Of a DNA stretch of 60,749 nucleotides, positions 1 to 60,749 are shown piece after piece. A program made the position numbers and the translations under genes. Numbering within the stretch: position 1 is the stretch's first letter; each line of letters starts with the position of its first letter. Below the pieces are notes generated by a model that saw only the letters and a list, made by a program, of their open reading frames with translations, did no database searches and was not told where the DNA came from. Origin of the DNA: Prasinococcaceae sp. CCMP 1430. Lineage: Eukaryota > Plantae > Prasinodermophyta. The stretch spans positions 25,323 to 86,071 of the forward strand of contig RQSC01000023.1 of assembly GCA_013416795.1 (NCBI GenBank), written 5' to 3'.

Positions 1-24
1 GCCGCGTGGGCCGCCGGCCGCGGC

Positions 25-2973
25 GTGCGCGTCGCCGCCGTGCGCGCCGCGCCACGGTCGGGGGGAGGCGAAGAGGGCAGCTTGCCGCCGCGGCTGCTCG
101 GAGAGGCTGAGTCCCTGGAAGGGGGGCACGAGGGGCCGGTGACCTCCGTGTGCGTTGCGGACGAGACTGGCGGGCCGGCGGACGGACGCCTCGGCGGCGT
201 GCTCGTGGTGAGCGCGTCCGCGGACAGAGTGTGCACGTGGCACCGCGAGCGTTCGACGGCCGAGTGGGTGCCGACTGTCGTGTGCACGCCCGACGCGCCG
301 GTGGAAGCGCTCGTGCTAGATGCGTCGCGCGCACGCCTCGCGGTGTGCGCTGGTGGCGACGTTTTGGTCGTGCAGCTCGTGTCAAGCACGACCGAGTACC
401 GCCTCGAGGCGCACGCTGGCCGCGCCGCAGCCGCGTGCTTCTGCGCGCCGCACTTCCCGGACGTGCTGGCCACGGCGGGGGAGGATCGCACCGTTTGCTT
501 CTGGGACCTCTCTGCAGGACGGCTGCTCTACCGCTCGTGCGTGCTCGGCGCGTCGCCACTGCGGTCGCTGGCTGTCGACCCGGCCGAGCCAAGGCTCGCC
601 GTTGGCGCCGACGACGGGGCGGTGCGCTTCTTCGATGTTCGCGAGCTGCCCGCCGTGCGCGAGATGTGCCGCCTGAGCCTCGTCAAACTTGTCGCCGCCG
701 ACGTCGCTGCCGCGGCCGCTGCTGAGGCGGCCGGAGCCGCGTTTGGAGGGGAAGCATTGGCGCCTTTGCCTCGAGTGATATCGGCGGCACCTGCGTGGCA
801 AGCGCCGAGCGCGGCCGCGCAGGCAGTCGCCGACGTGCATGCCGTTCGCGAAGAGGCCGCCGAGAACGCCGCAGAGGCCGCCAAAGGCGCCAGCTATGCC
901 GTGCTTGCCATGCAATACATGGAAGTGGCGATCACGCGACCGGGCCGGAGCGCTCTTGACCAATACTCACTTCCTTCAGAGCGCGAGGCGGCGGCGACCG
1001 CAGCGGCTCTGGGCGTCTCGCGCGTGGGGGCTGGCGCACTCGCGCTGCCTCGTCCACCAACGCTGTACGTTGCCACCAGCCGAGCCGTCACGCTGCTCAA
1101 CGCGCGCACCTACGAAACGCTAGCGGTTGTGCCATTCAGGGCGCCGCGAGTGCGTGCCTCTACTGGCGGCGGCGGGGTCGCTGATCCCTGCGGTGCCTTG
1201 GCCGTGGCCGAGGCTCGGGCGTCACGTGGGCTGCCGCGGGTTCACGGTGCGCTCCAGGCCGACACAGCGCGTTGCGCTGCGTTCGGCGGGATTGACGGGG
1301 CGGCTGTGTGCCTGCTCGCAGGCGCTTTCAGTGCTGATGTGACGGTCGCTCGCATCGACGCCGAGAGTGCGCGCGATGGCACCTGCGATGGCGCTGCAGG
1401 TCCACACGATTGCGCCGGTGGCGCCACCGCTGCGTTTGGAGCGCTCGCGCTCGGTGGTGCCGGGGCCGCCGATCAGCACGGCGGCGCAGACGCCGCGCTC
1501 TCAATCTTTCCGACTGCCGAGCTGCCACTGAACTCGCCCCTCCGTGTGGGGCAAGCGGCCAGCGTCAACTCGAGCGCGGGCGCTCTGGAGCGCGGCGCAC
1601 ACACTACCAACAGCGCCCCGAGCAGGCGGCAGAGCGCCGGAAGGAACGACAGCGGCAGGCCTGGCAACAGGCCAGTGACATTCCGCTCGCGCATCAAGTC
1701 CTCCGGCTACGGCTCGGAGGCGCCTTGGCGCAAGCCCACAACTGCGAAGGTCGCCAAGAGGAAGGGCAGCGGGGCGATCAAGGGGCCGAATGGTGGCAGC
1801 GCGCTGCCCCGGCAGTATCCGCTCGACTCGGAGCCACCGCTGTGCTACCAGGCCAAACACGCCCTGCCTGACAACGCGCCCGTGCACGGGGGAGCGATCG
1901 TGCGCCTTGCCTTCTCGCCCGACGGCGCGCGCCTGGTCACCGCGAGTGCCGACAAGACCGCGCGCTGTCTGCGTCTGCCGATGAGTCGCCACGCCGGCGA
2001 TGGCACCGACTTCATAGGTCACACCGCGGGGGTGTCAGACGCGCGCTGGTCGCACTGCGGAGGGCTCGTGCTGACGTGCTCGGCCGATCGCACCGCGCGC
2101 CTGTGGCAGGCGGGAAGGTCTGACCCGCTGCTCGAGATGCGCTGCTCAGACGGGGGCAAGCTCGGCGGCGCCGCGGGGGCTGGCCACGTGCCACTGGGCG
2201 CCAAGGAGGACTTCCTCCACGATGTGCGTGCCGCGCAGTTTATCATGTGCGACCGGAAGATCCTGCTCGCGTGCGGCGCAAAGCTGCTTCTGTACCGGTA
2301 CGACCTGGGGGACGCGGCGGCGTCCGCCGGCGGCCACAGCGGGAGCGCCGGCGGTGGTACCCAGGCCAAGTCGGGCTGGTACGACATCAGCTCAAGCGCG
2401 CCGCCGCGCAAGTACAAGCTTGTGCACGAGTACCCCGTATCGGCGCAAAGCGTGCTCGACGTTGCGTGCGCCAATGGCATCGCGAGCCGGTTGGCGGTGG
2501 TGGCGTGCTCGAACAGGTCGCTCGAGGTGCACGACTTGGGAGCGTGCCGCGTGGCGCGCACTGTACCCGATGCACACGCGCGCGCCCCGCACTGCGTGCG
2601 CCTCAACGCGCCCTCGCGCTTCGCGTCGCACGCGCCAGCGGCGTACGAGCTCTTCGCCACGGCGGCGGCGGATGGGACTGTGCGGCTGTGGGACATGCGC
2701 CAGGAGCGATGCGCGCGTTGCTTCGCGGGCCATGCGGGCGCACGAGGCGCGGCGGGCGCTGGAGTGGCCTTCAGCCCTTGCATGCGCTTCCTCGCCGCGG
2801 GTGGAGAAGACAAGGCCGCGACGCTGTTCGACCTGCGCACGGGCAGCGTGCTGAGCAAGCTGAGGGGCACGCACACCGACGCCGTGACCTCCGTGGACTT
2901 CCACCCCGTCCACCCGCAGGTGGCCACCGCCTGCTTGGATGGCAAGGTGCGCTGGTTCGCCGACGCCGCGTAG
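25..2973 (+). CDS. WDR27: WD40-repeat protein, WDR27-like (5' end may extend beyond the window)
   Basis: The C-terminal WD40 array follows the WDR27 pattern: HGGAIVRLAFSPDG, GHTAGVSDARWSHCG, AAQFIMCDRKILLACG, NRSLEVHDLG, YELFATAAADGTVRLWDMR, GVAFSPCMRFLAAGGED, HTDAVTSVDFHP. TGTAA at 3046-3050. Confidence 0.8.
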   Translation: MRVAAVRAAPRSGGGEEGSLPPRLLGEAESLEGGHEGPVTSVCVADETGGPADGRLGGVLVVSASADRVCTWHRERSTAEWVPTVVCTPDAPVEALVLDASRARLAVCAGGDVLVVQLVSSTTEYRLEAHAGRAAAACFCAPHFPDVLATAGEDRTVCFWDLSAGRLLYRSCVLGASPLRSLAVDPAEPRLAVGADDGAVRFFDVRELPAVREMCRLSLVKLVAADVAAAAAAEAAGAAFGGEALAPLPRVISAAPAWQAPSAAAQAVADVHAVREEAAENAAEAAKGASYAVLAMQYMEVAITRPGRSALDQYSLPSEREAAATAAALGVSRVGAGALALPRPPTLYVATSRAVTLLNARTYETLAVVPFRAPRVRASTGGGGVADPCGALAVAEARASRGLPRVHGALQADTARCAAFGGIDGAAVCLLAGAFSADVTVARIDAESARDGTCDGAAGPHDCAGGATAAFGALALGGAGAADQHGGADAALSIFPTAELPLNSPLRVGQAASVNSSAGALERGAHTTNSAPSRRQSAGRNDSGRPGNRPVTFRSRIKSSGYGSEAPWRKPTTAKVAKRKGSGAIKGPNGGSALPRQYPLDSEPPLCYQAKHALPDNAPVHGGAIVRLAFSPDGARLVTASADKTARCLRLPMSRHAGDGTDFIGHTAGVSDARWSHCGGLVLTCSADRTARLWQAGRSDPLLEMRCSDGGKLGGAAGAGHVPLGAKEDFLHDVRAAQFIMCDRKILLACGAKLLLYRYDLGDAAASAGGHSGSAGGGTQAKSGWYDISSSAPPRKYKLVHEYPVSAQSVLDVACANGIASRLAVVACSNRSLEVHDLGACRVARTVPDAHARAPHCVRLNAPSRFASHAPAAYELFATAAADGTVRLWDMRQERCARCFAGHAGARGAAGAGVAFSPCMRFLAAGGEDKAATLFDLRTGSVLSKLRGTHTDAVTSVDFHPVHPQVATACLDGKVRWFADAA

Positions 2974-3045
2974 GCCCGGAGCGCGCGCGCTGGCACAGGC
3001 ATGGGCGCGCTCGCGTCTCTGAACCAATCGATGGCGAGTGTTATT

Positions 3046-3050
3046 TGTAA
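3046..3050 (+). promoter_or_regulatory. TGTAA green-algal polyadenylation signal (example; also 7840, 24399, 34614 on +, and 11499, 32133, 47320, 50650 on -)
   Basis: The motif recurs shortly after stop codons on the coding strand of 8 genes in an otherwise AT-poor sequence. Confidence 0.65.
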
Positions 3051-3199
3051 TCAATCCAATGCTACTATGACAATGAATACGACGCGCTGTCGCTGCTGCA
3101 ACCCCGCGCGCGACGCTCGTCCTCGGGCGTGCGGGCGCGCGCGCGCGTCTGGCGAATAGTAAACAAGTACATGTTGCGTGCATGTGGAGGAGATGCCTC

Positions 3200-3986
3200 C
3201 TACCACTTCCGCTGGCGGCCGCCGAACGCCCTGCCGCCCCGTCCTCCTCCTCCGCCGCGGCCGTAGCCGCCGCGGCCGCCACCGGCTTTGCGCGCTCCGT
3301 TGCGCTGCACCATCCGCTCGAGCTCCGCGGGCACCTCCTGGTTGGCATCGGAGAGGATGCGCACGAGCTCCCTGCCGTGGCGCACGTCCTTGGCAGTGAA
3401 GAGCGTGTGCGCCTCGCCGGTGGCGCCCGCGCGTCCCGTGCGACCGATGCGGTGGATGTAGTCCTCCGCCGAGTCGCGCGGGAAGTCCATGTTGAACACA
3501 GCCTTGACGCCGGTGATGTCGAGGCCGCGCGCCGCCACGTCGGTGCACACCAGGGTGAGCACCTTGCCCGCCTTGAATTGGCGCACCGCGTACTCCCTCT
3601 CCTGCTGGGAGCGGTCGCCGTGGATGACCTCCACCTTGTAGCCTTCCTGCCACAGGTGGTCTCCAACGCCCTGCGTGTCGCGCTTGGTGTTGCAGAAGAT
3701 GATGGTGCGCTCCTCCGCCAGCTCACCTCCGGGCGCCAGGGGTTTAATCATCTCCAAGAAGCGCTCCCACTTCTCGTTGGGCTGGCACACGGTCACGTGC
3801 TGCGTGACAGACTTGTTCGCCGTGAGCTTGTCGCCGCCGCTTCCCACAGTCACCTTGACCATGTTCTGGGCGTCCAGGAGGCTGGCGGCCACGCGCTGCA
3901 CGGCCTTGGGCCACGTGGCGGTGTACAGCAGCGTTTGGCGGCCCTTGGGGATGGCCTCCGCGAGCGCCATGATGTCCTTCTCGAAA

Positions 3987-4023
<37 letters not shown>

Positions 4024-4804
4024 GCATCTTGCACTTGGCCACGCTCACCTGGGGGCCGTATCCGGACTGACCGTGCAGGTCCAGGAAGTCGAGCAGCCGC
4101 CCCGGCGTCGCCACCACCAGCCCGGCGCCCATGCGCAGCTCGCGGGCCTGCGGCCCCTTGGGGCTGCCGCCGTAGAGGCACACCGCGCGCGCGCCCACGG
4201 CGCCGCCGAACTTGACGGCCTCGGCGTGGATCTGGAGCGCGAGCTCGCGCGTGGGCGCCATGACCACGGCCACGGGCTCGCGCACGCGCGCGCCCTCGGC
4301 CGCCACCAGCGAGAGCGCCGGCAGCAGGAAGCCCAGCGTCTTGCCCGAGCCCGTCTTGGCGATGGCGAGCAGGTCGCGCCCCTTGACGGCGAGCGGCCAC
4401 GACGCGGCCTGCACCGCCGACGGCTCGGTGAAGCCCTGCGCGCACAGCTTGCTCACCAGCTTGGGCGGGAACGGCGCCTCCGCAAGCTTGAGGCACGGCG
4501 GCGGCGCCGCCGAGCTGTGGACGCGAATCTCGTGCTTGGTCAGGAAATCCTTGATGGCCTGCAGCGGCGCGGCGGCGGCGGTCTTGGCTGCCGGCGCCGG
4601 CGCCCTCTCCGGCGTCTCGGGAGCGGCGGCGGCGCCCCCCTCGGTCTTGGCGCGCTTGGCCTCCTTCTTGGCCTCCTTCTCCGCCTTGCGCGCGCGCTTG
4701 GCCTCCTTGCGTGCCGCGCGCTCCTCGGGCGTCTCGTCCGCCTTCCTCTTCCTCTCCGGCTGGCCCGCCTCGGCCGCCGCGGGCGCCGGCATCACGACAC
4801 CCAT
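3200..4804 (-). CDS. DEAD-box RNA helicase, DBP3/DBP2 subfamily, Lys-rich N-terminus and RGG tail
   Basis: Motifs AKTGSGKT, PTRELA, TPGRL, DEADRMLDMGFE, TATWP, ARGLD, HRIGRTGRAG. ATG at 4804 or 4792; ORF sequence further upstream looks non-coding. Confidence 0.9.
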
Positions 4805-6833
4805 CCTGCCTGCCTGCGTGAGGTCCGAGCCACACGTGGGGTGTGGCACGCTCGCCCCCCGGCGGCCGCCTCCGCCCCCGCGCCCGCGCGGCCACGAACT
4901 CCAGCCGCCGCCAGCCGCCGCCCCGTCGGTCGTCAACCGTCGCCCGTTTCGCCGCCGGCGCTTTCGGCGCGGCCGCCCGCCGCGACCTCGCGCCATTCCG
5001 AATGCGACACTCACTGCATGGTATGCTCGAAACCACGGTTCGTGCACATTTCCCCCCGGCGTCTGCGATTTCGAGTTCGAGGTGGCGCCGGCCGAATTCC
5101 AATCCCAAACATCCAAAGCAAATGCAGCAGTCTGAGTCTGTCTGCGCGTTTTGGCCGGCCCGGAAGGCCGGCCGCAGACCTGACTCACTCACTCATCCAT
5201 CGAAATGCTCTCCCGTGCGTCGATCAATCAATCGACGGGGCGAACGCCGGTTGGCTTCCGCCCCGACCGTTCGCTCGCTGCCAGTCTACGAACGGATCTG
5301 AAGCCGTTGATTGAATGATGGATGTATCCGGCCAGCCAGTGCCCGTCCGTCCGTGTCATCCTGCAATCCCGATCCGATCCTCGGTCGATCGTCGTGCTCC
5401 GCGCGCCAACCGCCGTCCGTCGTCGGCGCCGGCGGGGCTGGTGCGCGATGGGAGCCAGCCTCGCCCGCGCCCCCTCGCGCGCAGCCCGTCTCGTGACCGA
5501 CCGACTCGGCCTGAATGAATGTCAGCAGTGAATGTGAATGACAGCTGAGCGTACGTCATGGCTCGCCCGTGGGCACACACGCACACACTCAGTGCAGTAC
5601 TGATATGCGCGTGTGTGGGATTTGATTGGGCGTTTCGGTTTGCGCGCGCGCCTCCCTGCCTCGCTCCGCGGCGGCCACAGCGCGCGCGCGCGCGCGGCNN
5701 NNNNNNNNNNNNNNNNNNNNNNNNNNNNNNNNNNNNNNNNNNNNNNNNNNNNNNNNNNNNNNNNNNNNNNNNNNNNNGGCCGCTGCTGCCCGCTGCCGCC
5801 GCCCGCCGCCGCTGAGGCGGCACGCCAAGCTCGGGAGCGCGCGGGCCGCCGGCACGAAATTGCGCCCTCCGGAATTCGCCTCAAAAATCGAGGTCTATCG
5901 GACCCACGGGTGACCGATTCTTCGGGCGCTCTCGTTGTCGATGGCGGCGAGCGTTTTTGTTGTTGTTTTTGTTTGGGCGGCATTTATTTGAAAATGGCCG
6001 GCTGCGCGCGCCCAGGCGTGCGCGAGAGCGAGCGAGCGAGCGCGCGCGGGCGGGCGGCCCCGGCCGATGGCGGCGCGGACGCGCGCGCTCGGCGACGGAA
6101 GGTCGACGGGGCCGCCCTTGGAGAGGGCCTTCGCGCCACGCGCCGCAGTTGAGGGACACGTGAAGGGGGGGGGAGCACCGCGCGTGCTGCCCCCTCCCTG
6201 CCACTGTCCGATCGCGCTGCGCAGGCCTCTCTCTCTCTTTTTTTTTTTTGGCCGTTTGCTGCCGCGATTCGCGCGTCGCCGCCGCCTGCCGGCGGCTGAG
6301 GCCTGCAGCGACGCGCAGCGACGCCCAGGGGCGCGTTGCGCTCCGCTGCCGAGCTGCATCGCGCCCACGCTGCCAGGTCGTTGCGTACGCTCGCGAATTT
6401 GATGCGCGTGTGTGTGTGGCCGGGCGGATGTTTGCCGCGAGGGCGCGTGCAGCGGCGCGTGCTGCTGCACCAACGCCGCGCCGCGGACGCGCGCCTACTG
6501 CTGGCTCGCTTGTGCTGCCCGGCGGGCGGGCGGGGGGCATGCCTGATGCCGCCCTCGCCGGCGGACCTTCGCAGCAGCCGTCGCAGAAAAATTGTGCCGC
6601 GCGTGGTCGTACTCCCAGTTTTGAGCGTGCGAGCTCGCCCGCCCCATGGGTTGGCGGACGTGCGCCCCGCCGCAGCCCACGGGGTCGCATCGCAGTGGCC
6701 GAGCCGCCGGCGCCGCCGACGCCGAGCGGATGCACCATGGGCACCCAAGCGCGCTCGAATGCAAATGCGCAGCGACCACGGCGGCTGTGGCGTGTGCTGA
6801 CCCCCGCGCCGTGGACCTGCGCTGCACTCGCAG

Positions 6834-7621
6834 GCGACATCCACGGCCAGTACAGCGACCTGCTGCGCTTGTTCGAGTACGGCGGCTTCCCGCCCGAGGC
6901 GAACTACCTCTTCCTGGGTGACTATGTGGACCGCGGCAAGCACAGCATCGAGACCATCTGCCTGCTGCTCGCGTACAAGTGCAAGTACCCGGAGAACTTC
7001 TTCCTGCTGCGTGGCAACCACGAGTGCGCGTCCATCAATCGCATCTACGGCTTCTACGACGAGTGCAAGCGGCGGTACAACATCCGGCTGTGGAAGACGT
7101 TCACAGACTGCTTCAACTGCCTGCCACCGTGCGCGCTGATCGACGAGAAGATCATCTGTATGCACGGTGGGCTGAGCCCGGAGCTTAAATCGCTCGAGCA
7201 GATTCGCAAGATCAACCGCCCCACCGACGTGCCCGATACGGGCCTACTGTGCGATCTGCTGTGGGCCGATCCCGACAAGGAGGTGAGCGGTTGGGGGGAG
7301 AACGACAGGGGGGTGAGCTACACATTCGGGCACAGCTCGGTCATGGAATTCCTGCACAAGCATGACCTCGACCTCGTATGCCGCGCCCATCAGGTCGTGG
7401 AGGACGGCTACGAGTTCTTCGCGAAGAGGCAGCTGGTCACGCTCTTCAGCGCGCCCAACTACTGCGGCGAGTTCGACAATGCGGGTGCCATCATGAGCGT
7501 CGACAACACCCTCATGTGCAGCTTCCAGATCCTCAAGCCGGCGGAGAAGAAGCAGCACATGCCCGTGGGCATGCGCGGGGCCAGGCCCGGTACGCCGCCG
7601 CGTGGCAAGCAGATGTGGTAG
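6834..7621 (+). CDS. PP1: Protein phosphatase 1 catalytic subunit, main exon (5' exon not visible)
   Basis: GDIHGQ, GDYVDRG, RGNHE, HGGLSP, FSAPNYC and a TPPR tail. Acceptor AG at 6832-6833, with branch point GCTGAC about 30 nt upstream. Confidence 0.95.
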
Positions 7622-8040
7622 ATTGTTTGTCACGCAGTGGCGAGCGCGCGACGGCGGACGCCGCTGCCGCCGCTGCCGCGCACGTCCTCTTCGGCGATCG
7701 TGCGGGCGGTTCCGAATCGCCGCCGACGTTTCTCCCCCTCAGCAGCAAATTCCGCCCGCTCTGCCAGAACGTCGCGGCGGGCGCGGAGCGCGGCCCAGTG
7801 GCGTTGGGCGGAGGCCCGGCAGGTGAGGCGGCGCCACCTTGTAAACCACCAAAAAACACTCACGGACGCGAGCGGGGCGACTCGCAGGCGACGCGCTTCG
7901 CGCGTCGCGAAAGCGCAATGTCTGCCAGCCAGTCTTACATTGTGCACAGGCATCTCATCCGTTCGGTGCGTGCAGAACTGCAGATGATGTCATGTTGAAA
8001 GTGTCGAGCCTACTCGGCGGCGTGCGAGGGCGACCGGCAT

Positions 8041-10086
8041 TCAGGGCGCGGCCGCCCGGCCGCCGCGCTTGACTTTTGAGGCAGCAACGGATTCCGCGAG
8101 GCTCGGCAGGCTGCTATCCTCAACCGCGTCGGTCGGCGCGGTCGGCACGACGCCCCACCCACGCGGTGCAGGCGCCGGCGCCGGCGCCTCCTGCTCGAGT
8201 GCGGGGCCCGGCGGGGCACCCGCAACCTTGGGGCCCTTGGAATCCCCCGTCGCCTCCTGGGCGGGCTCGGCGACCTTCGCCTTGCCACCCGCGCTGCCGC
8301 CCCTGCCACCCTTGTCATTGCCGTTGCTGGTCGCCTTCGCGCCGTCCTTGCCGCCCTTGGCCCTCCTGTCATCCTTGCTGCTGCCCTCGGCCGGCTGCTT
8401 GGACCCCTTCGCCTTGCTGAGCTCCACCTCCATGCTCGCGAGCTTGGCCTCCAGCTCCTTGACGCGATCGCCCTCGCCCTGCGCCTCGGGCTCCGACTTT
8501 GTGAGATCGCGCGTCGACTTGGCGGCAGTGGCGGGGGCTGCGGGCGCGGCTGGTGCGACGTTGCCCGCCAGCACCCCGCGCATGCGGGTGATCGCGCTCT
8601 GCATGCCATCGACGGTGGCGCGCACCTGTGATACGCGCTGCGAGAAGCCAGGGCGCTTGGACGCCCTGCCGCCGCCCATTGAGTCGAAAGTCACCATCGC
8701 CTCGCTCGCGCCCGCCGCGGCGGCCTCAGCGGCGGCCTCCTCGCTGGCGAGAATGTCCTCGAGCTTGCTCGCAGCCTTGGACAGGGCGCCGCCGTCCTCG
8801 ACACCAACGCGAGCCATTTCCTCCATGTCCCTCCGGATGTTCGCCACGCGCACGGTGGCGGTCTCGACCTGCGTGGCCGCGCTCCCAACTTCGCGGGAGC
8901 GAAGCGACACGAACGCGTGCAGCGAATCGAGCGCCGCTTCGGCAGCAGCCTCGATCTCTCCTTTCGACGCCCGCGGGGCACCACCTGCGTCGCTGGAACG
9001 CCCCTGCCCGAGCGCGCCCGAGAGCGATTTGCAGTGCCCCATCACCGCAGCGCAGCGCTCAGCGTAATCTGCGGGTGGGTCTTCGCCCGCGCGCTCGGCA
9101 CCCACCTGGGCGTGCGCCAGCTCGGCTTTGGCTACGGCGAGTGCCGCTTCCGCATCCGCCACGCGCTTGCGCGCCGCCTCCACCGCATCCGCCGCACGCT
9201 GGCTGGCAGTCGGACCGCTCGGCAGCTTGGTCGCCTTGCGCACGGCCGTCTGGAGAGATTCCGCGCTCGCGCTCCCCCCGCCGCCTGCGCCCGCGCCTCC
9301 GGTGAGCGCCTCGAGCTGCTTGGCACGCAGCGCGAAGACCTCACCGGCGACCTTGCCCTGCTCGCTTGTCATCTGAATGCTGTTGATGCCGCGCGCCTCC
9401 AGCGCCTCCAGCGCGGCGGTCTTCTCCGCCACGCGCTGCTCGAGGCCTGCGCCATTGCTGCTCTCCCCGTTTTGCTTGGCCACAACAGAGGCGCGCGCGC
9501 GGGCGGCGCACGCCTTGAGGGCCGCCAGCGCAGCGGGACGCTGCGCGGCGTCGCCGAAGCGCAGCAGCTCGGCGAGATCCATCGCCACCGCCGTGAGCGC
9601 ATCCGCGGCCTCGGGCGAGGAGCAGATCGCGCGCAGCACCGCACCCACGTCGGCTGAGGCCGCCGGCGTCGCGCCGCTCGCGACCGTCGCGGCCAGCGCG
9701 AGGTCGACGGCAGCGCACGACGCCAGCACCTGCGCGAACGCGCGCGGACCCGAGGGCGTGGCGTACTGCTCGCCGCCACCTAGCTGCGTCAGCCAGTCAC
9801 ACCACAGCGCAGCCGCAGCGGTGGGCGTCGACACCTTCGACGCCGCTGCTTCCAGCTGGCGCGCGAGGCTCGCGCCATCCGCCGCCTTCGTCTTGGATTG
9901 GGACCTCGCCTTGGGCTCGGCGCCTTGCTGCTTGCCCGCAGACCCGTGCCGCTGGTGCGGCTGCTGCTGCGACGGCGTCGGCGGCTCTTGCACCGTCGCC
10001 GGTGCGCCGTGCGGCTCCGTCGACGAGTTGGCCTTGGCCTGCGGCTGCTGCCTCCGCTTTCCGACCTGCTGGAAGCCGTCGTCCGC
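8041..10086 (-). CDS. Hypothetical protein with a helical/coiled-coil core and disordered ends (5' exon uncertain)
   Basis: 682-codon open frame with protein-like composition, starting at acceptor ccgcag (10087-10088). No family recognised. Confidence 0.7.
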   Translation of the reverse strand, partial: ADDGFQQVGKRRQQPQAKANSSTEPHGAPATVQEPPTPSQQQPHQRHGSAGKQQGAEPKARSQSKTKAADGASLARQLEAAASKVSTPTAAAALWCDWLTQLGGGEQYATPSGPRAFAQVLASCAAVDLALAATVASGATPAASADVGAVLRAICSSPEAADALTAVAMDLAELLRFGDAAQRPAALAALKACAARARASVVAKQNGESSNGAGLEQRVAEKTAALEALEARGINSIQMTSEQGKVAGEVFALRAKQLEALTGGAGAGGGGSASAESLQTAVRKATKLPSGPTASQRAADAVEAARKRVADAEAALAVAKAELAHAQVGAERAGEDPPADYAERCAAVMGHCKSLSGALGQGRSSDAGGAPRASKGEIEAAAEAALDSLHAFVSLRSREVGSAATQVETATVRVANIRRDMEEMARVGVEDGGALSKAASKLEDILASEEAAAEAAAAGASEAMVTFDSMGGGRASKRPGFSQRVSQVRATVDGMQSAITRMRGVLAGNVAPAAPAAPATAAKSTRDLTKSEPEAQGEGDRVKELEAKLASMEVELSKAKGSKQPAEGSSKDDRRAKGGKDGAKATSNGNDKGGRGGSAGGKAKVAEPAQEATGDSKGPKVAGAPPGPALEQEAPAPAPAPRGWGVVPTAPTDAVEDSSLPSLAESVAASKVKRGGRAAAP

Positions 10087-11526
10087 CTGCGGCGCAGGCA
10101 CGGGCTTCGGGGCGCGGCGCGAGGTGAGGCGCGGGCGCTGGGGTCGGTCAGTGGCTGGGGGCGCGGCGCAAATGGCGACTGCAACGTGCGTGGGGAAGGC
10201 ACGCGCGCGCGCGCGCCCTCCCCCTCCCCCCAACCACCCACCCATCCACCCCGCGCCGCCGCGGCGCATGGGCTGCCGCGGTCGCGGTGCCCCGCCACAT
10301 GGATCCAGCGCGCGCGCGAACACCCGCGCGGCCGCCGCCCAAAGAGCCGCAGCAGAGCCGCGCGCGGGAGCGAGGGGGAAGGATCCGCAAAGCGACCCGC
10401 CCCCCTTCGCTTGGCGCTGCAGCTCGGCGAGCGCGAGCACAGCCGATCCGAACCCACCGCCACCGCCTGCACGCGCGTCCGCCAAGCGCGGCGCAGCGGG
10501 AGCGCCGGCGAGCGGGCACGCGGCGGCGCGCGGCGCCGNNNNNNNNNNNNNNNNNNNNNNNNNNNNNNNNNNNNNNNNNNNNNNNNNNNNNNNNNNNNNN
10601 NNNNNNNNNNNNNNNNNNNNNNNNNNNNNNNNNNNNNNNNNNNNNNNNNNNNNNNNNNNNNNNNNNNNNNNNNNNNNNNNNNNNNNNNNNNNNNNNNNNN
10701 NNNNNNNNNNNNNNNNNNNNNNNNNNNNNNNNNNNNNNNNNNNNNNNNNNNNNNNNNNNNNNNNNNNNNNNNNNNNNNNNNNNNNNNNNNNNNNNNNNNN
10801 NNNNNNNNNNNNNNNNNNNNNNNNNNNNNNNNNNNNNNNNNNNNNNNNNNNNNNNNNNNNNNNNNNNNNNNNNNNNNNNNNNNNNNNNNNNNNNNNNNNN
10901 NNNNNNNNNNNNNNNNNNNNNNNNNNNNNNNNNNNNNNNNNNNNNNNNNNNNNNNNNNNNNNNNNNNNNNNNNNNNNNNNNNNNNNNNNNNNNNNNNNNN
11001 NNNNNNNNNNNNNNNNNNNNNNNNNNNNNNNNNNNNNNNNNNNNNNNNNNNNNNNNNNNNNNNNNNNNNNNNNNNNNNNNNNNNNNNNNNNNNNNNNNNN
11101 NNNNNNNNNNNNNNNNNNNNNNNNNNNNNNNNNNNNNNNNNNNNNNNNNNNNNNNNNNNNNNNNNNNNNNNNNNNNNNNNNNNNNNNNNNNNNNNNNNNN
11201 NNNNNNNNNNNNNNNNNNNNNNNNNNNNNNNNNNNNNNNNNNNNNNNNNNNNNNNNNNNNNNNNNNNNNNNNNNNNNNNNNNNNNNNNNNNNNNNNNNNN
11301 NNNNNNNNNNNNNNNNNNNNNNNNNNNNNNNNNNNNNNNNNNNNNNNNNNNNNNNNNNNNNNNNNNNNNNNNNNNNNNNNNNNNNNNNNNNNNNNNNNNN
11401 NNNNNNNNNNNNNNNNNNNNNNNNNNNCCGCGCCGGCGGGGCGGCCGCCGACCGCGGGGGCCGGCGCGCCGGTGGTGTGTGGTGTGCTCTTGGGAGCTTT
11501 ACAAATGAATGGCGCCCGCTCGCGCC

Positions 11527-12612
11527 TCAGGCGTCCAGGGGCACGGTCTCCACCCACCCGTGCGTGTCCTCGCGCTTGCGCACCTGCAGCTGGGTGAGGT
11601 GGTCGTACAGCAGCTGCGAGACCTCGCCCACCTCGCCGCCCTTGTACTCGGACTTCTTGCCCTTGTACGTGATGCTGCCCACCGGCGAAAGCACCACCGC
11701 GGTGCCCGTGCAGAACACCTCGTCGGCGTTGAGCAGGGCGTCCACCTCCAGGTCGCCCTCGATGACCTCGAACCCGTTGTCCCTGGCGAGCTGGATGACC
11801 GAGCGACGCGTGACGCCCGGCAAGATGGTGCCCTTGAGCGCCGGCGTGGTGATGGTCTTGCCCTTCACCGCGAAGACGTTGCAGCTGCTCACCTCCTCCA
11901 CGTACTTGTTGTGCACCGCGTCGAGGTACATGAGGTCGCTGTAGCCGCCCTTCTTGGCGAGCACCTGCGCCTGCAGCACAGGCGCGTAGTTTCCCACGCT
12001 CTTGACTCCCCCCGTGCCGCCCGGCCCCGCGCGGTGCATGTCGTCCGCGATGGCCAGGTTGATGGGCGTGAGCTGGCCGCCCTTGAAGTACGAAGCGACG
12101 GGCGAGCAGTACACGAGCAGGGTGTACTCGGGCGCGGGCGCGAGCCCCAGGATGGGACCCGAGCCGATGAGCAGCGGCCGCAGGTAGAGCGTGCCAACGC
12201 CCGGCGGCGGCACCCAGCGCTCGTTGGCCGCGACGGTGCGCTTGACGGCGTCGATGAACATCTCGGTGGGCGGCGCGGGCATGCTCATGCGCGCGGCACC
12301 GTCCTGCATGCGGCCGGCGTTGGCGTCCGGGCGGAAGATGACCACCTCGCCGTTCTCTAGCCGCGACGCCTTCATGCCCTCGAACACGCCCTGGCCGTAG
12401 TTGAGCACGCCCGCCGCCGGGCTCATCTGCATCGGCCCGTACGGCACGATCTCGCCCTCGGACCACTCGCCGTCGAGGCCGCACTTGGCGACGTACATGA
12501 AGTCGGTTTCGATGAGCGCGAAGCCCTCGAGGCACGACCAGTCCACCTCTCCCAGCGCCGCCGCGTCCCTCGGCGCGCTCACCGCCGCGCACCGCGCGCC
12601 GCGCGCCGCGCG
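11527..12612 (-). CDS. BCAT: Branched-chain amino acid aminotransferase (PLP class IV), 5' end in N-gap
   Basis: LNYGQGVFEGMKA, LYLRPLLIG, KSVGNY (catalytic Lys), EEVSSCNVF, ILPGVTR, GTAVVLSPVG. Confidence 0.95.
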   Translation of the reverse strand, partial: RAARGARCAAVSAPRDAAALGEVDWSCLEGFALIETDFMYVAKCGLDGEWSEGEIVPYGPMQMSPAAGVLNYGQGVFEGMKASRLENGEVVIFRPDANAGRMQDGAARMSMPAPPTEMFIDAVKRTVAANERWVPPPGVGTLYLRPLLIGSGPILGLAPAPEYTLLVYCSPVASYFKGGQLTPINLAIADDMHRAGPGGTGGVKSVGNYAPVLQAQVLAKKGGYSDLMYLDAVHNKYVEEVSSCNVFAVKGKTITTPALKGTILPGVTRRSVIQLARDNGFEVIEGDLEVDALLNADEVFCTGTAVVLSPVGSITYKGKKSEYKGGEVGEVSQLLYDHLTQLQVRKREDTHGWVETVPLDA

Positions 12613-13372
12613 NNNNNNNNNNNNNNNNNNNNNNNNNNNNNNNNNNNNNNNNNNNNNNNNNNNNNNNNNNNNNNNNNNNNNNNNNNNNNNNNNNNNNNNN
12701 NNNNNNNNNNNNNNNNNNNNNNNNNNNNNNNNNNNNNNNNNNNNNNNNNNNNNNNNNNNNNNNNNNNNNNNNNNNNNNNNNNNNNNNNNNNNNNNNNNNN
12801 NNNNNNNNNNNNNNNNNNNNNNNNNNNNNNNNNNNNNNNNNNNNNNNNNNNNNNNNNNNNNNNNNNNNNNNNNNNNNNNNNNNNNNNNNNNNNNNNNNNN
12901 NNNNNNNNNNNNNNNNNNNNNNNNNNNNNNNNNNNNNNNNNNNNNNNNNNNNNNNNNNNNNNNNNNNNNNNNNNNNNNNNNNNNNNNNNNNNNNNNNNNN
13001 NNNNNNNNNNNNNNNNNNNNNNNNNNNNNNNNNNNNNNNNNNNNNNNNNNNNNNNNNNNNNNNNNNNNNNNNNNNNNNNNNNNNNNNNNNNNNNNNNNNN
13101 NNNNNNNNNNNNNNNNNNNNNNNNNNNNNNNNNNNGGGGAGGGGGGAGGGGGGCGGGTGAGGGGTCGGAAGGCGTCCTGCTGGTGAGGAGGGCCGCAGGG
13201 CACCCCGGAAACCGGGGCGGGGGGGAGGGAGGCGTGGCGAGGCGGGGACTGAACGCTCCGCGAGGAACGAAGTCGCCAGTTCGGCGCGCCGGCGCCCCTC
13301 GGGCGCCGGGGCGCCCGCGCCCGCGGGCCCAGTAGAGCGTGAGCGCGCGGAGCGCGCCCCCTCGACGCGGCC

Positions 13373-15130
13373 ATGAGGACCGCGTCGCGCGGCGTCGAGG
13401 GCGGCGCGCCCTCGCCCAGCGCCTTCGAGAACGTGCGGCTGCCCATGAGCGACTTCGAGGGGCGAACGCAGACAGACTTCTCCGCGAAGCTCGCGTGGGC
13501 GCTCGATCCCAACCAGGGCCTCGTGTGCGGCGGCGCGGGCGCCGAGCGCGCAGGCGGCGAGCCTTCGAGAGGGGAGCTCGTGGACACGTGGGCGCGGATG
13601 CTCTACGAGAGCTACTGCGGCAAGCGGCGGCTGTACCACACGGTACCACACATATTCAAGGTCACAGAGGGCACGTCGCCGCTGCAGATGCTGGGTGGCC
13701 TGTTCCACGACGTGGTGTACTTCCAGCCAGACGGGGCGCTCACGCAGTCACAGTGGGAGCTCGTCAACCACCCGACGCGCGCCGTGGACGTGGCCGCCGA
13801 CGGCAAGATATTCGTCGGTGAAGCCGCGAGGGCGGTCGAGGCGCAGGACGATGCCGGGGAGGGGGAAGGGCCGGAGGGGGCGAAAGCAGGCGAGGGTCGT
13901 CCCGCCAGCTCCCGGCGCTCGGAGTCACCCGACCCGCTGCTGTCCCTGTGCGCAGGCATATTCGGGCTGTCGGCAGGCGCGGAGCTGAGCGTGGGCAGCG
14001 GACAGAACGAGTTCCTGAGCGCGGTGATCTCCGCGCGCTGCCTGGCGCTCGTGCTGCCGCTCTCCGTGGTGGCGCAGGTGGTCACCATCATCGAGGCCAC
14101 GATCCCGTTCCGCCCGCAGGCCTTCCCCGCGCAGCTGCATGAGCGCCTCGTCCGCTCGGCCGAGCGCACATCGGGCTGCGACTTGAGCGCCGCGGCCGCG
14201 AAGCACGCCGTGTGTGAGGCCATATCGCTTGCCAACCGGGACGTCGCCGACTTCGCCTCGGAGGATTCGGCGGCTTTTCTCACAAACACGTGGTTGCTGC
14301 TCCCGGAGGGCAACTGGGAGCTGTGGAAGCCCGCGACCTACTCGACGTCGTGCTGGAGGAAGGCCATCGCCAAGGTCCACGCCTTCTACACACGGTACAT
14401 CCAGCCGGTGAACGTCTTCCACAGTTTCGCCGCCGAGCCCAACGCCGACGACATGGCGCTGTTGCTCAAGCGGAGTCGCGTCAACATCGAAGTGGCACGC
14501 GCATACCTGGGAGTCAAGTTGCTGGCGGCGGGGGTGCTAGAGGCGCTTGCCATCGCCAGCGGAGGGGACATGCCCGTGTCGGGCCTCATGGGCCCGCTCG
14601 CGGCGGCCAGCGACCATGGGGACTGGGAGTCCGAGCCGCAGGATCTGCGCGCGGCCAAGCGCACGCAGCGGGCGACGCGCATGGAGGACAACCTGCCGCA
14701 GCCCGCGTCGCACGCGGGTGGCTCGACAAGCGGAGAGCCATCGCTGCTGGAGGGCCTGTCGCGCGATGGCGACCTGTCCGAGGCTGAGATGAGCGCGGTC
14801 GTCGACGTCGAGCTGCACAGACTGGTGTACGAGGGTCGCAAGCTAGAGTCGAGCTTCGACCTGAGCCGCTCGCCTCTGGCGGCGTACCTGCTGTGGGCCA
14901 TGGGAAAGAGCGGCACGCAGGACGCGCTGGCAAAACTTTTGGAGGCTTGGGGTGCGCCGACCGGCGAGGTGCGCGGCGGCGCAAGCGGAGCGCTCAAGCT
15001 GCTGAAGGAGGTGCTGCCGCGCGACGTCGCGTGCGCCGTCGTTCGCGCGTGCTCCATGGCTGCACAGGAGCGGCAGGGGGCCTTGAAGAAGCTGTCGGAG
15101 GCACTCCAGCGGGGCACTCCTGCGCCTTGA
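13373..15130 (+). CDS. Bacterial-type HD-superfamily metal-dependent hydrolase-like protein
   Basis: Intronless, 585 aa. Motifs RLYHTVPHIF, LFHDVVY, GQNEFLSA, IEATIPFR, LANRDV, FLTNTWLLLPEGN, YLGVKL recall a family seen in cyanobacteria and other bacteria (COG4339-like motif order). Confidence 0.7.
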   Translation: MRTASRGVEGGAPSPSAFENVRLPMSDFEGRTQTDFSAKLAWALDPNQGLVCGGAGAERAGGEPSRGELVDTWARMLYESYCGKRRLYHTVPHIFKVTEGTSPLQMLGGLFHDVVYFQPDGALTQSQWELVNHPTRAVDVAADGKIFVGEAARAVEAQDDAGEGEGPEGAKAGEGRPASSRRSESPDPLLSLCAGIFGLSAGAELSVGSGQNEFLSAVISARCLALVLPLSVVAQVVTIIEATIPFRPQAFPAQLHERLVRSAERTSGCDLSAAAAKHAVCEAISLANRDVADFASEDSAAFLTNTWLLLPEGNWELWKPATYSTSCWRKAIAKVHAFYTRYIQPVNVFHSFAAEPNADDMALLLKRSRVNIEVARAYLGVKLLAAGVLEALAIASGGDMPVSGLMGPLAAASDHGDWESEPQDLRAAKRTQRATRMEDNLPQPASHAGGSTSGEPSLLEGLSRDGDLSEAEMSAVVDVELHRLVYEGRKLESSFDLSRSPLAAYLLWAMGKSGTQDALAKLLEAWGAPTGEVRGGASGALKLLKEVLPRDVACAVVRACSMAAQERQGALKKLSEALQRGTPAP

Positions 15131-15435
15131 CCGGTTTTCCAGCGGCAGCTAGGCGAGACTGAACGTCGGAGCGTGCGGGTTGCAACGGGGAAGTCGCGCG
15201 CACCCAACCTCGCACGCGCCCGTGGGTGTGCGCGCGCGAACAAGAACTAATAGGCGGAGCTGCTCAGGCATGACCTGCTGTGAACTGCAGCCACGCTGGC
15301 CGCAGTGGTAATGAAATAACTGTGCACACGAGTGCCACCGTATTACGTTTCAAGTGCTCTGCCCGCGTGCGATGTGGCAAGCGCGGCGGACACTCATGTT
15401 GGCGCGCGTGCTGGTATTGCGGGTAGTCCGAGGCA

Positions 15436-17886
15436 TCAGATTGCGGCCGTGAGTGCCCTGGCCTGCTCCACCCGCGCTACGCTCCTGAGGTGCCGCGCGC
15501 GCAACGACCGGAGCTGCATGGTGAGGAGGTCGGTGGACACCTGCGCGATGATGTCCCTCTCGGCAGCCACGAGCGCAGCCAGGCGCTGCCTGGCGCGTTC
15601 AGATTTGTCGTCGGTGCGGTTGGTGCGCACGCCACTGCGCAGTGCCGCCGCGCTGATGTTTTCAGGGTGGCCCTGCGAGGCGCCAGAGTCAGACACTGCG
15701 CGCAGCGTGTCCTGGCCGCCCGACACGAACGACGGGATGTGCAAAGATGCGCGCGCGTAAGGACCCACGCCGCTGTCATAGAGAAGGTGATACCACTCGT
15801 CCACGGTCGCACCAGTTGGAAGCAATCCTGCCTGCACCGCCCGGTCGACTCCGGCGGCCGATCCCGCCCCAGCATGCGGCGACGAGTGCACGGTCTCCGC
15901 GCGTGCCCCCGCTGCGGTGCGCGAGCCTCGCCGCGCCGCCGTCGGCGACAGTGGAGGCGCCTGTTGCTGGTGATGGTGGTGGTATCCGCGCTGCTGCGCG
16001 GGAGCGTCCGTGAGCTCGGGTGCGTTGATGCGCGCGGCCGTAATGCCTGGGACACCACCGGCCCCTCCGGGGCCTATCATCAAAGGCGAAGCTGGCACGT
16101 CTTGCAGTGGAGACGAAACGACCGTCGCCTCTGCAGCTGGTGGCACAGGGAACGCGAAGGCATTCTCGCCGTCCGAGCCGTCGCTGTGTGTTTCCGCCTC
16201 CGGGCGATCATTCAGCGCCCCTGCGAACTCTCCATCGCGCACTGAAAGCTCGTCGGAAACACTCTCCTCGAGGAAGGTGCTCCCGCATGCGCTGCTGCGG
16301 CGGCCGCTGTCGAAGCTGCTGTTGAGGGAGTCATCGGCGGACGCGCTGCCGCTGCCTCCGATGGGTCGCTGCACAGCCGCAAAGCCCCCCGCACTGCCGT
16401 CATTGTCGCTGTCGTTCTTGACCTTGAAGACGGGTTCCATCGCGAGCATACTGCCGAAGGCGGACATTGTCTCGACATCGTCCGCGCCCACTCTGTCAGA
16501 GAGAGGCTCAGACACAACGCTCTCCTCTCTGAAGGATTCTTCAGGTATGGACTCGACGACTGTTCCATCATTCTCAGAGACAGCGTCGTCCACATGCGCC
16601 TGATGGCCGGCGTCTCCACCGATGGACCCACCGCCAAGAAGCTCGGCGGTGTGACCGCTGCTCGAATCGTCGGCATCGCCCACATCCGTACGCGCGTTCG
16701 CACCAGCGCCCATGATCGCAGCAGGCGTGGCGTTGCCACCGAGCATCGCGTGCAGCTCAGCGGTCGCACGCGCAGCATCGTCTACCTCGTCGGGAATTTC
16801 CTCCTCGATGGGTTGTGTGCTCTCCGCTGGACCGCCGACCGACGTGAGCGTTGCGTGCAGGGCGGCAGTGGCAGCCTCGGCCTCGACCATCGCGTGGTCT
16901 TTCGCGGCAGCGACCGCAGCGACAGGCGCGGACTTTGGCGGCGAAGCCACGATCGCATCAGAGGCTGCGCGCCCACTGAGCATCGCATGCAGCTCAGCGG
17001 TGGCGCGCTCTGCAGAGGCGGCAGCGTCGGCGCCGCCCTCGCCGTCGCTCTCGCCGAATCCGCGACCCTGGAAGACTATCTGTTCGCTCAGCATGGCATG
17101 GAGAGCATCCGTCGCGCGCTGCGCATCGTCCGCCTCCGCAGACGCCGCCTGCTGGCCTGCAGGGCGCCCCTCCCCCCTCACTTGCTGCTGCTGTGGCTGC
17201 CGAGGGCGCGCGTGCCGATGCTGTTTTTGTTGCCCCATGCTCTGCTGCGTTTCTGTGCGCTCTGTGCCCTGCCGCTCTGCCTCTGACGACCGCACGCGCG
17301 CCGACTCGCGCTTTGTAGAGGTGCGCCCGCTGTCTTCTCGCGCCTCTTCCTTGGATTGGCTGGTGCCCTCGGCCCCGCTGGCAATGGCTTCTCTTCTGCC
17401 CCTCGGAGATGGCGAGGGTGAGAGTGAGCTTGGCGGGGATGGCGAGGACGAGAGCGAGGGCCCGGACGGCGCGTCTTGCCTGCCCCGCTGTCGCAGGCCC
17501 CTCGCGCTCGCCGGGCGGCCGGTGCGGCGGCCTGATCTGGCGGGGCCGCCGGTCGCGCTACCGCTGTACCGAGAGAGCAGCTCGTCCGCCCTGGACATGG
17601 CTGATGCGTCACCCCCGAGCGCCCGCGGCTGGTTCATAGCGCGCTGGCGCGCCGCGCCGCCGAACATCGCCTCTGCGAAGCTTGGCTGCTCAGGCGGACC
17701 GTCGTATGAGTACGGCGGCGGCGCGTCGTACTGCTGATACTCGCCGTACGGTTCGTCGTACGATTCCCCGTACTGCTCGTACTCCACGCCTGCTTCGGGC
17801 GCGTGGTAGGTAGCCCCCGCGACCCCCCCCGCCGCCTCGTAGAATGCCGCCTCGTCGGCGTAGTAGTCGTCGTCCTCGTCGAGCAC
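15436..17886 (-). CDS. Hypothetical low-complexity protein with 4 internal helical repeats and a C-terminal coiled coil
   Basis: 816-codon ORF with an acidic/Tyr-rich N-terminus, a repeated AxRATxxLHAML motif and a C-terminal amphipathic helix. The start probably lies in an upstream exon. Confidence 0.65.
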   Translation of the reverse strand: MLDEDDDYYADEAAFYEAAGGVAGATYHAPEAGVEYEQYGESYDEPYGEYQQYDAPPPYSYDGPPEQPSFAEAMFGGAARQRAMNQPRALGGDASAMSRADELLSRYSGSATGGPARSGRRTGRPASARGLRQRGRQDAPSGPSLSSSPSPPSSLSPSPSPRGRREAIASGAEGTSQSKEEAREDSGRTSTKRESARVRSSEAERQGTERTETQQSMGQQKQHRHARPRQPQQQQVRGEGRPAGQQAASAEADDAQRATDALHAMLSEQIVFQGRGFGESDGEGGADAAASAERATAELHAMLSGRAASDAIVASPPKSAPVAAVAAAKDHAMVEAEAATAALHATLTSVGGPAESTQPIEEEIPDEVDDAARATAELHAMLGGNATPAAIMGAGANARTDVGDADDSSSGHTAELLGGGSIGGDAGHQAHVDDAVSENDGTVVESIPEESFREESVVSEPLSDRVGADDVETMSAFGSMLAMEPVFKVKNDSDNDGSAGGFAAVQRPIGGSGSASADDSLNSSFDSGRRSSACGSTFLEESVSDELSVRDGEFAGALNDRPEAETHSDGSDGENAFAFPVPPAAEATVVSSPLQDVPASPLMIGPGGAGGVPGITAARINAPELTDAPAQQRGYHHHHQQQAPPLSPTAARRGSRTAAGARAETVHSSPHAGAGSAAGVDRAVQAGLLPTGATVDEWYHLLYDSGVGPYARASLHIPSFVSGGQDTLRAVSDSGASQGHPENISAAALRSGVRTNRTDDKSERARQRLAALVAAERDIIAQVSTDLLTMQLRSLRARHLRSVARVEQARALTAAI

Positions 17887-18041
17887 GCCCCCCCCGCCCC
17901 ACGGCGGGCCTCACCCACCTGCAAGTAAAACGCATGCGCTCATTCCCGCGCGCGCGCTCGGCAAAGTGGAGAACTACTGCACGCATCGAGTAATAATTCA
18001 TGAGATCAATGTAGGAATGGTGGCGCGTCGATCGACCGCGC

Positions 18042-20564
18042 CTACGCTTTGTGGGACCACCATGCCTCGACCGCGGCACTCCTCGCGGCGGGGTGCGCCA
18101 TGCCCGCTGCCTTGTTGTCACGGTACTTGCGGGTCGCCTTCTTAGCCTGCCGCAGCCACTCCTCCCAGGGCAGCGCTCCGGACGGGACGTCGCACGCGCC
18201 ATTGGCGGATGTGTGCTCACCGTAGTCGCGCAGCAGGGTGCGGAAGTAACACGAGGTAGCTGCGGGCGTCATATACCGATGCACGTACGCGTTGGCGCTG
18301 CGCACCACGCGCAGCGCGCTGCTGTGCGACGCCTCCGATCTGCGCACAGCAGCCGTCAAATTGCCAAAAGCTGCGTCCACAGGTATGAAGTGCACGTTCG
18401 GCTGGAGGTCAGAGTACCAGAACTCGCGGTACGGGGACGCCTGGACCATCACCGCGCTCGAAGAGGCGAGCAGCATTTTCAGGCGGTCGGCGCATCCTAC
18501 GCCATCAGCACTGAGGATGTACCTGTATCGCTCCACCTGCGCCGACATCGTCATGGACGCGTTCTTGCCAGCCACGCGAAGGCCCAACTCCTCAACCCAC
18601 CTGCGCGGCGCACCAGCGCACCATATCTCGCGTCGACCCATGCAAGGCGCGCCATCAGGAACGCCCGTGAGCTCCACGTCGACCAGCGAGCGATCTGACG
18701 GCCCCATGGACTGCTGACGGCGCTTGAGATGGGCACGGTCCTCCGCCGAGAGCGCGCCACGGAAGGCGACCTGACCGCGCTTGCTATCCCACAGCCGCGT
18801 GAGCTCCGCATCCGGGTCGCCAAGGCCGCGCGACCAATGCAAGTCCTCGCGAGGATGATAGGGCCGCGGGATGCTCACCCCATACATCCGGGCTGTGCGC
18901 GAGGTCATGCACGAGCTGAACAAGGGCACGTGCGTGGTCTCGTCCCACTTCCGAAGCTGCTCCGCGAAGGCGAGACTGGTGACGATGAAGCTTGTGCTGC
19001 GCTGCGGCCGCTCGGCGCCCTCCACATCCGCACCGCTCGCGCCGTCTCTGCCACCGCACGAGTCGGTCTGGAGCGCTCCACTCAGCGTCTTGCACAAACC
19101 TGTCATGTAGTTGAGCGTGAAGTCATCGACCAAGTCCCCACGCACGTACACCTCCCCCTTGTCAGTCACATGCACCAGCGCCGCCTTCCTCTGCCACTCG
19201 TTGCCTTGGGCGATGAAGTAGCGATATTGCTCGTGTACGTGATCACACTTCAGGCACCCATGCACGCTCTCGAGCGCCTCTGTCACGTGCGCCTCCGCCC
19301 ATGCTCCCAGAGGCTCCGTGCCGGCCATGCGCCGCGCGCGCGCCTCCTTGGCGAGCGCAGCTGCGTGCTCGGCCTCCCGTCTGCTCTTTGCTTTGCCCTT
19401 TTGAGCCCGCGACGGGCATTGATCAAGCGACGCGTCGGCCCAGTACACCACCTCATCGGCACCGCCACTATCTTGCCGAGGCAGCGCCGCTATGCAAAGG
19501 ATGAGTGTGGACGCCAACGCAATGGGCCTGGAAGGACGCACGAACGCGCTACGCCGTCGCTGTTGCGCCTGACCATCTTGCGGACTGCCAGGCCGCACCG
19601 TGCGTAGCTGGGCCTTCGATGGGTGTGCGAAGCGCTTCTCGGAGCTGTACGCTGCGACGCCAAGCACAGTAGCCGCGTATCCTAAAGCTCCTGACCGGGT
19701 GATCGGGTTACGGAAGACAGCCACCGACACCGCCGCGCCCACCGCACCCTTTGCGTTGCCCAAGACCTGGAGAGTGAGCGCACCCAGGCACTTGGTCACC
19801 AGAAAGTTGCTCAGGTTCACCAGGTACGCCGTGCAGCCGCTGAGCAGCAGCAGCCCGCCGAGCCACGGCCCGGCATCGCCTCGCGTGAGGAGGAAGGATA
19901 CCAGCTCGGCCCCCTCGGCAAGCGCAGCTGCGGGAACCAGCACACCCGCTGCAATGGGCGACATGAAGCGCAGCAGATTCTGCGAGTCGATGCCGTCGTC
20001 TCCCGCCAGCAGCACGGCCTGCAACACGCTCTTGAGGGCACGTGTGGCCGTCGCGGCGAGAGCGGCGACAAGGCCCACGAAGTTGAGCGCTGGCTCGGCC
20101 TGCACTCCGACAGCGACGCCGGCAACGACAGGCACGAGCATGAGGTACGTGGCGAGCGTCTCGACGCGCCGTTGGATGGCGTAGCTGATGATCGCGGTGA
20201 AAAAGGGCGTCGTTGCGCCCACCGCCTGGCTGAAGCTGGCCGGGATGTAACGTAGACTCACGTTGCCCGCCGTGACGCTAGCGCAAAACACGAGGGCGAG
20301 CACACCGACCTTGCCGGCCTGCTTGCGGTCGCGCAGCTTCACGGGCTGCGCCAGTCGAAGCACGTTGATATTCAGCCAGCTCAGCCCAGAGCATGAGAGC
20401 ATATGTAGCGCGGTCAGAGAGATGGGGAAGCGAAAGCCATGGCTCGAGAGCAGTACCTTGTTAAGCAAGAGCACGCCGACGCTCGACGTGTACCACACGC
20501 TGACAGCTGCGGCCGTTGCACCCCATCCGGGCGCCGGGGTGGCGCGGCTTGCGGCGCCGGCCAT
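18042..20564 (-). CDS. Fusion: TPT-family nucleotide-sugar transporter + membrane anchor + GT90/CAP10-type glycosyltransferase
   Basis: N-terminal part: VWYTSSVGVLLLNK, FRFPISLTALHM, GNVSLRYIPASFSQAVGATTPFFTA, LTLQVLGNAKGAV (plant At3g11320/UUAT-type). C-terminal part: WDSKRGQVAFRGA, RYRYILSADGVGCADRLKMLL, YREFWYSDLQPNVHFIPV (Glyco_transf_90). One uninterrupted 840-aa frame. Confidence 0.85.
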   Translation of the reverse strand: MAGAASRATPAPGWGATAAAVSVWYTSSVGVLLLNKVLLSSHGFRFPISLTALHMLSCSGLSWLNINVLRLAQPVKLRDRKQAGKVGVLALVFCASVTAGNVSLRYIPASFSQAVGATTPFFTAIISYAIQRRVETLATYLMLVPVVAGVAVGVQAEPALNFVGLVAALAATATRALKSVLQAVLLAGDDGIDSQNLLRFMSPIAAGVLVPAAALAEGAELVSFLLTRGDAGPWLGGLLLLSGCTAYLVNLSNFLVTKCLGALTLQVLGNAKGAVGAAVSVAVFRNPITRSGALGYAATVLGVAAYSSEKRFAHPSKAQLRTVRPGSPQDGQAQQRRRSAFVRPSRPIALASTLILCIAALPRQDSGGADEVVYWADASLDQCPSRAQKGKAKSRREAEHAAALAKEARARRMAGTEPLGAWAEAHVTEALESVHGCLKCDHVHEQYRYFIAQGNEWQRKAALVHVTDKGEVYVRGDLVDDFTLNYMTGLCKTLSGALQTDSCGGRDGASGADVEGAERPQRSTSFIVTSLAFAEQLRKWDETTHVPLFSSCMTSRTARMYGVSIPRPYHPREDLHWSRGLGDPDAELTRLWDSKRGQVAFRGALSAEDRAHLKRRQQSMGPSDRSLVDVELTGVPDGAPCMGRREIWCAGAPRRWVEELGLRVAGKNASMTMSAQVERYRYILSADGVGCADRLKMLLASSSAVMVQASPYREFWYSDLQPNVHFIPVDAAFGNLTAAVRRSEASHSSALRVVRSANAYVHRYMTPAATSCYFRTLLRDYGEHTSANGACDVPSGALPWEEWLRQAKKATRKYRDNKAAGMAHPAARSAAVEAWWSHKA

Positions 20565-21329
20565 CCGGCCGGCAAGCGCAGCGCCCCGCGGCCCACGTGT
20601 GCGCCTGCTCGCGCCGCCCCTACTGTGGGGGCCAGAGCGTGGCGCGGCAGCGGCGCGGCTCCCAGCCGCCCCCCAGCCGCGCGCGCCGTGTGCCCCCCAC
20701 CCGCCAACACCCGCACACTCACGCACATGCGGCGCCGCGCGCGCGCGCGCCGGCGTTTCGAAGCCATTTTCCACAGGCGAATTTCCCGCCGTTGTTACCC
20801 CGCCTCCGCCCGCGCGCGCGCCGCGCGATACCAGTGGGCGCACGTCGCGCAAAAATGGCCGAAATAAAAAAGAAAGGAGAACATCCAATGCGAAATGATA
20901 TATGCGCGTTTTATTCATGAGTACAGTAAAAATAAAAATAAAAATGGGGCCGGGTGCGGGTTGCGGATCGCGGGTTCGCGACGGCGCGTCCTTCGGAATT
21001 GGCGCCGCGCGAATTGCGCGCCGGTCCGCGCGAACGCGGCGCGCGCCCTTTGGTTTCCGGTGGGCGCTCGCGGGGATGGGTGCGGGCTCCGCGGGTGAAA
21101 ACGGCTCCAAAAAATGCGCGGCGGGCGCGGCCCGCGGCCGGGAACGAACGGCAATTGCGGTTCAGGAGGGCAGGGTCTGTGAGAGGACTAAGGCCAGCCA
21201 GTTGGCCTCCAACGGCGGGCGACCTCAGAGCATCCTCGCGGGGTCCTCGCCCGCCTTGAGGCGCTTCAGGAAGCTGCCGGTGGGGTCGACGGCGGCTGCG
21301 CGCGCACGGGGTGGGATTGGCGGAGCGCG

Positions 21330-23041
21330 TCAGCGCCGGCGTCGGCGCGTTCCGGCGCGCCGCGGGCGGGCGCGGCGGGCCCTACGCGGCGCGGTCGTAC
21401 CGCACTGCTTGTACGCGTCCATGCTGCCCTTGGTGTCGCCAATGTCTTTCTTGAGCTCGGCCATGGTGAGCAGCGCCAGCGCACGGAAATCCTTCGAGGG
21501 AAGCTCGGGCGCGGCCGCCTCCTCCAAGGCGCGGATCGCCTCGCGCGCCGACTCGGCGATGGCCTCCACATCGACCGCGTCGAAGTCGTCCTCGTCGGCG
21601 CTCGCCGAGCGCGCGGTGTCCGTGCTTTCCAATGCGGCCTCGGTCAGCTCCTTCCTTCTGTCGCCCCACGCGAGCCCCGCGTGCACCAGCGAGCGTTGCA
21701 TCTGCAGCAGCGCGTACTCGCGCTCAGAGCGGTCGCCGTAGCCCGCGGCAACCTCGACAGCAGCCGCCTCGGCGTCCTCGCCTGTGCTCGCAGCGCCATC
21801 GCCGCGCGCCGCCTCGGTCTCGTCGCCATCGTTCGGCTCAGCGGCACTGGATCCCTCAGGCGCCGCCGCAGGCGGCGCTGATGCCCCCTCGCCCTTGCCG
21901 CCACCGTCGTTGTCGCCGCCACTGCCACCGCCGCCATGGCGCGCAAGCCTCGCGAACTCCTCAGCGGCGTCTCGGAACGCATTTGCGGCGGCGGTCAGCT
22001 CGCGCTCCTTGAAGCGAACAGCGGCGGTGCCAAAGAGCGCGAGTCCAAGCGTTGGCTCCCTCGGCGTCCTCTTGGCCGCTGCACGCGCTGCCTCGAGCGC
22101 GGCGAGCGCGGCGCGCGAGTCGCCGGCGGCTGTTGCCTTGGCGGCCACTCGGACAAGGCGTGCGCCGTCAGCGAGAAGCTCCGGCGGCGGGCCCGAGGAG
22201 ATGCCGAGCGCGCGCTGTAGTGCAGGTGCGCGCAGCAGCGCGCGCTCGCACGCGCCCGCGGTGAGGTTCCCAAGCCAGTAGCAGTACACCGCCGGTGGCA
22301 GGAATGGCCCGGACGCCAGCACGCCCAGCCCGATGCACTGCGAGAGCGTGTGCCATAGGACCCCAAAGCCGCCGCTGCGGCGCACGCCCGCGGACAGAGT
22401 GAGGTAAATGCCGCCGCCCACGAGGCCCGAAAGCACGGCGGCGTGCGGCATCGTTCGCACGGGCTCGCACAGGTTGGCAAACCACAGCACGCCGCCGTCT
22501 TCGAGTCCAGGGAAGTAGAGCCCAGCCATGCGCCGCATGCCGCCCACAGCAACCACGAAGACTGGCAGCCGCACGGCGAGCGCGACGAGCGCCTGTGCAG
22601 GATGCGGGGCCCCCGCGCGTCTTCGCATCAGGCCAAATTGGTGCACCGTGGCGGAGACGTCCCATTGCGCCGCCTTGAGTGCAGCGGGACCCTTCGCCTC
22701 GGCGACCGAGAGGACCTGCTTCCGTGCGGCCGCCCACAGCGGCGTGAGTCGCACGATTGCGCGCGTGGACACGACCTGTGCTGGGACTGTCGCCACCTTC
22801 ACGACGAAGGCGCTGGCAGCGAGCGTAGCCCACCACGGCATGCCCGTCATGGATTGCAGTTCGGCCATGCCAAGCACCGCCTGCGCGTGGAAGCCGTGCA
22901 TCGCTGGCCAGCCGCCCCACGCTGCGGCGACCGACGAGAGCCCGCGGCGGCCGCCGCTCCCCCCGCCGCCGCCGCCACTGCCAGCCCCGCGACAGGCGCG
23001 CGTGATCACGGCCCCAGCGCGGAGCGCCACCCCCGGCGTCG
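21330..23041 (-). CDS. OXA2: YidC/Oxa1/Alb3 insertase with a C-terminal TPR-like extension (plant OXA2/COX18 type), 5' end in N-gap
   Basis: TGMPWWATLA, RLPVFV, PGLEDGGVLWFANL, PPAVYCYW, followed by about 280 aa of helical TPR-like repeats, as in Arabidopsis OXA2a/b. Confidence 0.75.
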
Positions 23042-23268
23042 NNNNNNNNNNNNNNNNNNNNNNNNNNNNNNNNNNNNNNNNNNNNNNNNNNNNNNNNNNN
23101 NNNNNNNNNNNNNNNNNNNNNNNNNNNNNNNNNNNNNNNNNNNNNNNNNNNNNNNNNNNNNNNNNNNNNNNNNNNNNNNNNNNNNNNNNNNNNNNNNNNN
23201 NNNNNNNNNNNNNNNNNNNNNNNNNNNNNNNNNNNNNNNNNNNNNNNNNNNNNNNNNNNNNNNNNNNN

Positions 23269-24386
23269 CGAAGCGCGCGCGCGCAGGCCGCGGCCGCTCG
23301 GGCGTCGCGGTGGAGGTGGGAGCGCGGCCCGCGACCGCGCGGGGCGCTATCGAGGTCAAGGTCGAGGCGGGTGCGGGCGAGTACACGGGCCCATTCCCGA
23401 GTGCGCGGAGGCCTCCCGCGCGCGACTTCTACGCGGCGGTCCGCTACCTCGCCGGGCGGCACGGCGACCCCGAGTGCTGGATCGGAAAGGGCGACGGCTG
23501 CTCACGCTTCGAGCGGCCGCGCGTGCTCGACTCGCTCGTGCGGACCATTCTCTCTCAGAACACGACCGACATCACCTCGCAGCGCGCATTCGCCAGCCTC
23601 AATCGCGCATACGGTGGGGACTATGCCAAGGTGAGGGGAAGGCCGTGCCATTGCGCCGCGTGCGCTGGCTGCGTGCTCTGGCGCTGACACATCCTGGTGC
23701 CTGCGGCGTCGCTGGCGGATCCGGCACGTGCCGCGTTGCGGCGGCGTCCGGTGCCCCGCCCCGGCGCGCCACAGGTTCGCGATGCACCCACTGCCGACGT
23801 CGCGACGGCAATCAGGGTCGGCGGCCTCGCCGACATCAAGGCAGGGCGCATTCAGACCATCCTCCGTACGCTCACTGAAGAGCAGCATGGCGTCGACGCG
23901 CCCGCCGAGGCGCAGCCATCCCTCGAGCACTTGCGAGACATGGACGACGAGGCCATCAAGGACAGCCTGACCAGGTTCAAGGGCGTCGGCCCAAAGACGG
24001 TCTCGTGCGTGCTCATGTTCGCGCTCAACAGGCAGGACTTTCCAGTGGACACGCACGTGTGGCAGTTGGCTCGGACGCTGGGATGGGTACCAAAGTCGGC
24101 CACCCGGGAGCAGACGTACGAGCACCTCAATCGCGTTGTGCCCAACGAGCTTAAGCACGACCTCCACGTCCTCATGGTGGAGCACGGCAAGCGCGACGGC
24201 CACGGAGCCGCTGGAATCCGGGGCGCTATCGCGAAGGCGGCCGCCGGGGGCGACTCCAAGTCTGTTGTGGTGAAGTCTGAGCAAGGCTCGCCGCCCGCAG
24301 CTGTCAAGATCGAGGTGGACGCGCCTCCGCTGGGTGAAGCGCCTGCGTCGCCGGGGGTCAAGGTCAAGCAGGAGCGGTTCGACTAG
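23269..24386 (+). CDS. HhH-GPD (endonuclease III family) DNA glycosylase; intron 23631-23774; 5' end in N-gap
   Basis: VLDSLVRTILSQNTTD, IRVGGLADIKAGRIQ, HhH LTRFKGVGPKTVSCVLMFAL, FPVDTHV. Canonical GT-AG intron restores the frame. Confidence 0.9.
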
Positions 24387-24737
24387 CGAGGGAGTGTCTG
24401 TAACTGTGTCAATGTTTCTTATTACTTGTTGTACATACTTGTGTGTGGAAGCGGGTGGGTGGGATGGGGCGCGATGGGGTGGGGCGGGGTGGGGTGGAGT
24501 AAGCACGGGGCGACGCTCAGCAATTGGCGGCGCCGAGTGGGGTCGTTGTCGCGGATGCCCACGCCGCGTGTCGTGGCAAAATGTGTCCGCGGTGCAAACG
24601 CCCGACGCGAGGCGGCGACACCCTCTCGGGCGCCGCCGTTCAGCTCGCGAGCGGTTTCAATGCGGCCGGAGCGTGCGCCCCTCACTCTCGCGCGATCTCA
24701 GTTAGACCATCCGGCACTGCTGTCTGCTTTGGGGTAT

Positions 24738-24780
24738 CCCGCCGCGCCTTGCGGCAGGCGGGCCCCGGAGTTGCCCCCGG
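24738..24780 (-). other. Two adjacent stem-loops with GCAA tetraloops (possible structured RNA segment)
   Basis: Minus strand reads CCGGGG-GCAA-CTCCGG, then CCCGCC-TGCC-GCAA-GGCG-C-GGCGGG. Each stem has a G-U pair that forms only on this strand. Confidence 0.3.
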
Positions 24781-25701
24781 AGGAGACGCCGGGAGGAATA
24801 TCGGTGACCACGCCAATTGCATTTGTTTCGGGCGCATCCACCCGCACACTAACCACCACACACGTGCGCGCCCTCGTGCGGCATGTCGCTCAAGCACACG
24901 CAACCAATGGCACACCGGCGCGTGCACGCGCGCACACTCGCTGCGCGCCCAGTGCTAGCGCGACGCCCGGCATCCTACCGCCCCCTCGTGCGCGAAATGC
25001 TCGCGCGAGCGCGCCATGCGCACCATCCTTGCCCGTAGAGCGCGCGCCCCATCACTCGAGGCCCAGTCCAGGGGCGCAGTGAGCGCACGCAGGATGCGGC
25101 CCTCGCCCTCGGGCGCGTCCGCCAGCTAGGACGCGACGAGCAGCCGCCGCGAGTCGCCCGCCGCCGCGGGGGCGGCCGCCGCGCAGTCCATCGCCATCAA
25201 AGGCCCGTGCGCTGCTGCGGGCGGCGACGGCCACGACGGCGGCTGTGAGTGGTCTCTCTCCGCAACCCCCACCTTCAGCCCTCCACCCGTCGCTCGCCAG
25301 GCGGGCGGGCCGCGCTCCCCCCTACCAGGGACGCGCCCTGTGCCGCGCCGCGCCGGCCCGCCCGCCCTAACCTTTTTTTTTATCCGCGCGGAATTTCGGC
25401 GGCGTTTCCATAGCCCAAATGTCTATCTGTCTTTCAAGGGGGAAAAAAAACCGCCCATTGGCCGTTGAGGGTAACGAGTGCCACGTCGACTCGGCACAAA
25501 AGGGCCCAACCCCAAATCCAATCCCGCTCACGAACCCGAACCGCAAGGTGCCACACCCGGTATAAAACGCGCGCGCGTAGCGCGACGTACGGGGGTGCGG
25601 GTCTCAACCCCGGTTGGGACCTCCTGGATGTGTTGGGGCTGGCTGTACTCGCACGGCCCGCGTTCCCCGAGCGCGCCCGCCGGCGTTCCCCGACCGAGCA
25701 C

Positions 25702-25741
25702 CCGATGGCATCCGACGCCATCCAATGCCATCCGATGGCAT
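25702..25741. repeat. Degenerate 10-bp tandem repeat, 4 copies
   Basis: CCGATGGCAT / CCGACGCCAT / CCAATGCCAT / CCGATGGCAT. Confidence 0.7.
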
Positions 25742-26271
25742 CGCGGATTCGGGGTGTGTGTGTTGTTCCCCGAGCGCCCTCCGTCGGGCGACAGGTTCGG
25801 TGGGGCGGTGCCACGTGAGCACGCAATCGAGGCAATCTTTCATCTTTTGTGAGGCGCGCGCGCGGCACACGCCGCGCGGCGCGCGGAGCGCTGCGGGGCG
25901 GGGCGGGGGGACGCCTCTGAAAACAACCTTCTCAAAAAGAATTCTTGTATGGTTTTTTCCAAAAAAAAGACCCCCCTGCTCGCGAGCAGGCGCGCCGGTT
26001 CGGCGCGCTCAGCGCGACGCCCCATCGCCGTGCTCGGCAGGGGGGGGCGGGGTGCTGGGGCGAGGAGGCGCCCGCTCGAGGGCGGGCTGGCGCACGCGTT
26101 TCCGCCGGGCCGCCGCCGTTTCGTGTGCGCCCCGCGGCGGACGGGCACTGCGGCGTCCGCCAATCCGCCCCCTCGGATACTGCAGAGTAGGAGGACGGCA
26201 CGCGGTGGGCGGGAGCGCAGATGGGCGCGCGCGCGCGTCACAGGGAAAGGGCAGCGAGGGGCGGGAGAGTG

Positions 26272-27012
26272 ATGCGCGGCCACCGGCGGCTCGCGAGCTC
26301 GGCCGCGCTGCTCGTCGTCCTCTCGCTGGCGGCAGTGGGCGCGGCTGCTGCACGCGCTGTGCTCCATGAAACTCTCGCGGGCGATACGCACGAGGCTAGC
26401 GACGCCAGCGCAGCCGCGGAGGGCGGCAGTGCTCACCAGAAAGTGGCAGCGACGGGAATGCCAGTCAAAGACGGCGCGGCCAAGCCGCGCGCCGTCCTGT
26501 GGCACTACTGGCTTTCGGACGCCACCCTCGCAGGCCAAAGCAAGTGCCGGATGGACCGCACGCGCCCGTGCATGTACCCATGCAGCTGCCTGGGCAAGCT
26601 CTGCTTCAAGACGTGCACAAGCTACTGCCATCAGCTGTGCAACGACGAGGCAGACGATGCGTCCGCCGCCGGTGCGGTGAACGCGACCGGGAGTGTCGAG
26701 TATCCTGCCGAGGCGATGGGGGCCGGCGAGGTGGCCGTGTTGGCGGTGGCGCTGGTCTTTATCACCTCTGTTGTCGTGGTTGGCGCGCTCTTAGTGCGAG
26801 TGCATGCGGCAGCGGGGGAGGCGGTGCCCGTCGGGTGGTCGAGAGAACAAATGGTGCGTGGGAGCGAGCTGTACGAGGGCTGGCCTGAGGGAAGCCACGC
26901 GCTGAGGAAGCACCTTACGAGCAGGGGCCAGCTATGCGACGGCTGGCGAGCAGAAAGCCACGCGTACGGGCGCACGCCGCCCTGTCCCAATTTTGACAAT
27001 TTTGATGTCTAG
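26272..27012 (+). CDS. Hypothetical type-I membrane protein with an 8-Cys extracellular motif
   Basis: Signal-like LLVVLSLAAVGAAAA, motif C-x7-C-x3-C-x-C-x4-C-x3-C-x3-C-x3-C, and TM segment VAVLAVALVFITSVVVVGALLV. Confidence 0.65.
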   Translation: MRGHRRLASSAALLVVLSLAAVGAAAARAVLHETLAGDTHEASDASAAAEGGSAHQKVAATGMPVKDGAAKPRAVLWHYWLSDATLAGQSKCRMDRTRPCMYPCSCLGKLCFKTCTSYCHQLCNDEADDASAAGAVNATGSVEYPAEAMGAGEVAVLAVALVFITSVVVVGALLVRVHAAAGEAVPVGWSREQMVRGSELYEGWPEGSHALRKHLTSRGQLCDGWRAESHAYGRTPPCPNFDNFDV

Positions 27013-27315
27013 GAAATGCCACGTAAGTTAATAGCGATAGCGGCCATCGGGCGCTGTGATCTTGGAAGTGCGACGCGAGCGTGGCGCCACCACGACGGCG
27101 CGCGCGCGCACTGTGGTTCGTGCGCACGCGGGGTCGTGTGGCACACTGATGTTCCGCTCCGCCCATGCAAAAGCCGTTTGTCCGTTCTGTCTATGTCCTT
27201 CATGCTCTCGTCGCCACGCGGACGCCACAGCACTTCTCGCTGCTGCGTGCATGCCCGGCGTCTCAAGTCGCCCGTGTCGGTGCGTGTCGGCGATGGTCAG
27301 GGTCTGCTTCCGTCC

Positions 27316-28848
27316 CTAGTCGTCCGCTTCGGGGGCCGGTGCAGGCCCCGGCGCGCCCTCGTCGCCGAAGCCGAGGGCATCCTTGATGGTATCGATGATG
27401 CCGCCGACGCTCAGCTGCGTCTCCACGAGCTCAGTCTCGGTGCCGAACGAGGCGATGTCGAGTTCAGGCTCCTTGTCCTTCTTGTTGTTGTTCTTCTTCT
27501 TCGTCTCAGCACTGTCCGAGTCGTCGAGGGCGGGCTGCGCCTCCGCTTCCTCCGGCTCCGCTTCCTCTGGCTCGGGGCACACGGGCGTGTATCTAAGATA
27601 CACCAGCGCCGCGTTGGCATTCTCCTCGTCCGTCCAGAAGCGCTTCCCGCCCTCGGTGATCTCGTCGCCGCCATCCACGCCGCGCGCCGATTTGAAGACG
27701 ACATCAACCTTGTACAGCGGGCCACCCGGGCGCAGCGTTGCGAGCCACTCGCGATGCGATCCCAGGCCGACCATGTCAGGGCACCACCCCTTGTCGCCCG
27801 TGCCGTCAGGGAAAGGGCCGGGGCATTCGCCCTGGTTGGGCAGCTGGTCCTTGTCGTTGGTCGTCTCCAGGAGGCTCAGGGGGATGCGGTAGGACAGTTC
27901 GGGGAAGCCCTCGCCCTCTGAACCCGCCTCGGACTCCTCGTCCTCCTTGCGCGAAGCGGTGTCGATCACCGCGGGCTCGAATGCCGCGACCGCGGCGAAG
28001 CTGTCGGTGCCGTCGGTGCCGTTGGTGGCAGGGGCGACCTGCGCCTCCTCGAGCAGCATTTGCGCATCGTACGTCGTGAGCACCAGCTCCACGCTGGTCA
28101 AGAAAGCGGGCATGATGACGTAATTTTCGTGCCAGAGCACACCCGCGAAGGTCTCGATGGCGGAGGCGTCAGGGTCGTCGCAGTCCGGCGTGCACGGCAG
28201 CTCGAGCGGCAGGGGGATGCGCGACTCGAAGCAGAAGCTCGACTGGTCCTCGTAGCGGACGCCCTTCCAATCGAACGGCACCAAGCCCCACGACACCTTG
28301 GAGCCCTCCGGCTGGCGGCTCGGCCTGGCCATCGTGGCGGGCTCCACCGGGCGCTGCACGGTGGTGCCCGTGGCGGGGCCGGCCTGCTGGCCGTCGCCCC
28401 CGTGGTTGAGCTCGCACACGCCGTACGTCGGCTCCGGCGAGGTGTAGAGCGGGATGGCGCCGTTCTCGAAGACGCCCTCCACGCCGATCTCCACGGTGTA
28501 GGTCGAGTCCGGGTCGTCGCACACGCCGGGTGTGGCAGTGGGCGCCTCGGTGGGCGCCTCGGTGGGCGCCACGACGGGGGCCGCGGTGCAGCCAATGCCG
28601 CACAGCTGGCACGCGTCATCGCAGCAGTCGTCGCGCTCCTCGCAGCCGGCGTCGCACCCACAGATGAGCTCGCGCTGCTCCATCGAGGCGAGGGTCACGC
28701 TGCCAGGGCCGACCTGGCAGCGGCTGACGCACGTGTTGATGGCGTCGGGCCTCAGCTCCTGCGCCTCGGCGAGCACGCCCGCGCCCACCGCCGCGAGCAC
28801 GACGAGCGCCGCCCAGGCCAGCGGCGCCGCATCGCGGCGCGGCGCCAT
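27316..28848 (-). CDS. Secreted protein with a somatomedin-B-like domain and a Pro/Thr linker
   Basis: Signal peptide LAWAALVVLAAVGAGVLA, TCVSRC...CGCDAGCEERDDCCDDACQLC (SMB-like Cys spacing), PTEAPTEAPTATP linker. ATG at 28848, 510 aa. Confidence 0.75.
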   Translation of the reverse strand: MAPRRDAAPLAWAALVVLAAVGAGVLAEAQELRPDAINTCVSRCQVGPGSVTLASMEQRELICGCDAGCEERDDCCDDACQLCGIGCTAAPVVAPTEAPTEAPTATPGVCDDPDSTYTVEIGVEGVFENGAIPLYTSPEPTYGVCELNHGGDGQQAGPATGTTVQRPVEPATMARPSRQPEGSKVSWGLVPFDWKGVRYEDQSSFCFESRIPLPLELPCTPDCDDPDASAIETFAGVLWHENYVIMPAFLTSVELVLTTYDAQMLLEEAQVAPATNGTDGTDSFAAVAAFEPAVIDTASRKEDEESEAGSEGEGFPELSYRIPLSLLETTNDKDQLPNQGECPGPFPDGTGDKGWCPDMVGLGSHREWLATLRPGGPLYKVDVVFKSARGVDGGDEITEGGKRFWTDEENANAALVYLRYTPVCPEPEEAEPEEAEAQPALDDSDSAETKKKNNNKKDKEPELDIASFGTETELVETQLSVGGIIDTIKDALGFGDEGAPGPAPAPEADD

Positions 28849-30905
28849 CCCGCACCGCCGAGCTCGTCGCGGGGCCGCCCTTGGCAGGGCGTCTGCTGCG
28901 CGCTGGACCCTCGCGTGCCCGCGCGCAGAAGCGCCGGCGACAGCGCGCGCCTCGGCTGTCAGCCCCCCTCCCCTCCCCTCCCCTCCCCGCACCGCACTGC
29001 ACCGCACCGCACCGCACCGCATCGCCGGCGCGCGCGGTGCGGCGCGTGAGCCCCACACGCCGGTTTTGGAGTTTGCACCGGGGAAGACCCCTGTCTGCGC
29101 CCTGTCACCCCAGGTCAGAAAAGAGCACAACACACGGGAGCTCGCGTTGGTGGGTCGCGCTGCGTCACGCACTCGGGTGGGGGGTGCTGGTCTATTTATT
29201 ACGCCGGCGTTCGCAGTCGTCCACCTGCGCGCCTTCGAATGCTCGGTGCCAAGTTGGTGTGGTATTCGGGCGCACCTTTGCGGGGCGCGTTTGACTGACG
29301 TTGGCACGGCGTTGACGCGTCTCGTCAACCCATGGCGGCGCGCCGGGCGGGCGAATACAAGCGGCGGCGGGGCAGCAGAGGAAAGTGGGAAGGAACGGCT
29401 GACCTCAGAGCGGGACCTTCCGCTCTCGCCGGTTTGCTCGAGGCACCCTTCCTCCCGGAGCCCTGCCCGACGCCGCTAACTCGCGACCGACCGGCAGGCG
29501 GCTGCAAGGGGGGGGGGGCTCGTCGACGTCGGTGTGGTATGTTTTTGAGTCGGATGCACGGGTGAGGGCACGAGGGTCCAGTGATAAAAAGAAAGAGAGC
29601 CTCTACGATCGATTAGGTACCGCCGTACCGCGTGCACGTTCAAGTTGGTGCGACAGGTGACCATCCGCAGGCATGCGTACGCGGCGTCGGTGCCCGTGCC
29701 CTGTGCGGTGGTCTGGTCATGCGCATCTCCTGTATGCGGCGGAGCGCTGTGCTGGTTGACTGCGCCCCCGCACCGCGGGCGCCAATTTTCGGAGCAAGGG
29801 AAACCACCTCCTCGGAAGGAGCGCATGCGAGCGAGCGTCCAGACCCGGCATGCCGAGCGAGTGGGTGTGCGGCGCTGACGTCCGATGACCGCCGCGGGCG
29901 CACTGCCTTCAGTACATGTTTGCCACCGCAGCGCTCGCACCCGCAAGAGAGAGAGGCTAACCGGCCGTCCGGTCAACCGCTGGTCAATTTGGCGGGAAAA
30001 AAGAGCGCAGATCACGGACCCTCTATTATACCCTTATTCCGTCACGAGTGCAATCTCTTCATTTTCATAGTACTGTGTACGGGACACCGGTCGAAACCTA
30101 AACCCTCCCCCCCTCTCGTCGCGCGCGCGGCGCCGCGGGCAGCTCTCCACCACACCCGCCCACCTACCCACATCCCACATCCCACATCCGCAGGGGCGCG
30201 CCCCGCCGGCCGTGAGCGCCTTCATTCAAGCCACACTTCGGATGTGACGCCCGCCACACCATGGCTGGCTGGCTGGGCGCATGGGCGGGAGCGTGGGCCG
30301 GACACCGGCCGGGACCTGGCTGGCCTGGCTGGCTGGACTCCCGCCCCGGCCGGTTCGTCGTCGGCCGGCCCCCTCCCCTGCCTGCCTGCCTGCCTGCTGC
30401 CGCGGGTCGTGTGTGACCGCATCCGATCTTCGATCTATCCATCGCCCGCGTTCGCCAACCACCCATCAACTGTTTTTCGCACGCGTGTGGCTGGGCGGAT
30501 GTTGGGACCGGCCAACCAACCAGGTTACGGCCCGGCCAGGAAGGCGTGCCTGCCCGTCCGCCCGACGGCAGAGGAAGACCTCACACCCATGCACGCACGC
30601 ACGCACGCACACACACCCCCGCGTCGCCGTCCGCTCTGCGCGGCTGTGAGAGCCACCCCCGCACGTGGGGTGGTCCGCGGCGCGCGTGGGTTGGGTCGGA
30701 GGCCGCCAACCAATTCCACGTGGCTGAGTCAGCGGCCCGCTCGCGCGCGCGCTCGCGCGCGCGCGCGCGCATTGGCGGGGTCGGTCGGTCGGGGAACGCG
30801 CGCGCGCGTGCGTGCTGTGCGAGGCTGGCTGGCGTACTGACTGAGGCCGAGGGCCGGGAGCGCGACGCGCGGGTGGGGGCGCTGGCGCTACGGCTGGATG
30901 CCGCG

Positions 30906-31957
30906 ATGAGGCAGGAAGAACGCCAGCAGCAGGAGAGACGGCAGCAGCAGCAGCTGCAGCAGCACGGCAGGCGCCGCGGACTGCAGCAGCGCGGGCCATG
31001 GGACGTCGAGGCGGCTGCCGCTGCTTCTGCCGGTTGCGGCGCCGGCGCTTCGCGGGGCGCGACGTCGAGGGCCGCGAGCGCCGCCGTGCGCGCGGGCTGG
31101 CTACCGAAGGGTGCGCTGCCCGCCGCTGGCCTCGTCGACGAGGTCAGCGTCGTGGGCTCGCGCNGCTCGGCCGGAACGGACTGGGCAGGAACGGCGTCAA
31201 GCCGGCCTCGCGCCCGGACGCGTGGGTCGGCGCCGTGCTCGCCGAGCGCTTCCGCGCGGTGGGCGCCGCGCTGCGGACGCCCTACCCGGACTGCCAGGAC
31301 GCCGAGTGCCTGCTGGAGGAGTACGCCGAATTCGTCGAGGCGCACGAGCCCGCGCTCGCGCGCCTGGGCGTCGCCGCGGAGCTGAGGCTCGTGCCAGCGT
31401 ACGCCGCGCGCGTGGCCATCGTGGCGCTGCGCGTGCTGGTCACGTGGCTCGAGCCCGGCGCCACCGCGCTGGCGGCGCGCCACTACGAGGCCGGCCGCGA
31501 GGTGCCGCCCGCGCTCACCAGGCTCACCGAGGTGATGGTCAGCGCCAAACACGTCGCAGTGGCCGCTTCTGCGTGCCCCGCGGGGGCTGTCGAGGATCTG
31601 GCAGACGCCCTCGACATGGCTCTCGAAGCGCACCGCGCCACGCCATCGGCGCTGCTCTCGCGCGCCGAGGAGGCCGCCACATCCAAGGTCTCCATCACGG
31701 GGGCCGTGCCCGAGGCCGCGCCCCAGGTGGACCCGCTCGCGCCTGAAAAGGTGGCGCAGTCGCTCGAGGGCATGATCGAGGCAGGCCTGCGCTCGCACGA
31801 GGGATCCATGCGCGGTGGAAGCGCCGCGCTGACGGCGCTCAACCGCTCCACGTCGGCTTGCTCGCTGCATTCAATTGACTGCTCCAGCAGTCGCGAGGGC
31901 TCAATGGGGGGGGCGAACGATGCATTCGAGTCGCTCTTCTTAGCGGAGGCCAATTAG
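30906..31957 (+). CDS. Hypothetical protein; frame broken at the single-N join (31164)
   Basis: Protein-like frame 31170-31957 (CLLEEYAEFVEAHEPALARLGV...). An upstream Gln-rich frame from ATG 30906 changes phase at the N. Confidence 0.55.
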
Positions 31958-32283
31958 CCCGAGCATCAACGCGAATCACACGAATGATGAGAGCGAGAGA
32001 AAACGAAGCAAGAGGACGGGAGAAGTAGGAAGCGCGCGCGCACGAGCGGCGCTCCGGCGACGCGACGCGCGGGGGCGTAACAAGGCTCTCACGAGCGCGT
32101 CCCGCCGGGATGAAACACAAACACGCGTTCACTTACAGTAGCATGCATCGCCCTGCCGGCGCCCCCGCGCCGCCCGCCTGCTCCCGCGCGTCACGCCGCC
32201 AGCCATGACGCAGGCCTGCGAGCGCAAAGGGCGCCTCTGGCCTGTGCGCTTGTGACACAGAAACACGCAACGCGACACAGAGC

Positions 32284-32913
32284 TCACTTCATCTTGTTGG
32301 CGGCGATCAGGCATGCCGAGCCAAGGGCGGTCGTCATGACCAGGTTCGGCACAAACATCTGCAAGGCCGCGCCGAGTGGCAGCGCGGTGCGGGGGAGAAG
32401 GGTTGGCGGCGGCGTCAGCACAAGGCGATCGGCGTCGCCGTCGGTTGGGTTGAGGATGCAGGCGCAGGGCACGAGCGCTCGCTGAGACCCCCAGCCAGTG
32501 CTTGGTATCCACACGCACATCCGTCTTCAAGTTGCCATTTTTCTTCTCGCGGAGAACTGTGCAGCGCCAGAGGAATGGCGGCCAGCAGAAGCTACGGAGT
32601 CAGCCTCGAACGGTGGCAAAACAGGCAAACGGTGTGTCGATCTGCGCTGGCGCAACGTACTCAGGAGCGGACCGGTCAGGAAAAAGCCTCCGACCGCGCG
32701 CAGGTTGCCCTTGGTCGGGTTCTCGGCGCAGGAGGCCATCACCGCGGCGGCGCCGCCCAGCGCGTGCCCCATGATGGCGGCCTGCGAGCTGCCGTAGGGA
32801 ACCTTCTCGGTGAAGTACATGTCGTGCGAGGTCTTAGGCGCGAGGAGGAACTGCGCCGAGTACCCGGCCGAGGCCACGGCGCCGACCTTCGCAGCAATTG
32901 GGCCAGTGGCCAA
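32284..32913 (-). CDS. Small (121 aa) multi-pass membrane protein, 3 exons (32913-32661, 32556-32519, 32358-32284)
   Basis: Two GT-AG introns join three frames in phase, giving several hydrophobic segments and the end ...MFVPNLVMTTALGSACLIAANKMK*. TGTAA on the minus strand at 32133-32137. Confidence 0.7.
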
Positions 32914-33159
32914 CGTTCGCGGGTCGGGGGGTGGAGGAGCGCCGTGTCAGCAGCTTGCGCGCACACGTGCTGGTCCTCCTACGACGCGACGCGCCGCCCC
33001 GCACCTTCATCATCGTCTTGCCACTGATCTCCTGCCGCGCGCCGGAAGATCGAGGGGCGGGAGCAGTTGGGGAGAAGTCAGCGCGGGATCGGCGCGCCCC
33101 GCGCCCCACGCGCGGCGTGGCGTGCGCGGGCGCCCCTCTCCGGCCAACCGCCGCGCGCN

Positions 33160-33373
33160 TCTTCTTCTTCTTCTTCTTCTTCTCAGCCTTGACGACGCAC
33201 TCGCCGTCCCTCCACTCGCACGTGGCGTACCCGGCCTGCAAGTGGTAGTCGTCAGAGACACCAAGCCGCCAGCAGTCGGACTCGCTGTCGAAGCAGCCGC
33301 AGCGCTCTCTGTCCCACACGCCCCTCCCCCTATGCGCACATCCGCCCCCACGCCGTCCATCGCCGCTCGTCAT
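33160..33373 (-). CDS. Short Cys-containing ORF running into a Lys run at the single-N join
   Basis: MTSGDGRRGGGCAH...ERCGCFDSESDCWRLG...ATCEWRDGECVVKAEKKKKKKK. No stop is visible before the N at 33159. Confidence 0.35.
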
Positions 33374-33499
33374 GCGCTCGGCACAGGCAGCCTGCAGCGT
33401 GCAGCCTCGCTTCGCGCGCGCCGCGGGAAGGGCGCCCAGCTGGAGAGCGCGATGCTTCCCGTGTACACAAGCCAATATTATTGCGGGGCGGTCGAGGAC

Positions 33500-34099
33500 C
33501 TACTTGAAGGCGACGTTGACGGCAGAGGTGCTTTTGAGGCCGTCGGCGGAGCGCGCCTCCGCCTGTGCCGTAGGCGGGCGGAAGCCGCCGGCGCCCAGGC
33601 CGCCCCACCCAGCAGCCTTCTTGTCCTTCTTGGATTTCTTCTTCTTGCTGCCGCCGGCGAAGTCGCGCCATGAGTTCACGCGCGACTCGGTGCCCTGTTC
33701 CCATTGCTGCAAGGCGCCGGCGCGCGGGGACCCACGGGTCAGTCATGCCCGCACGAGCGCGCACGCGCGCCCTGCCCCCCGAGGATTTTGCCGCGCGCGC
33801 CCGCGCGCGCGCACGCACGCACCTTGTTCTCCTGGCGCTTCCGCTTGAACTCCTCGCGCGTCTTCTGCTCCTCGATTTTGACTTTGTCCTCCTCATCCTT
33901 GAGACGCTTCTCCATCTTGCGCTTCTGCCAGGCCATGGCGGTGATGAGCTCCTTCGCCTCGAGCTTCCACGCCTCGAGAAATTCATCCGAGCCCTCGTAC
34001 GCCGCGGTCGCCTCGTCGCGCGTCGACGAGCCCATCGCCTTCCACTTTTCGCGGAGCGCTTCGTCCTTCTTGTACTTCTTGCGGAAGGCCTTCACCGCG
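33500..34099 (-). CDS. DNAJC8: DNAJC8/Spf31-like C-terminal half (exons 34099-33823 and 33706-33500); J-domain exon absent
   Basis: Charged helix ...KRKMEKRLKDEEDK...KRKRQENK|QWEQGTESRVNSWRDF...KKKK...FRPP matches the DNAJC8 C-terminus (RVxSWRxF, RPP). Confidence 0.6.
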
Positions 34100-34256
34100 C
34101 TGCGGCGCGATGCGCGCGGTTGCGGCACCCCGAGGAGGCGCGGGGCCGCCGCCAAGCAGTGGGGGCGGCGGGTCAGCGCCCTGCGACCGGCAGGTTGGCC
34201 GCGCTGGGTGCGCGAGCGGGTGCGCCAGCGGCGGGCCAGGGGGGGGGAGGGGGGAA

Positions 34257-34592
34257 GTCGCGCGCGTTGGTCTCGGTGTGGGCTCCATCAAGCTCCTGGC
34301 AGACCACGAAAGGGGGTGCTCAAGCCGAGCGTCTGAAGCGCCAGGCGAGCCCGGCCACGAATGCAAGTACAGCCCGGCGCGGCGCTCGCTCGCCGGCGAG
34401 CAGGTGTGTGCGTTCGAGTTGGGCTCGACGGTCGTGCTGTTGTTCGAGGCGCCAAGCGGCTGGACGTTCGACGGCGGCGCCCTGCCGCCGGGCACACGCG
34501 TGCGCGTGGGCCAGAGGCTGGGCACCTGCGGGCGCACTCGCAGCACCGCGCGATCAGCACTGCTCAGACGGTCCGCAGCTGGGTTCAGTTGA
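34257..34592 (+). CDS. PSD1: Phosphatidylserine decarboxylase, C-terminal fragment only
   Basis: VGSIKL...GEQVCAFELGSTVVLLFEAP...RVRVGQRLG contains the LGST autocleavage motif. No upstream PSD sequence is present. TGTAA at 34614-34618. Confidence 0.65.
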   Translation, partial: VARVGLGVGSIKLLADHERGCSSRASEAPGEPGHECKYSPARRSLAGEQVCAFELGSTVVLLFEAPSGWTFDGGALPPGTRVRVGQRLGTCGRTRSTARSALLRRSAAGFS

Positions 34593-34761
34593 CCATATCG
34601 GTCCCCCCAATGCTGTAATATGGCATGACAGGCTAGCGGATGACGGCCGCTCCACGAGCTCGCGCGAGCGAGCTCGCACGGCTCGTGCACGCGCTGCCGG
34701 CCGACACGCGCGCTGCCTTCGCCGCCGGCCATGTACAATAACGATACTGTATATAAGTTAC

Positions 34762-35447
34762 TCACAGCGCCTTGATGACTCTGAAGGTCAGGCTGATACG
34801 GCAGCCGGGTACCCCTTTTCGCTGAGGTATCGAGTGCTTGTAATGCTCCTGCGTGCCCGCGTCCATCACGCACGCATCTCCATCGCCGAGCGCGAGCACG
34901 CGCCTCTCCTTTGGGGCAGCTGGGGCCCCTGGCTGCGCCCTCGTCTGTAGCACAAAGTCGCGCGTGGCGCCAAGCGACACGCTCACGATAGGTGTGCCCC
35001 GTACGTGCTCGCGCTCGTGGTCACGGTGTGGGCCGACTGCTCGTGCGCATGCATGTGTCAGGGCGCCTGAATGGCAGATTGAGACGTGCGCGCGTGCATA
35101 TGTGCGTACCGTAGTCGTTGCCTGACCTGTACTTGTTGAGGAGGCAGAGGTTGAAGCTGAAGCGATTTCCGAGAGACTCCTCCACGCGCGCTCGCACCAT
35201 CTCCATTTCTTCAGTGAAAGGGTGCACCACGTGCGTGTCGTTGCCGTACGAATAGCGCGTCCCTGGCGACCCAAAGGTGCAAAGCTCGCGGTGCATTGAG
35301 CACTGCTTGCCCAGGATGGTTATGGTTTTGATCTCCCACTCGGACAATGTCCAGAGCGCCGCATAGACACGCGCTGTCTCGGCGCGAGAAAACATGTGAC
35401 GCCAGACACGCACGGACGCGCGGCGCAGCCCCGCACTGCTCCACTTA
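34762..35447 (-). CDS. AlkB-family 2OG-Fe(II) dioxygenase (ALKBH2/3-like); intron 35037-35109
   Basis: FNLCLLNKYRSGNDY|VGPHRD (HxD), IVSVSLGATRDF, LGDGDACVM, YKHSIP, RISLTFR. The start lies at or upstream of the single N at 35448. Confidence 0.85.
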
Positions 35448-36025
35448 NCGCGCGCGCGCGCGCGCTGCGCCCCGACGCAAGCGACGAGCGGCGAGGCGGC
35501 CCACGCGGGCCTAGCACCCCACGCGCACGCACGCATGTAACATATCGAGCTGTACCGAGTAGGACCCCGCCCCCCCCCCCACACACACACAACGCGCGCA
35601 CTGCGCACCCGCGCGGCCTCGCGCGCCAGGCCGCGCGCGCCCCCGCGCGTTTGCGCTGCCGCGGGCGGGAAGGGAAAGAGGTGAACCCTACGACGCGACA
35701 CGAAGCCCAAAACGAACACGCGCGGCGCCCCCGTCCGACCTTGAACCCCAAACGCGCCGAGGCGTCGCGTTTCCGCCGCGCGCAACCCAAACGTCCTTCC
35801 GATCCGTTGCGCGACGTGTGACGTGTGACGCCGATGGCCGATGCGCGCGTCGCGGCAACGAGGAGGTGCAAGTCCGTAAATAACCTCAACGGAGACCACG
35901 GGAGATCATCGCTCGCGAAGAAGGCGAAGCCTTCAAGAGCTGGACAAGAGGGAGCCGAAGCGGAGGCCGGAAAAAAAACTCGTTGTTAGTTTTGTTTTGA
36001 TCCCACTTCTTTTTTGTGGGGAAAT

Positions 36026-36178
36026 TGGCACCCCAGGTGTCTTGCTACCTTTGCCATAATAATAATGGGTCACGAGATCTGCCCCATTTAGGCTGATATT
36101 GCACCTGACTGCCCCACCATTTTGGGGGTCTTTCCCCGGTCTGCCCGCGGTGTTGTGAGCAAGACACCTCTGGGGCCA
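36026..36178. mobile_element. ~150 bp foldback element with imperfect terminal inverted repeats (MITE-like or structured RNA)
   Basis: Perfect 12-bp IR AGGTGTCTTGCT (36035-46) / AGCAAGACACCT (36158-69), extended by CCCCA/TGGGG and TGGC/GCCA. Internal hairpins; lower GC than the flanks. Confidence 0.45.
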
Positions 36179-36203
36179 TGTACCGATACGAGCCAGTCTC
36201 GCC

Positions 36204-36657
36204 CTAGCCGGCGATGACTACGGTGCTGCCATTCGCACCGGCCAGATTCATCGTGCCGAAGGTCACCGCCGAATTGCTGTTGAGCAGTTCGATGGCGTTG
36301 CTGGCCGCCAGGCCGATCGTGGTGTTGCCGAAGGTGATCGCCGCGGTGCCGGTGCTCACCTTGATGCCGTCATTGGCGGCGCCGCTGGTGCCATTGGCGA
36401 TGCTGACAGTGCCGCCGTTGAAGGCCGCGCCGCTGAGTCCGCTCAGCAGGATGCCGTTGTTGGCGACCGTGCCGGTGGCGGTGAGCGCATCGAAGGTGAT
36501 GCCGCCCGAGCCGCTGGTCACACCGCTCAGGCCAAGGATCTGGCCCGTGGCGGTGGTGATCGTGTTGCCCGAACCGAGGACAGAAACCGTGCCGGCGGTC
36601 GCGCTGAAGCCGGTGCCGCTGGTGGTGGTGATGCCGAGCCCGCCGCCGAGCAGGGTG
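36204..36657 (-). other. Fragment resembling a bacterial beta-solenoid adhesin / giant surface protein
   Basis: About 150 aa of G/T/S/N/A/I/V-rich repeats (GGGLGITTTSGTGFSATAGTVSVLGSGNTITTATGQILGLSGV...GITFDALTATG...NNGILL...) with abrupt junctions and no start codon. Confidence 0.7.
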
Positions 36658-36986
36658 CGTTGCGCCGCGCCCCCGCGCGAGCGCCCGCGTGTGTGTGCGA
36701 GTGGGTACCGACCGGCCCACCAAAACTCGTTTCCCGCCACGCGCGCACGCGACGTCCGCATGGCGCGTGGCGCAGAGCGCGCGCGAGGCTGCCCTCGCCC
36801 GCACAGCCACAGCGCGCTCGCCGCAACTCCGCGCGCGGTGCATGCCCCCATGTCGATCGCCCGCGGACACCCCCGGCCGATGTGCTGCCCGCCCGCCTCA
36901 CGCTCGCGCATGCCTGTTAGGGTTGTGGTTCTTGGGCGAAGCGTGTCGCTGACGCGCGTGCGCTGCTTGCGCGCGAGCACGCGCAG

Positions 36987-37777
36987 AGGACGGCCGCGAG
37001 CGCGAGCGCGACGCCCGCGGTGCTGAGGGCGGCTACGCCGCGGAGCCTGCCGCCGAGGCCGCGCCGGCCGCGCCGGCTGCGCCCGCTGCGGAGGCGCCGG
37101 CCGCCGACCCCAACCAGGTGGTTCCCTCGATGACGAACAAGGAGGTGGAGGACATCATGCGCCAGCGCCACGAGGCGCGCATGCAGCGCGACTACGCAAC
37201 CGCCGACATGCTGCGCGACAGGCTGCGCGACGCCGGCATCCAGATCGACGACCGCACGAAGATCTGGACCGCGCCGGGTGGCAAGCAGGGCAGCACCGAG
37301 GGCCCCGACTACTTCACCGCCCCCACCCCTGCGTACGGCGGTTACGGCGGCGGCTACGGCGCGCCGGCCGGGGGTGCCGCGCCGGCGGGCGCCATGGCCG
37401 ACAACGACATCATCGCCAAGCTCGTCGAGCGTGAGGTGGCCCGCTCCACCCGCGACTTCGGCACCGCCGACCGCATCCGGGAGGAGCTGCGCGCCGCCGG
37501 CGTGATGATCGATGACCGCGCGCGCACGTGGCGCACCATGGACGGCCGCGGCGGCATCCGCCCGGACGCGCGCGGCAACTTCGAGGCGCCGCCGCAGCAG
37601 CAGTACGGCGGTTACGGGGGATACGGGGGCTACGGCCAGCAAGGGTATGGCGGTCAGCAGGCGTATGGTGGCTACCAGCAGCAGGGCTACGATCAGTCCG
37701 GCTACGGGCAGCAGGGTGGATACGGCGGTTACCAGCAGCAGGGCGGGTACGGCCAGGGCGGAGGCTATGGCTACTAA
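36987..37777 (+). CDS. Protein with two CysRS anticodon-binding-domain-like repeats and a Gly/Tyr/Gln prion-like tail (last exon; 5' exon uncertain)
   Basis: EVEDIMRQRHEARMQRDYATADMLRDRLRDAGIQIDDRTKIW and DIIAKLVEREVARSTRDFGTADRIREELRAAGVMIDDRARTW. The frame is open back to acceptor AG 36985-86, with branch point GCTGAC at ~36948. Confidence 0.8.
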
Positions 37778-38863
37778 ATTCGTACGACGCGGCGAGCTGC
37801 TGCGCCGCGAGGCGCTGCGTCGACGCCGCGAGCTGCTGCTACGCCGCGAGACGCCGCGAGCCGCTGCATGGACCGGCCGCCGCCGCCGCCGCCGCTGCCG
37901 CGTGAGTCGCTGCGGCGCTGCCGCGGCGATTCTGCGCCTGTGCGAGCGACGAGAGAGTGGCGGCTGGTGCCTGACGACGCGACGTGCGAGCGAGCGAAGT
38001 GGGACGTGCGAGCGAGCGAGCGAGCTGAGGCGTGCGATTGAGCGAGGCGCGCGTGCCCCAGCGCGCGTCGTGCTGCTGCTGCTGCTGGCGCTCCCGCCTG
38101 CGTTACTGCCGCCGCCGTCGCCGCCGCCGCTGGCGCCAGCCGTCGCCGCCACTGTGCTGCCCTTTGGCGCGAGCGAGAGACACCACCCGACGTCACCCAT
38201 CGACCTTAGGCTGAAGCGCTTCTGTAAGAATACTGCGAGCGCCCTTCTACAAGTACGCATTGCTGCGTCCCCTGCACCGACCGCGGCGGCGCCCTGCGCG
38301 GCCGGCGCCGCGCGCGGCGACTGGCGCGCGATTCAGGCTTCCGGATGAGGGAACGTGTCTCCTAAGATCAATTACCGTGGGGCTTTCTCAGCATCGACGA
38401 CGCTCAGCGTCGCCCCACCCCGTCCCCTCTCCCCACACTCGGCGCGGTCCGACTGCCCCTCCCCCTGCCCCGCCCCCCCCGCGTGTGCATGCGTGTTTTT
38501 CTTTTTGTGTCTCCGGGGCGCCTGCTGCGCCGCCGCGCCGCAAACGCGCACCGTGTCTGTATGCTGGCCCGCCCCTGGGCCGCCTCATTGCTTCGCTGCC
38601 CGCGGCGCCCGTGGCGCCACGCGACATGCGTCCCTATCGGCCTGTCACGCCCCGACTTTCCCGCCCGCGCGCTGCTGCGTTGGGCCTTGTGGACTAGCTG
38701 GGGATGCGAGGGCTGGGGTGGGCGTTCGGGTTTGGGCCTGCGCCATCGCAGCCATGCCCCCCCCTGCCCCGTCCCCCTAGCCCCTCTCCAACGGAGCCCC
38801 TCGCCAGTAGACCCATCGCGCGCGCGCATCTCCGAGCGCCGAGGCCGCGGTGCGGCGCGCTCC

Positions 38864-40078
38864 TTACTTGAAGTGCGCCACCGCCGAATCGTAGCCCAGG
38901 CAGTGCACCAGGAACCCCTTGACGTCCGCCTTCTTGCCGCCGTCACCGATGAAGTCCTTGACGCCCTTGTTGAAGCCCGCAATGTCGTTCTGACGCGCGG
39001 CCACCAGCTGGTAGTAGGCGTCGTCGGGGCTCTTGACGCGGCCCTTCAGGCAGTCCTTCACGCGCTGCAGCGCGTCGCCCGTGGCCTTGGCGGCGGCGGC
39101 GCCCTTGCCCCTGGCCGCAGGCTTGGCGGCGGCCTTGGGCTTCTTGGCCACGCCGCTCTTCTTGGGCTTGGCGGCCGCCTTGGCGCGCTGGGCGGCCTTC
39201 TTGGCGGCCTTGATGCGGTTGGCCTCCTCGGCGCGCGCCTCCAGCACGGCCTTGGCCTCGGCGGCCTTGATGGCGGCCTCCTCCTTGAGCTTGGCGCTCT
39301 CGACCTCGTACTTCTCGCGGTCCGCGGCGCTCATGTTCTTCCACATGGCCGCCACCTTGCGGCTCTCCTCGACGAAGTCCTTGTCCGCGCTGGTGCCCTG
39401 CGCCTTGAGCTTGGCCCAGAACTCCTTGGAGAAGAGCACGAACGCCGAGGGCGCACGCTTGGACACCTTGGAGGGAGAGGCCGGCGGCGGCACGTACTCG
39501 GCCTTGGCCTTCTCGTAGCGCTCGCGGTCCTTGGCCGCGGCGGCCACGCAGATGGCCTTCTCCTTGGCCGTGACCTTCGCCCACTTGCCGGCGAGGATGG
39601 ACATGATCTGGGTGATGTCCAGGTTGGGGTTCTCCAGCTTGGTCGCCTCGCGGTGCCTCTCGAGGAAGAAGATGTACGCGCTCATGGGGCGCTTGGGCGC
39701 GTTGGGGTCGCGCTTCTTCTTCTTCTTCTTGGCCTTCTCCTCCCTGGCGGCCTCCTTGGCGGCCGCCGCCTGGGCGCGCGCCTTCTCGCGCTCGATCTGC
39801 TTCTCGCGCTTCTCCAGCGCCTTGGCGTACTTCTGCTCGGCCTTCTCGAGCCCCTTGGCCGCGCGGCGCACGGCCTTCTCGGCCTCCTTGGCCACGCGCT
39901 TGGCCTCCTTCAGCGCCTCGAACTCGGGCACGGCCTCGGCCTTGCGCTTGCGGCTGCCCGACGTCTTGGGCGCGCCGTCCGCGGGCGCCGCCTTGGGCTT
40001 GGGCGCCGCCTTGGGCTTGGGCGCCGCCTTGGCGGCGGCCTTGGGCTCGGCCTTCTTGGCCCCTTTCTTGGCGGCCAT
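38864..40078 (-). CDS. HMG-box protein (2 boxes) with an H1-like Lys/Ala/Pro N-terminus
   Basis: KRDPNAPKRPMSAYIFF...LAGKWAKV...RYEKAKAEY and KRAPSAFVLFSKEFW...VAAMWKNMSAADREKYE. Strong GC3 bias. Confidence 0.9.
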   Translation of the reverse strand: MAAKKGAKKAEPKAAAKAAPKPKAAPKPKAAPADGAPKTSGSRKRKAEAVPEFEALKEAKRVAKEAEKAVRRAAKGLEKAEQKYAKALEKREKQIEREKARAQAAAAKEAAREEKAKKKKKKRDPNAPKRPMSAYIFFLERHREATKLENPNLDITQIMSILAGKWAKVTAKEKAICVAAAAKDRERYEKAKAEYVPPPASPSKVSKRAPSAFVLFSKEFWAKLKAQGTSADKDFVEESRKVAAMWKNMSAADREKYEVESAKLKEEAAIKAAEAKAVLEARAEEANRIKAAKKAAQRAKAAAKPKKSGVAKKPKAAAKPAARGKGAAAAKATGDALQRVKDCLKGRVKSPDDAYYQLVAARQNDIAGFNKGVKDFIGDGGKKADVKGFLVHCLGYDSAVAHFK

Positions 40079-41889
40079 GGCGGGATGCGAGGAGGGCCTG
40101 CGGCGTTCGTGCGTTGGTGGTGGTCGTTGGGGTGGTGCGTGGGTGGGTGGGTGGGTGGGTGTGGAGGGGAGCGAGTAGGGGCGAGGAAGTTGTCAGCGCG
40201 GGCCGCGAGCGCTCGCAGCCAGCGAGCGCTTGTTGGTGGCGGCGATGGAGGTGCGCGGCGTGGGGCGGGGGCGGGTAGCGTGGGCGGCTCGCAGCCGGCG
40301 ACTCCTGCAGGAGCGGCTGCTGAGCGGACGGGAGCAGCACTGCGCAGCGCGGCGCAGTGCTGCGCAGAGCGCCCGCCCGCCTCGCGAATGCAGCGCGCCC
40401 GCCCCGCAATCGCGCCCCCTTTCCATGCCCGCCCCCCCTCCCTCGCTCGCGGCAAGCCCTCTCGCGCGCCGCAAGGGCGCGCCGCGCCCGCGGCGTCCGC
40501 GGNNNNNNNNNNNNNNNNNNNNNNNNNNNNNNNNNNNNNNNNNNNNNNNNNNNNNNNNNNNNNNNNNNNNNNNNNNNNNNNNNNNNNNNNNNNNNNNNNN
40601 NNNNNNNNNNNNNNNNNNNNNNNNNNNNNNNNNNNNNNNNNNNNNNNNNNNNNNNNNNNNNNNNNNNNNNNNNNNNNNNNNNNNNNNNNNNNNNNNNNNN
40701 NNNNNNNNNNNNNNNNNNNNNNNNNNNNNNNNNNNNNNNNNNNNNNNNNNNNNNNNNNNNNNNNNNNNNNNNNNNNNNNNNNNNNNNNNNNNNNNNNNNN
40801 NNNNNNNNNNNNNNNNNNNNNNNNNNNNNNNNNNNNNNNNNNNNNNNNNNNNNNNNNNNNNNNNNNNNNNNNNNNNNNNNNNNNNNNNNNNNNNNNNNNN
40901 NNNNNNNNNNNNNNNNNNNNNNNNNNNNNNNNNNNNNNNNNNNNNNNNNNNNNNNNNNNNNNNNNNNNNNNNNNNNNNNNNNNNNNNNNNNNNNNNNNNN
41001 NNNNNNNNNNNNNNNNNNNNNNNNNNNNNNNNNNGGCATTTCGGGCGCGCGTTCCGCGAACGTCGCGCGCGCGCCAAGACCCCGCGCGGATAGACGCCGG
41101 GGGGTCGCGCGCGCGCGCGCGCGCGCATGAACGCAGCGTGCGCGCTGCTCAGGGGGGGGTGCGGCCGTCCCGGACGGGGCAGATGCCGTCCATCACAACG
41201 AAGGCGACGCGACCCGGCCCCGACCCCCCGAGAAGATCCCGCAACAGACGCGCCGGCGCCGGGTTTTGGCGCGCGGCTGCGGCGGGGCGCGACGTGGCGC
41301 GGACGGTGCGGAGGCGCGCGACGAGCGAGCGCGCGCGCGCGCGGACTCGGATCTTGGCTGGGTGTGTGCGTGCCCCGCGGCTGGTCCGGTCCGGTCTGGC
41401 TGGGGGGAAGCAAAATTGGCCTGGCTCTGCGGCGGTGACCGCCCGTCACGCGAGAGGTCAGAGCGGCGCGGGCGCCCCTGCCAACGACCCGCAAAACGCG
41501 TCGCCACGCCCCCCACTTCCACCGCCGCCAGGCCGCGCGCGCGCAACACGCACGCACGCACTCAGTCAGTCAGCGACGACGGACCGAACGACGAGGTTTG
41601 AGAGGCGGACGAAGCGCCGGCCGGCTGGGATGTTTCCCATGCAGGGGAGAGAGGGAGGGCGCGCGCGGGCAGGCAGGCAGGAGAAGAGCAGCAGCGCATG
41701 AGTCAGTCAGGCAGGGCATCATCGCGGCGACGACCAACAACAAAAGACGGGACCGCCAGCCACAGCGAGAAACAGCTGGGCTTGCAGCCCGGCGCCTCCG
41801 TCGGTCGGTCGGTCGGTCAATCGGGATGCCTCGTCGGATGCATCGCCCCCTTCCTCCCTGCGCTTCCCAGCCAGCCATAACAGACACAA

Positions 41890-41944
<55 letters not shown>

Positions 41945-41946
41945 CG

Positions 41947-41981
<35 letters not shown>

Positions 41982-42002
41982 GGACTCTGTCTGTCTGTCT
42001 GT

Positions 42003-42042
<40 letters not shown>

Positions 42043-42043
42043 G
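41890..42043. repeat. Compound inverted microsatellite (TCTG)~14-(GACA)~9-(TCTG)~4-(GACA)~10
   Basis: Tracts at 41890-41944, 41947-41981, 41986-42003 and 42004-42043. Confidence 0.95.
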
Positions 42044-42688
42044 CGCTCCCACGGACGGACGCACGGATTGCAGCAGACAGCACCTCCCCCTCCCCCCCTC
42101 CCCCCACCCCCCTGCCTGCCTGTCCCTCCCTCCCCCCGTCCCCAACATGCTCTGCAGAGTCCAGGGCGCGCGCTCCCCCGCTCCCGATGGGGAACTGAGG
42201 GGGCGCGCCTCCCCCCGCCCCCGCCCGGCGCAGCAGGGGGCGGCGAAAACAAACGTGCGCGCGCGCGCGCGCGCGCGCGCTCGGGGAACTGCGCGAGGTC
42301 AAATCGCATTTAAACGTGCGGGCGTGGGCCCGGGGTCGAACGTTTGGGCGCGCGTGTGTGTGTCTCTGACTGAGGACACTCCCGTGTGTGTGTGAGGGGT
42401 GGCTGGGTGGGTCATGGGCCTGTTGGCTTCGCGGCACGGGTGTGGGTTCGGAGCGACTCTCCGTGAAGCTGGCGCGCCCGCCAGTGATGTGGCGTAAGGA
42501 GGAGCGCGCTTTACGGAGGGGAATTTCGGAAGGGGCACCCCGTTTGGGCGGGGCGGCCGTGCGGGGCTGCCGTGCTGCGCGCGCGCACGCAAGCGTGGGT
42601 GCGCCGCGCGGCAGAGGGCGGGCGCGCGCGCCCGAGCGCCCGAGGGCCCGAGAGCCTTGCCCGGCGCGCGAGCGCCGGCGCGGCAGCC

Positions 42689-45600
42689 ATGCTCACCAAG
42701 GTGAGGGCGCGAGGGGAGGAGCGCGGGGGAACCCCCCGGTGCGACCCCACGCCCCCCGCTGCCGCGGGGAGGCACGGATCGGCCGGCGCCGGCGCGCCGC
42801 GCCTCCACTCCCTCCCACCTCCTCCCCCACGCTGCCCTAAAAAGCGCGATCGGCATGGCCGCAGGGAGGGCGGGGCGCGCGCGCGCGATCGGCGGCGCTC
42901 CACGCCACTCCGGGGGTCCCTGCGCCCTTCACCCCCCACCGCTCCTCGCGGCCACATCCCGCGCCGTCCGCGGCGCTGACAGCGCCGCCACGCTCACCCC
43001 CGGCACCGCGCGCCCCTCCGCGGCGGGGCTACGCTTCGCTTCGTTTCGCGCCCGCCCTCGCAGTTCGAGACCAAGTCCAACCGGGTCAAGGGGCTGAGCT
43101 TCCATCCCAAGCGCCCGTGGATCCTCGCGTCGCTGCACAGCGGCGTTGTGCAGCTATGGGACTACCGCATGGGCACGCTCATCGACCGCTTCGACGAGCA
43201 CGACGGGCCTGTGCGCGGCGTGCACTTCCACAAGAGCCAGCCGCTCTTCGTTTCGGGAGGTGCGAGCGCGGAAGCGCCGCCTTCTCCCGGATGCTCGGAG
43301 AAGATGCGCGGCACGCGCGAGACGCGCGCGCTGTGCGCAGGCCGCCAGCCACCGCGCCCGCCGCCGAACGCCGTGCCACCCGTGGGCCGGTCGGGGTGAA
43401 GTCTGCCTTGCGGTCCGCCTGCCAGCAACCACGGCGCTCAGCGGAGCGCGTTCGGCTGTTGATCGCCGGGGTGTTGTGCGCCCCCGCCGTGCCGCGCCTC
43501 GCTGCGCGGCGTCGTCCTTTGCAGCGCCGCTCGTGGCGCGGTGCGTGGGTGGCTTGGGCGCTGACAGCATTCGATCGCGCCGCGTCGCGCCGCGCAGGTG
43601 ATGACTACAAGGTCAAGGTGTGGAACTACAAGAACCGCCGCTGCCTCTTCACACTCCTTGGCCACCTCGACTACATCCGCACCGTGCAGTTCCACGAGGA
43701 GCATCCCTGGATCGTGTCGGCGAGCGACGATCAGACCATCCGCGTCTGGAACTGGCAGAGCCGCTCGTGTATTGCCGTGCTCACCGGCCACAACCACTAC
43801 GTGATGTGCGCGTGCTTCCACCTCAAGGAGGACCTGGTGGTGAGCGCGTCGCTGGATCAGACCGTGCGCGTGTGGGACATCTCGGGCCTGCGCAAGCGCA
43901 GCGCCGCCCCCGGCAGCCAGGGCCCCGACGAGCTCATGCAGCTGGGCCAGATGAACTCCGACCTCTTCGGCGGCGGCGACGCCGTGGTCAAGTACGTCCT
44001 CGAGGGCCACGATCGTGGCGTGAACTGGGCGGCGTTCCACCCCAGCCTGCCGCTCATCGTCAGTGGCGCCGACGACAGGCAGGTGAAGCTCTGGCGCATG
44101 AACGACACCAAGGCTTGGGAGGTCGACACGCTGCGCGGCCACCTCAACAACGTGTCGTGCGTCATGTTCCACGCGCGCCAGGACATCATCGTGTCGAACT
44201 CGGAGGACAAGTCCATCCGCGTGTGGGACATGTCCAAGCGCACGGGCGTGCAGACGTACAGGCGCGAGCACGATCGCTTTTGGATCCTCGCGGCGCACCC
44301 CGAACTCAATCTGCTCGCCGCGGGCCACGACAGTGGCATGATCGTCTTCAAGCTCGAGCGCGAGCGCCCGGCGTACACCTCGCACGGTGGCACGCTCTTC
44401 TTCGTCAAGGATCGCTACCTGCGCGCGTACGACTACGCGAGCGGCCGCGACAACCCGCTGGTCTCCATCCGCAGGCCAGGCTCCACGAGCGGACCGTCGA
44501 CCGGTGCGCGCTCCATCAGCTACAACCCGGCGGAGAACGCCGTGCTCGTCAACTCGGATGCCGAGGGCGGCTCGTACGAGCTCGTGGTCATCCCGCGAGA
44601 CGGCAGCGGCGGCCGCGCCGAGCCGAGCGTGTCGCTGCGCGGCCAGGGCCAGGGGGCCGTGTTCATCGCGCGCAACCGCTTCGCCGTGCTGGACAAGGCG
44701 CACAGCGAGATCCTCATCAAGAACCTCAGGAACGAGGTCACCAAGAAGTGCACGCCGCAGGTGCCCTCGCTGGACGCGATCTTCTTCGCGGGCACGGGCT
44801 CGCTGTTGCTGCGCTCGGACGACCGTGTGGCGCTGTTCGACGTGCAGCAGCGCACTGTCACAGCGGAGCTCGCGACGCCTTTCGTCAAGTACGTCGTGTG
44901 GAACGCGGACATGTCGCAGGTGGCGCTGCTGTCCAAGCACACGGTCATCATTGCCAGCCGCAAGCTCGAGCACCTGTGCACCGTGCACGAGACCATCCGC
45001 GTCAAGTCGGGCGCGTGGGATGAGTGCGGCGTCTTCGTGTACACCACGCTAAACCACGTCAAGTATTGCCTCCCCAACGGCGACAGCGGCATCATCCGCA
45101 CGCTGGAGAACCCCGTGTACCTCACGCGAGTGTCGGGCGACGCCGTGTGCTGCCTCGACCGCGACGGCAAGAACCGCACGTTGCAGATCGATCCCACCGA
45201 GTACATCTTCAAGCTCGCGCTGGTGAAGCGCCAGTACGACCGCGTGCTGCACATGATCCGCACCGCGCCGCTTTGTGGCCAGGCGATCATCGCCTACCTG
45301 CAGACCAAGGGCTACCCGGAGGTGGCCCTGCACTTCGTGCGCGACGAGCGCACGCGCTTCAACCTGGCCATCGAGTGCGGCAACATCGAGGCCGCGCTCG
45401 CGGCGGCGCACGAGCTCGACGAGAAGGACGCCTGGCACACGCTCGGCGTGGAGGCACTTCGCCAGGGTAACCACCAGGTGGTGGAGTTTGCCTACCAGAA
45501 GACCAAGAACTTCGATCGCCTGAGCTTCCTGTACCTGATCATGGGCAACACCGACAAGCTGCAGAAGATGCTCAAGATCGCCGACATGCGCGGCGACATC

Positions 45601-47121
45601 ATGAGCCGCTTCCACAACGCGCTGTACCTCGGAGATGTCGAGGAGCGAGTGAAGATCCTGGAGGAGGCTGGCCACCCCGCGCTCGCCTACGCCACCGCCG
45701 CGACGCACGGCCTCACGGAAACTGCGGAGAGGCTTGCCGACGAGCTGGACGAGCTGCCGCCGCTGCTGCCAGACGGAGGCAAGCTGATGATCCCGCAAAG
45801 TCCCATCACCAGGGAGGAGAACTGGCCGCTGCTCACGGTGAGCAAGTCGCTCTTCGAGCAAGCGTTCGGCGCGAACGCGGCCGCGGGCGCCACGGCGGCG
45901 GAGCAGGGAGGCGGCGCGGGTGCCATGGGCGCGGACGACGCAATGGCCATGGAGGAGGCCGGCGACGCATGGGGCGACGACGACGACCTCGACCTCGGCA
46001 TGGGCGGCGACGACGACGACGGCGAGGGCGGCATGGGCGGAGACGACGACGATGACGGCTCGGGCGGCTGGGACATGGAGGACTTGGAGCTGCCACCTGA
46101 CGCGCTCGCTGGGGCCGGCGGCGCGGGTGGCGCAGGCGAGGTGGAGAGCGGCCCGTTCGTGGTGCCCACGGCGGGGGTGCCCGCCGCGCAGCGCTGGGCG
46201 TCCAAGTCGCCGCTGGCGGCCGAGTGCGCGGCCGCGGGCGACTTCGACGCTGCGGCGCGCCTGCTGCACCGCCAGCTGGGCGTCGTGCAGCTCGAGCCGC
46301 TGCGATCGCTGTTTGTCGAGGCGTACCTCGGCTCGCACGCCGCGATGCCCGCCGCTCCCGGCGCGCCGGGCGGCTCGCTCCTGGTGCCACTTGAGCGCGG
46401 TTGGACCGAGAGCAGCGGCGCGGCGGGCACGGGCGCGCCCGCGGTGGTTGCGAAGCTGTCCACGCTCGAGGACGACCTGCGCCGCGCGTACAAGCTGGTG
46501 ACGGAGGGCAAATTTTCCGAGGCGCTGCGCACTTTCACGCGCATCATGCAGTCGTGCTTCATGTTGGTGGTTGAGACGCGTCGCGAGGTGGACGAGGTCA
46601 AGGAGTTGCTGTCGATCGCCGCGGGGTACGCCTCCGCGCTGCGCATCGAGCTGAAGCGCAAAGAGATTGCCAAGGACGACCCCGTGCGTGCCGTTGAGCT
46701 TGCGTGCTACTTCACGCACTCGCCGGCGCTGCAAAACGTGCACCTCGCGCTCGCGCTGCGCGCGGCCATGTCCAGCGCCTTCAAGGCCAAGTGTCTGGCC
46801 ACGAGCGCCTCGATGGCTCGCCGCCTCATCGAGCTGGCGCCCGCGCCCAAGGTGCTCCAGCAGGCGAAGCAGGTGCTTGCCGCCTGCGAGAAAGCGGGCC
46901 TCTCGGATGCGGTTGAGCTCAAGTACGACGCACGAAACCCCTTCGTTACGTGCAACGGCACCTTCGAGCCCATTTACAAGGGCTCCAAGACCGTGTCCGA
47001 CCCGGCGTGCGGGGCGAAGTACTCGCCCGACTGCGCGGGCCAAGTGTGCAACGTGTCTCAGGTCGGCAAGGTCGGCGCTGATGGCAGCGGGCTCATGGTG
47101 AGCCACTCGCAGGCGCGCTGA
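42689..47121 (+). CDS. COPA: Coatomer subunit alpha; exons 42689-42700, 43064-43259, 43598-47121
   Basis: MLTK|[27 protein letters not shown]...FVSG|[11 protein letters not shown]40 propellers, coatomer WDAD region and COPI C-terminus. Plant-like sequence. Confidence 0.97.
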
Positions 47122-47326
47122 TCGCTCTAGCTCAAGCGAGCCAGAGCAACTATAAAATATTTTCCGCCACAACGAGCACGCGCGCTCGCCTATCTGTGAT
47201 CACAGGCGCGGTGGCGCGCGCTACGGCAGTCTGAGATGGCGGCGGCGAGCCCCCCCCCTTCCGCGCGCTCGCGCTGCCACCCACGGCCCGTGCGAGCCAC
47301 GAGGCAGAAAAATGCCACTTTACATC

Positions 47327-48376
47327 TCAGTTGGTGAAGGCATCATCGTACGCCGCCGCCTGCTGTGCGCGCGCCCTCGCCAGCGCTGCGGCATGGACCT
47401 TGCGCCTGTTGGCCGCCCGCACGCCGCGGCCGCCACGGCCCCATCTTCCAAGGCCCATGTCGCTGAGGGCGTCCCAGAACGCCGGCATCTGCGCAACCAA
47501 GAGCACGACGGCGACGATGCCGCACGAGAGCACGAAGCATTCCTTCCATGCATCGGGCGCGCCCAGCACCCCACTGAACAGACCGGTGCCAAGCACGCCC
47601 CTGCTACCACCCTTGTCGCCGCGCCCCCTGGACTTGCTCCTCTTAGACGATCTGGTGGACTTGCTCGCCTTGGGCGCTGGCTCCTTGCCATTGAAGCACT
47701 CGAGCAGCGATCCATCGTGGGCCGCAAAACCCGCGAGCGCGCACGTGTCGGCCGCGCCTTCCGACATATCCTCGAGACGCGAGCACACCGTGTCGGCCTC
47801 GTGGCACGGCCGCAGCTCCTGCGTGCGCGCATCGACGGTGAACCAGTCCGAGCGACACGCTGCATGCACGCGCTCGCAGAACGGCGTGCACACCAGCATC
47901 TCCTTGGCCGTCCCCAGACGCGGGTCGCAGGGCGCGCACTCGAGCCTCAGCCACAGCTGCCGGCACTCATCGCTCATGCCCTCGAGCAGCTGCACGGCGC
48001 TGATGCGCACCGCGTCGGTCTGCGCGCGCGAGCAGCACGTGCGGTCCGAGTATGCTGTGCAAAACGAGAGATCGGGCTCGGGGCCCGCGGGGCCGCCCTG
48101 GCGCTCGAACGCGGGCCAGCGGCCCTTGTTCACGCACTTTCCCGCCAATCTCCCCGCTTCCCCCCCGATGCCGTCCCCGGCCCCGTCCTGCGCTCCGCCC
48201 TCGGCGCACGCCACGGCCGTGCCGAGCAACACGCATGCGCCGGCGAAGCGCGAGCAGTGCGGTGTGCTGGCCGCAAAATCGAAGGCCGGCTGCTGGACGA
48301 GTCTCGCCCGCAGATCGGCGCCCGTGCGCTCGCTCGGCGCGGCGCGGCGCGCGACGGCGAGCCGCCACGGCGCCAT
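47327..48376 (-). CDS. Folate-receptor-like Cys-rich domain protein with a C-terminal TM segment (plant type)
   Basis: LSFCTAYSDRTCCS...ECRQLWLRLECAPCDPRLG...VCTPFCERVHAACRSDWF, plus TM CFVLSCGIVAVVLLVA. Confidence 0.8.
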   Translation of the reverse strand: MAPWRLAVARRAAPSERTGADLRARLVQQPAFDFAASTPHCSRFAGACVLLGTAVACAEGGAQDGAGDGIGGEAGRLAGKCVNKGRWPAFERQGGPAGPEPDLSFCTAYSDRTCCSRAQTDAVRISAVQLLEGMSDECRQLWLRLECAPCDPRLGTAKEMLVCTPFCERVHAACRSDWFTVDARTQELRPCHEADTVCSRLEDMSEGAADTCALAGFAAHDGSLLECFNGKEPAPKASKSTRSSKRSKSRGRGDKGGSRGVLGTGLFSGVLGAPDAWKECFVLSCGIVAVVLLVAQMPAFWDALSDMGLGRWGRGGRGVRAANRRKVHAAALARARAQQAAAYDDAFTN

Positions 48377-48393
48377 CGAAATGCACGCATAAG

Positions 48394-48409
48394 CTAACCC
48401 TAACCCTAA
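48394..48409 (-). promoter_or_regulatory. Telomere-like (TTAGGG)2.5 telo-box-like motif 18 nt upstream of the ATG
   Basis: CTAACCCTAACCCTAA on the + strand, directly 5' of the folate-receptor-like gene. Confidence 0.5.
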
Positions 48410-48552
48410 ATGACACGCGTGCGCACACACTCCCTCTCCCCCTGCGGGCTCCCCCAACGCCGCACTGGGAGCACGGGCGAAACGCGCGCGGGACCTCGCC
48501 GTCGCGGCCTCCTCGCGCAGCAGGATGCACGCGCGGGTCTCGGACGGCGTGC

Positions 48553-50253
48553 TTACATGATGTACGCCTTCCGCAGCTCCTTGTAGAGCCACGTCTCGCC
48601 CGTCGCCGGGCACGTAACCATGCCACCGCCGGCGTCGGCCATCCGCTGCACGGCTTGCAGCGAGTACACGCGGCCGTTGGGGAGGACCATGGGAGGGTTG
48701 TCCTCGCTCATCACCGCGCCGCTCGCAGGGCACACGAGCGTCGAACGCAGCGTCTTTGCGCGCGGGAGGCCCGCGGCGAGCGCGCGCACCTCGGGCGAGC
48801 GCAGCGGGTCGTTGGCGTCGGCGTTGGCGCACGGCCGGGGCGCGCCGGCCGCTTGCGTGCCGGCCGCAGCGTCCTCCGTCGCCTGGGCGCCCTCCTCTTC
48901 CGCCGGGCTCGCGCCAGCATTCATTGCGCGCATGCGCCCGACGGCGCCAGCGCGCAGGCGCTCTACCGTCGCCTCAATGGCCTCATCGACTCCAGCACCG
49001 GCGCCGATGATGTCCAAGTCCATGTCCTCCCCGCCGTCGACGAGTTCGTTGTAGGGTACCCACGCGTGCTGCGCGGAGGCCCAGCGCCGTGCGACAGGCA
49101 CCAAGAGGTCCTCCCCGAATTGCAGGCGGCTGCGGCGCGCCATTCCCGCCCCTGCCAATGCGCCCGCGCCCCTGCCTGCCCGAGTGCCCGCGCGCGCGCC
49201 AACTCCGCCCGCCTTGGCCGGCGGTGGCGAGTCGGCGAGCGCGGCAAGGCCCGCGCGCACGTACGTAGCGAGCGCGCTCTCCTCAGCGAGACCGCACACC
49301 TTCCAGCTCGCTCGGCGCAATTCACCCGCGAGGTCCTCCCAGCGCTCGTCGGAGAGCAGCGCGGCGTATCGTGCGGGCATCTGCGCCCCGCCAAGCACGC
49401 TCGCGCCTGCCGAGACCAGCGCGACGAGACCAACCGCGCACTGGACCTTCGGCATGTGCGTTGACGCCCACGGCGCGAGGTGCGCGCGCACGTGCTTGAC
49501 AGCGCTCGCGCGCGCGTCCGCAGCCGCCTGTGCGTCGCCGGCAGCTGCGAGCTGCGCCGCGCGCTTCGCCTCCTCGGCCACCTCCTGCAGCCGAAGCTCA
49601 AACTCCAGGTGGGAACCTGCGCGCTTGAGGCGCGCGCGGTGTTCGGCGGCCCATGCGAGCGCCGGGCCTAGGCGCTCCGCAGCGCTCGGAGGCGACGCGC
49701 CCTTGCCGCCCTTCTCCTGCAGTGCGGCCAGCGCCGCGTGCGCGCCCGCAAACGCCGCTCCATCCACGAGCTCCGACACGTTCGACGCGTCAGCGAGCTT
49801 GCCAGCAGCGGTGTGGCATCCTTCGCGGTGCATGTGCTCGGCGAGCATGCGGTCCACGCGCCGCAGCGCGTTCGCGCCCAGCGCGCCCCCTCCGAGCGTG
49901 CTGCCACTGCCAGTGCGCATGCCGACCTCGGCCACGACGGGGAGCTCGTTGGCGCCCGCAGCGTTGTCCTCCTGAGCGCACGCCACCAGGTGGGCGGCGC
50001 GTGCGGTTGCACGGTCAAGTTGCTCGCGCTCCCGCGCTGCGAGCTCGTCGACACGCTGGGCTGCTGCGCGCAGCCGCTCGGCGACGCGCGCGAGCGCGGC
50101 TGCGTCCGCGTCGCCTTCGCCGCTGTTGCCCGCCGTGAGCTCGCGCAGGGCGACGAGCTCGCGCTCGGCGAGCTTGGCCTGCGCGCGCGTGAGGCGTTTG
50201 AGCTCCTCAACGGGCACGCGCAGGAGCGCCCCCTCCACCTGCACCGACTCCAT
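48553..50253 (-). CDS. MAEA: CTLH/GID E3 ligase subunit MAEA/FYV10/GID9
   Basis: LLRVPVEEL, LisH (RRVDRMLAEHMHREG), CTLH (ALAWAAEHRARLKRAGSHLEFELRLQE), CRA, and degenerate RING LVCPASGAVMSEDNPPMVLPNGRVYS...CPATGE...KAYIM. Confidence 0.9.
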   Translation of the reverse strand: MESVQVEGALLRVPVEELKRLTRAQAKLAERELVALRELTAGNSGEGDADAAALARVAERLRAAAQRVDELAAREREQLDRATARAAHLVACAQEDNAAGANELPVVAEVGMRTGSGSTLGGGALGANALRRVDRMLAEHMHREGCHTAAGKLADASNVSELVDGAAFAGAHAALAALQEKGGKGASPPSAAERLGPALAWAAEHRARLKRAGSHLEFELRLQEVAEEAKRAAQLAAAGDAQAAADARASAVKHVRAHLAPWASTHMPKVQCAVGLVALVSAGASVLGGAQMPARYAALLSDERWEDLAGELRRASWKVCGLAEESALATYVRAGLAALADSPPPAKAGGVGARAGTRAGRGAGALAGAGMARRSRLQFGEDLLVPVARRWASAQHAWVPYNELVDGGEDMDLDIIGAGAGVDEAIEATVERLRAGAVGRMRAMNAGASPAEEEGAQATEDAAAGTQAAGAPRPCANADANDPLRSPEVRALAAGLPRAKTLRSTLVCPASGAVMSEDNPPMVLPNGRVYSLQAVQRMADAGGGMVTCPATGETWLYKELRKAYIM

Positions 50254-50692
50254 CCCGCCAGCGCCTCTGCCCCCGGCGCCCCGCAGCTCTCGGCACGCGG
50301 GTCCAGCCACCCCCCTGAAAAAAGACGCGTGTGCGCGCGCGCGTGCGGGGGAGGGGTGGGGGGGGAGGGAGCGCGCTGCGGCCCGGCGCCGCGCGCTCCG
50401 CGCCGCGTCCGCGGCGCGCAGTCAAGCCCCCGCCCTCCTCCCTCCCTCAACAATGCCTCTCCCTCCCCGCCCGCCTCGCCGGAGCGGCGCCCCCTGCCGC
50501 AGCGCGCGGTGTGGCGCCTCGCCGGCGGCGCCGCGCGCGCGTGTTCCTGGATGGTGTTTCTGACTGTTTCATCACCATTACGTTACAACACACTGTACGT
50601 ACGTCCATTAATACAAAATTACTCCGCGCGGCTTACTGCTCCGTGCGGCTTACAGTACCATCATGGTACTGTACATACGATTCACATCCACA

Positions 50693-53221
50693 TCACATCA
50701 CCGCGCAGGAGCACGCGGGCGGGCCCCCACCTCGCAGGAAGACGGCCTCGGCGTCGCCCGCCTCCTGAATGGCCTCGAGGCGGCGCACGATCTGCGCGGC
50801 CGAGGGCCTCCTCTGCCAGTCCTGCGCCCAGCAGTCCTCCACGAGCGAACGGATCGACTGGGGCCACCCGCTGGGAAGGGGAGGCCGGTGGGATTCCTCG
50901 CACACGCGCTGGAGGTAGCGCTCGACCTTCCTGCGGGCGCGCGCGCGGGCGGGCGAAGCGCGCGGGCGGATGGGAGCAGCGAGGCGCACGAGGACACGCG
51001 CGACGGGCGGCGTGTGAGCACGCGCGCCTGCCGGAACTCTCGCGCCCGCCCGGTGGCGCGCGCTGGCACATGGGCGTGTGCGGATGCCGCGCCGGTGCGC
51101 CCAGCCGCCACGTCACGTAGGCGCACGCGCCCGCCTTCGTGAACGTACCTGGGATGGTCCAGTCCATAGCGCGCCGAGACGACCGTCGCTGCGAGGAGCT
51201 CGTACAGGGCCACGCCGAAGGAGTATATGTCCACCCGACGGCCGTATGGCTCACACGCCGCCATCTCGGGCGCGCAATACACGCACGAACCCACGCCGCC
51301 AGTCATCGCAAAATTCCGCTCTGCGAGCAGCTGCCTCCCCAAATCTTGGGGTCCACACTTCGGCGCAGTTCCATCCGCGGGATCCACGGGCCCAAGTCTA
51401 CTCCTGCGGGTCCTTCTGGCGCGCAGCCTCTCGGGCAGCGGCTTCGCCACGCCGAAGTCACACAGAACGGCCATCGTCCGCGTCTGGGGAGTTGTCTGCT
51501 CTGGGGAGTGGGGTGTGGCAGGGGGCGTTTCAGGGGGTGTGGGCCAGTCGGCGCCGCCTGTGCTGGAGTCGCCGGCCTCACTGGAGAAGCTGCTATGCGC
51601 GTCGCTCCCGCTTGCTGAACGCGGGCGTTGGTCGCCGGTGGCGGCGCTCGCCCGCCGGCTGAGCGAGAGAAGGCCGGTGAAACTTCGACTGATCGCGCTA
51701 CGTTTGGAGGGGGATCGAGCACGCGGCGGCGGTCTCAGGATCATATTGCTCAGCTTCAGGTCCCTGTTGAATGCCGTGATGGAAGAGGAGGAGGAGCGCG
51801 GTCAGCTCTCGCGTGTGCGCTTCCCTCCCCTCCCCTCCCTGTCGCCCCGGGGGGGGGGGGGGGGGGGAGGATTGATATGCGCACACGTCACAGTCGCGCG
51901 GGGATGTCGAGGGCGTGAGGGACGGGGTTCTAGCAGGGAGGCGTATGCGCTCACGCACCTGTGGGTGATGGGCCCCTCGGGACGGTCATGGAGGCACTGA
52001 AGTGCACGCGCGATGTCGAGCGCCCACGCAATGGCATCAGTACCGCTGTACAGCTGCTCGCCAACGCTCTGCAGCGCCACCATTTTGGCAAGGCTGCCTC
52101 CTGCGCACAGCTCCTCCACCAAGAAGAGCGTGCGGCCGCCGACGGAGCCGTCCATTCCCGACGTGTCGGCGGAGAAGCTCGCAGGCCGGCTGTGCGAGCG
52201 GCTGTCCACTATCCCCCATCCCACGAAGCCAACAATCGTGTTGCACGCCTCTGCGAGTTTTGCAAGGACCGCGATCTCACAGCGGAGATCATTGAGGGAG
52301 ACAATGCACCCGGACGGCCGCAGGCTCTTCACCGCCACGTCGCGCTTGCGTTTGGTGCCATCGGCGTCGGAGCCTGTCCGCAGCGACATGTGACACACAT
52401 CGCCGAATTGCCCGCTGCCCAGGAGCCGCTTGAAGGAGAGCTGACTCCACTCAATGCGCGACTTGGCGAGCTCCGCGTCAATTTCCAGGAGCTCGAAGAG
52501 ATCGGTAGACGACGTCGCACTCAGGTCGAGCTGCCGCAGGTGTACTCGCGTACACTCGACTATCTGGTTCGTCGTTGCGTCGTCGAGAAACTCGCTCGCG
52601 ACGAATGACGAGCGTGCCGACCCCTCGGGATCATCACCGGCCATGCTCTCGTCGGTGTCAGTCTGATAGTACGCCGCTCCGCCGTTGTCGTCGCGGCCTG
52701 GGCTGTCGCAGCGACCTGTCACTACCGGGCCGCACCCATCGGCGGCGTACCCACCTGAGCGCTTCGAGAGGGGCGACAAGGCCGTCACGAGTCCTCCTCC
52801 GTGGGGCATTTCGCCGGCTTGACGAGGGCTCTCTGGCGCGGGTGCGAACTCTCCGCGGTGGGCCGGCGCCAGGCCGCGAGACAACGGCGCGTGTCCGTCC
52901 ACCCACGTGTTCGGCGACATGGGGTCAGGACCGCCAACGACCTTGGCCGGTACTGCGTGCGGACGAGTCACCTCCGCGCCTTGCTCGGTCGCCGCGTAGC
53001 GCGCCAGCCGGGGGGTAAGTGTGGGTGACCGCACTTGCCGCGCGCGGGGCCACCGCGCGAATCCACCGCTCGGCGCACCGGCGCGAGGCGAGGCGAAGCG
53101 CGCGCCGCGGCCGCCCAGCTGCGCGGTTGCGCGNATTTTGCTCAACTTCGGCGAGGGCACGGCGGGAAAACAGGCGACGGAACAGCTCGATCATCAGATC
53201 CTTTTGTCGCTGGGGCGGCAT
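50693..53221 (-). CDS. TKL-type protein kinase with a C-terminal CaaX; exons ~52920-51959, 51763-51149, 50930-50693, and a possible first exon 53221-53135
   Basis: GSGQFGDV, VAVK, LVEELCAGGSL, HR|DLKLSN, DFG, YCAPE, VDIYSFG, CWAQDWQRRPSA. Ends CSCAVM*. Confidence 0.9.
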
Positions 53222-54379
53222 GCAGGGACGTGCGTGGCCAACGCGCTTGCTAAACAGACGTAGGAGGAGCTCGCGCGCACGACTGCCACTCTTCTTAGCT
53301 TGACGCGTGCCGGCCGCCGCGCGCAGCCGCGGCGGCGGCTGCCGCCCGCGGCAGGGTTCATACTTTTTTTAAAATCAAAATAAGGACAGTCCGATAAATA
53401 ACCGTCCCGTCGCGTCGAGCGACGCGTTCAATGTGATGGCGTTTTGATCGGCGCGAAACGCACAAAAAAAAACATCCCCCGGTAACCGCCGGCACTATCA
53501 CAATAACCGCCGGGCGCTGAGCGGGGCACGGTAGTTGTTTCAACCGCAGCGTCCACAGCCACGTGGCCTCAACATGTACGTTATTTTGTGTCCGTTGTTT
53601 TTGTTTCATACGTCAAAAGCCTCTTGGAACGCCCGCGGCACCAGATATTTCGAGGCCGCGAGGAACATTGGTTCCGAGGAGGCGGAGAGGCACACGACAG
53701 GTCAGCCGCGTGACTATGCTGCGGGTGTGACGCGGCCCGAGTTTCGGCGACTGCTTGCGGAAAAAGCGCCGGAAGCTCCGCCGCGCGCGCGCGCGCGGCG
53801 CCGCGACGCCGCGCGCCCGGAATGCGAGTTGATGGGGGCGGCAGGCTTCCGCTTCGCGGACGCGTCCGCGAAACGAGCGCGTCGTTTGGGCCGACCGCCT
53901 CCGGATCCGTCGACGTCGCATGTTTTTGACCTGCCCTCATCCCCATCTACGTAGAAGCATAAAACACCTCACACGTACCCACGGTGTAGTCCTACCGCGC
54001 GTCGCGGTCGTCCGCGCCCGGGGGCCGCTTCCGTCCGTCGAGCGGCGAGCGGCGAGCGGCTGCGGCGGCGCGNNNNNNNNNNNNNNNNNNNNNNNNNNNN
54101 NNNNNNNNNNNNNNNNNNNNNNNNNNNNNNNNNNNNNNNNNNNNNNNNNNNNNNNNNNNNNNNNNNNNNNNNGATTTTGCCCTCCTCCTGCGTCCAGCAG
54201 CGCATCGCGTCAGCCGACCTACCTCCCTCCCTCCCTCTCTCGCGCCCCACACCGCCATGGCACGAACGAGGCCGCCAATCAACACAGACACGAACGCAGC
54301 GGAGAGGCCCTTTTCGACATTGATAAAACAACATAATAGACGTTTGGAAAAACCACGGGCGACACTGTGGACCCTGGGC

Positions 54380-54413
54380 TTAGGGTTGGAGGGGTTAGGG
54401 CTAGATGTTAGGG
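54380..54413 (+). promoter_or_regulatory. Cluster of three TTAGGG motifs ~75 nt upstream of ATG 54488
   Basis: TTAGGG at 54380, 54395 and 54408. Confidence 0.45.
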
Positions 54414-54487
54414 TCCCGCGCATCGCTCTCGCGATCCGCTCCGCTCCGCTCGCGGCGCCGTCGGCCGCCGGCGCGGCGGGCGCCGCG

Positions 54488-57400
54488 ATGGTCGGCGGGG
54501 GCGCCGGCGGCGGGGGAGGGGGTGTCGTCAACATCTCGTGCGCCGCGCTGCGGGTCGAGGGCAGCATCGACGCCGACGGCGAGGACGGGATGCCGCGCGA
54601 CGTCCATGCGGACCCTCCCCCCGTGGGCGGCGGCGGCGCCGGCGGCTCGGTGCACGTGAGCGCGCGCACGCTGGGCGGGACGGGCGAGGTGAGCGCCGAC
54701 GGCGGCGGCGGCCACGGCGGCGGCGGCGGCGGGCGCATCGCGCTGGTGTACGTCGACGGCGTCGGCAGCGCGTCGCTGAGCGCGCACGCCTTCGGCGGCC
54801 AGTCGCTCGGCTGCGCTGACGGCACGGGCGGCCCGGGGACGGTCTTTCTCAGCAGCGGCCGGTCGCTGGGCGTGGACAACGGGGGCTCCACGCCGGCGGC
54901 GGACACGCCGCTCGGCTTCTTCGAGCCGGTGGGCGCCGAGGGCGCGTGGGAGAACCTCGTGGTGCAAGGCGGGGCGCGGGCGCGCGCGACCTCGCCGGTG
55001 CTGCTCGGCAACCAGCTGGGCGTGTACTCGTCCTCGACGCTCGAATTTGAGGCGGAGGGGTCCAACTCCCGCGACTTCGTCGTCAGGGCCAGGCAGATCG
55101 ACCTCGCCGACGGCGGCGCGCTGCGCGCGTACGACGCGAGCGTCTCCGTCGAAACCGAGTCGCTGAGCATAGAGAACGGAGTGCTGTCCGTGCGCTTCGA
55201 CCCCGAGCGCGCGGCTCGCGACGAGGGGCGGTCGCTCGCCGGCGCGCCGGCGCGGCGGGGGGCGCTCTCGCGCTCCCCGCCGCGGGCGTCGACCTCGGCG
55301 CTGCCCCTGTCGCTGATCAAGGCCGACCGCGTGAGCGTGTCGAGCGACTCGGACGCCGTGAGCGTGGACGGCGCGCTGCGCTTCGAGGGACGCGGCACGT
55401 TCGGCTGGACGGCCGCCGCCGGGGCAGTGAGCGCGGACGTGCTCGTGGTGCAACTCTACGACAGATTGGTCGTCGAGGACAAGGCCACCGTGCAGGCGCC
55501 GCGGGCAGGCGCCGCGAGCAGGCAGGCGCAGCTCAACTGCTCGAGCACCGCGAGATGCCCCGCGGTGCCCTTCGACGAGGTGTGCCGGGCGTACAGCAAG
55601 GGCGCCGCCGCCTCGCGCACAGCCGCCTCCGCGGGGGCCTCCGCGGCGTCCGCGGACGCCCTGCCGACCTTTTACACGCTCCTTATGTGCGACGTCGGCG
55701 AGGTTGAGGTGGAGGGCGAGGTAGACGCCATCGCCATGCTGTTCCACCTGCAGGAGAAGGCGCGGCTGGACGTCAAGAAGGGCGGCGTGCTGAGCGCTGC
55801 GGCGCGCGGCTGCCTGGCGTCGCAGGGCGCCGGCGCGGGGACGTCGGCGGGCTCGCTCGCCACCGACGACGCCGCGGGTGGCGGCGCGGGCTTTGGTGGC
55901 GCGGGCGGCGCCGGCCACTACAACGGGAGCGATGTCGCCGGCGGAGCGGCCTACGGCCTGGAGCACAAGCCCTGCAACCTCGGGTCGGGCGGTGGCTCCG
56001 CCTCGACGCAGGTGCCCGCCGGGCGCGGCGGAGGCGTCATCATCGTCGGCAGCGATGACCATCTCGTCAGCCTCGGCGTCGAGGGCGTCATCACCGCCGC
56101 AGGCGGCGACGGGGGCGACGCCTTGCCAAACGGCGGTGGCGACCCCGCCGCGGGCGCCGGCGAGCCGGGCGGAGGCGGCGGCTCCGGCGGGACCATCCTG
56201 CTGCATCTGTCGGAGGCCAGCGCGGGGGGAGGCGGCCACGCCCCGCTCATCAGCGTCGCGGGAGGGCGCGGCGGCGCCGACGGCGGTGGCGGTGGCGGCG
56301 GGGGGCGCCTGGTCGTTTCGTGGAAGAACGACACCGCCCAGCGCACGGGCGGAATCGCCGCGTCGCCCCACCTGGCGCCTCCCACTTCGCGCAGGGACGA
56401 GCTGATGGCTGCGTTCGACTCGAGCGGCGGAAACGGCAGCGAGGCGGGAGCCGATGGCGCTCCGGGCACCATGGAGGCGGCGACGTGCCCGCCGGGCCAC
56501 GCGGGGCTTTTGTGCGACCGCTGTGCGCTCGGGCGCTACAAGGTCGACTGGGGCGCAGACGCCTCGCTGTGCCTTCCGTGCGACACGGACTCGTCCACAG
56601 GGCGCTCGCTGCCTGCGCGTGGGCGCTGGGCGCGCACGAACGGCACGAGCTGCGCGTACGAGTGCGTCAGTGCGCACGCGCGGCTGCCCACCTGTGACAC
56701 GCCCTTCGAGGCGCTGGTCAGCCGCCTCGGCGGACCGCTCGGGGCGGGCCTCACGCTCGGCGCCGTGCTGGCGGTGATGACGGGCGCCATCGCTGCACGC
56801 ACTGCGCTCGTGCGCGGGGCGGGCGATGTCACCGGCGGGCGCAAGCACGGCGGCCGATGGCTCGGGCTGGCGCTCTCGCCTCGCGGCGCCGTGGACGGCG
56901 TCGGCGCCTCAACGGCGCGCCTCGAGGCCACTCCGCCTCGCGGCGACGCGCGACGGCCGCTGCTCGAGTCGCTGGTCGAGGTGATGGAGAGCAGCGGGCG
57001 GGAGGACCACGTGCGCGGCTGGCAGGCGCGTCTGCACCTGGCGGGTGAAAACAGGCCGGCCAGCCCGTGGCGATTGCCGCACGTGCCGCCGCCCGAGGTG
57101 GCGCACTACGTGCTCGACCTGCAGTGGATGGACCTGGCGGTCCGAGTCAACGCATTGCTCGCTTGGCAGTGGTGGGAGGCCGCGCTCGCGGGTGCCACGG
57201 CGGCGATGGGTCCGGCGGTGGGCGGCGCGTGGATTGCGTACCGCCGCGAACGCCACCTGGCGCGCCTGACAGCCTTCTTCGACGAGTACGACTTCCAGTG
57301 CATGCGCAGCGTGCGCGCGCGCTCGTTGCTCGAGGGCATGCGCCTCGGCGGTGACGCGGCGGGAACCGTTGCGTGGCTCGACTTCTTTTCCTGCGACGGG

Positions 57401-58867
57401 GACGGCGCGCTCGGCAGGCTCGCGTGCGGCCCGCCCGCCTTCGCGTCCACGCGCAAGATCGGCTCCGGGGCCCAGAGCGACGGCGTCGTCATCGGACTGG
57501 GACGCGCCTGGACGAGCAGGGCCACGAACGCAGCGGTGGCGTTTTCGCCTGGGCAGGGCGGTGTCAGCGGTGGCTCGGCAACGGCTGCGCCGGGCGTGCC
57601 AACGCGTTCGCCCCAGCCGCTGGGCGGCGGGGCAAGCGACGCTGAGACCAGTGCGGTCGATTCCTGCGCGCCTGTGCTGTTGCTTGCACTCAGCGGCGAC
57701 GGCACGCTGCGCTCACCCCTTCGCCTCTCGCTCGACCCGCTCGCGCAGGCGTTCGCGGAGGGCGTGATGGCGGGCCGCAGCCGGGGCGCGGGCGGGGGCA
57801 GCGTGCTCGGCCTCGGCGCGTGGGGTGCGGCGCTCGAGGGCCTCAACGCCCGCCTGCGAGGCGTGCGCGCCTGCGACATGGCGGGTGCGCCCATGGCGGC
57901 GCTGGTCGTCTTCGTCAACTCCGAGTTGGGCGCCGTGCTCGCGCCGTGCGGGATGGGTGCGGTGCTTGCATGCAGGCCAGGCAGCGCTGGCGGAGGGCCG
58001 GCGGTCAGCGGTGCGTTCGCATCGAGGGCGCTTTCCGCGATGGTCTCGCCACCGTCCGCGTCAAGCAGCAGCGAGGACCTGGGCGACTTGCGCACCCCCG
58101 TCCTTGAGGGGGGCGCAAAGCACACCGGCTCCCCGACGCTGGAGCGAGCACAGCTGCGAGGCCCCGTCTCTGATGCCGCTGGCAGCACCAGCCGCTTGCG
58201 CGACGTTTTCCAGCGCGGTGGCGGCGTGCGGCTGGCGCTGGTGCTGCACACTCGAGTGCTCGCGTCCGCAGGCGGCGCCGACGGCAGCGCCACTGATTGG
58301 GGCGCGCTGTCGCTTGACGTTCCCGCGCCGTGGCGCGTCCTCCACTCGCGATCCGCGGCGCGCGTGCTGCCGCGCGCCGGCATCGCCACGCGCTTCGTGC
58401 TGGGCGCGCTCGTGCCGCTGCGCGCGCGCGCGCCGGACGGCGGCGGGGCGCGCATGGCGCTGTTGGGCGCGTCGCTCTTTTTGGCGGTCGTGGCTGATAC
58501 TGGCGTCGTGCTCAGCGAAATCTACCTTGCGTTGGCGGACAGGCGCGACGCCGTCGCGCTGGTGCTCCTGCTGGTCCTCCAGCCCGCCGCCGTCGTCTGC
58601 GCCCCGGCGGCGGGCGTGCATGCGCTCTTCGCGCCGTGGGGCGAGGGCGCCGCGCGTGCGACGCGCTCTTTCGTGCTGTGGAACGCCAGCTCGATGCTCC
58701 CTCTGTTCGCGCTCTTCGTGTACGCGCTCGCACTCAGCAGCGGCGACGGGGGCGGCGAGGCGCTGTGGTTGCTGCTGCCGCCGGCCGGGCTGCTCTGCAA
58801 GCTCGTGGAGGCGCACCTCGCCTCGACGTACCTCGGAGCCATCGAGCACGACGTCGACATGCCGTGA
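54488..58867 (+). CDS. Large Gly-rich membrane protein of the plant At5g11700/At4g32920 type, with a TNFR/EGF-like Cys module and multiple TMs
   Basis: Repeated GGGxGG-S/T-I/V units, CPPGHAGLLCDRC..GRYK, CAYEC..PTCDTPFE..GGP, LLESLVEV, GENRPASPWRLPHVPP, INALLAWQWWE-like block, and 3 or more C-terminal TMs. The start may lie upstream (ORF open from 54257). Confidence 0.8.
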   Translation: MVGGGAGGGGGGVVNISCAALRVEGSIDADGEDGMPRDVHADPPPVGGGGAGGSVHVSARTLGGTGEVSADGGGGHGGGGGGRIALVYVDGVGSASLSAHAFGGQSLGCADGTGGPGTVFLSSGRSLGVDNGGSTPAADTPLGFFEPVGAEGAWENLVVQGGARARATSPVLLGNQLGVYSSSTLEFEAEGSNSRDFVVRARQIDLADGGALRAYDASVSVETESLSIENGVLSVRFDPERAARDEGRSLAGAPARRGALSRSPPRASTSALPLSLIKADRVSVSSDSDAVSVDGALRFEGRGTFGWTAAAGAVSADVLVVQLYDRLVVEDKATVQAPRAGAASRQAQLNCSSTARCPAVPFDEVCRAYSKGAAASRTAASAGASAASADALPTFYTLLMCDVGEVEVEGEVDAIAMLFHLQEKARLDVKKGGVLSAAARGCLASQGAGAGTSAGSLATDDAAGGGAGFGGAGGAGHYNGSDVAGGAAYGLEHKPCNLGSGGGSASTQVPAGRGGGVIIVGSDDHLVSLGVEGVITAAGGDGGDALPNGGGDPAAGAGEPGGGGGSGGTILLHLSEASAGGGGHAPLISVAGGRGGADGGGGGGGGRLVVSWKNDTAQRTGGIAASPHLAPPTSRRDELMAAFDSSGGNGSEAGADGAPGTMEAATCPPGHAGLLCDRCALGRYKVDWGADASLCLPCDTDSSTGRSLPARGRWARTNGTSCAYECVSAHARLPTCDTPFEALVSRLGGPLGAGLTLGAVLAVMTGAIAARTALVRGAGDVTGGRKHGGRWLGLALSPRGAVDGVGASTARLEATPPRGDARRPLLESLVEVMESSGREDHVRGWQARLHLAGENRPASPWRLPHVPPPEVAHYVLDLQWMDLAVRVNALLAWQWWEAALAGATAAMGPAVGGAWIAYRRERHLARLTAFFDEYDFQCMRSVRARSLLEGMRLGGDAAGTVAWLDFFSCDGDGALGRLACGPPAFASTRKIGSGAQSDGVVIGLGRAWTSRATNAAVAFSPGQGGVSGGSATAAPGVPTRSPQPLGGGASDAETSAVDSCAPVLLLALSGDGTLRSPLRLSLDPLAQAFAEGVMAGRSRGAGGGSVLGLGAWGAALEGLNARLRGVRACDMAGAPMAALVVFVNSELGAVLAPCGMGAVLACRPGSAGGGPAVSGAFASRALSAMVSPPSASSSSEDLGDLRTPVLEGGAKHTGSPTLERAQLRGPVSDAAGSTSRLRDVFQRGGGVRLALVLHTRVLASAGGADGSATDWGALSLDVPAPWRVLHSRSAARVLPRAGIATRFVLGALVPLRARAPDGGGARMALLGASLFLAVVADTGVVLSEIYLALADRRDAVALVLLLVLQPAAVVCAPAAGVHALFAPWGEGAARATRSFVLWNASSMLPLFALFVYALALSSGDGGGEALWLLLPPAGLLCKLVEAHLASTYLGAIEHDVDMP

Positions 58868-59105
58868 GCGGCGCCCGCGGACGACCTGGGCACAGCCGTC
58901 GGCGCTCGCGACGCGAGCAACGTAAGCGATGGCTCTCTCGTTCCCTCAGCCGCAGCGAGCGCCGCAGCGCCCGCTCGCGCGTGTGGGTTGGGGGGGGTGG
59001 AGTGGCGAGGAGACGGGGTGTCCAGAAGGGTCTGTGTTCACATGCACTAGCGCGCCGCGCGTGGTCCGCCTGCGCTCGCGGCGGCGCCCTCGCTCCTTCC
59101 CTCCC

Positions 59106-59333
59106 TCAGTCAAAGGTGATGGGCGCGTTGACGAGGTCCCACAGCTTTCCGACGAACTTGCCGAGGAATTGGAGCTCCTTGACGACCGGTTTGAGCGGCT
59201 CGGGCATGGAGGGATACAGCGGCCACACCTGGACGGGCCCCACGCGGACGGGGCGGGGCATGCCGGGCACGAGCCCGCCACTGCTCAGCTGCGCGCGACC
59301 CTTCTTGCCGATGATGCGGGCGGGGCGCTCCAT
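59106..59333 (-). CDS. Small hypothetical protein (last exon; possible 18-nt micro-exon at 59455-59472)
   Basis: 75 codons, mostly G/C-ending. Acceptor AG lies directly before the ATG. The in-frame upstream micro-exon GGGAGGCTGAATACCGGA is flanked by AG/GT. Confidence 0.55.
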   Translation of the reverse strand: MERPARIIGKKGRAQLSSGGLVPGMPRPVRVGPVQVWPLYPSMPEPLKPVVKELQFLGKFVGKLWDLVNAPITFD

Positions 59334-59362
59334 CTGGATGCGGGCGGCGGGCGGGCGGAGTG

Positions 59363-59377
<15 letters not shown>

Positions 59378-59418
<41 letters not shown>
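59378..59418. repeat. (GA)~20 microsatellite adjoining a (GC)n run
   Basis: Read directly. It lies in the putative intron 59334-59454 as a polypyrimidine tract on the sense strand. Confidence 0.95.
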
Positions 59419-59421
<3 letters not shown>

Positions 59422-59906
59422 GAGGCGGCTGCGCACGGGCTGGCTCCTCCTCACTCCGGTATTCAGCCTCCCCTGCCTGCCGGCGTCGCGCGGCGTGGCG
59501 CCGCGCGCGCGCACAGTGCGCAGCGAGAGACACGAGCGAGCACCCGCAGGCGCCCCCTTTTTTGCCCGGCAGGGGGAAAAAACGTTTCTCCCCGAAGAAA
59601 TGAAACGTAATTCGCCATCAAACGCGCGCATTTCACTTTCCAGATATTTTCCAGAGAGCGTTCACACGTGTACGACCAGCTGGCGATGCGCGTGCCATAT
59701 GACCCATGCGCGCGTGCGCACGCGCGGTGCGCAAACCGCAGGTGGTTGGGTGCGACGTCAAATCGCATGGGGTGCGAACGGCATTGTACGGAGTAGAGAT
59801 GAGGATTTTTGTTGTGAGAGATGATGTGGTTTCGCGGAGAGGTGCGCACGTGGCGCCGAAAATTCTTCAAGGCTCCTCGCGGTGCGCGCGCGGCGTATTG
59901 GCTCCT

Positions 59907-60495
59907 TTAGTTACTCGTGGAGAGTGAACAGTGTATCGCCATCTCGACGAGTTGTTGGTGCCAATAGGCCCCGAGCCTGGTGGGGGCCACCACTGTGGCC
60001 GCCGCACCCGAGCGCTGCAGCTTGGCTACTGTCGCCTCGAGCAGGCCCGTCGGCGCGTCCACGTAGTTGTGCTCGCGGCGCCAGCTAACGCAGGTCGAAC
60101 ACCAACCTGAACCCCTGACCGTTGGGCTTCGGCACCAGGAACGCCCGACTCACGTACTTGCCGGCTGCCCGGGCCTTCTGCAACGCGCCCACGCGAAGCA
60201 ACCGCCCGATCTCGGGCTTGAGCCACTTGGCCTCCTCGGCGGTCAGAGACTCGGGGTGCAGCGATGCGCCCATGTTGAAAGAGCGTGGCGGCCCCTGCCG
60301 CCACGGTACCCGCACGCCCCGGCGAATCCATCGAAGCACGCGCGAGGGAGCCCCCAAGTTCGCCCAGGTGCGCCAGCGACGCGATACGCTCGCCCAGAGG
60401 GGCTCGGTGCCCTCCCTACTGGGACTCGGGCTTGGCCTTGGAGGGCTTGGCCGGCAACTTCTTGCGGTCCTGGTGTGATGATATGTAGCTCGCAT
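59907..60495 (-). mobile_element. Internally deleted DIRS/PAT-like (tyrosine-recombinase) retrotransposon remnant: gag tail + RT start + methyltransferase fragment
   Basis: RT N-terminus: W..LGAPSRVLRWIRRGVRVPW..PP.SFN.G..EIGRLL..GAL..YVSRAFLVPKP..FRLVFDLR* (60495-60085). In the +1 frame (60086-59907): SWRREHNYVDAPTGLLEATVAKLQRSGAAATVVAP..AYWHQQLVEMA, matching the DIRS MT domain pattern. Basic gag-like tail QDRKKLPAKPSKAKPESQ* ends at 60416. Confidence 0.8.
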
Positions 60496-60749
60496 GCTAC
60501 ATAATGTATCGTCCTCACCTAGTCTCCCGTGGTCAGTCTAGACAGTCATTTACCTGATGACCTACCCCAGGTCTGAGTGGAAACTACACTGGGTTGAAAC
60601 CCCCAGCCGGGTTGAAAGCCCCGGGCGTGAGTGAGTAACTCGGGTCAGACAGCGGGATTGCACCGATAGCAAACCCGGCTGATAATTAAGGTCAGGGTCT
60701 GGGGTATTGAACCCCATCCCCGTCAGCTCTTAAGGGTAGGGTCTAAGGT
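60482..60749. other. Hairpin-dense non-coding module (terminal repeat, MITE or structured RNA) running to the window end
   Basis: At least 7 hairpins, a tandem 18-mer with a compensatory T-A to C-G change, and long-range IRs TACCCCAG/CTGGGGTA and CCTACCC/GGGTAGG. Confidence 0.6.

What the first reader, a model, noticed from the sequence alone, without database searches (positions are those of the whole stretch)
18042..20564. Nucleotide-sugar transporter fused in frame to a GT90 glycosyltransferase
One stop-free 840-aa frame encodes a complete plant-type TPT/NST domain, a basic linker, an extra hydrophobic helix (PIALASTLILCIAAL) and a GT90/CAP10 domain. No Met lies between the transporter and that helix, so a separate second gene is unlikely. 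NSTs typically have 10 TMs with a cytosolic C-terminus, so the extra helix would act as a type-II anchor placing the GT domain in the Golgi/ER lumen. That would be a self-supplying transporter-transferase able to channel its donor (GT90s use UDP-Xyl or UDP-Glc). I know of no described fusion of this kind.
Basis: partly seen in the sequence, partly recalled or inferred. Interest (0 to 1): 0.78.

Follow-up and report, generated by a model that had tools for sequence, protein, structure and literature searches.

The report
Sugar-nucleotide transporter fused to glycosyltransferase
The marine green alga Prasinoderma coloniale has a real, expressed gene that joins a Golgi-type nucleotide-sugar importer to a sugar-adding enzyme in one protein chain, an arrangement I found in no other organism or paper searched. 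It would be a natural example of a transporter wired directly to the enzyme it may feed.

Summary
Window 18042-20564 (minus strand) is one 840-codon stop-free frame with a complete TPT-family transporter (aa 19-307) and a GT90 glycosyltransferase domain. The window is Prasinoderma coloniale.

The fusion is not an assembly or frame artefact:
- Six wild haplotypes from independent Tara and Logan assemblies keep the same 840-aa frame without indel or stop.
- The public gene model contains it at 100% identity.
- Contigs from RNA or probable RNA libraries run collinear with the genome across the linker, with no splice joint.

Anatomy:
- The transporter has 10 helices and is about 50% identical to plant UUAT1-like UDP-sugar transporters.
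- A basic linker follows, then the most hydrophobic segment of the protein (aa 348-362; flank charges +6 and -4), then a charged stem.
- The last part is a full GT-B domain with the POGLUT1/2 fold.
- The closest relatives of the enzyme half (36-47% identity) are stand-alone type II membrane proteins whose anchor sits where helix 11 sits.

Both phosphate-binding arginines are kept. The canonical catalytic Asp is Ala, with a clade-conserved Glu-Gln three residues on.

No other TPT+GT90 protein appeared in any search. Substrate, activity and channelling are untested. The gene's flanks in this assembly disagree with the wild copies and are probably mis-joined. The scan had not noted this fusion before.

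The parts
18042..20564 (-). Whole coding sequence of the fusion: 840 codons plus the stop at 18042-18044. No intron.
   Evidence: Identical to aa 210-1049 of the public model P0028. The same 840-aa frame is present in six wild haplotypes. RNA-derived contigs are collinear with it and show no joints.
19644..20510 (-). TPT / nucleotide-sugar transporter domain, aa 19-307, ten transmembrane helices.
   Evidence: Pfam PF03151, E 6.9e-38, full model length. It aligns to the end of the 10-helix Galdieria translocator 5Y78. The AF2 model shows ten helices between aa 14 and 313. It is 49-53% identical to plant proteins named UDP-URONIC ACID TRANSPORTER 1 or At3g11320-like.
19530..19643 (-). Basic linker, aa 308-345. 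No Met. Inferred to be cytosolic.
   Evidence: Net charge +6 over aa 316-345. No sequence variant in six wild haplotypes. AF2 pLDDT below 50.
19479..19529 (-). Helix 11, the putative type II signal anchor. Hydrophobic core at aa 348-362.
   Evidence: It is the most hydrophobic segment of the whole protein on an approximate Hessa scale (-0.1 kcal/mol), within the range of the relatives' anchors. The following 20 residues carry a net charge of -4. It is a helix in the GT-only AF2 model but not in the full-length model.
19317..19478 (-). Charged stem, aa 363-416, ending at Met413.
   Evidence: A helix at aa 391-413 appears in both AF2 models. Homology to stand-alone relatives begins at aa 415-418.
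18150..19316 (-). GT90 catalytic domain with a GT-B fold, aa 417-805.
   Evidence: AF2 model with pLDDT 84.7 and pTM 0.82. Foldseek matches POGLUT2 (E 2.4e-16) and POGLUT1 (E 1.9e-15, TM 0.74 by target). The family profile matches POGLUT2 at E 2.5e-76 and POGLUT1 at 8.7e-63.
18960..18971 (-). Codons for aa 532-535. Ala532 stands at the position of the POGLUT1 catalytic base Asp133. Glu535 is conserved in the clade and is followed by Gln536.
   Evidence: Alignment columns. Asp133 is named as the catalytic base in PMC5543122.
18735..18737 (-). Arg610, the equivalent of POGLUT1 Arg218 (binds the donor phosphates).
   Evidence: Invariant column in 39 sequences. Position mapped. Role taken from PMC5543122.
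18483..18485 (-). Arg694, the equivalent of POGLUT1 Arg279 (binds the donor phosphates). The preceding Asp693 stands where POGLUT1 has the sugar-stacking Phe278.
17884..20659 (-). Block of 2,776 bases (the gene plus about 95 nt 5' and about 158 nt 3') shared at 99.6% identity with wild copies. Outside it, the window's flanks match neither the wild copies nor the public gene model.

Best explanation
This is a genuine single-exon gene of Prasinoderma coloniale that encodes one polypeptide with two working parts.

Shown:
- The open frame is reproduced in independent wild assemblies and in the public model.
- It is collinear with contigs from RNA or probable RNA libraries across the linker.
- The N-terminal part is a complete 10-helix TPT-family transporter, closest to plant UUAT1-like UDP-sugar transporters.
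- The C-terminal part has a complete POGLUT-like GT-B fold, with both phosphate-binding arginines kept.

Inferred:
- The transporter's two ends face the cytosol, as in other nucleotide-sugar transporters.
- The arginine-rich linker stays in the cytosol.
- Helix 11 (aa 348-362) crosses the membrane once, like the type II anchor of the stand-alone relatives.
- A stem of about 55 residues therefore holds the GT90 domain in the Golgi or ER lumen, next to the transporter's luminal mouth.
- The transporter imports a UDP-sugar in exchange for UMP, and the tethered enzyme uses that donor on a luminal acceptor. UDP is released where it can be converted to the UMP that drives further import.

The most likely origin is the joining of a transporter gene to a downstream type II GT90 gene, with loss of the transporter's stop codon and the enzyme's start codon. 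The enzyme belongs to a divergent green-algal and environmental GT90 clade that has Ala at the canonical base position and a conserved Glu-Gln one turn later. It probably uses a shifted catalytic base. Its donor sugar is unknown.
For: Frame and domains.

Organism and public model: P0028 (PRCOL_00000257-RA) is 100% identical over all 840 aa.

Independent copies:
- Tara metagenome scaffolds from five samples and one Logan assembly give six haplotypes, all 840 aa, with 8-18 amino-acid changes and no indel or stop.
- None of the 32 variant codons lies in the linker, where 4.2 were expected (Poisson P about 0.016).

RNA:
- Run X1, whose RNA status is a guess, has contigs of even depth (7.6-10.4) covering 18128-20376. 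This includes 19351-19604 and 19576-19901 across the linker.
- Metatranscriptome contigs cover 19134-19409 and 19322-19476.
- No joints and no indels were reported.

Transporter:
- It aligns to the C-terminal end of the 10-helix structure 5Y78.
- AF2 shows ten helices.
- The best named relatives are UUAT1-like, at 49-53% identity.

Anchor:
- The closest GT relatives (47, 41 and 39% identity) are 408-462 aa proteins with a basic N-terminus and one hydrophobic anchor, followed by homology that starts at fusion aa 415-418.
- Helix 11 is the most hydrophobic segment of the protein, with flank charges of +6 and -4.

Enzyme:
- AF2 pLDDT is 84.7.
- The fold matches POGLUT1 and POGLUT2, and the family profile matches POGLUT2 at E 2.5e-76.
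- The equivalents of Arg218 and Arg279 are conserved.
Against: - The canonical catalytic Asp133 is Ala532, so activity cannot be assumed.
- Among wild variants the GT half shows 19 non-synonymous against 3 synonymous changes (pN/pS about 2, not significantly different from neutral, p 0.33). Polymorphism therefore gives no proof of purifying selection on that half. The changes do cluster in the N-terminal subdomain and the C-terminal tail rather than in the donor-binding core.
- The full-length AF2 model gives no confident structure for aa 309-402, and helix 11 is not helical there.
- Codon-position GC bias is weaker in the linker (GC3 0.70, GC2 0.60) than in the domains (0.79 and 0.51).
- The RNA evidence consists of assembled contigs, not single reads spanning both domains, and the RNA status of run X1 is a guess.
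- The fusion is seen only in one very narrow lineage (at least 98% identity).
Confidence: 0.7

Rival explanations
1. The gene is a precursor, not a working fusion. It is translated as one chain but cut in the linker or stem, as many Golgi glycosyltransferases are clipped in their stems. The transporter and the enzyme would then act as separate proteins, and the fusion would serve only co-expression and co-targeting.
For: The linker and stem are disordered and rich in di- and tri-basic sites (the RRR and SRR runs; pLDDT below 50). The stand-alone relatives work without a transporter.
Against: Nothing here shows cleavage. The linker is invariant in six haplotypes. Cleavage after helix 11 would still leave the fusion needed for targeting.
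Confidence: 0.12
2. The GT90 domain is catalytically dead. It would serve as a luminal sugar- or nucleotide-binding module that regulates or localises the transporter, so the protein is a decorated transporter and not a bifunctional enzyme.
For: The catalytic base Asp133 is replaced by Ala532. The wild variants show an excess of non-synonymous changes in the GT half.
Against: The same Ala substitution, with a conserved Glu-Gln three residues later, is shared by most stand-alone type II relatives in this clade, which have no other obvious role. Both phosphate-binding arginines and the FRG and P-x-x-H motifs are invariant or nearly so. The wild variants mostly avoid the donor-binding core: aa 573-794 has 2 non-synonymous and 3 synonymous changes.
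Confidence: 0.13
3. There are two separate genes, or the fusion is an assembly artefact. Under this reading the in-frame join comes from a stop-poor GC-rich spacer, a sequencing indel or a mis-join in an error-prone assembly.
For: A stop-free 109-codon spacer has roughly a 7% chance at this base composition (my estimate). The linker has a weak codon signature. This assembly does have wrong joins right next to the gene and, according to earlier notes, elsewhere.
Against: Six independent wild assemblies and the public model give the identical join without indels. RNA-derived contigs cross it. The transporter has no stop codon of its own. The enzyme has no Met before its anchor.
Confidence: 0.04

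Closest known systems
Arabidopsis UUAT1 (At5g04160) and its paralogues At3g11320, At5g05820 and At3g10290: Golgi UDP-uronic-acid / UDP-sugar transporters of the TPT (DMT) family
   Same: The identity is 49-53% over the whole transporter half. It has the same Pfam TPT domain, ten helices, and the Lys-Gly motif where plastid translocators have Lys-Arg (alignment). According to PMC5790919, UUAT1 is Golgi-localised and carries UDP-GlcA and UDP-GalA.
   Different: The plant proteins are 305-335 aa and end after helix 10. This one continues for 530 more residues. The substrate cannot be read from homology in this family, as PMC5790919 itself warns.
GT90 enzymes with solved structures: human POGLUT1 (5L0R), POGLUT2 (9W47) and Drosophila Rumi (5F84)
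   Same: It has the same GT-B fold (Foldseek E 1e-13 to 1e-16). The profile match covers both Rossmann halves. Arg218 and Arg279 are conserved.
   Different: The identity is only 16-19%. The catalytic Asp133 is Ala, and Phe278 is Asp. There is no KDEL-type retrieval signal, and the domain is membrane-tethered instead. POGLUTs are soluble ER enzymes that modify EGF repeats, and nothing suggests that acceptor here.
Stand-alone type II GT90 proteins from marine metagenomes (P0035/P0184, P0036, P0037)
   Same: They are 36-47% identical over aa 415-809. Most share the active-site motif with Ala at the base position, and all share the later Glu-Gln. They also have a basic tail followed by a single anchor before the catalytic domain.
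   Different: They have no transporter domain, and none is encoded within 0.5-5.7 kb upstream on their contigs. They lack the 55-residue stem.
Non-covalent transporter-transferase assemblies, for example SLC35A3 with the MGAT enzymes
   Same: They reflect the same functional idea: the nucleotide-sugar transporter is physically coupled to the transferase that uses its cargo (PMC6453868 and PMC9368800, listed).
   Different: Those are separate proteins that associate with each other. Here the link is a peptide bond. I found no paper describing a natural covalent fusion.

Membership tests
TPT / DMT nucleotide-sugar transporter (Pfam PF03151) | Full-length match to the family model above the curated cut-off | tested here: met
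   131 bits against a cut-off of 30, model positions 5-291 of 291.
TPT / DMT nucleotide-sugar transporter (Pfam PF03151) | [quoted passage not shown] | tested here: met
   Ten helices at aa 14-313 in the AF2 model. The alignment reaches residue 318 of 329 of the 10-helix structure 5Y78. Which side faces the cytosol is inferred.
TPT / DMT nucleotide-sugar transporter (Pfam PF03151) | Nucleotide-sugar type rather than plastid phosphate-translocator type: Lys kept, and the adjacent Arg of the plastid Lys-Arg pair absent | tested here: met
   In the alignment, the query's Lys-Gly lies opposite the Lys-Arg of 5Y78. The nearest named relatives are UUAT1-like. The subgroup rule itself is recalled from the literature and was not tested.
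TPT / DMT nucleotide-sugar transporter (Pfam PF03151) | Antiport of a nucleotide sugar against a nucleoside monophosphate | not testable with these tools
   This needs proteoliposome assays.
GT90 (CAP10 / POGLUT, Pfam PF05686) | Match to the family model above the curated cut-off | tested here: met
   64.3 bits against a cut-off of 24, but covering only model positions 154-326 of 396. The clade profile matches POGLUT2 and POGLUT1 over both halves.
GT90 (CAP10 / POGLUT, Pfam PF05686) | GT-B fold like POGLUT1 | tested here: met
   AF2 pLDDT 84.7. Foldseek against 5L0R gives E 1.9e-15, TM 0.74 by target, over 392 columns.
GT90 (CAP10 / POGLUT, Pfam PF05686) | Two arginines that hold the donor's phosphates (POGLUT1 Arg218 and Arg279) | tested here: met
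   Arg610 is invariant and Arg694 is conserved in at least 90% of 39 sequences. Positions mapped. Roles taken from PMC5543122.
GT90 (CAP10 / POGLUT, Pfam PF05686) | Catalytic base Asp at the POGLUT1 Asp133 position | tested here: not met
   The residue is Ala532. The closest relatives mostly have Ala there as well, with a conserved Glu/Asp-Gln three residues on. More distant GT90s keep the Asp. I therefore file it as a divergent GT90 clade, with activity unproven.
GT90 (CAP10 / POGLUT, Pfam PF05686) | Catalytic domain in the lumen of the secretory pathway | tested here: inconclusive
   This is inferred from the even helix count, the flank charges of +6 and -4 around helix 11, two sequons and 11 cysteines in the C-terminal part, and the type II anchors of the relatives. 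No topology predictor or experiment was available.
Natural covalent transporter-glycosyltransferase fusion (no described family) | The same architecture present in other organisms | tested here: not met
   Only the Prasinoderma cluster carries PF03151 plus PF05686 in two word-index searches.
Among the best 150 of 1,403 GT-half relatives from 1.84 billion representatives, the ten long enough to hold a transporter have none.
The Atlas fold search shows none, and a JGI metagenome scan found nothing.
Hits ranked 151-1403, and other transporter or GT families, were not examined.

The most novel reading that the evidence does not exclude
This is the first natural protein in which a Golgi nucleotide-sugar transporter is covalently tethered to the luminal glycosyltransferase that consumes its cargo, so that import, transfer and by-product recycling happen within a few nanometres. 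If so, it acts as a Rosetta stone. The cargo of this UUAT1-like transporter clade would be the donor of an orphan GT90 clade that has moved its catalytic base.
Probability: 0.45. Interest if true: 0.72.

Novelty: new variant of a known kind. Interest (0 to 1): 0.62.

Why it matters
How Golgi transferases obtain enough donor is an open question. Current evidence rests on weak, non-covalent contacts between transporters and transferases. A natural covalent fusion would be direct evolutionary evidence that close coupling pays off.

It would also give a simple test system: compare the fused and split versions. It offers a design template for glyco-engineering. By the logic of gene fusion, it predicts which donor an uncharacterised GT90 clade uses and what a UUAT1-like algal transporter carries.

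It also bears on the unknown chemistry of the thick Prasinoderma cell wall. The genome paper found none of the usual plant wall synthases (PMC7455551).

Tried and rejected
- **Exact look-up.** The 840-aa protein is not in the collection, because the public model is 1049 aa.
- **ESM Atlas search by features.** No usable hit.
- **JGI metagenome scan for relatives of the fusion.** 136 pattern matches, none real.
- **Ancestral gene neighbourhood.**
  - The contigs of the closest stand-alone GT90 relatives carry no transporter.
  - The closest stand-alone transporter (P0201, 61% identity) has no called GT90 gene on its contigs.
  - So no ancestral neighbour arrangement was found.
- **First full-length alignment (A3).** It was mis-aligned, with the GT homologues spread over the transporter region, and I did not use it. 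A trimmed set (A4) was acceptable, but the resulting full-length model is weak (pLDDT 68.7) and uninformative for the linker.
- **Retro-copy idea for the transcript-sized conserved block.** I found no poly(A) tract or target-site duplication at the boundaries. A mis-join in this assembly is the simpler reading.
- **Selection from polymorphism.** There are too few variants to be conclusive.
- **Papers.** Four searches for a described transporter-transferase fusion found none.
Full report
**1. The observation**

On the minus strand, 18042-20564 reads as 840 codons and a stop, with no internal stop. Pfam finds two domains:
- TPT at aa 19-307, E 6.9e-38, covering positions 5-291 of the 291-position model.
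- Glyco_transf_90 at aa 591-788, E 1.2e-17, 64 bits against a cut-off of 24.

The window is about 68% G+C, so long open frames are cheap. By my estimate a 109-codon spacer stays open about 7% of the time. The other two frames of the linker carry only 1 and 4 stops. The open frame alone therefore proves little, and I looked for independent evidence.

No Met lies between the transporter and the helix, but a Met (M413) lies after the helix.

**2. Organism and public model**

A 99%-identical, 840-aa protein cluster (P0001) came up in the word search. Its members include the EukProt entry EP00793_Prasinoderma_coloniale_P004496, PRCOL_00000257-RA (P0028, 1049 aa). Residues 210-1049 of P0028 are 100% identical to the window's protein.

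**3. Is the join real?**

Three lines of evidence say it is.

(a) *Independent assemblies.* Five Tara metagenome scaffolds and one Logan assembly give six haplotypes (L001, L002, L007-L010). All are 840 aa, with 8-18 amino-acid differences from the window and no indel or stop. The 32 distinct variant codons fall as follows:

| Region | Variant codons |
|---|---|
| Transporter | 10 |
| Linker (aa 308-416) | 0 |
| Enzyme | 22 |

About 4.2 were expected in the linker (Poisson P about 0.016).

(b) *The public annotation* spans both domains.

(c) *RNA.* One run of the organism (X1) is only guessed to be RNA. It holds 11 Mb of contigs, and its depth is confined to the gene. It has contigs of even depth (7.6-10.4) over 18128-20376, including 19351-19604 and 19576-19901 across the linker. 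Two marine metatranscriptomes add 19134-19409 and 19322-19476, plus pieces of both halves. No joints, indels or stops were reported.

These are assembled contigs, not single molecules, so a full-length cDNA read is still the decisive test.

**4. The transporter half**

- It aligns to the very end of the 10-helix Galdieria translocator structure 5Y78.
- AF2 gives ten helices between aa 14 and 313.
- The best named relatives are plant proteins annotated UDP-URONIC ACID TRANSPORTER 1 or At3g11320 / At5g05820 / At3g10290-like, at 49-53% identity over about 90% of the query.
- Where plastid translocators have Lys-Arg, this protein has Lys-Gly.
- UUAT1 is a Golgi transporter of UDP-GlcA and UDP-GalA. 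The same paper warns that homology predicts substrate poorly in this family (PMC5790919).
- The nearest stand-alone relative (P0201, 61% identity, 315 aa) sits in a compact marine picoeukaryote genome, and none of the genes called on its contigs is a GT90.

**5. Linker and helix 11**

- Residues 316-345 carry a net charge of +6.
That is more favourable than any of the ten transporter helices, and within the range of the relatives' anchors.
- The next 20 residues carry a net charge of -4.
- This is the positive-inside pattern of an N-in, C-out anchor.
- The C-terminal part has two N-glycosylation sequons (Asn668, Asn735) and 11 cysteines.
- AF2 models helix 11 as a helix in the GT-only run, but gives no confident structure for aa 309-402 in the full-length run.
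- The codon signature of the linker is weaker than that of the domains. That fits a disordered Arg/Pro/Ala-rich segment or a recently recruited spacer.

**6. The enzyme half**

An exhaustive HMMER search with aa 331-840 against 1.84 billion representatives gave 1,403 hits. After the Prasinoderma cluster itself, the best are P0035 (47% identity, 449 aa), P0036 (41%, 417 aa) and P0037 (39%, 408 aa). All come from metagenomes.

Each of these has a basic N-terminus and one hydrophobic anchor, followed by homology that begins at fusion residues 415-418. Helix 11 therefore plays the role of their type II anchor. The fusion adds a stem of about 55 residues.

Their contigs carry no transporter upstream.

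With a 39-sequence alignment, AF2 gives pLDDT 84.7 and pTM 0.82. Foldseek finds POGLUT2, POGLUT1 and Rumi first, at E 2.4e-16 to 2.4e-13, with TM 0.74 by target for 5L0R. The clade profile matches POGLUT2 at E 2.5e-76 and POGLUT1 at 8.7e-63, over both halves of the fold.

**7. Active site**

In POGLUT1, Asp133 is the catalytic base. Arg218 and Arg279 hold the donor's phosphates, and Phe278 stacks on the sugar (PMC5543122). Mapping these through the profile alignment and the family alignment gives:

| POGLUT1 residue | Role | Here | Conservation |
|---|---|---|---|
| Arg218 | binds donor phosphates | Arg610 | invariant in 39 sequences |
| Arg279 | binds donor phosphates | Arg694 | at least 90% |
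| Phe278 | stacks on the sugar | Asp693 | not assessed |
| Asp133 | catalytic base | Ala532 | Ala in most close relatives |

The closest relatives mostly share the Ala and have a conserved Glu/Asp-Gln three residues later (Glu535-Gln536 here). More distant GT90s keep the Asp. I read this as a divergent clade with a shifted base, but that is an inference. The donor sugar cannot be named.

**8. Selection**

- pN/pS is about 0.57 in the transporter and about 2 in the enzyme. Neither differs significantly from neutral.
- The enzyme's non-synonymous variants cluster in the N-terminal, acceptor-side subdomain (aa 454-572; 9 non-synonymous, 0 synonymous) and in the C-terminal tail (aa 795-838; 7 non-synonymous, 0 synonymous).
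- The donor-binding core (aa 573-794) has 2 non-synonymous and 3 synonymous changes.
- This is suggestive only.

**9. Is the architecture known?**

- Only the Prasinoderma cluster shows PF03151 plus PF05686 in the two word-index searches.
- Among the best 150 GT-half relatives, the ten long enough to hold a transporter carry none. Three of them join GT90 to a sulfatase, a GT47 domain or a PLOD-GT domain, and six show GT90 alone.
- The Atlas fold search shows GT90 with filamin or GT34, not with a transporter.
- A JGI metagenome scan found nothing.
- Four paper searches found studies of non-covalent transporter-transferase complexes (PMC6453868, PMC9368800) but no covalent fusion.
- The genome paper reports 83 glycosyltransferases and a KYU-HAAO fusion, but not this one.

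Limits: hits ranked 151-1403 and other transporter or GT families were not examined, and no InterPro architecture search was possible.

**10. Flanks**

The 2,776-base block 17884-20659 is 99.6% identical to the wild scaffolds, but both flanks differ completely.

The first 178 residues of the public model are encoded nowhere in this 60-kb window. They are encoded in the wild scaffold L008, just upstream of the gene. The wild copies and the public annotation therefore agree with each other and disagree with this assembly.

Earlier notes on this genome report other mis-joins and missing terminal exons. I treated those as leads. I consider a mis-join at the G/C-rich boundaries the likeliest cause, and a second genomic copy is the alternative.

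This does not affect the fusion itself. It does show that the 209-residue N-terminal extension of the public model is probably spurious:
- The Pfam model and all homologues start at the ATG at 20564.
- In L008 the extension overlaps a Swi3 gene on the other strand.

**11. Verdict**

This is a real, expressed, lineage-restricted fusion of a UUAT1-like nucleotide-sugar transporter to a type II GT90 enzyme. As far as I could search it is undescribed.

The mechanism of import followed by immediate luminal use is well motivated but untested. The missing canonical base is the main caveat.

Noticed in passing
window 17884 and 20659 (both edges of the gene block); L008 7925-8550 and 11230 onward: Outside a 2,776-base block that is 99.6% identical to wild Tara copies, both flanks of the gene in this assembly are unrelated to the wild scaffolds. 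The public gene model follows the wild context, not the window. The likely cause is a mis-join at G/C-rich low-complexity boundaries. A second genomic copy is possible.
   Followed up: partly
window 20565-20657 and the public model P0028 aa 1-209: The public 1049-aa model carries a 209-residue low-complexity N-terminal extension. Of this, 178 residues are not encoded in this window. In L008 the extension overlaps a Swi3 gene on the opposite strand. The real start is most likely the ATG at 20564.
   Followed up: partly
window 18969-18971 and 18957-18962 (aa 532, 535-536); alignment A2: A green-algal and environmental GT90 clade has replaced the canonical catalytic Asp with Ala and carries a conserved Glu/Asp-Gln three residues later. 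One member, P0035, has both the Asp and the Glu.
   Followed up: partly
window 18045-19316 (aa 417-840) across L001, L007-L010: The wild amino-acid variants cluster in the acceptor-side N-terminal subdomain (aa 454-572) and the C-terminal tail (aa 795-838). No variant at all occurs in aa 217-453, and no amino-acid change in aa 167-453. The numbers are too small for a formal test.
   Followed up: partly
P0085, P0127, P0115; Atlas row 3: Elsewhere GT90 domains are fused to other luminal enzymes: a sulfatase, a GT47 exostosin domain, a PLOD-type GT domain, and GT34 in chlorophytes. None is fused to a transporter.
   Followed up: no
window 5699-5777, 10539-11427, 12613-13135, 23042-23268, 40503-41034, 54073-54172 and four single N: The window is a gapped scaffold. 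The low-GC bins at 10-14 kb and 40-42 kb in the composition profile are N runs, not real composition shifts.
   Followed up: yes
L005 1900-3066: A stand-alone relative of the enzyme half lies next to a gene with a faint sulfotransferase hit. This is a possible hint of sulfated-glycan synthesis.
   Followed up: no
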